A stretch of 64,000 nt of DNA from Oikopleura dioica (Eukaryota > Animalia > Chordata): assembly GCA_907165135.1 (NCBI GenBank), contig OU015566.1, positions 4,836,001 through 4,900,000 on the forward strand, written 5' to 3'. Position 1 is the first letter of the stretch. Each line of letters opens with the position of its first letter. Below are positions 1 to 64,000 of this stretch, piece by piece. The position numbers were made by a program, and so were the translations under genes. The notes below the pieces were generated by a model. The model was not told the DNA's origin. It saw only the letters and a program-made list of their open reading frames with translations, and searched no databases.

Positions 1-170
1 TCTAACGCTGTCAGTCAGTTATACAGTCATTCAATTACTATATACAAACTGTCCACTTACACACAAGCAAATACAACAATAGAACCGGAAACAGTCAGTT
101 GATCCCTTTTTACAGACCCAAGCAGCTCAGGCATCATCCAGACAGAACATTAAGAGAAGGACACTATCTA
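1..170 (+). repeat. 5' LTR (3' part only)
   Basis: Identical base for base to 10911-11080. Confidence 0.97.
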
Positions 171-173
171 TCT

Positions 174-187
174 TGGTGACTGAAGAG
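174..187 (+). promoter_or_regulatory. Putative primer-binding site
   Basis: TGGTGACTGAAGAG begins 3 nt after the LTR end; TGGTGAC is complementary to the 3' end of eukaryotic tRNA-Trp, but only over 7 nt. Confidence 0.55.
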
Positions 188-212
188 AAGAGAAACGAAC
201 CTACGTGCAACG

Positions 213-2009
213 ATGAAGGAGAAAACCTTGCTGTCAAGCACAAGGATAGAAAATAACGAAAGTACCTACAACATAATTAATACAATAAAAATCAAACCAA
301 CGACAATTCCAGAAAGACACATTATCCATCTATGCAAAGCACTAAAAATTAAAAATGCGGATCAAAATGTGGAAGGATACAAAAAATACTTCAAGAAAAG
401 ATTTTCGTCCAATACGAAAATACAAGTTCATGCGATCGCGGCGGTGTTCACACTAAAGGAAATAAGTGAAGAAGAAACAGACGAGATTTACTGCGTTCTC
501 ACATGTCCAACAATCGACTGGTTGAAAAAGCATACAGAAGAGAAAATTTATGATTGGAGCGAAGTAGTGGAACACGCTAAAGAAAACGTATCAACTATAA
601 AAGCCTTTAATGAAGAGACCAAATGTGACTCAAGAGCCCTGAAAAACCACATGAACATTCTTTGGAACAAGCGTAAGCACCCAGAAGAAATAAGCAACTT
701 CAAATTTTTTGACGAAGAAGAAGAATATGATGAAGAACAAGAAATATCAGTTGTCCAAGAAGAAGACGAAGAAGGAGAAGAAATGAAGGTCGAAGCAGAA
801 GAAGAGCAAAACCAGTCATCAGCAAGTGGAAGAGTTAAAAAAGCGATAAATAAAATAGGAAGTAATTTGAAGAATCTAACTAGTATGCAACAATCAACAT
901 CAGACAGTGAAACAGACTATACAAGCGAAGAAAGCGATGATGACCCGTCAACCATCGAAGGAGAACAAGTAAATAACATCGACACAGAGGGAAATTCAAA
1001 AGGAAATATTAAAGATATTAGACTGACGAAATTCACTCAGAACGATGAGATTGATTACCTACCAAACTGGTACAAATCAAGCTTATTTCAAATACGACTT
1101 TACACTAAAGAAAAACTTGAAGAAGAAAGAATCAGTAGCATCCTTTTGTCAGCAATTGACAACAGAGGAGTTAAGGAAAGTCTCATATCACTCCTGACGG
1201 ATTACCAGGAAAAACATCACAAAATAACCCTGAAAAGGTTCAAAAGTGCTATCGACACCATAACAAGGAAAAGCTCTGAAGCACGAATGCGCGACATCGA
1301 AAATACAGTATTCAATCCACACAAAGACACGCCAAGAGGATTCTACAAGAACATGGAAATGAAATGCTTGAAACTATTCCCAGACGAAAGAGCCGTCAGA
1401 AGCTACGTTGATATGAACTTTAAGAAGAAAATTACGACAGATCGCGTATTTGCGCAACTCAGCTCAAACCTTTCCGGTGAACAACTGATCAAAAGCGCCG
1501 AAGACTTCCTGTCTCATTCAAACATCGACCAAGTGAACAATCTGATTGAAAGGCACAATAAAAATCGTAAAACCGGCAACCAATATTACAACAATCGACA
1601 GGAAGGAAAGAATTCCACACAAGACAGGAAGCCACACAATAGTTATCCGAATAATAGGGGCGGATATCAAGGAAGGAAGCCGGAAAGAAAGTTCTATGAC
1701 AACCAGAGGAAGTTCGACAACAACGGAGAGCAAAACCATAGCAACACGAGGAAATGGGAGAAGAAAGGTAGTCAGGGCTACAATGTACAGAATTACAACA
1801 AGCAAGAAAATAAAAAGGAGACTTTTGAGCCAAGAACTAAAAATCGAGGTTACCAAAACAACCGAAATCCGAGATACAACCAACAGCAACGTGAAATATC
1901 ATGCTATAACTGTGGAGGCAATCATCCTGTGAGGATCTGTCCAGCATTGAGACAATACAACCAGGACAACCATCGAGGAAACTCAAGAGATGACCGAAAC
2001 AGCTCCTAG
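213..2009 (+). CDS. gag: Gag polyprotein, 598 aa, with an acidic tract, an N/R/G-rich region and a C-terminal zinc knuckle
   Basis: First long ORF after the PBS; CYNCGGNHPVRIC knuckle near the C-terminus. Confidence 0.9.
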   Translation: MKEKTLLSSTRIENNESTYNIINTIKIKPTTIPERHIIHLCKALKIKNADQNVEGYKKYFKKRFSSNTKIQVHAIAAVFTLKEISEEETDEIYCVLTCPTIDWLKKHTEEKIYDWSEVVEHAKENVSTIKAFNEETKCDSRALKNHMNILWNKRKHPEEISNFKFFDEEEEYDEEQEISVVQEEDEEGEEMKVEAEEEQNQSSASGRVKKAINKIGSNLKNLTSMQQSTSDSETDYTSEESDDDPSTIEGEQVNNIDTEGNSKGNIKDIRLTKFTQNDEIDYLPNWYKSSLFQIRLYTKEKLEEERISSILLSAIDNRGVKESLISLLTDYQEKHHKITLKRFKSAIDTITRKSSEARMRDIENTVFNPHKDTPRGFYKNMEMKCLKLFPDERAVRSYVDMNFKKKITTDRVFAQLSSNLSGEQLIKSAEDFLSHSNIDQVNNLIERHNKNRKTGNQYYNNRQEGKNSTQDRKPHNSYPNNRGGYQGRKPERKFYDNQRKFDNNGEQNHSNTRKWEKKGSQGYNVQNYNKQENKKETFEPRTKNRGYQNNRNPRYNQQQREISCYNCGGNHPVRICPALRQYNQDNHRGNSRDDRNSS

Positions 2010-5000
2010 AAATCAAGGACTACCAGTTATCGGTATAATCATAAAACTTAATCAAAATGTAAATATAAATGTAAACGCTTTGCTTGACTCTGGATCATCA
2101 CTTAATTTAATAAAAAGAAGAAACATAGGTCACAGTTCAATAACAAACTCATGTGAAAAATTCATAATTAAAGGAGGAGATGGAAAAATCTTAGATAAAA
2201 TATCAGATCACATTACGCCTAATATTTATTTCCCGTGCTTGGATCTAGAAGTACCAGAGGCGAAACTATTTCTTACAGACGCCAACTTGAATTTCGACTG
2301 TATATTAGGTTACCCATTAATAAGGATGTTGGACATTAACTTTTCGAGAATAAATATTGAACTCAATCCACTAGAGATTAACGAGATAACAGAAATAGTA
2401 GAAATAGATACCATCGTAGTAAAAACCACTCGAAGAAAGAATAAGAACGAAATAACTAACAAGACCTCAGTAATCATAGGTCCAAAAGAAAGTTTTTCCC
2501 TGAAAATAAATGAAAACATAAAAGGTGAGGTACTTATCGACAAAAGCAAAGATATGGAAAAATGCGGAATACAATTCGATGTACTTAATGGAGAAAGCAA
2601 AACATTATATGGAATAAATGAAAGCTGGAAATCGATAATCATTGAAGAAAAAACTATTCTTGGAGAAATCGCAGAAAATAATTCAACATTGGAAACAATT
2701 AACACTCTCATAAGAGCAGACATGTTATCAAGACCGGAACTAGAACAACACTCAAGAGAATACGAGTCATGGAAGAGACAAAGGACAAATCTGATAAGGC
2801 AAAATAACATGGCAACACTTATAGAATCAAAAATTAGAGAAGCAGAAGTTGAAGAGGAAATAAAAGAAGAAATTCTGGAGAAAACGAGAAAATACCATCC
2901 TGTGTTCGCGAGACAAGAGAATGATGTGGGATTCAACAAAAACTATTTGATAAAGCTAGAATTCAATGAGAACATGGAAAATAGACGTCCAGAATCAAGA
3001 AGACCTTACAAATTCCCAAATAACGAGGAGTCCCAAATTATGGATTTTCTTGAGAAATTGGTAAAGAGCGGCGTACTCGAACACAGCAACAGTTCATGGA
3101 CATCACCATCGATGATCATAAAGAAAAAGAACAACAAATATCGATTGGTCACGAACTTCAGATTATGGCTAAACCCACTGTTAAACGTCCCTCAATGGCC
3201 GATACGAAGCATTCGAAGCCTATTTCATAGCATCGCGATAAATATTGGAGATCTTCAACGCGCGCACCCGAAATCACCAATCAAATTTATCAGTGTAGAT
3301 ATGAAGTCGGGTTACTTTACCCTTGCAATCGCTCCAGAAGACCGCAAATACACAGCATTTCCGACACCAAAGAAACTACTTCAATACAAAAAGTGCTCAC
3401 AAGGACTTTCAATAGCACCAGCATGCTTTAGTCAATTCATCCATGAAGTCTACGAGCTACCAAGACGATTTGAAAATGACTTTCGAATAGAAACTTATCT
3501 GGATGACGTCATTCTCATTGCAGTTGAAAAAACACTTGGATTAGCTGTGGAATGGCTTCTCAAAACAACTTTGGACAACGACATCATCTTGGATATACAC
3601 AAATGCAAATTTGGAACGAACGAAGTAGAATTCTTAGGATTTCGACTAAATAGTGAAGGAATAAAACCGATCAAATCAAAATACGAAGGACTTATCAAAT
3701 TAGAAACGCCGAAAACACAAAAAGATTTGCAGAAGTATTTGGGATCTGTGCAATTCTACGCAAGAGTCATACCAAGAGCAATGAATATTCTAAAACCCCT
3801 AATGGATGAAGTTTCGAACAAGAAATTCAAAGGATCTGAAAAAGTCAACACAGCGGTAGAAAAATTGAAACAAAACATCAGAAATTCAAATCAACTCTTT
3901 CATGCATTACCTCAAATAGGAGAATCATACATTATAGCCGTCGACAGTTCACTAACTGGCTATGGTTGCATGTACGGACTAGCAGAAGTCAATGACGAAG
4001 AAGTTAAAAAAATAAAGCCAATTGCTTATGGATCGGGAGCTTTTGCAAAACACTTACAACTAGACTCATCGAGGAACAGGGAAATGGTCGGACTGATGAA
4101 AGCACTTACGTACTTCAAAGATCTTATCGATACAAGGAGGAAACTTTACGCGTTTGTCGACCATAAATCACTTATGACATTGGAAAATAACGAGACAGCA
4201 AAGAAAGAACCGGTAACGAGAGTTCGCAAGGCACTCGCGTGCATTATGGAAATGCCAAATCTAGAAATTAGATATGTATCAGCAAAAAGCAGCCTTATCA
4301 ACTGCGTGGATGGACTTAGCAGAGCAATCACAAACACATCGACGTTCGAAGCAGCAGATATAACAAAATGGGCAAATGCGGTACTACCAGAAGAGAAGCT
4401 AAATAATATTAAAATACTGGAAGATGTCAAACTCAAACATCCAAGTACTATTTCATTCACGAAAGAAGAAATAAAAGCAGCACAGGAACAAGATGGATTC
4501 TGCATTGATGTACGCAGAAAATCAAATGGAAAACTCATATGGGAAATAGGAGAAGCCCAATACGAAAACATCGATGGAATATTACACAAAATCTTCCCAA
4601 ATAAGGAAACTAAAATCATTCTACCAAAAGAACAAGCATTCATAACACTTACAACATTTCACTACAGTTTTGGACACAGTAGTGAAAAACCACTTAACAA
4701 GTTGCTCACAAAAAACAAAATTCATGTCCATAAAAAATCAAAAATAATGAGGCAAATCGTTCAAAATTGTTTTATATGCCAAATGCGGAAAAGGCGAACG
4801 CCACAACTTTCGAGTAGAAAAACGATTCCATCAATTAGGCCATTTCAAGAAATTTGCATAGATATTATTGTTCTAAAAAGAAACTCGGACGTACCATTTG
4901 CGCTGAGTCTACTAGATAAATTCACGGAACTTTTCGATGCAATTCCAATACAAGATAAAACAACACATAGCGTTAAAAAGGCCATGCTTATCTTCATATT

Positions 5001-6135
5001 TCGTTATTGCCTAGGAGAAGGGACGAAAGTCCTAACGGACAATGGTCCAGAATTTCGAGCAGAATTTAGACAATTTTTGAAGCAACACCACATTTATCAT
5101 AGCACAATCACACCTTTAAATGCACCAGGAAATGCAGTAGAAAGAACTCACAAACCTTTTCGAAAACACATACTAGCAACACAGAAACTAGCAGAAGAAG
5201 AAGGATTCAATGACGTGGAGCATTTGAACCTTGCGATTGGAAGTCTAAACTCGAAGCCGAAAGAAAATCTCAAATGGGCAACACCTATGGAAATACTAAC
5301 AAACATCACGCCTCACCACATTCTATCGTTCGGAACAAATTTAGACTTGGAGAAAAAATATTCTGACTTGAGCGATGATGATCGGCAAAAAGCAAGAGAA
5401 ATATGGAACCGCAACTTAATGAAGTATCACATGGAAGTAGGCAATGACAAATATATAAAGTACATCGAAAATCAAGGAACTATCAACAAAGATGAAATAA
5501 AAAGAGGACAAGTCGTTGTCACCATGGACTACAGCCCGTTAGGACACGGTCAGAAGACAACTGGACCTTACTTTTGCCATGAAAATAATAGAGGATCTGT
5601 AAAGTTAGAAAATCTTCTAACTGGACAGAAGATCTTCAGAAATGAGAAAATGCTAAGACGACTAAAGCTGAATAAGGAAACAGAAGAGAAACTAAAAGAA
5701 GTTGGACTACTAAAAGATGAATTTGGAATACCATTACCAATCCAAAAGATAACAGAAGAAGATGAAAACAACAAAGAAGGATATACTCCGAAATTCCTCG
5801 AAATCGACTCAGAAACATCGGAAGACGAAGAAAATCACCATGGAAATCAGGAAGCAACTCCAGACAAGGACAATATTCAAGAAGTGAGACGAATGGAAAA
5901 GGAACAAACATCAGGAAGTACGACAAAAAAGTCAATGACAATGGAACAAGGAAGCGTAACTCAGCAACCAAACGGAAAAGCTAATAGAAACACCGAGTTA
6001 CAAGCAGACAGCAGCCAGTTTAAATCATTGATAGATATCATCAATCAGAAAAATAAAGAGGGAGAGAGACCTTATACAAGAGAACATCCAAGGAGAGGAA
6101 AAAGGCAGAGAAAGATAGTTAACTACAAACAATGA
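1990..6135 (+). CDS. pol: Pol polyprotein, 1381 aa: protease, reverse transcriptase, RNase H, integrase
   Basis: LLDSGSS; VDMKSGYF and YLDD; IAVDSS/REMVG/VDHKSL/DGLSR; HYSFGH..CFIC with IDII/TDNGPEF/VERTHK; GPYF module; no internal stop. Confidence 0.98.
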   Translation: MTETAPRNQGLPVIGIIIKLNQNVNINVNALLDSGSSLNLIKRRNIGHSSITNSCEKFIIKGGDGKILDKISDHITPNIYFPCLDLEVPEAKLFLTDANLNFDCILGYPLIRMLDINFSRINIELNPLEINEITEIVEIDTIVVKTTRRKNKNEITNKTSVIIGPKESFSLKINENIKGEVLIDKSKDMEKCGIQFDVLNGESKTLYGINESWKSIIIEEKTILGEIAENNSTLETINTLIRADMLSRPELEQHSREYESWKRQRTNLIRQNNMATLIESKIREAEVEEEIKEEILEKTRKYHPVFARQENDVGFNKNYLIKLEFNENMENRRPESRRPYKFPNNEESQIMDFLEKLVKSGVLEHSNSSWTSPSMIIKKKNNKYRLVTNFRLWLNPLLNVPQWPIRSIRSLFHSIAINIGDLQRAHPKSPIKFISVDMKSGYFTLAIAPEDRKYTAFPTPKKLLQYKKCSQGLSIAPACFSQFIHEVYELPRRFENDFRIETYLDDVILIAVEKTLGLAVEWLLKTTLDNDIILDIHKCKFGTNEVEFLGFRLNSEGIKPIKSKYEGLIKLETPKTQKDLQKYLGSVQFYARVIPRAMNILKPLMDEVSNKKFKGSEKVNTAVEKLKQNIRNSNQLFHALPQIGESYIIAVDSSLTGYGCMYGLAEVNDEEVKKIKPIAYGSGAFAKHLQLDSSRNREMVGLMKALTYFKDLIDTRRKLYAFVDHKSLMTLENNETAKKEPVTRVRKALACIMEMPNLEIRYVSAKSSLINCVDGLSRAITNTSTFEAADITKWANAVLPEEKLNNIKILEDVKLKHPSTISFTKEEIKAAQEQDGFCIDVRRKSNGKLIWEIGEAQYENIDGILHKIFPNKETKIILPKEQAFITLTTFHYSFGHSSEKPLNKLLTKNKIHVHKKSKIMRQIVQNCFICQMRKRRTPQLSSRKTIPSIRPFQEICIDIIVLKRNSDVPFALSLLDKFTELFDAIPIQDKTTHSVKKAMLIFIFRYCLGEGTKVLTDNGPEFRAEFRQFLKQHHIYHSTITPLNAPGNAVERTHKPFRKHILATQKLAEEEGFNDVEHLNLAIGSLNSKPKENLKWATPMEILTNITPHHILSFGTNLDLEKKYSDLSDDDRQKAREIWNRNLMKYHMEVGNDKYIKYIENQGTINKDEIKRGQVVVTMDYSPLGHGQKTTGPYFCHENNRGSVKLENLLTGQKIFRNEKMLRRLKLNKETEEKLKEVGLLKDEFGIPLPIQKITEEDENNKEGYTPKFLEIDSETSEDEENHHGNQEATPDKDNIQEVRRMEKEQTSGSTTKKSMTMEQGSVTQQPNGKANRNTELQADSSQFKSLIDIINQKNKEGERPYTREHPRRGKRQRKIVNYKQ

Positions 6136-8562
6136 AAATAATAATACTACAACTCATCTTATGTATTCCCATAAATGCATTTTATAATAACGCGACATAT
6201 ACCCTTGTAGAACCCATAGACAAAAATCTAATTATAGAAATTGACTCGAAAACTACAGAAGTAAATCTTCACATAGAGTTCCCACATGTATCAGAACCAG
6301 ACATTAAAAGCTGCCTCAAAGACCCTGAAGATTACAAATCAATCAACGTTCTCATAGCCCACGGTATCATAGACAGACTGCGAAACAACAAGAATTATTT
6401 TACGTGCGAAAACTACCACTGCAACGACCTTCACGCGAAGCACGAAGGACTTCAAGCAAAAGGACTTCAAAAATTTAACACATTCCTTGAAAATACAAAT
6501 TTACAACATGATGAAGAAGTTTACGGAAGAAGCAGCCCAAAACCAACAGCAGAACCACCAAAATTGCCAGAAATACAATACGAAGATGGCTCAATAGAAA
6601 CTGTCAAACAAGATGACAGAAATCCATTAATTTCACTACCCTACACACTCAGAGGAACTGAAGTAAATAATACGATAGAAACGATAATCACAAACTACTT
6701 ACCAGCAGGAAGGACTTACAATTTTGGTTACAGACTAATACGAAGAAATCTGAAATGGACACCATTCAACTCCGTCAACAATGTGACAACACACAACATC
6801 TTTAAGGAATATGTGTTGAACTCGGGAAAAAGCGATTTAGAAAAAATAGGACTTCAATGCAAACCAACAAATGTCTTTTGGATGGTAGTAAAAAACAAAA
6901 TGCTTATCGAAGAGGTGGGTATCCATATGAGTATGAACGACGAAGAAAGAGCCTGGCTCAACACTGAAGAAGGCCACGATTGGCTTGAAAACAATCTCGA
7001 GTATAATATCAAAGTAATTTACTTATCGGACGAAGAAAAAGAAGCAATGGAAGAAGACTACATAGATACGGCCATGTATGGGAAACACTGCACAGTAATG
7101 GCATATGACTACTTCAGCATTACATGCCCGCTTCCCCACGAACCAATGAGCAAACAGAACATGTACTTTGTAGTACATATAGAATTGTCAGAAGAAGCTT
7201 GCAATATTTTCCAGAATTATCTCCAAAAAGAAGGCCTCCCAACATATCAGCTCACTACCCATTGGGGATGGTATTCAATCGACCCTAAAGCTATAAATGC
7301 ACGAAGACGTGGCAAACGACAAGCAGTAGCAGTTGCATCAGGACTAATAGGAGGACTTATAATGGAACACTTATACCGAGGTTCACTTAAACAAAAAGAA
7401 GAGGAAGAAATTAGAAGTATGGAGAAAGACATAGAGCATATCAAAAGTAACACAATTGCCATCGAAACTGTCATCGCTGAAGAAACATGTAAGCTAGAAT
7501 CACAAATAATAGAATCAACAATTAGTCAAATAGTAAATGCAAATGTTGAAAAATTCTTAATGAGGATAAATCAGCTAATAGATATAAGCGACACAACAAT
7601 TCTGAACGCTTTTCTAAATAAATGTAAAAAATTGAATTCGGCAAAAAATTACATAACAACGAGCTGTTTATATCTATTTAACAAAAATCGAGTTCAATTA
7701 ATCGGAATTTTCAAAGATGCAGAAATAGCGTATAAATTAGTTTTTCGATACTTCATGCAGATTCCATTAGCTGAAAAAAAGTTCATTCCTACCAATTCGT
7801 ATGAACGTTGCACCGAAATTAGAGAATAATAATGATTATCTGATGCCGAAAATTCCAGAATTTTTATTTTTAAATCAAGAAATAATGGAAATAATCACAG
7901 CAAAGCACTGCTCCGAATCAACAAATATAATATCATGTAAGCTTACAAATTTAAACAATGATTCACATGAAAGAATTTGCGCTCGAGCTCTGATTAACTC
8001 CAAAAGTGATCTTCCAATAACATGCTACCCACTAACAATCAAAGGACAGCAAGACACTTGTTACATATCTCTTGCGAAAAGAGGTATATTAATCAGCACA
8101 CACAAAGAATCAAAGATCATTCTAAAAGAAAATGATATCGCAAATGAATTACAGCTGTTTAAAGGTCGAAATTTCATAAGCGCGGATAAAATAAGGGGCG
8201 AAGAAATTTTAGTAGACTGTTATCCCTCCTTATTCTTGCCCGCTAGCTTATTTGAGAAACAAAAACCTACCAACATTAATATCACAGTTACACCCGTTGA
8301 ATTTGGAAAAAACTTTTTTAACCAAGACGATCAAATTTTACCTTTATTTAATAACAAAGTCATGAACATGATACCATCTCAGCATCACTCAAAAATAAAA
8401 TATTATTTTGGAAAAATTGAAAAGGCTACTACTATCATCATTATACTTATCATTATATTAACCCTACTAAAAAACCTCCTGAAATGCTGTTTAACTTCTA
8501 CAAATAAACTCACAGGACTAGGAACTAGATCACGCTCTAGAAAAGCGAAGATAAAATTTTAA
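6132..8562 (+). CDS. env: Envelope / class I fusion glycoprotein, about 809 aa if one A is removed from the A7 run at 7774-7780; split into two ORFs as given
   Basis: Signal peptide MKIIILQLILCIPINA, furin site RRRGKR ending at 7319, fusion peptide QAVAVASGLIGGLIM, heptad repeat, Cys-rich region, N-glycosylation sequons, and a TM helix (TTIIIILIIILTLL) with a basic tail in the second ORF. Confidence 0.9.
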
Positions 8563-8884
8563 TACAGTCACACAAAGAAAGCAAAAGATGTTCCGATAAG
8601 AAGAACCACTATAACTACTTTCTTTGAAAAAAAAAAAAAAAAAGATGCCGAAAGGCCAAAATACTGTAACCCTGCTAACACACTGTAAATCGCCATCTAC
8701 TCATTAGTAACCACCAGAATAACTACAGTAATACCCTTGATATTTACCTGAAAATCAGAATTCTCCACAAATTTCACATTGCTTATCTCACGTTAATTAC
8801 AGTAATTAACACATTATTACAGTCGTACCTATCATGTCACTCATACTTAGCTATGCTTAATGCAAAAAAGTACTGTACCAAGAA

Positions 8885-9385
8885 TTACACTTCTCTAACC
8901 TCACACGAATTACAGTAACAACTACCTACCCATTCAATGCTTACCCATTCTAAATCAGTACTGTTAACCTTCAAATGCATAAATTTATTTTTCCTGCAAA
9001 TAACTGTAAAACACAAGTTCAAAAATATTCTATATTCTACGAAAAAAACAAAAGAAACAGAGGGCTTAGAAGTAGACTGAAAGCTGGCGAAACAAGTCAG
9101 AAGAAGCGACGTAATTACAGAATCCGCCAAACCATAGGGACAGACTCGATACCGGCGGGAATAGGACCCATCTTCGTTGTGCGTCAATACCTCTGCAATC
9201 ACAAAAGATTCGTGATAGTCATCCCAACAGAAGACTGCCTCCAAAAAGCAAATCACCTCATCCGCCGACGAGATGCCCCCAAGAATGGTAAATCCAGTGG
9301 CCCGGAACGAACTGCGAATATCGACCTCTTGCTGATTACGCGGGATCTCGAACTCGAAAAATTTGCGCAAAAGTTCTCTTTGCAT
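8885..9385 (-). CDS. Putative antisense accessory ORF of the element, 166 aa, orphan
   Basis: ATG start; balanced, globular-looking first ~90 aa; TATTTAAA about 66 nt upstream on the minus strand. Confidence 0.55.
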   Translation of the reverse strand: MQRELLRKFFEFEIPRNQQEVDIRSSFRATGFTILGGISSADEVICFLEAVFCWDDYHESFVIAEVLTHNEDGSYSRRYRVCPYGLADSVITSLLLTCFASFQSTSKPSVSFVFFVEYRIFLNLCFTVICRKNKFMHLKVNSTDLEWVSIEWVGSCYCNSCEVREV

Positions 9386-9451
9386 AATGGTTTCAAAATT
9401 TCAACAAATTTTTAAACTTCAAAATTTGATGAATCGACAGATTTTGATCAC

Positions 9452-9863
9452 TTTAAATACAGTCGGCGTTGCTAGGCGGACTGATGAGAGCGGCCACCGA
9501 GCAATGGAACAATGGAAACACCTGGAAACAGAACGGAAGAAGTCTTGACGATAAATGGAGAAGTCAACACCGGAACGGAACCAAAGCGGATGTCACCACC
9601 TGGAAACGGAGCAACGACGAACAATGGGAAACGGAAATCTGCGCGGCGACGACGAACAATGGAAAAAGGAAATCGACGCAACGACGATGGACAATTGAAG
9701 CGGAAATCGGAAATCGACGATAGCAACCAACTGCGGAAAAAGCGCGGCGATCAACAATCAACGAAGGAAGGGAAATCAAGAACAATTCAACAGGAAATCA
9801 CGAATGAAAAGAAGAACTACAGTCTGCCATGGAAACAAAGTCAATACAAGTATATATATATAA
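9452..9863. promoter_or_regulatory. Putative bidirectional internal promoter/enhancer between the two accessory ORFs
   Basis: Outward-facing TATA-like elements at both ends; repeated AACAATGG, CGGAAATC and CACCTGGAAAC motifs inside. Confidence 0.4.
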
Positions 9864-9929
9864 CGGTTGAAGCCACGATACTGCTCAGAAGAAGAAATCA
9901 GTTCAAAGTTTTTCAGAAATAACAAAAAG

Positions 9930-10442
9930 ATGAACAAGAGAAAGATTTACCCGAAAAACAGCCACTGGAACTCCCAAGTCACCAGTTCCAGAACTGATAA
10001 GGTATGGGGAAATTCCCCCAACGAACACTCTTGGAAATCAGAGAGTTGGGAAAAATGGGGAGATAGTGAGTGGAAGAAAGAAGATCAATTGGAACCAAAA
10101 GACACTCAACGATTTAAAAACATGCAATGGCAAATATTGCATGAAGAAGGCGATGCAATCGAAAGCGGCACAGTATTAGCGAAGGCAAATGCTGGAAAAC
10201 AACTGGAAGCACAACTCATCGCCACTTCTAGAACAAGAATCGAACAGCTAATTATTACATCGGACAATATCACGTACAAACACGACGAGAAAGATTATGT
10301 TATAATGGATTTGAAGAAGCGAATCGAGGAACTCACATCACAATTAGAGAATCAGCATATCGGCACACCTTGTGTCAGCTCGATTAACACACCAGTACAA
10401 GCACAACCAATACAACCACAACCACGAAGCTACAACATCTAA
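9930..10442 (+). CDS. Putative accessory ORF of the element, 170 aa from the ATG at 9930: Trp-rich N-terminus, coiled-coil C-terminus
   Basis: TATA-like run 9851-9863, TTTTTCAG acceptor 9909-9916, AATAAA at 10482; the track start at 9867 is a TTG. Confidence 0.65.
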   Translation: MNKRKIYPKNSHWNSQVTSSRTDKVWGNSPNEHSWKSESWEKWGDSEWKKEDQLEPKDTQRFKNMQWQILHEEGDAIESGTVLAKANAGKQLEAQLIATSRTRIEQLIITSDNITYKHDEKDYVIMDLKKRIEELTSQLENQHIGTPCVSSINTPVQAQPIQPQPRSYNI

Positions 10443-10790
10443 CGAGTCACAGCAAAAAGAAAACATCAAAAGAAAAAAGAAAATAAAAAAAGTATAAAAT
10501 TCATGAAAAAATCTAAGATAAAAATCTTTATAATCAATCAATGTAAAAATCAAAATCTACAAAAAACCGAAAAAACTACAAAAAAAAAAAAAAATTTTAT
10601 TCTACTATCGCTAAAAATTCTATGTACTGAAATGAAACTTGAAAACTGCGTGTACATATATTTACTCAGTCACTTATTACGCTACTAAAATGATGCAACA
10701 GCAGAAGCGAAGAAATGTATTGAAGAAATGAAGCAAAGAAGTAATGTTAAATACCACCCCTTCCTTCAGTTAAATTATGCTCTCAAAATT

Positions 10791-10807
10791 AGACAGGAGG
10801 GGAGGGA
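10791..10807 (+). other. Polypurine tract
   Basis: AGACAGGAGGGGAGGGA directly before the 3' LTR. Confidence 0.85.
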
Positions 10808-11080
10808 TACAGTAGTGTCCCAACTCTGATCTATTCTAGACTGTAACCAAGACAACATCTTACTGAATAACACATAGCAACCACCACTCTATATAAGACT
10901 CTGCCAACCATCTAACGCTGTCAGTCAGTTATACAGTCATTCAATTACTATATACAAACTGTCCACTTACACACAAGCAAATACAACAATAGAACCGGAA
11001 ACAGTCAGTTGATCCCTTTTTACAGACCCAAGCAGCTCAGGCATCATCCAGACAGAACATTAAGAGAAGGACACTATCTA
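10808..11080 (+). repeat. 3' LTR, about 273 bp, with TATA box TATATAA at 10890-10896
   Basis: Starts right after the PPT; imperfect terminal inverted repeat TACAGTAGTGTCC...GGACACTATCTA; identity with the 5' LTR ends at 11080/11081. Confidence 0.9.
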
Positions 11081-11099
11081 TGAAAAGAAGGAAATTTAC

Positions 11100-14000
11100 C
11101 GCATGAGTTCGTCTCAATCTCTCCGCCATGAGTTCGAGCGACATGGAGTCGAATCCTCTATTGGAGCAGTCGACCACTCGATCGACAGGGTCAAAGTCGC
11201 AAATCGGCTCATTTTCTGGTCGTGGAGGCTCAGTTGGTGGTTCAGTTGGTGGCTCGGTTGGTGGGCTTGTTGGCTCTTCGGGCTCTCCATAGATCTCGGA
11301 CAAATCGAGTCGATTCATGAGGTTATTGCAGTTGACCATTTTTCTGGTCTTGCCATCGAGTGGGAAGCCGTCGGCGATGAATGGCATGTCGGGAACTCTG
11401 TTCATCGTATCGCCGAGGGTGAGACACATGGTCGTGGCAAGGTCGATTTTTTTGACCTGGTCGAATTTGGCCTCGTCGTTCCAGAATTCTCGGTTTTCGT
11501 AGAACCATCGATCTAGAAAACAACCTTTTTCATCGCATGAAAGTTATTTTCTACCTTGAGTCTTGAGGGTTTTGAACTGCTTGCCAATGATGCACGCTCC
11601 AGTTGGTCCAATAGCAGCTCCATCGAGATGCTTTTCCATGAGGATACCGACGTAGAGATCGACTTCCCAATCTCGGTTTCGGTACTGGTCACGAACCAGG
11701 GCGTTCCACTCGGGTCTCATTCCCCTCCAGCCGCGGTACAAATCAGCGCATTCAGGATCTTCTTTGAACTCTAGAATTTAATTGATAAAAATTCAAAGGA
11801 TAAAGAGCGTTCTTACTTTTCAGGTACTTTTTGTGCGATTCCAATCCGTGATCTCGTCCTCTCGCAATATTAATCGCAAAAAGATCAATACCAAAGTCGA
11901 CTCCATGTGGCTTGAAAAGATTGTGAAGAACCGAATCACCAAAGGCAGGTCCAGTCGATAGGCCCTGAAGCGTAGCAGCACCTCGGCAAATGGCAGCTGG
12001 ACCTTGCTGGATGAGCACGTGGGGGTCGAAGAAGTTGTCCCGGATGTCGTCGGTGCTTTGGACTCGGTACTGGCCGTCTTTTGTAACGATGGTTTCTGGC
12101 TGCTGGGAGTGGCCGTATCTAGAAACGAAGAGAATGAAAGGGGGAAGAAAAGGCTCTAGTCACCGGAAAGCAGCAGTAGCGAATTCGTTGAAAATGACCG
12201 GCCCGGTTCGATCGTGATCTTGGTTGATTGGTCTGTTTGATGGTCTGAGCAGGGTTCGAAATCGGGCCGAAAAGTCGCTAGGCTAGGCTAGGCTAGGCAG
12301 AGCGAATTTAAAAAAAAGCTAGGCGAAAAAAGCTAGGCGAAATTTTTGTCACAGACTCTAGGCTAGGCTAGGCTAGGCGAATTCGCCTTAGGCGAATCTA
12401 GGCGAAAAAAGCGAAAACGCGATTCATATCAATTTTTTTAGGCGATTAGGCGAAAATTAGGCGAAAAGCGAAAATTAGGCGAAATTTTCGCCAGGATCTG
12501 CCTAGATTTCGCCTAGATCTGCCTAGATTTCGCCTAAATTCGCCTAATTTCTTCGCCTAGGCGAAATTCAAGGCGAATTTTCATTTTCGCCTTGTCGCCT
12601 AGCTTCGCCTAAGGCACCAGTATGAGACTAGGCTAGGCTAGGCTAGGCGAAATTTCAAGAGTCCTCGCCTAGCTAGGCAGCTAGGCGAATTCGCCTAGCC
12701 TAGCCTAGCCTAGCTTTTTAGGCGAATTCGCCTAGGCGATTTCGAACCCTGGGTCTGAGGGAACCATTGTCGAATTTGTCGAGGGAATTTCCAAAGAGCG
12801 CAGGGACCATTTCTTCGTAGACCATTTTTTGCATTATTGCAATGTTGAATTTTCGGGCTTCGTTGAAGACGAAGTCGGAATCGGACTGAAGGGATGGATC
12901 GGCATCGATGATTTCTTGGGCGAGGATGTTGTGGAGTCTTTTCTTTGGCTCAGAAATTTCGCTCTTTCGGACTTTTCCGTAATTTTTCTGGACCGTTCCT
13001 GTGGTACATGATATGCCAACTTCCAAGAATCGGGTTTTCAAGGACTCGATTATCGCCGGAAAACAGGGGATCATATCCCCGCTCGTTCAGGCCACTTGGA
13101 AGTCGGAACTTATCAGTGATAGGTTTGAAAGAGCCATCTTTCGCATTGATCTGCGCGATCGATGGGATGTAAATTCCATGAGTGTGGTCTTGAGTTTCCA
13201 GAAATGGTGATCCTGGAAGGCGGAGAGATCGAGCGTGAATTTCGGAGAAGCCGTAAATGTTTCCGGCTTGAATGGTTCCGGTTAGCTGGTTGATTTGCTC
13301 GGGGACCAGTTGTCCGTCTTTTTTAAGGCTTTTGATTTGTCGAGAAAGGATTAAGGGTCTCTCTCAGAGTTTTTTGAATAAAAAGCCCTTTCCTTGATCG
13401 CTAAGAGTGACAGCAGATCTAGTCACAAACATACAGGAGACGCCGGAAAAGACCGGATCAGAACCAGTCGACCACTTGAGACAATCGCTACTGTTCAGAG
13501 TACACCGACATCTTGTATCTTTGCTTCGATCAGGAGTTTGAAGAAGCGTGTGAGTGATGAACTGACCAGCGGTATTGAGAAAATGCGTCGTTTTGTCATT
13601 CGGACTTTGTGGGCACTTGCTTCGGAGATAGAGGGAAAGACCTCGCGGATTTGGAAGAGGTCTCTTGTCCGTGCCGCATTTTGGCGCTCCAGAGGCATCG
13701 CAGTAGGAAGCGGGGAGGAGTCGACCGTAGCCTTGGAGTGGCTGACCAGCGCCAGTTGGGTGGTTGCACTTTCCGTCGAAATCGGGGTATGGATTGTCTT
13801 TGCCAGGGATCAACATGAGCTTTCATGATAATTTTTGACCAATAAGGGACTTCTTTTGCCCTTTTTTTACAGATTGATAGAGTCGCTTACAGTCTGATTA
13901 GGCTAATTAATTTCTTATCAGCAAAAATACTCGACCCATGTCCTGACGCGCAGACAACTCGCTCGTTACTCGTTGAGTAGGGATCGGTTATGTTCTTCGC

Positions 14001-14450
14001 GATAGCAGCAATATCCGCAGCCGAAACAGAGCCACGCTCCCCTTCTAAGGAGCGCAACGTGTCCAGCGAAAACGACTCGACTTGGCGCAAACTCTTCGCG
14101 TACTGGTCCGTCAGGGGGGCAGTTCGGATCATGGAATGGGCATAGATGACGGTATTGAGGTCATCATCGGTCCGAGGTCGGTTACCTGAACATAGAACAT
14201 TGGAATTGATTTATTTATAAATTATTATAATAAAAATATTTATAAATTAATAATTAATTAATTATTTAAATAATTTATCAAATAATTAAAATTTATAATA
14301 TATAAAATTTATAAATTAATTATAAAATTAAAATAATTCCATTTTTATAAAATAAATTTATTAATTTTTGGAATAAATTGCATATTTTTTAAGGACAAAA
14401 AATATTTTCTTACCTAGGGCGGAAGCCAACAACGAAAAACTCAGTTTCAT
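11100..14450 (-). CDS. Secreted animal haem peroxidase, multi-exon; interrupted by an exonic MITE and by the LTR element; 3' exons would lie before the window
   Basis: Signal exon MKLSFSLLASAL; YPDFDGKCNH, RLLPASYCD, GQFITHT, EQINQLT, GDNRVLEN, EFATAAFRYGH, RGRDHG, DLYVG, DRWFYEN. Confidence 0.92.
12250..12751. mobile_element. hAT-type MITE, 502 bp, inside a peroxidase exon
   Basis: Perfect 15-bp TIR CAGGGTTCGAAATCG, 8-bp TSD GGTCTGAG (12242-12249 and 12752-12759), internal TAGGC/TAGGCGAA arrays. Confidence 0.93.
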
Positions 14451-14692
14451 TTTCTCCTTTTTTTTCTTCGACTTTCTTTCTCTGTATTAGAAAAAAATTG
14501 AAAGTCGCACTGTCTCAAGAATAGGCCCCGTTGATACTGACTTTCTCAGAAGGGAGATAAGAGTGCCCCGGGCGAAGCTAGTTTCATTTTTGCAGATGAT
14601 CTCAATTTCATTATTAAACGCCAACCTTTTAAAATTGTAAAATATTTTGATTTTTGAAGGCTTTTTATTTTTCAAGAGAGTTTTTCATGTTT

Positions 14693-15242
14693 TCAGTCCA
14701 TTTGCCGGATTTTCTGAAGTTTGTTCAAAACAATCGATAATTTTTCGGAAGAAGAAAAATCTGACTCTTCCACTTCCTCATCTTCTTCATCTTCTTGACC
14801 CCTCCCAGAAAAACGTTCTTCTTCTTCTTCGTCGTCAAAGAGCCTTGGTAAATAAAAGCTTGGAAAAGCTGGAAAGCTGGGCAAGATCGCTCGGTTCAAC
14901 TGTCCACAAGATCTGTTTATGTATCCCTGTTTGCAAAAGCATCTCGTTTCTCCAATCATAAGGCTTTTTGTTATTCTTCGGGACATAAAATGAGCTCCAG
15001 CGAGACAGTCCTCGCAGTCATTATCAGTGCACTAGAAATTTATAATGAAAATTTTTGTCCTCTCGAACTACCTTTTTGCGGCAATAATGAACCATTTTTC
15101 CCGAAAATTTTGACCTTTTTGCGACGCATTCAAGGTTTTCTCCCGTCGATTCACATGCTTTTATCATTTCTGGGTCCGTGCATTCTCTTGCTATTACTGT
15201 AACTGTCATCAAAATTGGAACAAAATACTTCAAAATGATCAT
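14693..15242 (-). CDS. Small secreted Cys-rich protein with an acidic C-terminal tail, about 169 aa, 2 exons
   Basis: Signal peptide, 40-nt GT-AG intron 15071-15032, open exon 2, AATAAA after the stop. Confidence 0.8.
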
Positions 15243-15424
15243 TTTTCTTTATTGTCTGTTTCTTCCTTTTTAGCCCTCGGAAAATCAGGGAAGTTGGTTT
15301 ATTTATTTTTCAAAGTCAAGTCTGGAGGTCAAGCCATCTTCTCAATCAGATCACTTCTATGATAACAAGTTGTTTTTGAGCTGAATTTTGCGATTAAAAG
15401 AAAATTTTGATTGTGAAATTTTAA

Positions 15425-15514
15425 GGGTATCACCAAGATGACCAACTTTTGCTAAAAATCGAATAATAGCAAATCAGGAAAGCACAAAAAAGGCCAAAAT
15501 CTATGTTGACACCC
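15425..15514. mobile_element. Short TTAA-flanked MITE (Kolobok-type termini)
   Basis: TTAA|GGGTATCACC...GTTGACACCC|TTAA; same TIR as 26114-26194. Confidence 0.65.
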
Positions 15515-15557
15515 TTAATTCAAAACGACTAAAAATGACAATTTTTTAAAAACAAAT

Positions 15558-16122
15558 TTATTGTTCGATCAACACTTCCAGCTTTGGCAAAAGATTTTCA
15601 AGTTCAGAACGTGGCTCGGTAAAAGTTTCATTCATTTCTTCGAAATCTTGATCTTCCGGCAGATTGTCGAAAAATTCGTCCCAGAACTCAGGCGACTCGA
15701 AAAAGCCATCAGAGCTATTCCTCGCTGCTGGCAGTGATCTATCCAAACTTTCGCACCTTTTTTCAATGTTCCCAATTCCACAACCGCATTTTAAGTCGCC
15801 AATTTGAAAGTCGTATCTTCCAATTTCTGAATCAATTTTTAACATTTTTCTTACATTTTTTTATACTTATAAAAACGAATTCTGATCCTGAGCCACATGT
15901 TTTGTGCTTTCTTCTGTTATACTAAATTAATCAAAATCTAGGTCTTTTTCAATAAATAAATACCTTATTGTAGCAAATATACTTGTACCCCTTCGAATAT
16001 CTTTTCGTTGATCTTTTGCATTTTCTGACATTTTCGAATGACTTGCATTTTCGTCTCATTTTTCTGTTGCATTTTCTCGAGAAAACAAGTGAAACAAAGA
16101 TTATGAAAATTCTTAGATCCAT
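15558..16122 (-). CDS. Small secreted Cys-rich protein with a cationic N-terminus and acidic tail, 3 exons; paralogue of 14693-15242
   Basis: MDLRIFIIFVSLVFS signal; shared Cys spacing and IG..xCxC..GxI...C..LxR motif; same first intron position. Confidence 0.75.
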
Positions 16123-16214
16123 TTTCTGACCTTGATAAGAAGAATTTCAGAACGGAAACCCGCGGGAGGAGTTTATTTATTCATCAGATTCTCAGTTCCT
16201 ATTTGGGGAGATTA

Positions 16215-17149
16215 CAGTGAAACCCCAACTTAAGGCCACTTTTTGGATGACAGCTAATTTGAAAAGTGGCCTTAAGGGATCACCCCCCGATTTTTCAAAC
16301 CTTTGGCACCGGTCATTATCGCCTATGATTAGATTCCTCGTTTTCTGAGGATCATTTTGATATATGATAGTACCCCTTTACATAAATGCATCCCCGAAAT
16401 TTTAGTTCCCAAAGTTCGGAAAAATGCATGTTAATTGTACTTAGCGTGAAAATCGCAATTTTTTTCGATTTTTCATTGTCATCGAAATAACACAAACAAG
16501 GGCTCTTTCGAAAGCTTAGAATGTGAAGATTACGAATATAATAACCGCACTAGAATTTTCGGCCAATTGTTGGCGCTAGAGAGCATTCTAACACCCAAAT
16601 AACGCCAAAAATGGTTTCAAAAAGTTTTACAACTAGAATTTTTTTATTCACTAATCCGATCATGCTGATTCTACCAAAAAATAAAGATTAGCGTCTATAC
16701 TTTTAGATAAACCAAAAAAATTTTGAATCACAGAGCCCAAAAAAAAGTAGATACGATTTGAAAATGACCTAAAATGGCCATTTTTCAAGATGTTAATCAC
16801 TTTGACGGCCTGTAATGCATAAGCGAATGTTATGCTAGCAAGCTGATTCTACCAGAATTTGCTCCTTTCGAAGCGGGCTTTCTAATGCGCCCAAAACCAG
16901 CTTCCTACGTAAGCTCAAAAAAAAAGTAGATAGAGGTCAAAGTTGGCGAAATTGGGGGGGGGGATCCCTTAAGTTGGGTGATTCTCCGACTTAGTTGGAT
17001 GACGCTAAAATTTTTCTATTTCTGGAGTAAGGGACTGAATCATGGGAATCAAAAATGAAAGGTGGCCTCCAATTTTTCGGATGACAGATTTCGGGGATTT
17101 TTCAGAAAAGTGGCCTTAAGTTGCTCGGCCTTAAGTTGGGGTTTCAGTG
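16215..17149. mobile_element. Tc1/mariner-type MITE with a TA target, containing a nested element
   Basis: TA|CAGTGAAACCCCAACTTAAGGCC ... GGCCTTAAGTTGGGGTTTCAGTG|TA. Confidence 0.8.
16276..16968. mobile_element. Nested TTAA-target (Kolobok-type) non-autonomous element
   Basis: TTAA|GGGATCACCCCCC...GGGGGATCCC|TTAA; related ends recur at about 56236-56922. Confidence 0.75.
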
Positions 17150-17344
17150 TAATTGAGCCTTGGAACAAGGAGAAACCAGAAATGAAATATTTTGACAAAA
17201 AATTTCGAGAAAAATCATTCTATAAAAAAAGTTTCAATAAAAAAGACTTAAAAATTAATAAAAAAAAGAATCTTTCTCCGTGCTCTGAGAAAACATCATC
17301 TGTCGATTTCCATCTCATTTTCGCGGTCATTTAATCAATCAAAA

Positions 17345-18260
17345 ATGAGAGGCTTCGTTTTTCTGCTGATTTCTAAAGCATTTTCGTTGCGGTTTTCGCT
17401 GCATGAAGAGCTGATTGCTTCTTCGACTCCGGTTGGAGACGAAACGATCGAGTGCTACACTTGTGAGTTTGTCTACAATGCGACAGACGGAACTCCTTTC
17501 ATTGGCGACCAGCGATGCAGAGATAATATCAAAGACCTCCCCAACAATTCTCGTTAGAAATCCCATCCCCCTCCCATTTCTTCATCCCTTTTTTTCAGAG
17601 ACCTTTCCGGCCAAAATCCAAACAAATGATGGATTCACCGCGAATGTCGTCTGCGCCACCTTCAACCTGACTTTCCACCAAAGCGTCGAAATCCGAGACA
17701 ACAACTCCGATCTCAAAGAAGTCCAGTATCTTGGGATTTTCGAACGAACCACATTCTTGCAATACGTCGGCAGCACATTGGAAGGATATGAAGGGACACT
17801 GAAGATGTACGAGCACGAGTACGGGTGTGGAAGAAATACAAGCACTTGTTCGGGAAGTTATGATCCCTTCCCTCGACCGGAATTCAAAGAAAGGAGAGAG
17901 CCATGTGGAAATTGCGCCTACGAAAACGTCCTCCGAAAATCTGACGGAAATCGAATTACTGTAAACGGCAATGTCGACTGCTCCGTCAAGCCAACTCCAC
18001 CCGATCAACCGGTTTGTCTCCCAATCTCTCCTTTTTCTTTCTCTTTCTAGAGCTGCGATGGCGAACAAAAAGATCAGTCCGGAATTTGCGTGATTGTTTC
18101 CCTTGGAGTCGGGGACGAACCCGTGGCGAATCCTGACCAGCATCTGCTCGCGAGAATTTGCGATGCTAAGGCGAACTTTTTAGACTGGGGCTTTACCAAC
18201 GCTTATATTGATACCGAAAATGGCATGTCTGTCTGTGCAACTTCGAAATGCAATAAGTAA
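17345..18260 (+). CDS. Secreted Cys-rich protein, Ly6/uPAR (three-finger)-like, 3 exons
   Basis: Signal peptide, IECYTC start and CATSKCNK end; short GT-AG introns. Confidence 0.65.
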
Positions 18261-18533
18261 AATCTTCTCGAATCGCGTTCTCTTCGTTTTTATGACAAAT
18301 ATAAAGAATCGAAAAAGACCATTAATGATAGTCCATCATTATAAACTATCCTCAGCGATGAAAAAAAAGCATGACGAGCAGTGAGTAATAAAACGCGCTC
18401 GACCTATTCAGACTGACTCTGAATGATAGTAATCAATAGTTATAAAAGACGCGCGCACAATTTGCCCCCAGCCAGTCTCATTTGTCGTTAAAACTTTTCG
18501 AGAGGAAAAATTCAGGAAAATCACTTCGAGAAA

Positions 18534-19401
18534 ATGAGCGCGCCTTATCCCACTCAGAATAACACAGGTCAGTTAAGAACTTATGTTGGTCTTTTAACTC
18601 CTTTAGGGAGAAATTCATATGGAGTAAATTCATCAGATCTTCCTCCTATGGCCGGGGGAGGCTTCAATCCAAGTGCTCCTCCTCCTCCCCAAAATCCTCA
18701 TTTTCAACAAAACCCTGGATATCCTTCCTACCCCCCACAGGGACCGCCCCAGAACTCGGGCTACCCTTCGTACCCCCCTCAAAATCAAGGGCACAATCCT
18801 TATCCCTCAGCTCAACCACAAAATTATGGCCATCAGGAACGATTGAAAACTAAAAGAAACTACAAACAAAACAATCATTTTTCAATCGAAATCAGCCAAA
18901 TCATTACCACCAAAATGAAAATCCTCATTTCCAGGGGCATCAGCATCACCAGGGTTACAACCAAGGGTATCCACAAGCACAAGAGCACAATGACACGAAG
19001 AAAAAGAAGAAAAACAAAGGCCTCTTGGGACAAGTTGAAGGTCTTGTTTCAGACGTCATCGGAGGAGGATCAAAGTCACATGGTTCCTACGGAGGACAGG
19101 GGCAATATTCTGGACAGGTAATTTAGAAATTCTTCAGATAGAAACGGGTTAATTTTATTCAGCAACATGGCCAGCAATATGGTCACGTGTCTCAAGGACA
19201 TCCACAGCAGCAAAAACAAAAGGTAAAAATAAAGTGGTGAAAATTTGTTTCAAAATATTCTAGGGCTCAATTCTCGACTCTGGAAAAGAAATGGCGATGT
19301 GGGCGCTTGAAGCAAAAATGATGCACGGAGGCATGGGAAAGAAGATGAAATATGACATGAAGAAAAACATGTTCAATGCTGTCACAAAAGGATTCAAATA
19401 A
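18534..19401 (+). CDS. Pro/Gln/Gly/His/Tyr-rich low-complexity protein, multi-exon
   Basis: GYPSYPPQ repeats and successive small exons ending in NAVTKGFK*. Confidence 0.7.
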
Positions 19402-20004
19402 AATCGATTCTTTGAAGCTAAAAACTCTTTTTTATAGCAGTCTTTCTTAAATAAAATGAATTATGAATTTCTTGGTAGAAAATAATTCTAGCATTTTTCC
19501 TTATAGTTCGAGTTTGTCGACATTTCATCATGATTGATGTGAACCCTAACGATCAGGCATCGAATATTCTAACCTTGCGTCAACTCGACTCGGGCAAACA
19601 CGTGACTGGCTCGTTCAAAGTAGCAGCGCCCCGAGCTGCTTGGTCAATAAAGTTGCTAAGGGCCCATTGGATCGACCAAAGCCACGTCAGGCTCATTTGA
19701 ACGGAGAAAACGAAAGAAAAAGGGGCGAGGAAAGAAAGACCGAGAATAATCGATAAGAATCTAACGACTTGCAACTGTCTTTTTTTCGTGAATACAAGAG
19801 AGTTTTTCTGGGCTAAGAAAGATTTGAAAATAAAAAGGTAAGTTCATTTTTTGAAAAAAATCTTCAAAAATCGTTAAAAAAATCAATAAATAATGTCCTT
19901 TAAATTTATTTCTTCTATAATTATCTGAACTATTGTTGAGAAAATTTTCATTGAATGGGTCGTTGTTGTCTTCAATCAACCTCATTGAATCCTTTCAGGC
20001 GAAG

Positions 20005-20336
20005 ATGGATATGTGCGAGTGTATCTGCACCTTCCAGCACGCGATGCGTCGCTTGGTAGAGGTCCTTAATCGCGCACAGAACTACTGCTCTGACGATGGA
20101 GCTGGCGACGGTCACCAGGTAAGAAAATCCTCCTCCTTTCAAACGCCTCATTTTCCCTCTAGAATCCAGCACAGGCAGCCAACACATTTCTCATGATGTT
20201 CCTGTTCATGCTCTTCGCCGCAGTAATGTTCCGACTGAGGCCGAATTCAAACCGCGACCGGGATCAAGCGCAGAAACCGACTGGCGGTCCCCCTGGCGGC
20301 TCAAACGGCCCTGGTCCCGGAGGACTTTCCACCTGA
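20005..20336 (+). CDS. SMIM14: Small integral membrane protein 14 homologue, 2 exons
   Basis: CECICTFQHAMRRLVEVLNRAQNYC matches the SMIM14 pattern ([25 protein letters not shown]); TM helix followed by FRLRP; intron 20119-20162. Confidence 0.88.
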
Positions 20337-20540
20337 ATTCCCAAATCTTCGAAATTGTCACCCATTCTTCTTCGCTCTCTCCTTCTCTAACCGGATTTAT
20401 TCTGATCCTATCCTTTCTGTTCTGATAAAGTTGGTTAAATATTTTGTTTAACATGTGATTCGAATAAACAAACAAAAATCGAATTTGGAAACATAAAGAT
20501 TCTTCCAAAAACGCGTAAAATTCCCCTTATTTAACAGAAC

Positions 20541-20885
20541 ATCGTGAGAACTCATGATTCAAAAAAAAATCGTGAAAATTCATAATACAAAAAATATTCG
20601 TGAAACCCATGTTTCAAAAAATCGTGAAAACTCATGACTCAAAAAATATCATGAAAACTCATGATTCAAAAAAATCGTGAAAACCCATGATTAAAAATAT
20701 CGTGAAAACTTATGATTCAAAAAAAATCATGAAAACTCATGATTCAAAAAAAATCGTGAAAACTCATGATTCAAAAAAAAAAAAATCGTGAAATCTCATG
20801 ATTCAAAAAATATCGTGAAAACTCATGATTGAAAATATCGAGGAAACTCATGATTGAAAATATCGTGAAAACTCATGATTCAAGA
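20541..20885. repeat. Minisatellite, about 25-bp unit ATCGTGAAAACTCATGATTCAAAAAA
   Basis: About 13 tandem copies visible. Confidence 0.92.
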
Positions 20886-21014
20886 ATCTTGAATTTCAGA
20901 AATTTTAATCTCTGAGAAAGTCTGAAAGAAATTTTCTTTAGAAAAGAATCGCATTTGAGTCGACATCGTGCATTTTGATCGCAGTCAAATTTTTGAGAAG
21001 AGGAGCTGAGTATC

Positions 21015-21329
21015 TCATTCCATCAAACATGTTCTATATCTAGATAGCGTATGACAAAATAGAATGAGACTCACCTGGATGATGTGTTTTTGCATCTTCT
21101 TCTCCTCGCTGTCTTCATAAAACAAATCTTGTTTAATGAGCTTACCAATTATTTTCATATTATTCGCTTGATCTGTTATTGTTTTCGCGTAATCAAGAAG
21201 AAAACCCATCAAGTCGTGAACTTTTGGTCGAGCCGGAAAACGATCATCGGATTCATTGATTTTCGGACGACAGTTCGGATCCTGAGCTTGTCTTGCCGAA
21301 GCGGTTGTGTTGATGACATTCAGTTGCAT
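21015..21329 (-). CDS. Exon of a hypothetical protein; continues after a GTGAGT donor near 21075
   Basis: TTTTCAG acceptor before the ATG, protein-like composition, clear donor site. Confidence 0.45.
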   Translation of the reverse strand: MQLNVINTTASARQAQDPNCRPKINESDDRFPARPKVHDLMGFLLDYAKTITDQANNMKIIGKLIKQDLFYEDSEEKKMQKHIIQVSLILFCHTLSRYRTCLME

Positions 21330-21914
21330 GATTCTCGCTGAAAATATACTCCTCTCTTGTCATGTTTTTTGGTTGTTAGAACCTGTAGTTAGTTTTTCCC
21401 GCGGATTTGGGTAAAAAAAGCTCATTTTTTCCCTTTTGAGACGGGCGCGATGGACTCTCGAACTTATTTCAAAAAGGGAAAGAACAAGCTTAAAATTCTT
21501 GATTCATGACCGCGCCTATGAATGAGCAGCGCTCTTAAAAACGTTTCTATTGGTTATCATCCGTTTTCCCTTTTCATTATAGGCTATAATTTATAGCGCC
21601 ATAAAGACACTCAAGATAGCAATAAAATATATTTGATAAATTCTCTTGTTTCCCAGAGACCATTCATTTTCCTACTATTTCAAAGATGAATGTGTTTCTT
21701 CAGAAAGGGTGCGCCTTACCCTAACCTGGAAAGGGTTAGGGTTACGCCTCTCTCAACCCCTGGGCTCGGCAACCAGTGTATTAAACCTGAGTCAAGCTCT
21801 GTTAGCCTGAGGCAGGTTATCATATTTTAGGTTGACAAGCCAAGCCGGTCTTTTGGTCTTAAAAACGGTACATAAGTTATGTAACATAACAGTAGATCAC
21901 TAGAATATCTTGGA

Positions 21915-22052
21915 AGGTGTCTGGAACCGACAAAAAATTTCGACAAATTTCGCGTGGAAGTTTTCAACCAATCAGAAGCTTGGATTTGGCAAACCGGCCA
22001 ATCAGCCGCCCACGCAAAATTTGTCAAAATTTTTTTGTCGGTTCCAGACTCC
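21915..22052. mobile_element. Twin-CCAAT MITE family copy
   Basis: GGAACCGACAAAAAA...TTTTTTGTCGGTTCC TIR; CCAAT at 21968 and 21998. Confidence 0.85.
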
Positions 22053-24957
22053 ATGCCGAATATCTACACCGTCTCTTTACTGCGCCATACAGTCACCCTC
22101 GAAAACCAACGTCAAACTTTCCCGAAGCGGTGGAAGCTATAATCTGAGTTTCTCGTCCCGCGGTTGTGTCAGACATGGCGCTGGGGATGACGCGGAGCTG
22201 TCAGTGAGGATCATTCGAAGTTGTTTTTCAAGCACTCAAATCAAGGCGATTAGAGTACTTCCACCACCGAGCACCGGCACCTGTATTTTACTCTCCAAGG
22301 ATAAGCGCGCGAATTTTAAGTTGATAAACGGCTTTCAAAATAAATTTTTAAAAAGACCAATTTCATGAAATCACCGCATTTATCCACTCATATTTTTCAC
22401 TCATAAAAAAAAACGAAAATCATAAAAAAAAAACAATTTTTTTAGCTTTTTTTTTATTCAGAAATCCGTAACAAGCATTGGATGCTCATCGTTTTCGTTG
22501 ATTTCACCAAGTTTGTTCCCAGTCAGCTGATTGAAATAATTCAGCACTTCTTGTTCTTGCATCTAAAAAACGGCTTAAAAATTTTTAAAAATTTCTTGAT
22601 TTACCCTTTGAAACATCGATCCAAAACCCAAGGAGTAAACAGAAAATGCGCAAATTGATAGGTAAAAAAATTTCATTGTTGATTTTTTATTTTAACTTTT
22701 TGTTTTTGGTCGACTCTTTTTATACTCGAGGATTATTTACTTTCGTGCGTTTTTCGATGATTGGAATTAAAAATAAAGCAAGTCAGAAGAGGCCAAGAAC
22801 AAGCTCATGAATAATTTGTTTGTTGATCAGGAAAATAAACTTGCTGTTTGTCTTTTTTTGCGGAGTTCGAATTGTTACATGAAAAATGTCTTGTCCTTGA
22901 ATGAGGCTTCTTTTGAGCGTTCTTTTATTAAGGGTGGAGAGTCTGAATCAAGGTTAAAAGAGTCAAGTAAAATTTTCTTATGATTTATTAAAAATCTCAA
23001 GATATTATTTCATTGTCGTCATTTTCGTAAACTTCTCCAGTCTGCTGATTCTCCATCATCATTATGTTGGAGATTATTTAAATAATCCAGCATGTCCTGG
23101 TCTCCCATCTAAGAATGGATTCAAAAGCAATCATGATGGTTAATTTTACCTCTTGAAACATCGTTCCGAAACCCAAGGAGTCGACGAAACTAGCGAAAAA
23201 TGATAAAAGAAAAAAATTCATATCTTTTTTTTATGTCAAGTTTCTTACTGTCACCCTGATTCGAGCTCTCTTTATACTCCAGTTCTTTCATCTACTAGTG
23301 CTTTTAATTAAAGATAAATGATTTTGTGGGGGGCCAAGAACAAGTTTATTAATAATTCGCTTGTTGAACAGGAAATCCAGAAGTGTTTTCCTTTTCATTT
23401 CAGTGTTCGAGTTGTTACTTGAAAGTGGCCTTGATTGCTGCTGGCTTTCCAGTGCGGCAGATTCTCAAGCATTTCTTGTATTTCATGAAGATTCGATTCT
23501 TGCATCTAAATAAAGAAAATCAAAAAAAAAACGAAAAGCTAAATTTGCAAATAACTCCGTATTTCGACGATTGAAATTAGTAATTTTCGGAAAAACTTTT
23601 TTTCAAAATTTTTTTCAAAATTTTTGACCAATCAAAGGTCCGGAATCCAGGATACCGGCCGGGAGGTAGCCAATCAGCAGCGAATTGCAGCTTTATTATT
23701 GTTTCGCGACAAAAAATTATCGGTCAAGATTTGTCGATTCGTGCTCCCTCCCCTTATTTTACCGATAATTACCGTTTCAATATAAAAATGACTTACTCTT
23801 TGAAACATTCGTCCAGTAGGAAACATCATTCCATCTCCAAAACTCTGAAAAAGTACTGCTATCACCCTCAGCTTCATTCTCTCTTAGAATTTCCCAGAAA
23901 GTGCACTGAAGCTCTTATATACAGGTATATTGAAGCGTACATTTTAATGAATGATTTGGACCACTGTCAATATGTCCTGACTGTAAACTGTCGCATATTT
24001 GAATACATGTACCCGGAATGGGAATAATAAGGCAATATGGAATGCGAAAGAAACTCTTTGCCCACAATCTAAAAAAAATGTCTTTTTCTGTGAGAATTCA
24101 CCAAATGTCACTTTTCTATCGATGAGTATCTATGGGCATCTATCGAAATCCCGGAAACGAGAAGCAGGATAGAAAATGTGCATAATCCGAGAGCCAAAAA
24201 CATGCTTTTGAGGAGCGATAACTTAGAACCGTTCACTTATCCGACTATCAAAAATACCTTTTTTGACTACACTTCTAGTTTTTCAAATTATTTTTTTCCA
24301 AAAATCAAAATTCCGATTTTTCTTATCATTTTTTTCGATTCAATTTTTACTATTTGTACAAGTCGTCAACTACCATTTTCTCCGATTCGCGAAACCGCAA
24401 GTAGTAAAACATATCGTATAAAAACCACCTTCTGGTTGAAACAGCGATTTTGATTTTTTGAGCTTCTTTCGATTTTAGAACATGTTTTGACAACACCATG
24501 ACGATAAATTGAACAAACCTGGGGAGAGTCGAGATAATGACGCAACCATCGCATTTGTCTTTTATCTCATTTTTTCTTTGAAAAGAAAAAAACTGTAAAA
24601 AGAAAACGGTTGGTTCTTAGGCAAGCACAAAATACGGATTTCCTTATCGTTTGATCATATCTGCTTTTTGACGTAATACTGGTGGCCTTTCACAAACGTG
24701 TAATCGAAATTCCTGGTTACGGCTTGAATCGTGCGGGCTTGTTAATTAAACACATTAATTTTTATGTAAAATTTTGCGGTTACATCAAACCGCCTTATTT
24801 CCTTGTCTTACATCACAAGAGAGAATTTTTAATTCAAATTTTCTTTTTGGATCCTCTTATTTGAGAAAATACAATATAATGAAACAAACTTGTTCATCAC
24901 CATTTTTACCTCACAATGAAGACGGGTTTGAAATTCATTCTTATTTCAATTTTCTTG

Positions 24958-25171
24958 ACATTCGGCAATATCGGGCAACATTTAGCAACATTTGGCGACA
25001 TTATGCGACATTCGGCGACATACGGTGATATTAAGCGACATTTGGCAACTTATGGCGACATTAAGCGACATTTGGCGACATTCGGCGATATTCAGCGACA
25101 TTCGGCAACATTTGGCGACATCAGCGACATTTGGCGTTATTCGGCGATATTTAGCGACATTCGGCGACATT
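24958..25171. repeat. Minisatellite, about 10-bp GGCGACATT(C/T) unit
   Basis: Degenerate tandem copies. Confidence 0.9.
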
Positions 25172-26113
25172 TTTCGATTTTTTCAGGGCGTCCCTAATTT
25201 TGGGCTTTCAAAACTAAGCCTGGATTATTTGATCATTTGCATAAAGCAATTTCAATATTTTTAGGAATGCTTTGATAGTTTGTCGCTGGTTGTTTAGTTA
25301 TTTTGAGAGAGAAGTCAAAACTCAAAGAGGTGTTGAAAACATTCGAAGTTGATCCGGCATGAGCGCACTTTCAGGCTCTCGAGATAAGAAGCAGGAAGCA
25401 GAAGGGAGAAACACTTTTCTTGAGCGTTTTCGAACGTGATTTTAAAGCGGAAATTCGCTCTATAAGCTTACGAATCCCTCGCTGCTTCGCTCGTTATCAA
25501 TTCCCCAGCGGAAGAATCAATGCATCTCAGCATCTGTCGAAGGGTGATAAGGAAACGCCCAGCGCTATATCCAGCTCCTAAATCTGCCCGCTGCGGCTCA
25601 CATAATCAGATCAGCAAAACCGAAAAGAAAACTCGCGCACGTGATCCAAGAAAACGCTTCTAGAGAAATCAAATGACCGCGAAATCCCCAAAATTCCTTT
25701 TTCAAAAGTCAAATGAAAAAAATACCAAAAAATATCGCAAAAATAAAAGTCTTAATTTCTAAGAACGATTTTCTCGGGCCTTGTCAACGACCATCTCGAA
25801 CATTTGATGTTCATCAATGTTTACAATTAATTTCACAAAAAGCGAACCACAAAAAAGTAGAAGAACGGTCTTTAGACCAAAAATACACGGATCAATTCAT
25901 CGATCAACGAACTCAAATTCGAAGGCAGCAATTATTGAAAGCTTGTCAAACTCTGAAAAAAGTTGAGGGCAATTTTGATGGAGCAACGGAAACAAGAAAT
26001 TTAATTGCTTCCAAAGAAGATTGACTGATGCGAAATCAGAGCGTTTTCAATGTGAAAGAAACCATAAATAAATATATATTTTTTCCAGGATTTTTCGGAA
26101 GGTGAGTTTTTAA

Positions 26114-26194
26114 GGGTGTCAACGGCGTATAAGCCCATCAAAACCCCGTCAGATCAAAAATTGGTCTTTTTAGCCCAGCATGCTGTTGACACCC
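26114..26194. mobile_element. 81-bp TTAA-flanked MITE
   Basis: TTAA|GGGTGTCAAC...GTTGACACCC|TTAA, perfect 10-bp TIR. Confidence 0.8.
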
Positions 26195-26719
26195 TTAAGA
26201 TGCTTCCCCTGAAAAATCCAAAGGGTTAATAATTTTAAAGCGTTGTATCTTCGTATTCGTGGTAATGACCTAAAAACGTCAAAAACAAATCCAGCAAAAC
26301 CTGATTTCTTGGAGCTGGATCCGATTTTCCGCTTCTCGGATTTTGATTTTTACGCATTCGGTGATATAAACGTGGGTCGAAATCGAAGCCATTTTTGTTA
26401 ATCCAGGCTGTGTCACTCGTTCAGAATTAGGCGCACTGGTAATCCATGGAATAGAAGGGATTTTCTAAATACAAATCGTGGTTGATTCAACTCGAGTGCA
26501 GTTTGGACTTCTTGCGTGAAATAATGACACGCTCCACACGTGACGACACCTGAGCCTCGTTCTAGATAACTTTTGTGCAAAAAAGTTAAAGGTGAATCTT
26601 TTTGATCAAAATCGCCTTCACATTCAATATTTTTATTGGTTCAATTTTCAGTTTTTTTTTTCAAAAAAAACTACAACATTGATTTTTGAAAATTAATTTT
26701 ATCATTGTGAGAGCCTTAA

Positions 26720-26884
26720 TCGGGGATGGTGACTTGAACCGACAAAAAAATTTCGAGAAATTTTGCGTGAGCGGCTGCTCGGCTGCTGATTGGCCGAATC
26801 GCGGAATCCAGGCTTCTGATTGGTCGATGATTTCCACCCAAAATTTGACGAAATTATTTTGTCGGTTCAAGACTCTTTCCCCTT
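26720..26884. mobile_element. Twin-CCAAT MITE family copy
   Basis: Same TIR and core; ATTGG at 26789 and 26819. Confidence 0.85.
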
Positions 26885-27487
26885 AATAGATTTAGAAATA
26901 ATTATTAATAAGAAAATGATTACGATTTTCTTATGTAAGAATGTTTCCCTTATTTTTTCTCACAACATGTTATCAGCCGCTACTCACTTTGTAATTGAAG
27001 AGTGATAAGAAGAATGACTGAAGCTCTGTAGTTATTCTTATCTCTGAATCGAATTTCTCCAGTTTCGCGAAACGATACGTAAAGTACTTTTAATTTCGTT
27101 CACATGGAGGGGTAATCACTGCTTCTACAGGAAATAGTGGAGACGATTGTTGCCGGAAGAGGTTGACTTCTCACAAGAATAGCCAACGCATTACGCAAAA
27201 ATTGCGGCAAGTTGAGACAGATCGAAGCTGGCGAATTTTTAAGCTGCTTAGCTGAACCCTCGCACAAATAAAGATGAATAAGGGGACGACCTTTCTACAC
27301 GTATTTTTCTGAAATCTGCTTTTTGGACTCGAAATAAAAGAAGGCTTAGGGTAGTAACAGGCTTATAAATGTTTTTAGAGAAACCATAATCTTCCTTTAT
27401 AATAACCTTTTTTATAATTTTTTTTTTAAATTTTCTGTTGGATAATCTTTTCAAGCATGATCTAACGCCTCCTTATGCTTACTTGAA

Positions 27488-28082
27488 TGACGCGCTTTTT
27501 TTAAGGTTGGGCAAGTTATTTCACCCACTTTTTGATTTTAAACCCTGGAACACCATACATATTTGGAATCAGCAGGAAATTTTAAGAACTTTGACCGTTT
27601 TAGTTTCCAAAATTTCCACTTCCGGTCCGATTCTAGAGCCGGAAGTTGACAAAATTTTTGAGTTTGGCCAACTTATGACCTATCAAATTGATGCTCAGAA
27701 AATTTTGAGTAAACTCATCTTAAAATCATTTAAAAAAACCGTCCCAACCGCAGTCAAACCGACCGGCAAAACTAGGAAAAAAGGCATAAATTTCTGATTT
27801 TTCTTTCAGTTTTTAGCGGTTGATTTGACCGCGGTCGGCATTGATTCTTCTCTCAGATGATAGGAAATCTTCTGAGAATCAATTTGATAGGTCACAAGTT
27901 GGCCAAACTCAAAAATTTTGTCAACTTCCGGCTCTAGAATCGGACCGGAAGTGGAAATTTTGGAAACTAAAACGGTCAAAGTTCTTAAAATTTCCTGCTG
28001 ATTCCAAATATGTATGGTGTTCCAGGGTTTAAGATCAAGAAGTGGGTGAAATAACTTGCCCAACCTTAAAAAAAGCGCGTCA
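27488..28082. mobile_element. Foldback element with near-perfect inverted arms of about 230 bp
   Basis: 27488-27720 is the reverse complement of about 27850-28082. Confidence 0.88.
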
Positions 28083-30425
28083 ATGCATAAAAAAAATTAC
28101 TTGACAATATTTTGCTAAATTTTTTCATCACAAAATCAACAGAAATCTTTCAGAAATTATTTTTTAGTATTGAAAAATTCGTCTGTATTCACCTGCTTCT
28201 GATCAAAATACAAAAACAACCCCCTCGAGATCGCTCATGTTCTCCTCTCTTGCGCCCCAGAAACAGCGCCGCTCGTGGGAAAAAAGAAACGCGCAATATG
28301 CGCGCTTCCCGCGCGTATCGACGCTTTTTCAAGAAATCCAAACCATTTTTTAAATAAGAAATAAATAAAATACAAAACAACACATAAGAAAAAAGAGCTC
28401 AAGAAAAAAGAGAGATATCAAAATCAGCAAAAACTGCGAAGAGAGAAGAGATAATTAAGTTGGCGACTGAAAAACAAGTGGTAAGTAAGAAATGTCAATG
28501 AATTAATAGGAAAGATTGAGATTTTTTCATTTCATTAATTCAAGAGAACTGCTTTTTTGAAGAATATATAGACAAAAGAAGGTATAAATAGGTCAATTAG
28601 GAAGATTTTCCCTGGAAATTGAACAATTTTTAGTTTTTCAGCAAAAAACTCCGATTCTTTTCATAAAACCGCTCATTTCTCGCTCAAAAATGAGCAAGAT
28701 TTAGTCCCGGACCGGTCATCTTTTTTCATCAGAAATTCGCAAAATAGGCAAAAAATAAACCAAATTTCAGTTGATTCCGAAAGATTTGAAAAAGAAAACA
28801 AAAAGCTCACGTGTCCCTTGTTTGTTGTATTCCAGTAGATATGTAGCGATAATACGTTACAGCGGTCGGAAAAATCCAAAAACTCACAAAAAGGCCGGAC
28901 GACTAATTGCCACCGCTAGAATCGACGCGCTAAGCCACGAAGTGACTTTGAGGCAAAAGGCCGGATCATAATCGCGCTCATTCTAAAATCGAGTTTTTCG
29001 ACCATTTTTTTTGATAAATCAAATTGAGGATTTGACGTAATTTTTACTTTTTTTTAGTCATTTGAGCCAAAAATCGAGAAGCCGCTTGCGGCTTTGAGCC
29101 AAAAAAATAAATAAAAAGCCGCGCAAGTCGCGGCTATCATTTCAAATCCGAAGCCGCAAGCGGCTTTTCGATTTCGAGTCGAAATTTTCGATTGCTTTTG
29201 CAAAATATTTCGTTGAATCTTCGTTGCGTAAACATCCTCCCATATTTTCAACACTATTTTGATCGGAGTTAATTGTCGAATTCCAGAGCGCACGGCAGCT
29301 GCGAATAAATTGAACAGCGGCGGCTGCGCGCGGTCGCCTTCGCGCAGTTAGAACGTGTCTCTCTCCCCGTTGAAGATGTATACACAAGAAATTCTCGAGT
29401 GATAAAAATTTGAAAGGAGAAAATAAACTAAGGGGCGGTGTTTTGATTTAGGGGGTTTCTAAGAAAAGATTCTTTTCTTGTTTATTTTGCCAAAGGAAGA
29501 TTATATTATGATGAAAAAAAATTAATAACTAAAAATAAAATATTTAAGAATCTTATGGAAAATAATGATATTTTTTTTCAGAAATAAATAATTTTTTTAT
29601 ATCTAAAATTTTAATTTGCTTATAAAAATAAATCTTAACGTAAAATAGAGGCTGCTCTTATTTATTGAAGCGATACCCTTAATTTTAGAACGCAAATTCT
29701 CGCTGAAATAATCCTTCCCTTGAAATGTCTTTTAAAAACTGTTGAGTTTATTTTTTTCACCTGCAAATTTTGAAGCATTCTTGTATTTTGAAAACACGTG
29801 TCTTTTCGCATTTATTTTCAGATTTTTTAGAACAAAGCCCAAAATAATTGCGCGCTATTAGGGCAGCTACTCTGTCCGTGATTTAACTTTTTCTGGCAGC
29901 TCTTTGACACATAATGCTCTTTTGATTGGCGCTTTTCTTGAAGCAATGAGTTTGCCACTTTAGTTAAAACTTGTCAATTTGATCTGTGAGAAAATTTTTC
30001 ATTTAACAAGTTCTACTCAAAATTAACCGAATTTTTGGCCACGAATTTCGGTTTCTTGGGCTCGAGAAGATGTTAACATTAAAATTATTCGCAGGCTCTA
30101 TAATTTTTTATAAAAAAATATGATGAAAAGAATATTTTCTACGAATAAAAAATATCGTATATAAAAAGTCAAATAAAAACACAGGTTTCTCCTTGAAAAT
30201 TGCGGAAAAAAAAATGTTTTACCCAAGTACGTGGAAAATTCAAAGCAAGAATTTTCAACATTTTCTCGAGAACCACATCTGCATTATTTGCACCGCATAT
30301 TGCGAAAATTGAACACGGAAAATTGTTGCGGCAAAGTTTCAATTTTTACTCAGTGGACTTTGCCCCATGATTTCATCTTTTCAGGAAATTTGAAATTTCT
30401 TATTTTTTAACTTTTTTGTTTAGGC

Positions 30426-33400
30426 ATGAAAATAGGAAAATGGCTGACTCTGTTGGCCGGTCAAAGCGTTTCCTCGAAGCTGGGGCTGTCCCTTAGCGAC
30501 CGAATGGCGAAAGACGTCTCGTTGGAAGAAGAAGTTAGCGAATGCATCGCCCTATCAAACGACTCGCTCCGGGTGCCGAACATCGTCCACTACATCTGGT
30601 TCGGATGCAAACGCGACTTTCTGCCCTACCACTACCTTTCCGTCCTCTCGTCGCTTTCCGTCCAAAACGCGTGCAAGGTCTTCTTTCACACCGATTGCGA
30701 GCCGCCCGAAGAAAACGAACTCTTCTCACATTTGAAGGAAAAAGGTTGAAGCTTTTTCTAAATGAAGAATTCTAGAATTTCTAATAAGGGTACACTCGAG
30801 GAGAGCAGCGATAATCTTTCTCGTGGTCGTTTTCTAATCACTCTCGAAAAAACATGATAAACAAACTGTTTAAAATATACATCGACGGCTCTTAAACAAG
30901 CCACGTTTTACGTAAGGTACGCCCTTATCAATTTCTAAGAATGAATCGCTAAGAAAGAGGGGTGGATTGAAAACTGAGTAAAAAACCTGAGTAGAAAACC
31001 ATAGTTGAAAACTTGAGTAGAAAACCTGAGAAAAAACCGTGGTAAAAAATCTGAGTAAAAACCTGAGTTAAAAACCTGAGTTGAAATCCTGAGTTGAAAA
31101 CCTGAGTACAAAACCTGAGTAAAAAACCTGAGTAGAAACACTGAGTAAAAAAAACCTGAGTAAAAAACCCTGAGTAAAAACCTGAGTAAAAAAACCTGAC
31201 TAGAAAACCTGAGTTGAAAGCCTGAGAGGAAAACCTGAGTAAAAACCTGAGTAGAAACACTGAGTAAAAAAAACCTGAGTAAATAACCCTGAGTAAAAAC
31301 CTGCGTAAAAATCCTGAGCAGACTTCGGTTTTTTTTTCTAAGGAAGATTAAATTTTCCTTCAATACAAATTTCTTCCCCGCTAAAGCCCTTCATCCCCTT
31401 ATCGCCAAAACAAAAGCTCTAACCAAAAAACAGGAACATGAAAACTTCCGAATTGTGCCCAAGGAAGCGCCTACTCAGGAACGGCTAATCTACTTCTCAC
31501 GTAAAATAAGCTTTCAAATTTGCTAAAATTGCTGCTTGTTTTCTCGAGCGAGTAAATTGAAAATTTTCCAATTGGAGTGAATATTTGATTAGCCAGAAAC
31601 TGCAGATTTTCAATCGACCGGTAGAGCGACTTGAGCACCAAGCTGATGTTGCTAGAATCGAGCTTCTTATGAGGTAAGACACAGTTTATTTTATAAAATT
31701 TTATTTAAATCTATTTAAAAAAATATGGGGTTTTTGAAAAAAAGGAACATAATGAATCTGATGATTTTGAGGATAACGATGCATTTTATAATTTTTGACT
31801 CAAATAAGTTAAGTTTTAAATTCAGTTTTTCGTATTTTTAATCAGAAATTTTTTCCATACTGCCGCGGTATCCAATTTTACCGATTAGAAATGGTTCATT
31901 TTAAAAATAATTTTTTTATTAAAATGGTAATTTGCCACTTTAGATTCCCCTTTTTTATGGTCCTTTATAGCGCCACCTGAGTGATAAGGATCGATTTTTA
32001 TCTGATCGATAAAAGAAAAAGGGTCGATTAGTGATGATAAGGTAGATAGGGCAAAGATTGTATTTTTTGAAAATGGAACATTATGTATGTTTACGGGAGA
32101 GCATCTGCTCGGTAGGTGCTTATCGGGATTCAGGGGAAGTGGGTATCAATATTTAGAAGCATTCCCGAAGATGCGCGGATGGCCGTACAAGGTGATCATG
32201 TCGTGTTGAATCGTCACCTAAGCATTAACATTCCAGAACGCTTAATTTATGCTAAAATTTTTTTCTGAAAAAAAAAGACTTATTACAAAACTAGCTTGGT
32301 CCAGAATTACGCGTGGCTCATTTTTTATCCGCTCGAAAATCTCGCCTTTTATACCGTTCCTCGAAAATCTAACAACTCAACTTTCTAAAACCGGATTCAG
32401 CCAACGCGACTTGAATCGATTTTTTACGGAACATTTAAGGACAGATTCAGTTTTATCATTCAGTAGAATGACACCGTGAGAAAAGCAGTTTAAATTTGCC
32501 AAATCGACTCACTTTCGGATGAGAGTCACTTTGTTGATTTTTGGCGGTGAACGGTTGTTTACAAAAATTGGTTTCTTTCAAGAAGAAAAATCCAATTTTC
32601 GGCTCGAATTTTCAATTTTCGAACGAACCGCTATTTTTTTCTTGTTGAGCAATTATCGAGCTTGTTTGGAGGAAAAACTTATTTTCGTTAATTGTTCATT
32701 AATTTGTCACAAAACTTGCATAAACCCGTCGACGAGTTAATGACTCCAAAATAATTATGGCACAATAGCTGCATCTATTTCTACAATAGAATTGATTCCG
32801 AATGCGTTACTTTTCAAAAACGTGATGGTCAATTATTTGATTATTTTCGGGTCAATTATTGGAGAAATTATTGCATAAAGTTCAATCTTCGCTCTAGAAA
32901 TTTGGCTCGAAAACCTGTGTAGAAAACCTGAGTCAGGGTTTGAAAAATCTTTTTATTTTTAATTTAATTGTAAATAATTTATTAAAAATTTTTAATTAAT
33001 AATTATTTTAAAAATTAAGTATAAAAACTAATTTAATAAATAATATATTGAAAAATATTTGATAATTAATTAATAGAAAATAAAAATAATCGTAGATTTG
33101 ACAAATCCTGACTCAGGTTTTCTATACAGGTTGCGGTGCCAAGGCTCTAGAATTGAGTAATTACGGGAAAATCTTGGGCAGGAAAAAGGCTCAAGATAAA
33201 GAGGAAAGAAAATCTCTTGCCCGTCTAAAGAATCACGAAACCGCGCCTGTTCAATCAAAAATAGAGAAACAAGATCTTTTAATCATCGATCTTCTCGAAC
33301 GCATTCGCTCATCAATTCTAGCTTCTCTCTCCAGAAAAATGGCTCGTTTTCAAAGTGAGTGTTTCCGAAGGAGGAAGAAAGGCAATCATTTTTAAATTTT

Positions 33401-36400
33401 GAGTCGAAATTTTATTTATTTGGAAATTTCAATGAAAATTTTTTGATGGCGATATTTTCGTTGCAAATTGGGCAAGTATGGTGTGTGTCTTGGCAGCCAC
33501 CATTGTAGTATGGGATCAGAGCGCAGCAAGGGCCCATACAGAATGTCAAGCAGCCAACAGTGAACAGAATCACTGACAGAAAGCGTGTCGTTGAGCCCGG
33601 TTCCCTTCTCCTATCGGTAAAGCCTTCGTATCCGCAATTAGGGCAGACGCATTTTACCGGATCGTGATCGAAGACAATCGGTTCTGGCTCCTTCTTGATC
33701 ACTTAAATTTTTCACTAGGATGGTCAGGGTAAAATAATTACCAGGTTGTTCGCCAGGAAGCTCCTCCATTTTTATGCTAGAATTCTGATTGTTCTCCATT
33801 TTCAGAAGACTTCTCTTTTGAATACCGACTGGAGTCTACCGAGGCTGAGGTTCAAGTAAATGTCAGATGGAATGAGGAAGATCATACTTATTATTTCAGC
33901 ATTTGATAAACGACTTCATAATACCGGGATTCTCTTCGTTTACCTTGAATCACATAGTTCAAGAATGACTTATTCTAAATGACTAAGATGGATTATTTTT
34001 ACTCATACATATTCGTCATTTCATATGAGTCATATAATATCAGTCATATAATATGAATCATATTATATGAGTCATATAATATGAGTCATATTTGAGATTT
34101 TTTTTTGTTACTTTTAATAATTATTTTTTTTTTCTTATTATTTTTAGCATAAAAAAATCAGTTTTTAGCTAAGCTTTTTTATTCATTAATCGTCATGTGA
34201 TATTCACGGGCAAGAATTTTCCCCTTAGCGTTACACGTAAGAAATGTAAGAAGTCGTAGAAGTCGGATCCTTCTTAGTCGTCGAAAATTCAAGTAGCGGG
34301 GGCGATGATTGAGCTGGACCCTCGAATATATTTGTTCAATCAAGTGGCTTTTAAGACGCGTTTTCGAAGAAACTACATTTCGTGAGCGCTAAGCCAGGAG
34401 GTTTGCTGTACAAACAAATGAGGATACATTGGCTTAAAAAGTTTAAACGTGGATTTGTCCGGTTTCAACCTTCGGTTTTAAGGAGACACGCATCGATAAT
34501 CGCATTTTTCATCAAATTTTCGTTGTAAGATTAAGAAAGTGATGCCCTTATTTTTTGTTAAGTCAAAAATATCAAATTTTTCTTGAGTTTTTTTTTGATA
34601 AAATAAGGGTGTCACTTCGAAAAAATCAGATTTCTTTTTATCAAAAATTTCTTGTAAACTTAAAGTGATACCCTTATTTTTCGTTTAGTGCAAAAACTCA
34701 AATAAAGATTAATTTTTACAAAAAAAATAAGGGTGTCACTACGAGAAAGTCTCTTGAAAAATATTTTAGAAAAAAAAATGTTTTTGACTCAAATTTTTTC
34801 GTTTAAAATTGTTTTTTTTCGAAGAAAAGAATACGTAAGATGTCACTTTGCTGAATATCCTGCTGGGGGGTTTCCCTCACCTGAGCCATAATTGATAGCA
34901 TTCCGAAGCAAAGCCAGTTTGTTTCAATTATTCTTACGACGTGTTATGCTCCGGAGATTCTTCGGTGCAATACTCGACCAAAAATCGTTCATTTTATCGA
35001 GACACTAATTAAGGCTTTCCACCTCGCTAAGGACCTTCTATTTTTTTTTCTTTAAAAAACAATAAAGTTAAAAGACAAAAAAACTGTCAATCGAATTGGT
35101 GAAATCAAGTTTTGCAACTTTGAAGGTTTTCACGTAACTCAAAACCGCGAAAACGAATCATTAACATTCCATTGAGGACTAAGCAGCGCGATTGGAAACG
35201 CAATTATTTCCATTAACAAAATCAGTTCTCAAAATTCTTGTTCTAAAAATGACTCTCAAAAAAACTAAAATTCTCTCTCATCAAATAATTTTTGAAATAT
35301 CAAGCGAAAAAAGAGATTGACAACTTAACCTGTCGATGTAAGAAGAACTTATCAGGATTAACCTGTTTGCGCATTTTGTCCAGTCGGGGGCTTGACATCA
35401 GCATTAACCTATACGCGTCAATATCTTCCTTGTTCCGAAGCGTCCTGTGCCAGGACCTGAGTCAGGATTCAAAAAAAAATTTGATAAAGGAATTTTTTGA
35501 ATCCTGACTCAGGTTTTCTACGAAGAGCTAAAATTTTCAATTTTCGGCTCGAAAAAATGAGAAGATGTCTGGAACCGACAAAAAAATTTCGACAAATTTT
35601 CGAGGAAATTTTCAACCAATCAGAAGCCTTAATTAGGCTTATCGGCCAATCAGCAGCCGAGAAGCCGCCCACGCGAAATTTTTAAAAATTTTTTGTCGGC
35701 GACCCTGAAAAAATGCGATATTCATGCCAAATTTAACTGATTTTAACCTCCTTCGTCTCTGAAAAATAATCTTTGGTTATTCACGAATAAAAATGAAAAA
35801 ATAAACGTGCTGGGAATCTTTGTATCTCTCCAGTGCCGAGAAAACTGGTCGTGTGGTTTTTGGAAAAAGTGAACTTATCGTCGCCTGGACCCCGCCTAAG
35901 CCGCAGATAAAGGCACACTTGCGCAAAGAGGCCAACTCTGGGGGGAGATTGCGCGCGCGGGGGGCAAACCCAGTAAAGATTTTGCTTTAGACTTTCTTGA
36001 TTTTTTTGTTCAAAGAAATTTTTTAGATATGGTGGAATTTATTTGGATGATACTCAAATCGTCACTCGTTCTATGGGTTTGGTTCTGAAAGACTGAAAAA
36101 TAAAGGTTGAAAGGAGCAGGTAAAGAACCAAAAAAGACCCTCTTCGTAAGCTGTCCTGCACTTTGCCGTACGAAAAGAAGGGAACCCTGATGAATGGAGT
36201 CATCGTTTCAGAACCAAACGCACCGTTTTTGAAGAAATGGTTGTTTCTTGGATACAACGACTTTGAGGTACTTGGGCGATTTAAAGTCTATCATTTATCA
36301 TGATTCATTCATTGATGAGGTCATCGATCTAAATAAAAGAGATATAATTTAATATTCATGAGACATTCGATTTTGAAAAAAACCGATTTCGAAAATTTCA

Positions 36401-38069
36401 AACATTATTATGATTTTTTTTCGGGAAAAAGTTAAGCTGCGATTTTACGTTCGCGAGAAATTTTCCCGAAAAAAAAACTGGCCATTGATTGGCCGGTAGG
36501 CCGAATAAAAGCTTTTGATTGGCTCATTTTATTTCATGAAAAAAATGAAGATTTCTTGCTTTTTTTTGAAATTCTTTGCCACAACAAAAATCTAATATTT
36601 CTTTTCAGGATCATAGGTGGGCATGGAACTCCTGCCGAAAACCATATTTTCTCTGGGAAAAGTATCCAAACCTGCTGCACGTGGAGCCAAAGACGTTTCT
36701 TCCCAGCTGGGACCAGTGGGAGGTAAGAAAAAAATCGTCGATAATTTGATTTCTTTGAACGGAGGAGCAAATCGAATCGAAAAAAGCTGTTTTTCAAACT
36801 CATCCCCTCTTGTGATATTTTGAATACAGAAATTTGATTTCGAGCCGAAGCGCTCTCGAAAATGTAGTTTGTTGAGGGCACATGTTTGGCTTTCCGATTT
36901 CTAGTAAACAGCTTTTCTTCAGAATTGCTTTGACATTTAGGGAAAACGAAGAATTTCGTTGAGAATAGACAATTTTCGAAATTTATTAGAAATAGGGAAA
37001 TTTTGCCCCAAAGTCACCTAAAAGCTGCAAAAAAAATATAAATTAAATTTTGCGTCGAAATTTTTGACTCGAAAAAACTCGAAAATCCGTCTAAAACAAG
37101 CCTTTTTCGGACTCAACAAATTTATGGAAGTGATTCTATGGATCAGGGTTTTGATTGGCTGTAAGGCCAAATACAGCGATCTTATTGGATATAAAAAAAT
37201 GCACTTCCATGAATCGATTTAGTCCGATAAAAGATGGTTCTCGGCCGATTTTCGTGTTTTTTCGAGTCAAAAATTTTGACGCAATTTTTTTTTCAGATTT
37301 TAGATTTGTTTGAGGCTTATTTTTCAAGTTTTTCTTAAATTTTCTCCTCTCAAAATATTTTTAAACCATAAATTTCCGTTCCCAAATATTATGCAACGCC
37401 AATTTCAACTCTTTTTAGGAACTGTTCTTCGATAACCACTACCCCTGGCGAGAAAATGACAATTACGCAGGAACGGGTTAATTTTTCTACTTTTTCAACT
37501 TCCGTTTCTTCAATTGGATAATTACGGAAGCAGAAGCTATTCTAAACCTGCCCCCTATTTTTATCCCAAACTTGTGTTATCATCCGAATTCGGTACTTGA
37601 GAGCCTAATCGAGTGTTTAATCTCAAAACTAAAAAACATGATGGCAAAATATGCAACATGATTGATTGAACCATTCTAAGCTGCTTATCTTGTGCCCAGA
37701 AATTTGAAAAAAGACTTGATCAAATAAAAAATAATCTCTTTCGGAATTATATCATGAAATCCATGTTATTTTTCCGCTAGAATTGTTTATTTTTTATTCA
37801 AAATTTTCACTTGAAATTTTCAAGTTGAAAATGAAAAAATTGAAAATTTTTCTTGAGAAAATAAAAATATTAGCCCTGGAAAAGTGCATATTTATCACAA
37901 AAAATACCGCCGGAATCACAATCTTGAGGAAATCGTAGGTATGAATAATACTTTAGGAGAATTAGCTAGGCACACGGCGACGGCATATAACGCTTGGCCA
38001 GGGAGGTCCAAGTATTTGCCGATTTTCGAAAGAAGAGATGATGCGAATTCAAGAAGCCAGTTTTTGTAA
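30426..38069 (+). CDS. Alpha-1,4-glycosyltransferase-family protein (A4GNT/A4GALT-like), multi-exon; 5' end uncertain
   Basis: VPNIVHYIWFG (30.6 kb), HQADVARIELLM (31.6 kb), YGGIYLDD (36.03 kb), NGVIVSEPNAPFLKKW, LLHVEPKTFLPSW, last exon ending at 38069. Confidence 0.82.
30970..31318. repeat. Minisatellite, 11-13 bp unit AAAACCTGAGT(A)
   Basis: About 25 tandem copies in a glycosyltransferase intron. Confidence 0.92.
32903..33147. mobile_element. MITE of the AAAACCTGAGTCAGGG family
   Basis: Inverted ends GAAAACCTGAGTCAGG / CCTGACTCAGGTTTTC; other copies at about 35455-35515, 43420-43685, 60404-60510 and 63258-63360. Confidence 0.8.
33412..33799 (-). CDS. LITAF-domain protein, 2 exons, nested antisense in a glycosyltransferase intron
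   Basis: CPNC ... hydrophobic segment ... HTCPIC, the LITAF zinc-ribbon signature. Confidence 0.88.
35565..35700. mobile_element. Twin-CCAAT MITE family copy
   Basis: CCAAT at 35616 and 35646. Confidence 0.8.
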
Positions 38070-38163
38070 ATATAACAACCAGGTAAGTTTGTGACTTGTC
38101 AGCAGATTCTTTATTGTTTTCGAGTAAAAAGACAACATTTCAATATGTCCGATCGATTTTTAA

Positions 38164-38322
38164 GGGGGGGGTGTCAGGAACCGACAACAAAATTCGACAG
38201 ATTTTGCATTTAAATTTTCAACCAATCAGAAGCGTGGATTCGGCTAACCGGCTTATCAGCAGCCAAATAGCCGCCTACGCAAAATTTGTCGTAATTTTTT
38301 GTCGATTCGTGACACCACCCCC
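38164..38322. mobile_element. Complete twin-CCAAT MITE with TTAA target (Kolobok-type RR..YY ends)
   Basis: TTAA|GGGGGGGGTGTCAGGAACCGAC...GTCGATTCGTGACACCACCCCC|TTAA. Confidence 0.85.
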
Positions 38323-39327
38323 TTAAGGACCCCCTCCGTCTAGTGGAGATAACTTTTTGAACAGTGATTTTGGAGACACGCCCTTAAGATTTTTGACAAT
38401 TTTGTAAGAAAATGATTGTTAGAAAACTCAAAAGTCGGTTAAGGGTACTCAAGTCCTCTTTTTAAGGGTGTCGCAACAATAAGTTAAAATTTCAATTTTT
38501 CTTTTTTGAAATTTCTCTTGAAAAAATCCAAGTACCAGCCACTCGAAAATATTTAAACAAGTAGCCAAAACGTGAGTTGGAACAATAACCACCGGGTTCC
38601 ATCGAAAATTCTTGCAAAAACATATAAACTCGGTGTGCTCTTCAATTTTTCAAATTTGCGGCGTAATTTTATCCGTTCCGCAAAAATAAAACGAAATTGG
38701 TTTAGCTACACCTCACGAATCAACCCGCCTTTCAAATTGTACAGAAGACGCCGACCCGAGTTGTCTGTTAAAGAAGACTCAGATGAAGAGAATTTTAAAA
38801 AGAAAAAATCTTACTGTAAATAAAACAAAACTTTAGAAATCCAAAAATTCTGGTTTTCAAGAACTCAAGTTTCGATCACTTACTTTCTCAAATCTCAAAA
38901 TGACGGGGTGAGTAAGAGAGAGATTCTCGAATATGAGAAGAGGGGGATTAAGGGTATCCGCAATGTGGGGTAATTTTGAGATTTTTAAGGATCTCTTAGC
39001 GTTATGGTGAATCATGGAGAGAATTATTATTACAGAATTTGCCTTGAAATTCCAAAAGACAGTATCTTAGAAACGCAGGTTCTCTCCCTTATCAGTAAAA
39101 AAATGATAAGGAAAGCAGACCCTTATTTGTCATTAGAAAACCCAAATCTTAATTTTCACTTTTAACTTTTGAATAATTTTTTATGTCATCACTGATGACT
39201 CATCAAAAAAGCCAAAGATGTCCATATAACTGAAGCGTTGAAAACAAGGAAGAAAACATATGTCGCAGCTCATAGAGCGGTAAATTTTTCTTATAAAAAG
39301 AAGAATCTTCTTAACAAGAGCTTGAAG

Positions 39328-39736
39328 ATGAGACTTTTTGTTTTCTTTATTTTCCCGATTTTCGCGGTGAATTTTTCAACCCCATATCGAACAGTTGACA
39401 CGGAATATCGACGACTTGAGCTCTACGGATCGCCCTATTATGGACCGATTGAGGATCATACAACCGCAAATCATATTTGTAAACAGGTAAAAAGAGCGGG
39501 TAAGAATATTGAGGAACTGAAATGATAAGAATGGGCTTGTTCTTCCGGACCCAATGGACGAAAACGAAGCTCAAGCAATCTTTAAAGACAACAATGGTCT
39601 TCAGCTTGTAGCAAGTTATCATACAGGTAAACGCCTTTTAACAGCGATTGTTTTAACAGTTTTTGAAATAGGGATCATAAGAGACGAAGCTTGGAATTGG
39701 ATCGCCTCAAGAAATTTTCACCTCTTTGTTATATAA
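39328..39736 (+). CDS. Small secreted protein, possibly a degenerate C-type lectin-like domain, 3 exons
   Basis: Signal peptide; ANHIC..LVLPDPMDENE..WNW pattern; short introns. Confidence 0.45.
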
Positions 39737-39812
39737 ATTTTTTATACCAACAAATTCATGAAATTTAAAAAGCAATAAACGAGTACCAAAACTCTATTGG
39801 GGCGCCGGATTA

Positions 39813-40734
39813 GTGTCTGACGGCTTTGCCGAAGCTCCAATAAGGCATGAACCTCCAATGATTGATTTCGGTCTTTGCTTGGCTCGTGAACTTACTCTCC
39901 ACGCTTCCGCACTCAAGTTGAACGTCTGCGACAATCGGACTGAAGCGACATTTCTTTGCGCGCACGATGATTTGGATTTTGCGCTGAAGACTTATCTCAA
40001 TAGAGATTTCATTGAAATGACTCATTGCTGGACGAAATATGTTCTGTACAGTGACATTCCAGCTTATTGCTTTAATTCGTCACCATGCAACTTAGAGGCC
40101 TTTGAAGAACTGGCGGGACAATGGACCGAAGAGAAAGAAAAACTTATTCAAAATCGCAAACCAAGACGAATAAAGTGAGTTAAAAATGGGATGGCGTCTA
40201 GAACCGACAAAAAAATACGACAAATTTTGCGTGGGCGGCTACTCGGCTGCTGATTGGCCAGTTTGCCTGATCAAGGCTTCTGATTGGTTGAAAATTTCCA
40301 CGCTAAATTTGTCAAAATTTTTTTTCGGTTCCAGACACCTCCCTCTAAAAATGCCCGATTTTTCAATTATCGAACCCTTAAAGGTGTCAACAGCGATTTC
40401 GCCCAGATCGTTGTTGACACCCTTATTTGCTCAAAAACTTAGGGACGCTGCGGAGCAATGCTCGAAAGAAGGTTCAAAGCTATTTCGCCCGTCATCAAAT
40501 AATCTCGATTTCGTTAAAAATCTTCATAAAATAACGATGGACATCATTTGGGTGAACGGCTGGCAAGATGATACGAATTTGCGAGAATTCGAAAGCGACC
40601 TTCTTCTATCAAAGGAAGACTTTCTTGGCATTGATTTTTCGATCGATTTTTTTGGGAGAGAATTAAGGGGAATCCCTAAAAAGGAAGATTATTCAATTTT
40701 TGAACAAGTTTCTATTCTTGAAATGGTTTCTTAA
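39813..40734 (+). CDS. Hypothetical protein, at least 2 exons; the intron holds two MITEs
   Basis: Donor GTGAGT at about 40174 and acceptor TTAG at about 40442 join RRIK|DAAEQC in frame. Confidence 0.5.
40188..40345. mobile_element. Twin-CCAAT MITE family copy (intronic)
   Basis: ATTGG at 40253 and 40283; TIR present. Confidence 0.85.
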
Positions 40735-41362
40735 TCGTTCGAAGCACACCACTTTTTCAACAGGTGGGAATTTATGGCAATCTCGAACTCGATTGAAAGC
40801 TGTTTTTATTTGCATGGAGGCGAGTTTTTCTATTTTTTTAACAGTCAAAAAATATGTATTAAAAGGTGGTAGAAGAATTCGAAGCGATTGAAAAATTTCA
40901 ATTTCTGGAAAATGCTGAACTTGGGATTGAGGACATTCAAGAGATAGAGCGATTACCCGATGGAAAAGGCGTTTATATGAAAGTTGACGCGAAATTTTTG
41001 CTAGGAAAGAGTTCGTAGATTAAGGGTATCGAAGCAAATTTCATCAATTGAACTCGAAAATGCCATTGCCCTTGGATCTTCAGCAGTCATTTCCGTCACT
41101 GTAACAATCTGCATCTGTATCGCTTTCCGCATGAAATTGAACAATCGCGACGAGATACATGTTATCAACTGAAATAATAAAAAGCACATGCCATAAAAAT
41201 ACAGAATAAGGGTGTTATTTACGAAAGCCCACATTCGATATTTGCAGCGCACCTTAGCTCAGCAAATATTGCCATCGCAGCCCGAGATTTGCTGACTAAT
41301 AAAGGCTAAAGAGGAATTTTTCCACAACAGCTAGAAATCATCGATTTTTGAAGTGGCGAAAG

Positions 41363-42506
41363 ATGACGGTGGACCCGACTGAAGATCATGATTCGTTGCC
41401 ACCGGAATGTGAAACATACTCGAATCTTTCATTCAGTACAGTTAGCAATTACAAAGAGGACATTCAAATACCGAATAAGGAAGAAAACAAGTTTGACTTT
41501 TCAGGTTAGTTCTGAATTCAGTTGTTATCACAAGATTCGAATAACCCCTTCCCCCCATCAGCATTCTCCTTCGAAAAATGGAAGTTTTTAAGAACACCCT
41601 TTTTTGGTTGTTAATGCGTCTTCAGGTTAAACTTGCTTCAAAAACTTCATAAGAGGAATTTTTGACCAAGAAAAATCAATATTTTTGCCAAAATTAGGCC
41701 AAATTTCGTCAATTTTCGGCGAATTTCCTTAATTATCAAAGTAATCTTTAGGATTGAAGGAAGATATGGAGAAAATAATTAACGATAAAATGGCCATTGT
41801 TGACATCCTTAACCACGAGCTTCTTGAGATGAAGTCGAAAATCAAAAACCTTGAAGAGAAGTCGGAAAGCCAGTCGCTGAAAATTGAAGATCTCGAAAAT
41901 CAACTCCACACTGCCAAATCGAACAATTCACAACTGGAGGACATGCTTTTTCAATCGGCGGTTGATTATCCTGATCAAAATATCGGCCACTACTTGCAGG
42001 ACGACAGAAGGCTGAAATCTGGTGGTCCCCGAGATGATATGAAAGAGGATGAAGTAAAAAGTGTGCTCATGTATTTTCATAACGGGCAGGCCAAAAAGGT
42101 CAATTTCAAGGAAGTGGGATATTTTTGACTTTCTGTTTTTTGCTGTTTTATGCAAAAACATCATGAAACATCCCTGTAAAGTTGAATTATCAAAGAAATC
42201 TCGAAGTCGAAAAAAGAGGTGTCAAATTCAAATTTCAATCGGCTCTAGAAAGACTTGGCGGAGATGGCTCTTATCATTTATCTCTCAGTAAAAACAGTAA
42301 GAACCATCTTCCGGGGCAGCTAAAAATAAATTTCAGGTGGAGAGGAAATACCATTCAAAGCCCTCGCTCAAGAAATCGACCCAGAAAGTGGCGAAATAAA
42401 AAACATGAAGTTGTTATCATCATTCAAAGATGGTGCTTTTCAGAAGATAAAATTTAAGAAAGAATCTGATGGTCGTTATATCCGTTTTAACCTTCTTCTT
42501 CTGTGA
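41363..42506 (+). CDS. Hypothetical coiled-coil protein, multi-exon
   Basis: Heptad-rich ORF 41754-42128 with flanking exons. Confidence 0.45.
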
Positions 42507-42688
42507 CAAAAAATGAAAAATAAACGCGAGAGGGGAGGTCACATGTTCCAATTTTTTTGTTTATCTTTTTTATTTTGCCGGAAAATTGGGCGACCGGAAA
42601 ACCAGCTCCCACCTCCTCGCGACTTTTTCATAACTCCAAGTTTCAACTTTTCAAAAATCATTTTCACAAAAAGTCGAAAAACCTAAAA

Positions 42689-44116
42689 ATGAGAAAATCG
42701 CGAAGAATGAGCATCGTTTCCCTTTTGACCCGAATGAGCGAAAATTCCAACTTGCGAGAGCTCAAAAATGAATTGAAAGTGGCTCAACGGACTCAGCTGC
42801 AGAATCTCGAGTCGAATCATTCTGCGCAAATGGAGCTTGCGGCAGATTTGGTGTCTTTTTTGACCCTGAAAAGTAGGCTGCAGAAAGAGGTGGATGAGAA
42901 ATTGTTGAAATTGACGAAGATTTTAACGGAGCGGAGTCAAAAACGATCCGGGATTTTCGGCTTCAAGGATTCGACTGAAAATGCTTTTGAAAATTTATTG
43001 AAGCAAGAGGAAATCAGTCTCAGGTAAAAAAAACCCTTCTTTCTCACCGCCAATTTTCAGCCACCAACTCCGCGCCTCCGAGTCTCAAAGCTTTCTCGCC
43101 GAAGAAATCATCTCCCTCGCCGGCTTGACCCAAAAAAACTTCGAGCAAAACGAGTCGTTCCTCGAAGCCGTCCATGAAATGCACAAAGACATCCTCGCCC
43201 AGCTCTTCAAGACCGACAAGTTCGTTCAAACTTCGGAGAAAAAATCAAGGACGAAAGAATTGGCACTCAAGGAAGACTTTGCGGTCATCAAAAATAAGCA
43301 GAATTTTGATGTTGCGAGATGCCAGATGATCGCGTTTGGCGAAGAATGGAACGGGCATCAGGCGCTAGAACTTAGTTTTAATTCTCAGGTAGAGGATTAG
43401 GGTTCACTCGATAACCTTTGTAGAAATCCTGAGTCAGGGTCTGAGAGATCTCAAGGGAAAAGTCACGTAGGTTTTTGAGGGGTTTTCGAAAATTATTCAT
43501 CAGTCACGTACGCATTCTTCGTACGTGACCTTAACAATTTAGGATTCTGTTTCTCATAAATAGGTTTGAATTATTGCGAAGCCGCTTTGCGGCTTCGTTT
43601 AAAAAAAAAGCCGCTACGCGGCTTTTCATTTAAGATCTTTCAGACCCTGACTCTGGAATTTTGCACAGGTTTTAGATCCCAGGGTCACGGTTCAATATGA
43701 TTTTTTAGGAAAATTTCACAGTCGAAGTGACAAAAATCTTTCAAAAAATCATCGATCTCCAAGAAGAACAAATCGCAAAAGACAAAAACCGAACCCTCAT
43801 CTTCCAACAATCCCTAAACGCCGTCGACAAAGAAGAAATCCTCGCATCCTTCGCTGGAGAACTAAAACTGGAACTAGACTTGAACGAAAAAGTAAAAGCA
43901 AAGATTTCAAATCACGATCCACTTGATGAGTGCCAGCGGGAAGTGCAGGCGCAGAAATTGGCGGAAATTCGGAAGAGAAAAGAAGGATTGGAGAAGGAAA
44001 AACAACTGCTTGGAAGAGTTCAGAATAAGGAGACGAGCTTGATTCCAATGGTGGGTATTGAAGATAGCGAGGAGGAAATTGCCAAACAGATTTTGATCAT
44101 CAGGAACGGTTTTTGA
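42689..44116 (+). CDS. Hypothetical coiled-coil protein, multi-exon
   Basis: E/K/L/Q-rich ORFs 42689-43023, 43040-43390 and 43727-44116 bounded by splice sites. Confidence 0.5.
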
Positions 44117-44869
44117 AAAAAATGAGACATTGTCACGTACGCATTTGTACGTGACATGAACAATTTAAGAATTTGCCTCTGAAATCTGCCAAACATTATA
44201 AGAATTTTTTAAATAATTATTTAAAAGAACAAGTGATGATTTTTTGGAAAAAAACCGTCTCGAAGACATAAACTCGCGATTAACTCTCTCGAAAAAGCCG
44301 TCACCGAGTGTCTCGTCAAAACGAAAGTCTTCGCCGTTGCCAGAAATTCTTCCATCGCTCAAAATCATCAAGAAATATCGGTAAATTATCATTCTAACCG
44401 AGAAATTGATAATTAATTAAGTTTCCTCGCGGCGCTGTCATTGAACTTCCACAAGGTCTATCCGATTCGGAGATGGCGTTTGGCCTCTATCTGGTATTTC
44501 TTTAATCATTTTGAAAGCAATCTTGATGAATTATTCAGGCGAAAGGCGGTAAATTCCCGTCAAAATGCGTTGAACTCATTTCTGAAATCAACAAAGAAGA
44601 GCCTGAAAGAGAAGCTGGCGACCAAACTGACGATGAAAACTTTATTTCCATTCCTCCTGCTATCAAACTCATTTGAACAAAGAATTTTTCTCTCGCTTCA
44701 GATTTATAATTTCAAACATAAACAAGTTGACAAATACAAGGTGGCTCAGTAAGCATTGTAAGCGTCCATCAATCCATCGGCGATCGAGCCATCATACGCG
44801 CTGAATAAAAAAAATAATCGAATGAAAAAAATATTTTATCAATTCGACCGCTCTCTTTTTTATTGGGGT

Positions 44870-45195
44870 TGTGTCCTAAATCGACGAAAAAATCTCGAAA
44901 AATTTTGCGTGGGCGGCTACTCGGGTGCTGATTGGCCGGTTAGTCAAATGCCGGCTTCTGATTGGTTGAAACTTTCCTGACACTCCCCCTTTTATTGAGT
45001 CAAAATATGCTTTTTATAGGTTTTTGAAAATTTTTATTGCCTGAGATTATCCCAAAAATACCCATGTCTGAAACAAATTTGCATGGAAAATTTCAACCAA
45101 TCAGAAGCCTGGATTCCGCAAACCGGCCAATCAGCAGCCGAATTGCCGCCCACGCATAATTTTTCGGTATTTTTGTCGATTCCGGAGGCCACCCC
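44870..45195. mobile_element. Two oppositely oriented twin-CCAAT MITE copies
   Basis: ATTGG at 44931/44961 and CCAAT at 45097/45127. Confidence 0.75.
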
Positions 45196-46398
45196 GGATT
45201 TTTAACCTATTGTAGCGACACCCTTAAGATCTTTAACCCTAACGCTTTCCCTTATCGTAAACAAAACCCCTTTCTTTTCAGTAAAAAATGCCGACTTACT
45301 AGTTGAATGGATTAAAAGCCCCTCGTTTTTGCTCCTGCATCTTTGGCAGCTTTCCCAGTCCAAGAAGTCCGCCAAAAGCAGCTGAGCTCATTGTCACGAC
45401 AAAAAGTGATATTTTCATCCTCTTCTTCTCAATGTCTTAATTTTAATTCTCAGCGCTGCTCCGTCATTTTTCTTTTATACGCAAAAAGTGCGTTAGCAAA
45501 ATTAAATAAATTATCTCCCATAAGATAGGCTGGGTTGCGTCCGAAAAGATCAGCCCCCGATCAGTGTTAAGGATCTCACCAATTTTGGAAATGGGGATCG
45601 CGTTCTTTTTCGGAGATAAAGAGGGGCAGCAAAATTGAAAGGAAAATAATTGACCAGGGGAAAATGAGAACAATTTGGGACGGAAAAATTCAAAATCAAA
45701 ATAAGGGTGTTACTTCTTTATGCGATTTTTTTTTTTCAAAATTGCTCAAATTCAAAAAAAAAATTGTGAAAATTTTGACCAAATTTTCAGTCAAATTTTA
45801 CACTCATGAATCATTAGTCATGGTCAATGAGTCATGGTTTTCGAGTCGAAAAGATTCTGATTGGTCGAAAATTTCGACCAATCAAAATTCCGGATTCGCA
45901 TTGTTTTTTCTGAAAAAAATTCGCGAAGAAATCCATTTTTTTGTCTTAAATATCATCAAAAATGTTAAGAATCTGACCTTGTCGTTAAAAACCAAATCGT
46001 CTGTATCTAATGTTTGACCCAAATGAGTATGATCTGGTCTATTTATTATCTTGGAGAATCAATAATTCACGATGGAACGACACTAATGATGCGTTTATAC
46101 AATCCGACGGGCTGCGTTTTTGAACAGTGCTTTCTCTCGAACCAACGTCCAATTACATCTTCAATTACTGTATTCATTCATAAATTAGTAGATGCATGCA
46201 AGTCAGAATTTGACGAAAGTCATTCTTCGTCAGCGAAAAAATTACTTATTCAAGGCAAATTTCGAGCAGGATCAATTTGACACTCAAATTTCGGAATGCT
46301 GCTTCGTTTTACGAGACCAATGCAAATGTTGCCGACTACACGAAGCTTCGATATTATTGATTTTTCGATCAAATAGTCCCAAAATTTCTGCAAAAAGC

Positions 46399-47630
46399 AT
46401 GTCGAATGAAGGGGGAAAAGAAATTGACTATTTTTACAACACGAAAGATGAAAGAGAGCAAACGCTATCAGAACTTCGATCAGGTAATAAAAGAGATAAA
46501 AAATACGAATTATCGAATTATTAAAATCCTTATATAAAACTCTTGTAGAAATGATGATGCTGCGCGCAGTGGTCTCTGATCTGAGCAAAAAATTCGAGGA
46601 TGAGAAACAATACCGACTTCGAGCTGATTACGAAAAGAAGCGGGAGGCTGAGTTCGCTCGGCAGCAACTTGAAAAGGAGTTTCAAACGAAGATGACGATT
46701 CGGGAAGACGACTTGAAGTTTGAGCACCAATCAGTGGAGAATTCTTTGCGGGAGGAAATAAGAGAATTAAGGAATCAAAATGAAGAAAGGATGGTGAATT
46801 TTGAGCGGAAAATTCACGAGCTTGAAAGAAATTTGCTCACTAAAATGGAAGTCAAAGAAAGAGTTATTTCAAAGCAACAGCAAGAAATAAACAACCTGAA
46901 ATCGAAAAATAAGCAATTCGAAAAGAAAGTGTCGCGGTTGAAAAATCAAAATGATGAGTTGGAAAGAACAGTGAGAAGGTATAACGACAGAACAAGGATA
47001 AACGAAGTTGAAATAGAAGAGAGGCGAGAATATGATGATAAGCAGTTTCAAGAGCTGAAAAAACAATTTGACGAAATGAAAAATCAATCAAAAAAGAGTG
47101 AAACTCGACTGAAAAGAAACGAGGGAGGATGCATTCTCCGAAATTTCGTTGTCGACCTTCCGCCGGAGAAATACCATTCTCGCGAAGACGTGATTCCTTT
47201 TCTGAGCGCTCTTGACGCGGGCTTAGCTGACTTGAAACTCAAAATGCTTTTTACGAATCCGTTGAAGGCGAAATACTCGGATGATTATTTTAAAGTTGTT
47301 CAAGAAGGTGATTTTTTTTATTTTCCAAAATTATATCATGACAAGGCTGCTGAAATTCTTTGGAAAAGTGATTTTGGCTTTCGGACATATATTGGTGAAC
47401 CAAGTTCGACAAATGGCGAATTGCAAATTCAATTCGTTATTTGTGTTCTTCCCGGAATAAAAATACAAATCGAAAGCAATATGGATAAAAAGTACAAAAC
47501 AAAGTCAGATTCAGAAAAAAGAACAATTGAATCGAAGAAATTTCATTATTTCGCATTTATAATTTTCATTTCAAAAGAAAACTTTGACCGTCTCATTATC
47601 ACTTTCAAAGTCTCTTCTCAATCAAAATAG
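46399..47630 (+). CDS. Coiled-coil protein with an orphan C-terminal domain, paralogue 1, 2 exons
   Basis: Exon 1 MSNEGGKEIDYFYN..LRS plus the 359-aa ORF; duplicated at 49609-50605. Confidence 0.78.
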
Positions 47631-47806
47631 TCAATTTTTGTTAAATTTAAAAAACACATTTTCTCATCGAAATTTTTCTCAAGACCAAGAACGAAATCTA
47701 AAATCATTCAATTTTCACTTTTCTCTGTTATTACCTTCCAAATCTGTTCAAATTTGATTCTTTGATAAATAAAGATGATTGATATAACAATGTATTCTGA
47801 ATTTAA

Positions 47807-48201
47807 GGGGGTAGAACTAGGGTTTTCGAAAAAAGCCGATTCTAGACCGGCGCTCGAAGCCAAGAGAGCTTAGATTTTCAAATTTTCTCTTCGGCTGAAG
47901 ATAGAAAAAACCTAGATCTAACAACATTTTTCTTAAAATAATTTTTCGTCAACACATTTTGGCGTTAGAGAGCGAAACTTCAACCCATCTCTTCGAAAAT
48001 CGCAGTTTTAGCGTATTTGCGTCCTCAAATTTCTCGAGTCACAAGACTAGCCAAATGTTTAAAATCTCATTTTAAGATAGTTTTACCCTTTATCTAGCAA
48101 CATTTTTGAGGAAATTGCGTTATCATAACTAAAAACAGGTTTTTCTTATTTAAAGTGCTGCCCGAAAATCACGGTTTTTCGAGAAATCTAGTTCTACCCC
48201 C
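47807..48201. mobile_element. TTAA-target MITE
   Basis: Perfect 14-bp TIR GGGGGTAGAACTAG with TTAA on both sides. Confidence 0.9.
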
Positions 48202-48270
48202 TTAAAATACTTTGATCTTTAAAACTTGACAGTTTTGTCTCAGCTTAATAATTGGTTTATGAGAAAAGCA

Positions 48271-48572
48271 GGGTGTAGGGCGGCCACGGTACAAATTTGT
48301 ACCGCCGTTACAAATTTGTACCGGCGGTACAAAAATTTTTGTACCGGCGGTACAAGCCGAAAATAAAATCCGAGAAAAAGTGTGCGCTTCGCGCTAGAAT
48401 TGAAAAAAACTCCTTACTGGTATAGCTGAGGTGGAGTTCTGTCCAAAAATTATCATTATTTCGGGTAAAAATCGGTTTTTATTGTCAACAAAATTATCAT
48501 TTTATGTACCGGCGTTACAAAATTTGTACCCGCGGTACAAATTTCACTTTTGTACCGTGGCCGCCCGCCCCC
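48271..48572. mobile_element. MITE with an 8-bp TSD and internal GTACAAA repeats
   Basis: TSD GAAAAGCA (48263-48270 and 48573-48580); TIR core GGGCGGCCACGGTACAAA. Confidence 0.8.
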
Positions 48573-48615
48573 CGAAAAGCATATAAGATGTTCATTGACC
48601 GTAGTAATTCATTAA

Positions 48616-49381
48616 GGCTATAACGTCTCTTTTTGCCTCTCTGGAAAACAGACTTTCCTTGGTCGATTTCAAAAATTTAAAGGACAAACATACTTGTTTT
48701 CTCCTAAAAAATTCAAAAATGCCATCAAAAAATACTTTTCTTTGGTAATTTTTTGCTCTAGAATCATTCAAAAATCGCCGATCGGTTTTCCGAGAAAACT
48801 GGAAGCTCTGAGGTAAAATATATCCGACAATAATATTTAATAAAGCATAGTCTATAATCCTCACGGAAAATATTTCAAAAAATTGTGTAAATTATGATTC
48901 TAGTTTTCTCTTCTTTTAAATCTCTTTTGTTAATAGACTGACGCTTGAGATCCGCGCAGCCAATCAGAGCGCGATGAATCGCTTGACTCACACGCTCGCC
49001 AACAGCGCTCTCTTTTTGGCCTGGAGGATAGCACTCCGCGCAGCGCGTCAACGCGCATTTTTATCCTCAGGTGCCAGCACTAACATGGCCCTAGAATGAA
49101 ATTTTGAGGAGATATCGAAGATTTTTTTCCGTGGGGATTGTAGAGAAGGCTTTAATCTATTTATTGATAAAAAAAAAATCTACCTCTGTAATGGGAAAAT
49201 TCTTCGGAAAACCGATCGGCGTTTTTTAAATGATTGTAAAGTCGAAATTTCAAAAGAAATAATAATTTTTGATCAAATTTCTGAAATCTACGATAGATTT
49301 TAAGTATATAAATCTTTTTTATTTTTGAAATCGACCAAGGGAAGTCCGTTTTCCAGAGAGGCCAAAAGAGAGGTTAAAGCC
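48616..49381. mobile_element. TTAA-target element with imperfect TIRs of about 190 bp
   Basis: TTAA|GGC..CTCTCTGGAAAAC..TTGGTCGATTTCAAAAA and its reverse complement ending GCC|TTAA; absent from the matching upstream region of paralogue 1. Confidence 0.78.
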
Positions 49382-49608
49382 TTAATAAGTCGATGCATGC
49401 AAGTTAAAATTTGAGAAAAGTAAGCATTTTTCAGCGGAAAAATCATTAATTCAAAACAAATTTGGAGCATCAAATTTCAAATTTCTATTTGAATTTCAAT
49501 TTTCAGAATTCAGTTTGTTTTTACGAGACAAATGCAAATGTTGACAATGAAACGAAGCTTCGATATTCTCGATTTTGCGCTCTAATACGCGCCAGATTCC
49601 CTGCAAAA

Positions 49609-50605
49609 ATGTCGAATGAAGAGGGAAAAGAAATCGACTACTTTTATAACACAAAAGATGAAAGAGAGCACACGCTAGCTGAACTTCGATCAGGTAAAGG
49701 AGGAAGAAGAAATCGAGAATCATAGAATTATTATAATCAAAATCTGAAAATAATGTAGAAATGATGATGCTACGAGCGATGGTTGCAGATCTTAGCAAAA
49801 AATTCGAGGATGAGAGGCAATATCGACTTCGAAGTGATTTTGAGAATGAGCAGAAAGCTGTATTTGCTCGGCAGCAACTTGAAAAGGAGTTTAATACGAA
49901 AATGACGATTCGAGAAGATGACTTGAAATTTCAGCACCAATCTGTGGAGAATTCTTTGCGAGAGGAGATACAAGAACTCAAAATTGAACTGAAGAAAACG
50001 CAAGAATCCGATGAAAAGCAGCTTCAAGAACTGAAAAACAACTGGATGATCTAAAAGCTCAATCGAAAGAAACTGAAACTCAAGTGAAAAGAAACGAGGG
50101 AGGATGCATTCTAAGAAAATTCGTTGTCGACCTTCCGCCCGAGGAATACCATTCGCGCGAAGATTTGATTCTTTTTCTGAGCGCTCTTGAAGCGGGCTTA
50201 GCTGATTTGAAATTCAGAGTGCTTTTTACGAGTCCGTTCAAGGCGAGATACTCGAATGAATATTTTAAAGATATTTATAAAGGTGATGATTATTATATTC
50301 CAAAATTATATCATGAAAGGGCTGGTGAAATTCTTTGGAAAAATGATTTAGGCTTTCAAATAAATATTGTTGAACTTAGTTCGAAGAATGGCCAATTAGA
50401 AATTTCTTTCGTTATTTTCGTTCTTCCCGGAATAAAAATACAAATAGAAAGTGACATTGATAAAAACTACAAAACAGATTCATTTTCACGAGAAATAACA
50501 CTTGAATCGAAGAAATTTAATTATTTCGGATTTGAAATTTTTGTTTCAAAAGAAAACTTTGACCGTCTCATTGTCACTTTCAAAGTCTCTTCTCAATCAA
50601 AATAG
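49609..50605 (+). CDS. Coiled-coil protein paralogue 2 with a shorter coil; frameshift at A5 50034-50038
   Basis: Near-identical exon 1 and C-terminal domain (..FKVSSQSK*); adding one A restores LKKQLDDLKAQ. Confidence 0.72.
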
Positions 50606-51143
50606 TCAATTTTTTTAATTTACAAAGCACATTTCATCGCCAAAATTTTTCTCAAGCCAAAAAAATAATTTAAAATTATTAAATTATCATGCTTTTGTCT
50701 GTTATTTCTTTGACAATCTGTTGAATATCCGATTCTTTGTTTAATAAAAAAATCATCTGAAAGATGAAGGCTATGAAAATTTATGAATAAAAAAAGCATA
50801 TTTTCTTTTAAGAGTATTGTTTTATAAGAAAAGGAAAAGGCAGTTTCTCTGACGCAGGAAAAATTAGTGACGTCAAAATTATAAAAACGAAATTAAAAAA
50901 TATTTTCGTGACGCAGAAGAACCAGATTAGTAGCACCAAAAAGAGAGCGTTTGTAAAAACGCCATTCCGATTCGGGATCAATGGTAATGAGTTCCTACGT
51001 CGATGATGAACGATTCTGATTACGCGCAATGGCGTTGTCTAGCCGATTAACGACCACTTAAAAGCGACGACAACAGCGACAACCAAAATCATGCGGAAAG
51101 CGAAATTCGATAAATAAAACAACCAGCGCCGGGTCATGGACAT

Positions 51144-53849
51144 ATGATCATTTTTACTTTGCTGGTTTTTTCAAGCGCTTTCGGAGATTCGAGAAAAGAG
51201 GGTGATTTGAGTGGAGACAACGAGGAGAATTTAAGAAGATGCAGGGCTTTTGGCGATTTCGGGGCGAAATTGCAAATTTTCGAGGAAGAAAATTGCCAGG
51301 TATTGCCCCAGGGCTTTTCGAGAGTTCGTTTTTCATCAGTCATCGTCGATTTTTGGCTAGAAAAATGACCCGAATTTGTGTTTTTGGGCAGAACAAAGAA
51401 AAGAGAGATTTTTTCTCGATCTAGATTTTGATTGGCTGGTAGGCCAAATTCAGCCAGCCTATTGGTCATTGAAAAATCCACTTCCTTTTTTTGGTTTTGT
51501 CTGTTTATTTTATCTCAAAAAGCCAGAATAAGCTAATGACTTCTTAAATTTACCATCTTTGGATTTCAACTTTGATCAAATTTGACAAAATGAGGACAAA
51601 GAGATCGCTCAGATTTATACAGAGATCAACAGAATGACGATTTATGTTTTCTTCACTCAGTCTTCTCAAACCTAATTACCGGATGCATAAAACTCAATAA
51701 TTTTTTTAGTGTCAAAGCAATTTCCGCCGTGAAAAAGATGCCTCGAATTCATTTACTTCTTTCAAACCATGTGACGCGTCGTCGACAAAAGGATTGTGTT
51801 CAGAAAGATATTAATCACTTTTGGTCACTTTTGGGCAATCGTCACAACTCAAAAGCAAATGGCCACGATAAAGTTTTATTTATAGACCAATAAAAGTAAG
51901 TTACTGCATTTTTTTCTTAATATTATGCTTCAAATTGCTGAACAAAATCAAAAGAATGCCCCGAAAAATGCTCCTGCACTGCCAAAATTATTTCTTCATG
52001 CATTTGCTCCTCAAATTTTATTTATTTTAACCAAAGGGAGGGATTTGACAAATACATTTTGAGAAAACTCCAAGGAAAAATTTCTTGTCAAATCCTTGCG
52101 AAAGCTGCTTTTTCGCGAAAACAAGTCATATCACCAAACGATCGATTATTAAATCGTCGAGGAAAGTGATATAAAATAATTAGTGCCACATTTGAATACA
52201 TTAAATTTACTTTATTTACGACCGATCTGGGCGAGAAAATTTTCTAGACTTATTTTTTTTGACTATCAAAATCATGGTCGAAGAATTTTTCACATAAGAT
52301 CCCGAATCAAAGGGTCATTTATAGCAATAAAAATCGTGATCATTTTTCATCTTTTTTTTTTGGATTAAAGTTGAGCTCGAATTGATTATGCTGATCAATG
52401 AGTGGCTGGAGGATATTAAATCGGTTTTCATCACCATAAAAGTGCGCGAGATACGAGAATGGGTGTCAGAATTTATGATTATTGGAAAAACTCAAGTTCC
52501 CACGAGCTCAGGTAAGCGGAGAAACCAACACGATGACGTTTCGTTTTCCTACTCCTAGGCCGTTTCTCTGCGATGAATGTAAAGAAGGCGGCGATTTGTA
52601 TGCTCAATGTTATGAAAATGAAATTTCTACGATAAAAATTTTAATGAAAAATGGAGGCGAAATTCTGTCCGAAAATTCTTTAGGCAAGAGCTTTGAAAAA
52701 TCACTGAATTCGCGATTTCTGACTCGAAAAAAGCTTTTTCTCAGAAAATATTTTACAAACACTCAATCAATCCGAAGTTTCTTCAGCCGAGGTTCAAACC
52801 ACTGTATCACTTTTCTGCGGCTGCTCAAGTAAGCACCTTCCTTCATTTCTCCTCTACCCCTTTCAGACAACTTTCAATTCCGAAATGGCACCTGCCAATT
52901 GATCGACCATTACTCACATCACTGCCAAGAAGATGAGATTTTCGGAATAAACCAGTGCAATAAAATCACCAACGCCTCACCAATCGAAGAAACTATTTGC
53001 CATGAAGATGACTGCTCCAGTGTTGTTGCCTTTGAAGAATTATGTTTTAATGAAGAAGATACACTTGACGACGAATGTTTCGAATGTGCCCATGTTTGCG
53101 ACACAACTCCTGTTCTTAAGAAGTTTTTCAAATGCTACGACTGTGCAGTTGAAACAACAACAACATCTCCGACTACAATGTTGTCAACGATAACCACGAC
53201 TTCAACAACGACTTCAACATCGACAACGACAACGAAGACCACGACGACGACGACTACGACATCGACAACTAGTATAGCTGCGACAACATCAATGATGACA
53301 ACGACGACTCAACCAGTGACCAGCCTATCGACAACTTCAGAAATAACAAGCCCTACAACGATTCCCGATTTCGATCCAAGTCAACCACTCGATATTCTGA
53401 CAAAAATCATCACCATCTTTCCCAATGACATCTGTAAAAAGGACACTGATGATGAAGAATTCATTTGCGAGCCAAAAAACTCAATTTATCTGAATCGACC
53501 TTGGAACGCCGACTTTGCCAATCCTTTTTCACAATCATTCTATTCCATTTTCAACCAGGTCGGAAACTTGTTCAAATCTCCGCAAGAAGAAACAACTTCG
53601 ACCCTGATGCAAACGAAGAGTAATTATCGCGTAAACGCTTCGACCTTCGAAATAACCTTGATCAAAATGACGCCCGTTTCCGAAACGAGAATCGAAGATG
53701 AATTGAGTGAGGAAGAATACAAGCAAGTGAAGAATATGATTCATTTAAGAGGGGGGTCGTCAATATTCTGGTTACGCAAAAACAAAAAAGCGCGAAAACC
53801 TGCTTTTATTGAAAAAAACAAATTCTCTGGGTATAAAGAAAAGGGTTGA
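51144..53849 (+). CDS. Secreted or membrane mucin-like protein: Cys-rich region, Thr-rich tract, SEA-like segment; multi-exon
   Basis: Signal peptide at 51144; exons at about 52560, 52745 and 52866 join in frame; poly-Thr; LNRPWNADFANPFSQSF resembles a SEA-domain start. Confidence 0.6.
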
Positions 53850-54545
53850 AAGAATTCATCGGCGAGTAGAAGAAAAAAAAATTTTTTGAAAAATTTTTCA
53901 AAAATTAGGGTTAAAGTGGGGGTGTCTCTTGAGCAAAAAATCTCAAAACCCTTATTTTCTCTCGACAATCAAATAGTCTCTACGGATAGATTAGACCCTT
54001 TAGAATTCATCGGCGACCAAAAAACTAAGGGTCACTATCTTAGAAAAAAGTTTCTTGTTCATTGAAAATATGCGATTTTCGCAAAAATTCATATTTTTCA
54101 TCATTTTTGGCCGAAATTTTTACAAAAGCTGCATAAACTCAAAATTTTTTATTGATAATGATTCAAAAACTATCGATTAACATTGCTTAGCAAGCAAATT
54201 TCATTTTAAAATTGTTTTTGGGCGAAATCACCCGCTTGAAAATTCTTGGCAAGCGCTCATTTTAAATTTTTTCAGGCTTTGAGTGGACCAATCAAAAAAA
54301 GCCAGAGACCAAAAAGTCATATTTTTTGATGAAGAATTCAAAAATGTGCTTGAAATTATCGGACTCGAAAAATTTTCATATTGACGACTCCCCCCTTAAG
54401 ACTGTTGGTTTCTTATAAGTATGAAGTTGACAAAAATCTGAACACCGAGAAGAATAACCTTAGTGCAACAGGGTACAGGTTCAGATAAGACATAAGGGTA
54501 TATAAGACCCTTTAACCAAAAATTGACATAGCAGTTTTCTCTTGA

Positions 54546-55901
54546 ATGAACCCTGAAAAGGATATCGCTGAAGATGTAGTCAGGCGATTCGAAGTAATAA
54601 AGAAGAACATGTTCGATGAATACCGAAAGAAAAAGAAACGAAAGAAGAGAAACACTTCCGATATCATCGACGACATTTTCTTCTTTGATACAAAGTGGAC
54701 TTATCGAATCGATTCGACGAAAGAATACGATGATCTGAAAAGCAAGTTAATAAAGGACGCCCTCCCAGATGACATAGAAATACCAGCGTACTTGGAACTT
54801 CTAGAATCCTGCTCTGATTGTGCGGTTCTCGATGACTCACCAGATCCGGAAATGGTGGAAGAAATTCTCTCCAACTTCGATCCCGACAAGCCGGATTTCT
54901 CAACCCTTGGTGACCCAATGGTTGACTCTCTAACCGGAGCAATGATGGACGTAGACCTCTGCACTGCCGTCAATCGGCAATTGATTCTCACGCTTTATGC
55001 AAAAGGAACTGCGCCGTTTCAGGGAAAAGTGCTCGGAATTCCGGCGGAATTGAGACCAATCGTAGCAGTTTTAATCAATCAGGACTCGCCCTACAATGTC
55101 ACCGTGACCATTTTGAACACGGATATTTGGAAAGAAAGCGGCCAGGAGTTCTTTTTCGTGAACTTGAAAGACTCTGGCGGGAAAGAAGGGAGCGTGTATG
55201 TAAAAGTCTCAATGGATAGTTGCAACAAAGCTGCGGAAACAGACGCCGATTTGTCCCTCCGAGCGAATCTCAAAGTCGTCCAGGCCAGTTTGATAATCAA
55301 AAACTTGAAAAAAGAAGAACATGAAAGTGCAGTTCAAATTTCCTCCGAGCAAATTTACGCGGTCCTCAACGGAATCAACGCTCTCAAAAGTGTCGAATTC
55401 GAAACCTTTCGATTCGCGGATCGATCTTCTTGCGCTCCCCTAAGCTTTCCTCTCGATGGAGTGAGCCTCAAATCTGATGGCTGCACCATTCGAAGAGACA
55501 ATCATCTCCAAGCAAAGACGGAAGTTGACCATCGTTTTCGAGATAAACTCGACGAACCTTACGAACCAACAGTTTTCGTCCGCGAGTTTGGGAACATCTG
55601 GTTCGATTGCTTCACCGACGAATGCACGATTCTCGACTTTATCCTTACCATGTATGACACGACCATGACCTTCGATGGGCTGAGCTTCGATGACAGTCTT
55701 TTCAAAGGACTAAATTTGGCAAGTGAACGAACCGCACTGCTTCTCAACAAGGAGAATCAAGTGAGAGCAGCAAGGCCCACGAGACCGATTGACTTCGCTC
55801 AAGCGCAGAATATTGGGAATGTGCTCATTTCACTGAGTGTGCTTTACTACTTGTATTGTGTTTACAAATTGGTTTTTCAGGAATCAAGGTTGAATCTGTG
55901 A
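54546..55901 (+). CDS. Hypothetical 451-aa protein with a polybasic (furin-like) site and a C-terminal TM helix
   Basis: Long ORF; KRKKR near the N-terminus; VLISLSVLYYLYCVYKLVF at the end. Confidence 0.8.
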   Translation: MNPEKDIAEDVVRRFEVIKKNMFDEYRKKKKRKKRNTSDIIDDIFFFDTKWTYRIDSTKEYDDLKSKLIKDALPDDIEIPAYLELLESCSDCAVLDDSPDPEMVEEILSNFDPDKPDFSTLGDPMVDSLTGAMMDVDLCTAVNRQLILTLYAKGTAPFQGKVLGIPAELRPIVAVLINQDSPYNVTVTILNTDIWKESGQEFFFVNLKDSGGKEGSVYVKVSMDSCNKAAETDADLSLRANLKVVQASLIIKNLKKEEHESAVQISSEQIYAVLNGINALKSVEFETFRFADRSSCAPLSFPLDGVSLKSDGCTIRRDNHLQAKTEVDHRFRDKLDEPYEPTVFVREFGNIWFDCFTDECTILDFILTMYDTTMTFDGLSFDDSLFKGLNLASERTALLLNKENQVRAARPTRPIDFAQAQNIGNVLISLSVLYYLYCVYKLVFQESRLNL

Positions 55902-56235
55902 TCACTTGTAAAGTAAAAATGTAGGTATAATTAAAAATATTTTTTTGAGCTTTGATGACGTCTAGTGTCTTTAAGTTGATTTTTTTAACTCGAAATTGAG
56001 CTTTTTAGGGTTGAAATAGTATTCATGCAGAGTAGTAGGTATAAAAACTCAAAGATTTTCATAAGAGAAAAATGAGCCAGAGTGAAATGACGGTAAATTT
56101 GAAAACCCATAATTTCTGTTTAAAATTTGTTAAACCATATTTTATCTCTAAGTAGTTTAAGTGAGAACTAATTCATACTTGCATTCATTGAGGATGTGGA
56201 TTTTAATTTGAAATCGACATTTTCAATTAATTTAA

Positions 56236-56922
56236 GGGATCCCCCCAATGGGGCCCATTTGGCCAACTTTGAGGTCGAACTACTTTTTTTCTGGCTTAGC
56301 TATCTAAGAAGTGAGAGGCATTTTTTGTAGCCTATTTCTTAATGAGCAATCTCTAGTATCGAAATTAAATTTGAAAAGGCGAATCACCTCTAACAATAGC
56401 CGTAAAAACATTGATAGTCGCGAAAACCCTAGTTTTGGGCCATTTTCAAAATCGATCTACTTTTTTCTCTATGATATATTTCCGCGATTTTGTTCTTAAA
56501 ACCTTCCTTGTGCCCTTAACTACAAACTCCAGTACAGGCATCTGATGTTGTCAAGGATTGAAGATTTTTTCTTTACAAAAAATTTTTCGACTAATTTTGG
56601 CTATTTTCAAGACTTTCTATGCTCTGTAGCGCCTCTAAGTGGCTATATATTCTATCGAAACAATTTTTTCCTGATTCAGCTTTTTCTAAGCTATCTAAAG
56701 AGCCCTCATCAATATGAATCTGTCGACATTGAAAAGTCGAAAATTTATTCTAAGTAAATTTTTTGGTCGAAATAAGCCATTTTCAAAGCTCTGTCACGGC
56801 TCATCACATGGCGTTACCCCCTTGACATAATATATAAAAATGATCCTCAGACAATGAAGATTTTAAAAGAGTATCACAGAAAATCCCTCGATGACATTTT
56901 TCAAATCGGGAGGGGATCCCTT
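56236..56922. mobile_element. TTAA-target element related to 16276-16968
   Basis: TTAA|GGGATCCCCCC ... GGGGATCCC|TTAA. Confidence 0.7.
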
Positions 56923-57320
56923 AAGGGATCCGGAAGAGAGGATCGAAAACGCCGAAACCGCAAGGTAATAATACAAATTTTTGGCTTCATTTTTTGGGGG
57001 CCTATCTCCACTCTTAGACCTTGAAAAATTGACTTCAAATTTTGAGAATTGTAAAGGATTGAGACATGTCGAAGAGTTGACCTTTGAATGGACTTCCTTC
57101 AGCATCCCAGCCCTAAATGGAAATAAGGAAAATATACAAAGGAAACGAGGGGGGCTTCACCTTTATTTTTCAAGGCTTCTTCTTTTTTCTTTTTGCTTCA
57201 CCAAAGCAACGTTTTGACACCTGCATTGATTAGGGCGTAAAAATATTTCAGATTCTTGAGTGAAAAAAATTCATTACATTCAGTTTCTGATCAAAATATT
57301 CAATTATATTTTCAACCTCC

Positions 57321-59225
57321 TTGAAGTCCTATTCAAAATCAATTCTCTGGAAACTCCTCAATGTTGTCACACTCACACTTGTTGTTGCATCTGTTTATAT
57401 GGAGACTCAAACCTTCATTTATTATCTTGAAGGGCAGGGATTGATGTATTCGCCGACCTTCGTTGTGGTCATTTTTCTTGGATATCTGCCGATTATGATC
57501 ATGATCGTTTTGATGCTAAGAGGATTTGTTTTGGTCAGATATTTCAGACTCTGGAAGACGACGAGCTATTACAAGCTCTATCCGATGCAGATGATAGTTC
57601 TCTTAGTAAGCCATAAAAATAAACCAATAAAATCATTCACCCCTTTTTAGATCAACACGATCTTCCACGATCTCCCCGAAATGATCCTGCTCTACTTCTA
57701 CTACACTCGCTACAAACCTCCATCTTTCGATCTTCGACTGACCGCCCTTGCCAATTCCTTCATATCTCTCTGTGTCGCGCTCATCGGAACCGTGACCCAA
57801 TCCATCGGTGTTTATCGCTACCAAAAGCTATTCAAAATGGGTCCTTCAAAAATTCTCATCTTCATTTCTGTCCTCCCTGTTATTTTGGTCACTCCTCTTA
57901 TGAAGGTAAAAAACGACTCAGAAATTGTCACCAAAAAAATTTTAGATATCAGTTCTGCTCTCGACTATTTTCTCCCAAATGGTGACCTACACGACTGGAA
58001 ACACATATGACATCAAGAAGCATACACTCAACGACATTCAGATTGTCGACGGAAGAACTGTCATGAATATAACAAGTACAGACAATGAGTTTGTGCCCGT
58101 TACCTCTGCGATCCAGGGGACAAATATTGCCAAGTACTTTGCGCCAAGAAAATGATTAAAAGAAATATTTTCTCGTAAAAACATTTCATAAAAAAAATTT
58201 TGCCAAAAAAAATCATTTCTTGAGACATGCACTTTGCGTAGACACCGAAATCGTCTTCCGAAATGCCTCTTTCGCCCTCAACTCTGAACCCGAACCTTTC
58301 AAGTCCGGATGCCTGAATCAACTCGAATGGGTTTTGATCGGAGCAACTCCAGTGCTCATCATGGGGCTGGTGTCATTTATCTTCCTGCTGAGAAAAGCGT
58401 GGCCATTTTTGAACATTCCTTGTCTTTGCTGGGGCCTTTGTCCGGCAGATGACAGGAGTTACAAAAGAAGACCAAGTGCTTTTGCCGGGTTGAGTCTTGC
58501 GATGGTCAACTTATTCGCGAGAATTCCTGAGCGACTTCAGTAAGATGCACTTTTCGCATCGAAAATCTCACATTTCCCCTTTTCAGAAAACCGAGAGAGA
58601 GCTTTATCGGACTCATGCGGCGGAGCACCTTATTTGTTCCTGAAGAAAGTCACGATAACGTCTCCAAAGCCCGGAGATCTACTATTGCTGCGTCAAGACC
58701 GACGGTTCTAGAAGCTATCCCGAGCTCTTCGAGTCCAAGAAAGACCGTTGTGGTAGTTTTCAAATTTTTTGAAAAAGATAGAAAAATTTCTAGATAACGG
58801 AGACTCTCAAGTCAAACGAAATGCGCCGTCCATCAATTTTGAAGATGAATTCTAGCGCACCGGAGTTGAGCGAAATTCGCAAGAGAAAAAGTGTGCTTTT
58901 TGATCTTCAGGAAGCGCCAGAATCTTCCTCAAGCGAAGAAGAAGGTGAGTTTGATTTGAAGCCTAGATTTCTAACTGAAAACATAGAAGAAAACCCGATT
59001 TACAAAGCGCTTCGAGAAGAGGACCTCATCGGCTTTGTCGACTCCGACGACGATGTCAAAAACGTCCCGTGCTTTGTAAAAATCGACAAGGAAGAGAAAA
59101 AGAAATCGAAAAAAGCGAAAAAGTCGGGAAAGTCGAAAAAGAAATCAAAAGAAGAAATTGTCACTTCTCAACCCGCACCACCCTTGTCCGCTGCAGAACA
59201 GAAACTTATTGATGACATTTATAAA
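57321..59225 (+). CDS. Multipass membrane protein with a long charged cytoplasmic tail, possibly XK-related; 5' end uncertain
   Basis: Several hydrophobic exons; FHDLPEMILLYFY recalls the XK-family E(D)xPQ helix; terminal ORF 58821-59228. Confidence 0.6.
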
Positions 59226-59618
59226 TAAACAAAGGATATATTCTTCTTTTTTATTCGAAGATGATCAGTAGTAATCAAAGTCGTTGCAGATTGTGTTGAT
59301 TCCTTTTCGAATCTCGGGGGTTATTTCCGCAGCTTCAAAATACGCCATCATCACTTTAAAATATTTAAAAACAGGGTCAAATGATTGATCTTACTTTGAA
59401 CGCAATTATCATCAGGGAGCACGAGTTGAGCACGAATCGCAGCAACAAGAAAACTGAGAAAAACTGAGTACATTATTTTCTTTTTAACAATTTTTCTTTT
59501 TTTTTTGCTTTTTTATATGTCGAATTTCACTTAGGAAAATTGAAATTGAGATGTCATGAATATTGAAAATGAAGAGATGGAGTGTTGAATCAATTTATTA
59601 TATACAGTCGACTTGAAA

Positions 59619-62600
59619 CTAAAGTTGGTTCATTTCTTCTTCGGGAGTAAATCGGAATCTTTGGGGGTGAATGTCATCACATGCTCGTAAATAAGCTCTT
59701 ATTTCAAGGTTTTAAAATCTAAGAGCTCTGAAAAAATTATCTATTTCTGTATTTTTTGAAAACCTTTCCTATCATCGCCTTTCAGAATTCTTCGATCAAG
59801 GCACTTCTTAAAATGTTCATTTTTCAAAAAGAAATCGCCCTGATTGTCAATTTTTCTGAAACTTGTCGCCGCCCGCAGTCCGATTTCTTCAGTTCTATTC
59901 ACAATTTGGAGTCTTATTTGATCCCCAGAAGCGACTTTCGGAAGAACGACAATGTCCAGACCCCCTTTTGAGCCAAAATTGATCAGTTGCCCGTTTGAAT
60001 TCAGTTCCCAAAGCTGTTCAAGAGGTCTTGTGTACAAGTAAAACCGACATTGCTCCCAAATCAGCTCTCCCACCGAGCTTATCGCCAAGCACCATTCCAA
60101 ATTCGGCGAATGAAGGAATCCAAACTGCCCTTCAATATCTTCTGGCGGCGAAAATTGTGGAAAAATATTTTCCAAAAACCAATCAAAAGGCTTGCACTTC
60201 AAATTTCTTCGCAACTCTTTTCTAGTTTCCAGCGACTTCGAATTTTTAAAAGAGTCCGGGGGAGAAAAATAAGATCTGCGGTAGACTTTTTCTTTGTATT
60301 CATCGAGCCAGACTTCAGCAAAGCGAACGAGATTTCGGGTCGGATCTCGGTGGTAAAATGGCTTTTCAGGAAACACGTGGCCTTAATTTTATAGTGATAA
60401 GCTCGGCTCGGTAAACTGTGCAGAAAACCTGAGTCAGGGTCTGAAATGAAAAGTGGTCTTTCATTTGAGATATTTTAGACTCTGACTCAGGTTTTCTTCA
60501 CAGGTTTCCGGGCTTTGATGATAAGAGGGCCCTAGAAAAGAGGTGACGTCAGGAGCCTACAAAAAAATTTCGAAAAATTTTGCGTGGGCGGCTATTCGGC
60601 TGCTGATTGGCCGGTAAGCCGAATCAAGGCTTCTGATTGAGTTAAAAGTTCAGGGCAAAATTCTCAAAATTTTTTTGTCGGTTCCCACTATTTTGCCCAA
60701 AAACGATGGTTTTCTCACCAATAATCGAGTAGGGAACAATTTCAATGCTCCCTCCGCAAGTCCACGTCCTCACGGACATTTCCACATTTTCCATTCCCCA
60801 GATATCCATCTGATCATCGTACCCGCCCAAGTGGTGAAACCAATTTTTCTCAATTGCATAGAGTCCTCCCGCCATCGCTGGCGATTTTATCCCTTCTGTC
60901 GTATCAGCTGGATAACCATCTTCGCCAAGTGAATGCCAATTGAATAAGAGTGCTTTGTCGAAGCCGCCAATTTGTGGACGGGAGTAGGGATCGTGGACGA
61001 ATTCGAATGTTAGTCGGTCGATGCAGGAAATGACTGGGACTGCGATTGAGGTCGGATTTTTGGATTGTTGAAATTAACGGTTCAAGCCAGCCATCGTTAC
61101 ATTCTTTTGAGGGCTTTTCTGGGATATGAATTTTGGATTTTTGAAAAAGGAAAGTCGAGGGAAAAACTCATAATTTTTGATTCTTCGAATGATTTTTAAG
61201 AATTTCATTTTCCTTAGCCATCAGGTTGGAACCTATTCGTAATTATGTTTTTCCCTTTGATATATATTTTTTTCCTTCAGGCTTTTTCCTTTTTTCAGTT
61301 AAAAAGCAAAATCGATTATGATCTTATTACTCATCAAAATGGAAGAGTTTCAAGAAGATGACATCGATTTTTCGGACATCGGAGAGGTTTTTTTCTAAAT
61401 TTTTTCAAAGTTTTTTTAAAGATTACTTGAGTCACTATTTACGGATGCTCATATTGTTGATATGGAGATAACAGACTCAAGCACGGCAGATACTGAGGAG
61501 ATGCGGGAACAAACGGACAATTTCGAAGATTTACACGATTCTGTCGAGAATACTGAAATCAACGAAAACCAAGAATCATGAAAATACTTCCTCTTCCTTC
61601 TCTTCCCCTTTTTATCAGAGGATCTGATTTAAACTCACAAAAAATGGGAAAAAAAGAAAAATAAAAAACTCTTACTTTCTTGAAAAAAAAAGCCGAATTA
61701 AAAGGCTCTCGTTTATATTGCCCTTTTACTACCACATTGAAGGTCAAAAACAGGCCAAAATGACTTAACATTCTTACGAAAAAATCATTTTCTGTGAACC
61801 TCCAACCATCAAAAGAGAAAAGCCCTTGACAATATGCGAGTCCAAAAAGACCAAAACGTCTCCTTTCGCCAGCGATGCCCCGATATTTCTCCCCTTGATC
61901 AAGCCAACTCGCTCCTTTAATCGAATCAGTCGGATTGGAATTGCAAAATTGATCTTTTCCTCCATCTCCTTTATTTTCTTATCCAGTCGTTCGCCGAGAA
62001 AAGTAAAATCAGAGTCGTCATCGATGAGGATAATTTCTTCCACAAGACCGAAAGGAGCGGTGTGAAGGACTGAAAAGACGGAGCGGAGGAGAGTAGACCA
62101 CGCTTCGTTGAAGAAATTGAAGATGATGGATGCTTTCTTAGGCGAGGATAAGAAGATGTTCTCATGACTCATTCAAGCTTCAAAATGGGATGGTGTCTGA
62201 AACCGACAAAAAAATTTCGACAAAATTTGCGTGGGCGGCTACTCGGCTGCTGATTGGTCGGTTTGCCGAATCCAGGCTTTTGTTTGGTTAAAAATTTCCA
62301 CGCAAAATTTGTCGGAATTTTTTGTCGGTTCCAGATGTCTACACTTCAAAAATTGGTTTTGGAGAAATTCAGCTGGACATGAAATGAAAAAGCTTTTCTT
62401 TTGGCAATACAGTCAGGATGACGATGCTCCCCAACTTTTCGATGAAGACCGATTTTGTCGGAGAGTAAATGATCGATTGTGTATTTTTCTATTATCTCCT
62501 AAAAATCTTCTTTTCGGTCTTTTTTTCCTTCCATTTTTCAAACCTGTTGTAAATTTTGAATATCCTTTTTAACCGGAACAAAATGAACCGCTTTCCCATT

Positions 62601-62876
62601 TGCGCCGAGCCTTTCATTTCCAGTTTCCAATCTTTCCAAAATCACGTCAGTTTTCTTCTTTTCCTCTCTTTTAACTCTTTCTCTTTTTACTTTTTGAATG
62701 TGAAAATGGGAAATAAAAACTACGATCAGGGCGATAAAAATGATCCAGAGTTTGTTTTTCATAAGAATTTTGATCATTTCGTCGCTGTTTACTTTTTTCC
62801 GAAGCACCGGTTTTTCGAACAAATTGACCGGTAGAAACAATTTTGGACTCAGCGCCGACCAGGATGGAAATATCAT
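59619..62876 (-). CDS. Polypeptide N-acetylgalactosaminyltransferase (GalNAc-T) with a ricin-type lectin domain
   Basis: Type II TM, FNEAWSTLLRSV, IILIDDDS, GLIKGRNIGA, FLDSH, GWLEPL, MAGGLYAI, WGMENVEMS, GHVF, RFAEVWLDEYK; frameshift at T5 61057-61061. Confidence 0.93.
60545..60690. mobile_element. Twin-CCAAT MITE family copy (intronic)
   Basis: ATTGG at 60606 and ATTGA at 60636. Confidence 0.8.
62188..62345. mobile_element. Twin-CCAAT MITE family copy (intronic)
   Basis: Family TIR and core sequence. Confidence 0.8.
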
Positions 62877-62940
62877 CGCGGCGGCGGAGCGGTTTTTTGA
62901 TCTCTTGAAAAAAAATATAATTTCAAAAACGATTTTTTTT

Positions 62941-64000
62941 TTATTTTTTCAGCGATTCGTAGAAAGCGATGGTTTCAGCAGAAAGCTCTTCCTTCCACCC
63001 CTTTGATTTTCCGGAGCGGAAGACAACGGCTTCTTCGAATTTGATTCCTAGCTTTTCGGCTTCTTTTTCTCGATGTTCTCGTGCTTTTTAATGTCGCTCT
63101 AGAAAAAATTGATGAGTCATCATACATGACTATTTCAAATAGTCTATTTGGGTCATAAGTTATGAGTCATAACTTATGAGTCATAAGACTTATGAGTCAT
63201 AAGACTTATGAGTCATAACTTATGAGTCATAAGTTATGACTCAGAACGCCTCTGAGCTTGGCTCGGTAATCTGTGTTGAAAACCTGAGTCAGGGTCCGAA
63301 ACTCATTTTAGCTCTTTTAGGCCCTGACTCAGGTTTTTCGCACAATTGCCGATCTCAGCCTCTGACTTAGGGTTCGAGAAAAACTCACCATTTCGACGAT
63401 TTTCGCCAAGTCGGCATTTTCGATTTCGAGAAATTTCAACAATCGGGAAATTTCTTTCGGTTTGTCAGCAACCACTTCTTTAAATTTGAAAACTAGAAAG
63501 AAATTTTCAACCTCATCCCTTTTTTTCGACTTACATTCAATTTTCAACTCAGGATGTTCTTTTGCGAATGCTTTCCATTGCTGATTGTATTCTTCTGGCG
63601 TTCCAAAGACTTGTTTTCCTTCGAACATGAATCTGGCAAACGTCTGGAGGTCGTCATAGATTCCGTGCTTTTTCATGTACGGTTCCATGAAGGGGAGTTT
63701 CTTGAAGAAATGAAAAGCAGAAACGACTACAGCGGGGGTGTCGCGCTCGATGAAGACGATTTTGCCCTTGTGGCCGAGCGGGAAGTTGCCAGGGTTGACA
63801 TGGCAGTGAGTCGTGTGGACCAGACCCTTGTGTTCGCGAATGGCGGCGAGTTGGTCGTCAAGAGCAGCGACGTTTGGGCGGAATTCCATCGGATGGAAGG
63901 TGTGCTAAATAGGTGGAATGAAAGAAAAATGATGAAGGAATACCTTGTCTTTTGCCACGAGCGTTTCCAATCGGGTGATTCCGATCGCGTCCAAAATCGA
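62941..64000 (-). CDS. Cytosolic sulfotransferase (SULT family); 5' end beyond the window
   Basis: HTTHCH, KIVFIERDTPAVVVSAFHF (3'-PSB-like), EISRLLKFLEI, FRSGKSKGWK (RKG..G.WK-like). Confidence 0.85.
63150..63240. repeat. Palindromic minisatellite TTATGAGTCATAA; similar ATATGAGTCATAT array at about 34010-34092
   Basis: Tandem copies visible. Confidence 0.85.

Follow-up and report, generated by a model that had tools for sequence, protein, structure and literature searches.

The window analysed here, a 64-kb stretch of DNA, begins inside a long terminal repeat (LTR) and contains a single copy of an 11-kb element. Its backbone is made up of the following features:

1–171, plus strand: 3' part of the 5' LTR, within which the window begins
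213–2009, plus strand: intact gag-like open reading frame (ORF) of 598 aa, assigned from its position upstream of pol
1990–6135, plus strand: intact pol ORF of 1381 aa with a protease motif, reverse transcriptase, RNase H and integrase
6132–8562, plus strand: env-like region in two overlapping frames, with one change of frame
10795–10807, plus strand: polypurine tract of 13 purines, directly adjoining the start of the 3' LTR
10808–11081, plus strand: 3' LTR (274 nt), whose terminal inverted repeats are imperfect and which contains TATATAA at 10890 and the hexamer TACAGT three times

Positions 1–171 of the window are 100% identical to the final 171 bases of the 3' LTR (10911–11081), and a primer-binding-site-like sequence starting with TGG lies 3 nt past the 5' LTR. 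The gag-like ORF, which has no Pfam match and no zinc knuckle, overlaps the pol ORF at its 3' end. Within pol, Pfam and motif searches placed a D[TS]G motif at residue 33, followed by RVT_1 at residues 377–553, RNase H (RT_RNaseH) at 618–749 and rve at 950–1044, and a YLDD motif is present. The top solved relative of this protein is Ty3 Gag-Pol (E = 3.6e-40), while foamy and other retroviral reverse transcriptases gave far weaker matches (1e-17 to 1e-6). LTRs with a primer-binding site and a polypurine tract, this order of Pol domains and a reverse transcriptase nearest to Ty3 among the solved-relative matches are the marks of the Ty3/Gypsy (Metaviridae-type) class, and judged on these sequence features the element is a Ty3/Gypsy-type LTR retroelement with an env-like gene in an animal genome. 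With its identical visible LTR sequence of 171 nt and its open gag and pol, the insertion looks recent and otherwise intact, and the DNA downstream of env is therefore not the decay debris of an old copy.

The env-like region has a hydrophobic, signal-like N-terminus, a single furin-like site and, towards its C-terminus, a transmembrane segment followed by a basic tail. No Pfam family matched it, and its upstream piece had no homologue in a protein database search. In the Env proteins of the Tor3b and Tor4b elements, the part upstream of the C-terminal transmembrane segment contains F-x-G, N-[L/V]-G with flanking aromatics, and seven cysteines (PMC4402516). An F-x-G motif occurs in the present protein, which has six cysteines shortly upstream of its transmembrane segment, but N-[L/V]-G is absent throughout the region.

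The first-pass annotation had singled out an extra 2.2 kb behind env, and this stretch is real: 2,228 bases separate the env-like stop (8562) from the polypurine tract. It contains the following features, two of which we refer to as accM and accP:

8563–9010: G-poor segment (7–11% G) packed with TACAGT in both orientations, with an A17 run (8627–8643) and repeat D4, a 41-nt imperfect direct repeat
9385–8885, minus strand: accM, an antisense ATG ORF of 166 aa
8975–9415, plus strand: basic sense ORF of 146 aa (net charge +19), in exact antisense codon register of accM
9452–9459, minus strand: TATA-like motif TATTTAAA, 66 nt upstream of the accM ATG
9480–9840: central block, purine-rich and T-poor (9–11% T), denser in CpG than any other part of the element
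9512–9922, plus strand: very basic sense ORF of 136 aa spanning the repeat block, with only 3–4 off-frame stops
9851–9863, plus strand: TATA-like motif TATATATATATAA, of the form (TA)n-TATATAA, 66 nt upstream of the accP ATG
9930–10442, plus strand: accP, a sense ATG ORF of 170 aa, open from 9864
10443–10600, plus strand: A-rich tract (59–61% A) with an A15 run at 10580–10594

The post-env stretch has a strong excess of A over T, with T-poor and G-poor sub-segments, and the region is poor in stops overall: across the six frames of 8400–10900, 25 stretches of 50 or more codons are free of stops. Nine of the 33 TACAGT matches in the window fall in 8563–9010; the expectation for the whole 64 kb is 11.7. 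This hexamer is common to the post-env segment and the LTR; it opens the LTR and also lies directly 3' of the env stop. The central block carries 10 GGAAA motifs within 250 nt and a tandem repeat of 35 nt in 2.8 copies (9614–9709), the period of which is not a multiple of three. Its base composition leaves several frames of this block open on either strand, and the sense ORF at 9512–9922, which found no match in Pfam (E up to 10) or in a PDB sequence search, is probably a product of composition alone. An AATAAA at 10482, 3' of the accP stop, is the sole plus-strand copy in 8563–11081; we discarded it as a signal, one copy being the chance expectation in a tract of about 60% A. We also ruled out a structured RNA element, as folding was no better than in shuffled sequences (z = -0.8 for 8563–9010, +1.4 for the central block and +1.75 for 10443–10790) and Rfam gave no match. 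The reading of the post-env stretch as a structured module, as opposed to filler, is supported.

The predicted accM product comprises about 100 residues of balanced composition, a hydrophobic segment (residues 112–130) and a Cys-rich tail. Stop triplets in the three frames across accM number 0, 11 and 13, and the tail passes through a stop-rich zone in which the counts are 0, 6 and 10. On the opposite strand, the sense ORF at 8975–9415 is either a shadow of accM or the real one of the pair. By codon scores the sense reading comes out slightly ahead, an effect of strand composition. On the idea that accM is itself merely the shadow of a sense gene the evidence is divided: the codon scores that speak for this reflect strand composition, and the open tail in the stop-rich zone speaks against it. 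A CARD identity for the sense ORF was rejected, since the match (E = 0.059) was to one RIPK2 CARD chain, with 13 aligned residues on the tag linker; CARD-only chains gave E of about 1, and no Pfam family appeared at E up to 10. A single-sequence AF2 model of accM was of low confidence (pLDDT 41), and its top Foldseek match in PDB and BFVD, a Pur-alpha repeat, was not significant (E = 0.28). For accP, the N-terminal half is predicted to be disordered and the C-terminal half to form a small beta-sheet plus a helix; the single-sequence AF2 model is weak as a whole (pLDDT 55) but reaches 72–78 across residues 100–140. Base use by codon position in accP resembles that of gag. A spliced join of the two plus-strand frames leading up to and including accP was considered, and both frames are treated here as separate.

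As the first-pass annotation had described, accM and accP are arranged head to head and each is preceded by a TATA-like motif. The two ORFs are separated by 544 nt. The distance from motif to ATG is exactly 66 nt on both sides, and neither leader contains an ATG. The outward-facing motifs flank the most CpG-dense, repeat-bearing segment of the element in a mirror layout, and the TATATAA core upstream of accP recurs in the TATA-like motif of the LTR at 10890. These motifs were chosen after the fact in AT-rich DNA; as the 11-kb element holds 9–11 TATA-like 8-mers per strand, the post hoc chance of finding one at a suitable distance is about 5% for each ORF.

ORF length was compared with a composition-matched null of dinucleotide shuffles in 100–250-nt blocks. 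The length of accP was reached in 0.65–0.95% of shuffles and that of accM in 3.2–3.9%, while both ORFs together were matched in 0.025–0.05%. The S-statistic, which allows for local stop density, gave p of 0.007–0.008 for accM and 0.18 for accP, so that the ranking is reversed between the two tests: accP is the rarer by length and accM by the S-statistic. Codon-usage scores were not significant against composition-matched stop-free shuffles (p of 0.07–0.7). Taken together, the ORF pair exceeds chance to a moderate degree.

Homology searches gave no name to either protein. No cassette ORF matched a Pfam family at E up to 10, a PDB sequence search with four of them returned no credible match, and they resemble neither gag, pol and env nor each other. 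A word-indexed protein search with accM and accP found no match, and a full HMMER search found no relative of accM among 1.84 billion representative proteins. The first-pass annotation had also proposed a Foldseek comparison of both proteins; against PDB and BFVD this produced no fold match below E = 0.01. No kinship to known retroviral accessory proteins emerged either, as neither protein matched any solved or viral-library protein by sequence or fold. Both predicted proteins, accM and accP, are orphans. An exact-sequence look-up showed that none of the ORFs of the element or of the neighbouring host DNA is present in the protein collection, and since the env-like protein itself is missing from protein databases, these negative results are hardly informative about sister copies.

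The most likely reading of the 2.2 kb is an accessory module of a young, env-bearing Ty3/Gypsy-type LTR element. The structured module, the long ORF on each strand and the joint rarity in shuffles bear out this part of the earlier proposal, whereas the orphan status of both products and the non-significant codon usage weigh against the ORFs being genes. The sequence itself shows ORFs and motifs in a symmetrical arrangement and a statistical excess over shuffles; promoter activity, transcripts, translation and a function of the module are inferences beyond it. The layout runs from the TACAGT array through accM, its 66-nt leader and TATA-like motif to a core of about 390 nt, and on through the second TATA-like motif and 66-nt leader to accP, the A-rich tract and the polypurine tract. 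The core, rich in CpG, purines and GGAAA and bearing the 35-nt tandem repeats, may act as an internal two-way promoter or enhancer. Rightward from it, a subgenomic sense mRNA for accP would end at or before the normal 3' end of the element; leftward, an antisense transcript would give rise to accM, target the 3' part of the genomic and env RNAs as an antisense RNA, or do both. As both proteins are orphans their role cannot be named, and we commit ourselves only to putative element-encoded accessory products and not to the regulatory or anti-defence function suggested in the first-pass annotation. That at least one of accM and accP is a real, independently expressed gene we hold to be nearly an even call, falling slightly on the doubtful side, and that both are real genes is unlikely. 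Less likely again is the full picture of a 'complex' metavirus that would have acquired, independently of the complex retroviruses, a two-way internal promoter and two lineage-specific proteins, one of them antisense.

A rival reading takes the stretch as a 3' part of the genomic and env RNAs that is non-coding and serves as cis-regulatory DNA or RNA, for instance as an enhancer, an internal promoter or a control acting on the transcript; the ORFs would then be by-products of composition or coding relics. The skew of A over T, the T- and G-poor sub-segments and the many open stretches in all six frames are consistent with this, as are a 35-nt repeat whose period is not a multiple of three, the GGAAA cluster and the sharing of TACAGT with the LTR, where regulatory sites are expected. 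The codon-usage tests and the S-statistic of accP (p = 0.18) point the same way, and Tor elements have been reported to have a 3'UTR and internal regulatory determinants (PMC4402516). However, the rarity of shuffles that match both ORFs (0.025–0.05%) and the openness of accM across a stop-rich zone argue against it, as do the folding z-scores (-0.8, +1.4 and +1.75), which predict no stable structure, and the absence of an Rfam match. We consider this non-coding reading a serious possibility, albeit one that is on balance doubtful.

The interval around 9086–9400 raises a further alternative, namely that mainly this part is a passenger acquired from a host gene by transduction, with no role for the element. 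It is unlike the rest of the element in its GC content (0.44–0.47), its weaker A skew and its high CpG. Moreover, 137 codons here lack TTA, CTA and TCA in either reading, an absence shown by none of 19 equal chunks of the element's genes but by one of 7 chunks of host sequence. Its probability, conditional on the amino-acid sequence, is 0.03–0.1 under host usage and <1e-4 under element usage. Yet no relative of the minus reading turned up among the 1.84 billion representatives or by word-indexed search, for the plus reading Pfam gave no match and the PDB no credible one, and no similar sequence occurs elsewhere in the 64-kb window. A host origin appears improbable. A nested insertion, a remnant of another mobile element or an older LTR is very improbable: A-runs near both ends of the core (8627–8643 and 10580–10594) and the LTR-opening TACAGT directly 3' of the env stop would suit it, but the cassette has no bracketing terminal repeats, no sign of a transposase or reverse transcriptase, no further copy within the window and no LTR-like sequence by local alignment (all z-scores below 1), by which a degenerate internal LTR was ruled out.

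If the accessory module is real, it would add a member to a known kind rather than constitute a new system. The first-pass annotation had started from a gag-pol(-env) plan for such elements, which is too narrow, as additional ORFs (aORFs) are known in plants and fungi (PMC7264820) and in rotifers (PMC5408684). Plant and fungal Ty3/Gypsy elements offer well-documented sense and antisense aORFs located 3' of pol or env and ahead of the 3' LTR; examples are maize Grande gene23, rice RIRE2, Silene Retand and Botrytis Boty (PMC7264820; for Retand also PMC11963269), and at least the antisense Grande gene23 has a promoter of its own that drives its transcription (PMC7264820). Such antisense aORFs with a promoter of their own, in the long 3' internal regions of plant elements, are a precedent for the arrangement proposed here (PMC7264820). 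Since additional ORFs, some with their own promoter, are thus already documented in other LTR elements (PMC7264820, PMC5408684), the claim of an undescribed system overstated the case. Both accM and accP lie between env and the 3' LTR, as aORFs do, and are longer than 96–99% of shuffles. The likeness extends to an overlong region before the 3' LTR, to sense and antisense ORFs without database relatives and, in Retand, to tandem repeats within that region. Unlike the plant and fungal cases, the present element has an animal host, an env-like gene and two ORFs placed head to head around one core; and whereas plant aORFs are defined by conservation, being retained in all or most copies of a family to the same degree as gag and pol, the comparison made here is of the layout of a single copy.

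The env-bearing Tor3b and Tor4b elements of Oikopleura dioica have an internal promoter, Penv (PMC4402516), a precedent for the one proposed here. They share with the present element the gag-pol-env order and the occurrence of young copies with near-identical LTRs. Their internally started transcription units, with a 3'UTR after env, are described (PMC4402516), whereas here an internal promoter is only proposed; and Penv drives env, with no accessory ORFs described for these elements (PMC4402516). Complex retroviruses (summarised in PMC4402516 and PMC7264820) also carry extra frames 3' of env and are alike in the idea, here proposed, of expression that is independent of the 5' LTR and includes the antisense strand. 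They differ in that the pol of the present element is nearest Ty3 and its putative accessory proteins match no solved or viral-library protein. Bdelloid rotifer LTR retrotransposons, with their varied third ORFs, are likewise animal LTR elements of modular make-up that have gained ORFs beyond gag and pol (PMC5408684). Domains can be recognised in those third ORFs (env-like, GDSL esterase, DEDDy exonuclease and dUTPase), whereas accM and accP have none.

So far, the documented cases of additional ORFs come mainly from LTR retrotransposons of plants and fungi. Should the ORFs not prove to be conserved, the region would still be a clearly organised regulatory 3' segment with a hexamer array common to the LTR. 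If one of the two ORFs is conserved and expressed, the phenomenon would extend to an env-bearing animal element. The accessory module would then offer a compact case for studying how accessory genes and internal promoters are acquired outside Retroviridae, and an antisense transcription unit, if true, would bear on the interplay between the element and the small-RNA defence of its host.

The 2.2-kb stretch between the env-like stop codon (8562) and the polypurine tract, referred to herein as the cassette, lies in a Ty3/Gypsy-type LTR element with four plus-strand reading frames occupying 213–8562.

Features of the element outside the cassette
213–2009, plus strand: gag-like ORF, without a Pfam match
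1990–6135, plus strand: pol, whose protease motif, RVT_1, RNase H and integrase core follow the Ty3/Gypsy order
6132–8562, plus strand: env-like region, with an N-terminus resembling a signal peptide, a single furin-like site, an F-x-G motif and, at the C-terminus, a membrane anchor
10795–10807, plus strand: polypurine tract of 13 purines, immediately before the 3' LTR
10808–11081, plus strand: 3' LTR, directly abutting the polypurine tract

The window begins within the 5' LTR, with bases 1–171 matching 10911–11081 at 100% identity, and a primer-binding-like site starting TGG lies 3 nt past this LTR. As the visible 171 nt of LTR are identical, the insertion is young; gag and pol are both open. 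The best solved relative of pol is Ty3 Gag-Pol (E = 3.6e-40), with retroviral enzymes scoring far lower. The env-like region is made up of two overlapping frames with one change of frame, and the N-[L/V]-G motif published for Env of Tor3b/4b, from the env-bearing Ty3/Gypsy-like Tor elements of Oikopleura, is absent from 6132–8562.

Next to the 3' LTR, the minus strand at 11037–14132 carries exons for a haem peroxidase of animal type, which cover parts 1–134, 232–285 and 352–432 of the Pfam profile and show that the host is an animal. Since a minus-strand ORF from 11429 runs out of host DNA into the LTR before stopping, the element may lie inside, or just after, the last coding exon of this gene. 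Within the gene, 12277–12714 carries short CTAGG-type repeats and perfect 31-nt inverted arms (12358–12388 and 12683–12713), and is foldback- or MITE-like. Just upstream of the peroxidase exons, 14209–14350 is AT-rich and low in complexity, with many TATAAAT repeats and palindromes, and the minus strand at 63332–63889 has an exon resembling a sulfotransferase (Pfam Sulfotransfer_1, E = 3.5e-08).

The first-pass annotation had read the cassette as two divergently transcribed accessory genes of a 'complex' metavirus. Its coordinates for the gap, both ORFs and both TATA-like motifs were all accurate, and the gap from the env-like stop to the polypurine tract measures 2,228 bases.

ORFs and TATA-like motifs of the cassette
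9385–8885, minus strand: accM, ATG ORF of 166 aa
9459–9452, minus strand: TATA-like motif TATTTAAA, upstream of accM
9851–9863, plus strand: TATA-like motif (TA)n-TATATAA, upstream of accP
9930–10442, plus strand: accP, ATG ORF of 170 aa
8975–9415, plus strand: sense ORF of 146 aa, in the exact triplet register of accM
9512–9922, plus strand: third plus-strand ORF, spanning the T-poor repeat block

The leader from TATA-like motif to ATG is exactly 66 nt for both accM and accP, and neither leader contains an ATG. Elsewhere in the window, two long host ORFs (46551–47630 and 54546–55901, neither with a Pfam match) have TATATAA ahead of their ATG, at 46531 (20 nt upstream) and 54499 (47 nt upstream); the 47-nt spacing suggests that short leaders like those of the cassette occur in this genome. 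The composition of the cassette is clearly segmented.

Segments of the cassette
8563–9010: G-poor (7–11% G), with TACAGT hexamers in either orientation (9 of the 33 in the window)
about 9086–9400: balanced composition (GC 0.44–0.47), high CpG
9400–9470: AT-rich spacer containing the minus-strand TATA-like motif
9480–9840: core, purine-rich and T-poor (9–11% T); CpG is denser here than anywhere else in the element
9851–10442: plus-strand TATA-like motif, leader and accP
10443–10600: about 60% A
10601–10794: AT-rich, up to the polypurine tract

The core also carries ten GGAAA motifs within 250 nt, as well as 2.8 copies of a 35-nt tandem repeat. TACAGT, with 33 occurrences in the 64 kb where 11.7 would be expected, clusters strongly in either orientation and is common to the post-env segment (8563–9008) and the LTR, where three copies lie (10808, 10840 and 10932); two further copies occur at 9458 and 9818. 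Both the sequence right after the env-like stop and the LTR itself open with this hexamer. Pure A-runs of 17 bases (8627–8643) and 15 bases (10580–10594) bracket most of the cassette, and would look like poly-A tails in oligo-dT-primed data.

We consider it most likely, if tentatively, that accM, accP or both are genuine accessory genes whose expression starts within the element. The main rival, somewhat less probable, is a non-coding regulatory 3' region in which the ORFs are by-products of composition or relics. Between 8400 and 10900, 25 stretches of 50 codons or more are open across the six frames; because the region is so poor in stops, we compared the ORFs with shuffles that preserved dinucleotides within 100–250 nt blocks. 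The length of accP was reached by an ATG ORF in 0.65–0.95% of shuffles, that of accM in 3.2–3.9%, and both together in 0.025–0.05%. When each open stretch was instead weighted by the stop triplets in its other two frames, accP scored 8.0, reached by 18% of shuffles, and accM 12.5, reached by 0.7–0.8%. Neither ORF has an in-frame stop triplet, against 6 and 8 in the off frames for accP and 11 and 13 for accM; the final 66 codons of accM run through a zone rich in stops, with 6 and 10 in the off frames. By one of the two measures, then, each ORF stands out at about the 1% level, and by the other it does not; the pair together is rare among shuffles. When codon-usage likelihoods were trained on genes of the element or on host ORFs nearby, no cassette ORF stood apart from stop-free shuffles matched in composition (p 0.07–0.7); in base use by codon position, accP is close to gag. 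No stable RNA fold was predicted for the non-ORF parts of the cassette (z-scores −0.8, +1.4 and +1.75), and Rfam returned no match for it.

Codons that are stops on the opposite strand are TTA, CTA and TCA. From 8975 to 9385 both strands are open in one register for 137 shared codons, and these three are absent from either reading. Of 19 equal chunks taken from genes of the element, none shows the same absence, and of 7 chunks from the host, 1 does; conditional on the amino-acid sequences, its probability is 0.03–0.1 under host codon usage and <1e-4 under element usage. On either strand, therefore, codon choice in this sub-segment is unlike that of the element's genes and matches that of the host. 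A passenger fragment from the host around 9086–9400 would account for this codon choice, but it would be one without any homologue, and we regard it as improbable. A nested insertion is very unlikely: neither a hidden LTR-like sequence within the cassette nor a second copy or fragment of it elsewhere in the 64-kb window was found. As to orientation, codon scores slightly favour the plus reading (8975–9415), mainly through strand composition, while the long open tail of accM points to the minus reading, for which we have a mild preference. The plus-strand ORF at 9512–9922 is probably a composition artefact. A single larger sense gene of which the three plus-strand ORFs were pieces would be broken by at least two stops and one frame change.

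Searches for protein identity were blank. Pfam, at E up to 10, gave no family for any cassette ORF, the sole match being irrelevant (13.7 bits); a word-indexed protein search was likewise blank for accM and accP, accM had no match among 1.84 billion representative proteins, and a PDB sequence search with the cassette ORFs gave no credible match. A CARD identity for the plus-strand ORF at 8975–9415 (E = 0.059 to one RIPK2 CARD chain) was rejected, as 13 of the aligned residues fell on the tag linker of the construct and CARD-only chains gave E of about 1. Single-sequence AlphaFold2 models were weak, with four strands and a helix for accM (pLDDT 41; these parts at about 50) and a five-strand sheet and helix for accP (pLDDT 55; 72–78 over residues 100–140). 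The Foldseek comparison that the first-pass annotation had proposed for both proteins was run with these models and gave nothing significant in PDB or BFVD. Since the upstream env-like piece, used as a control, also had no match, and none of the element's own ORFs was present in the protein collection, these blanks say little about sister copies.

If accM or accP is indeed an accessory gene, the CpG-rich, repeat-rich core between the TATA-like motifs could act as a two-way promoter or enhancer. We infer this from the mirror-image layout, from the TATATAA shared with the LTR (the core of the motif upstream of accP recurs in the LTR's TATA-like motif at 10890) and from precedent: env-bearing Tor elements have internal promoters (PMC4402516), and in the long 3' region of maize Grande an additional ORF on the antisense strand has a promoter of its own (PMC7264820). 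A plain gag-pol(-env) make-up is too narrow a premise for Ty3/Gypsy elements. In Grande, RIRE2, Retand and Boty, the interval from pol to the 3' LTR holds additional ORFs in sense and antisense orientation; these are typically orphans, sometimes have own-promoter transcripts and, in Retand, adjoin tandem repeats (PMC7264820, PMC11963269); rotifer LTR elements have a wide range of third ORFs (PMC5408684). Given these elements, the cassette would not represent a new category, as the suggestion of an undescribed system would have it. Compared with Grande, RIRE2, Retand and Boty, what would be new here is the host group, the presence of an env-like gene, and the arrangement of a head-to-head ORF pair around one core.
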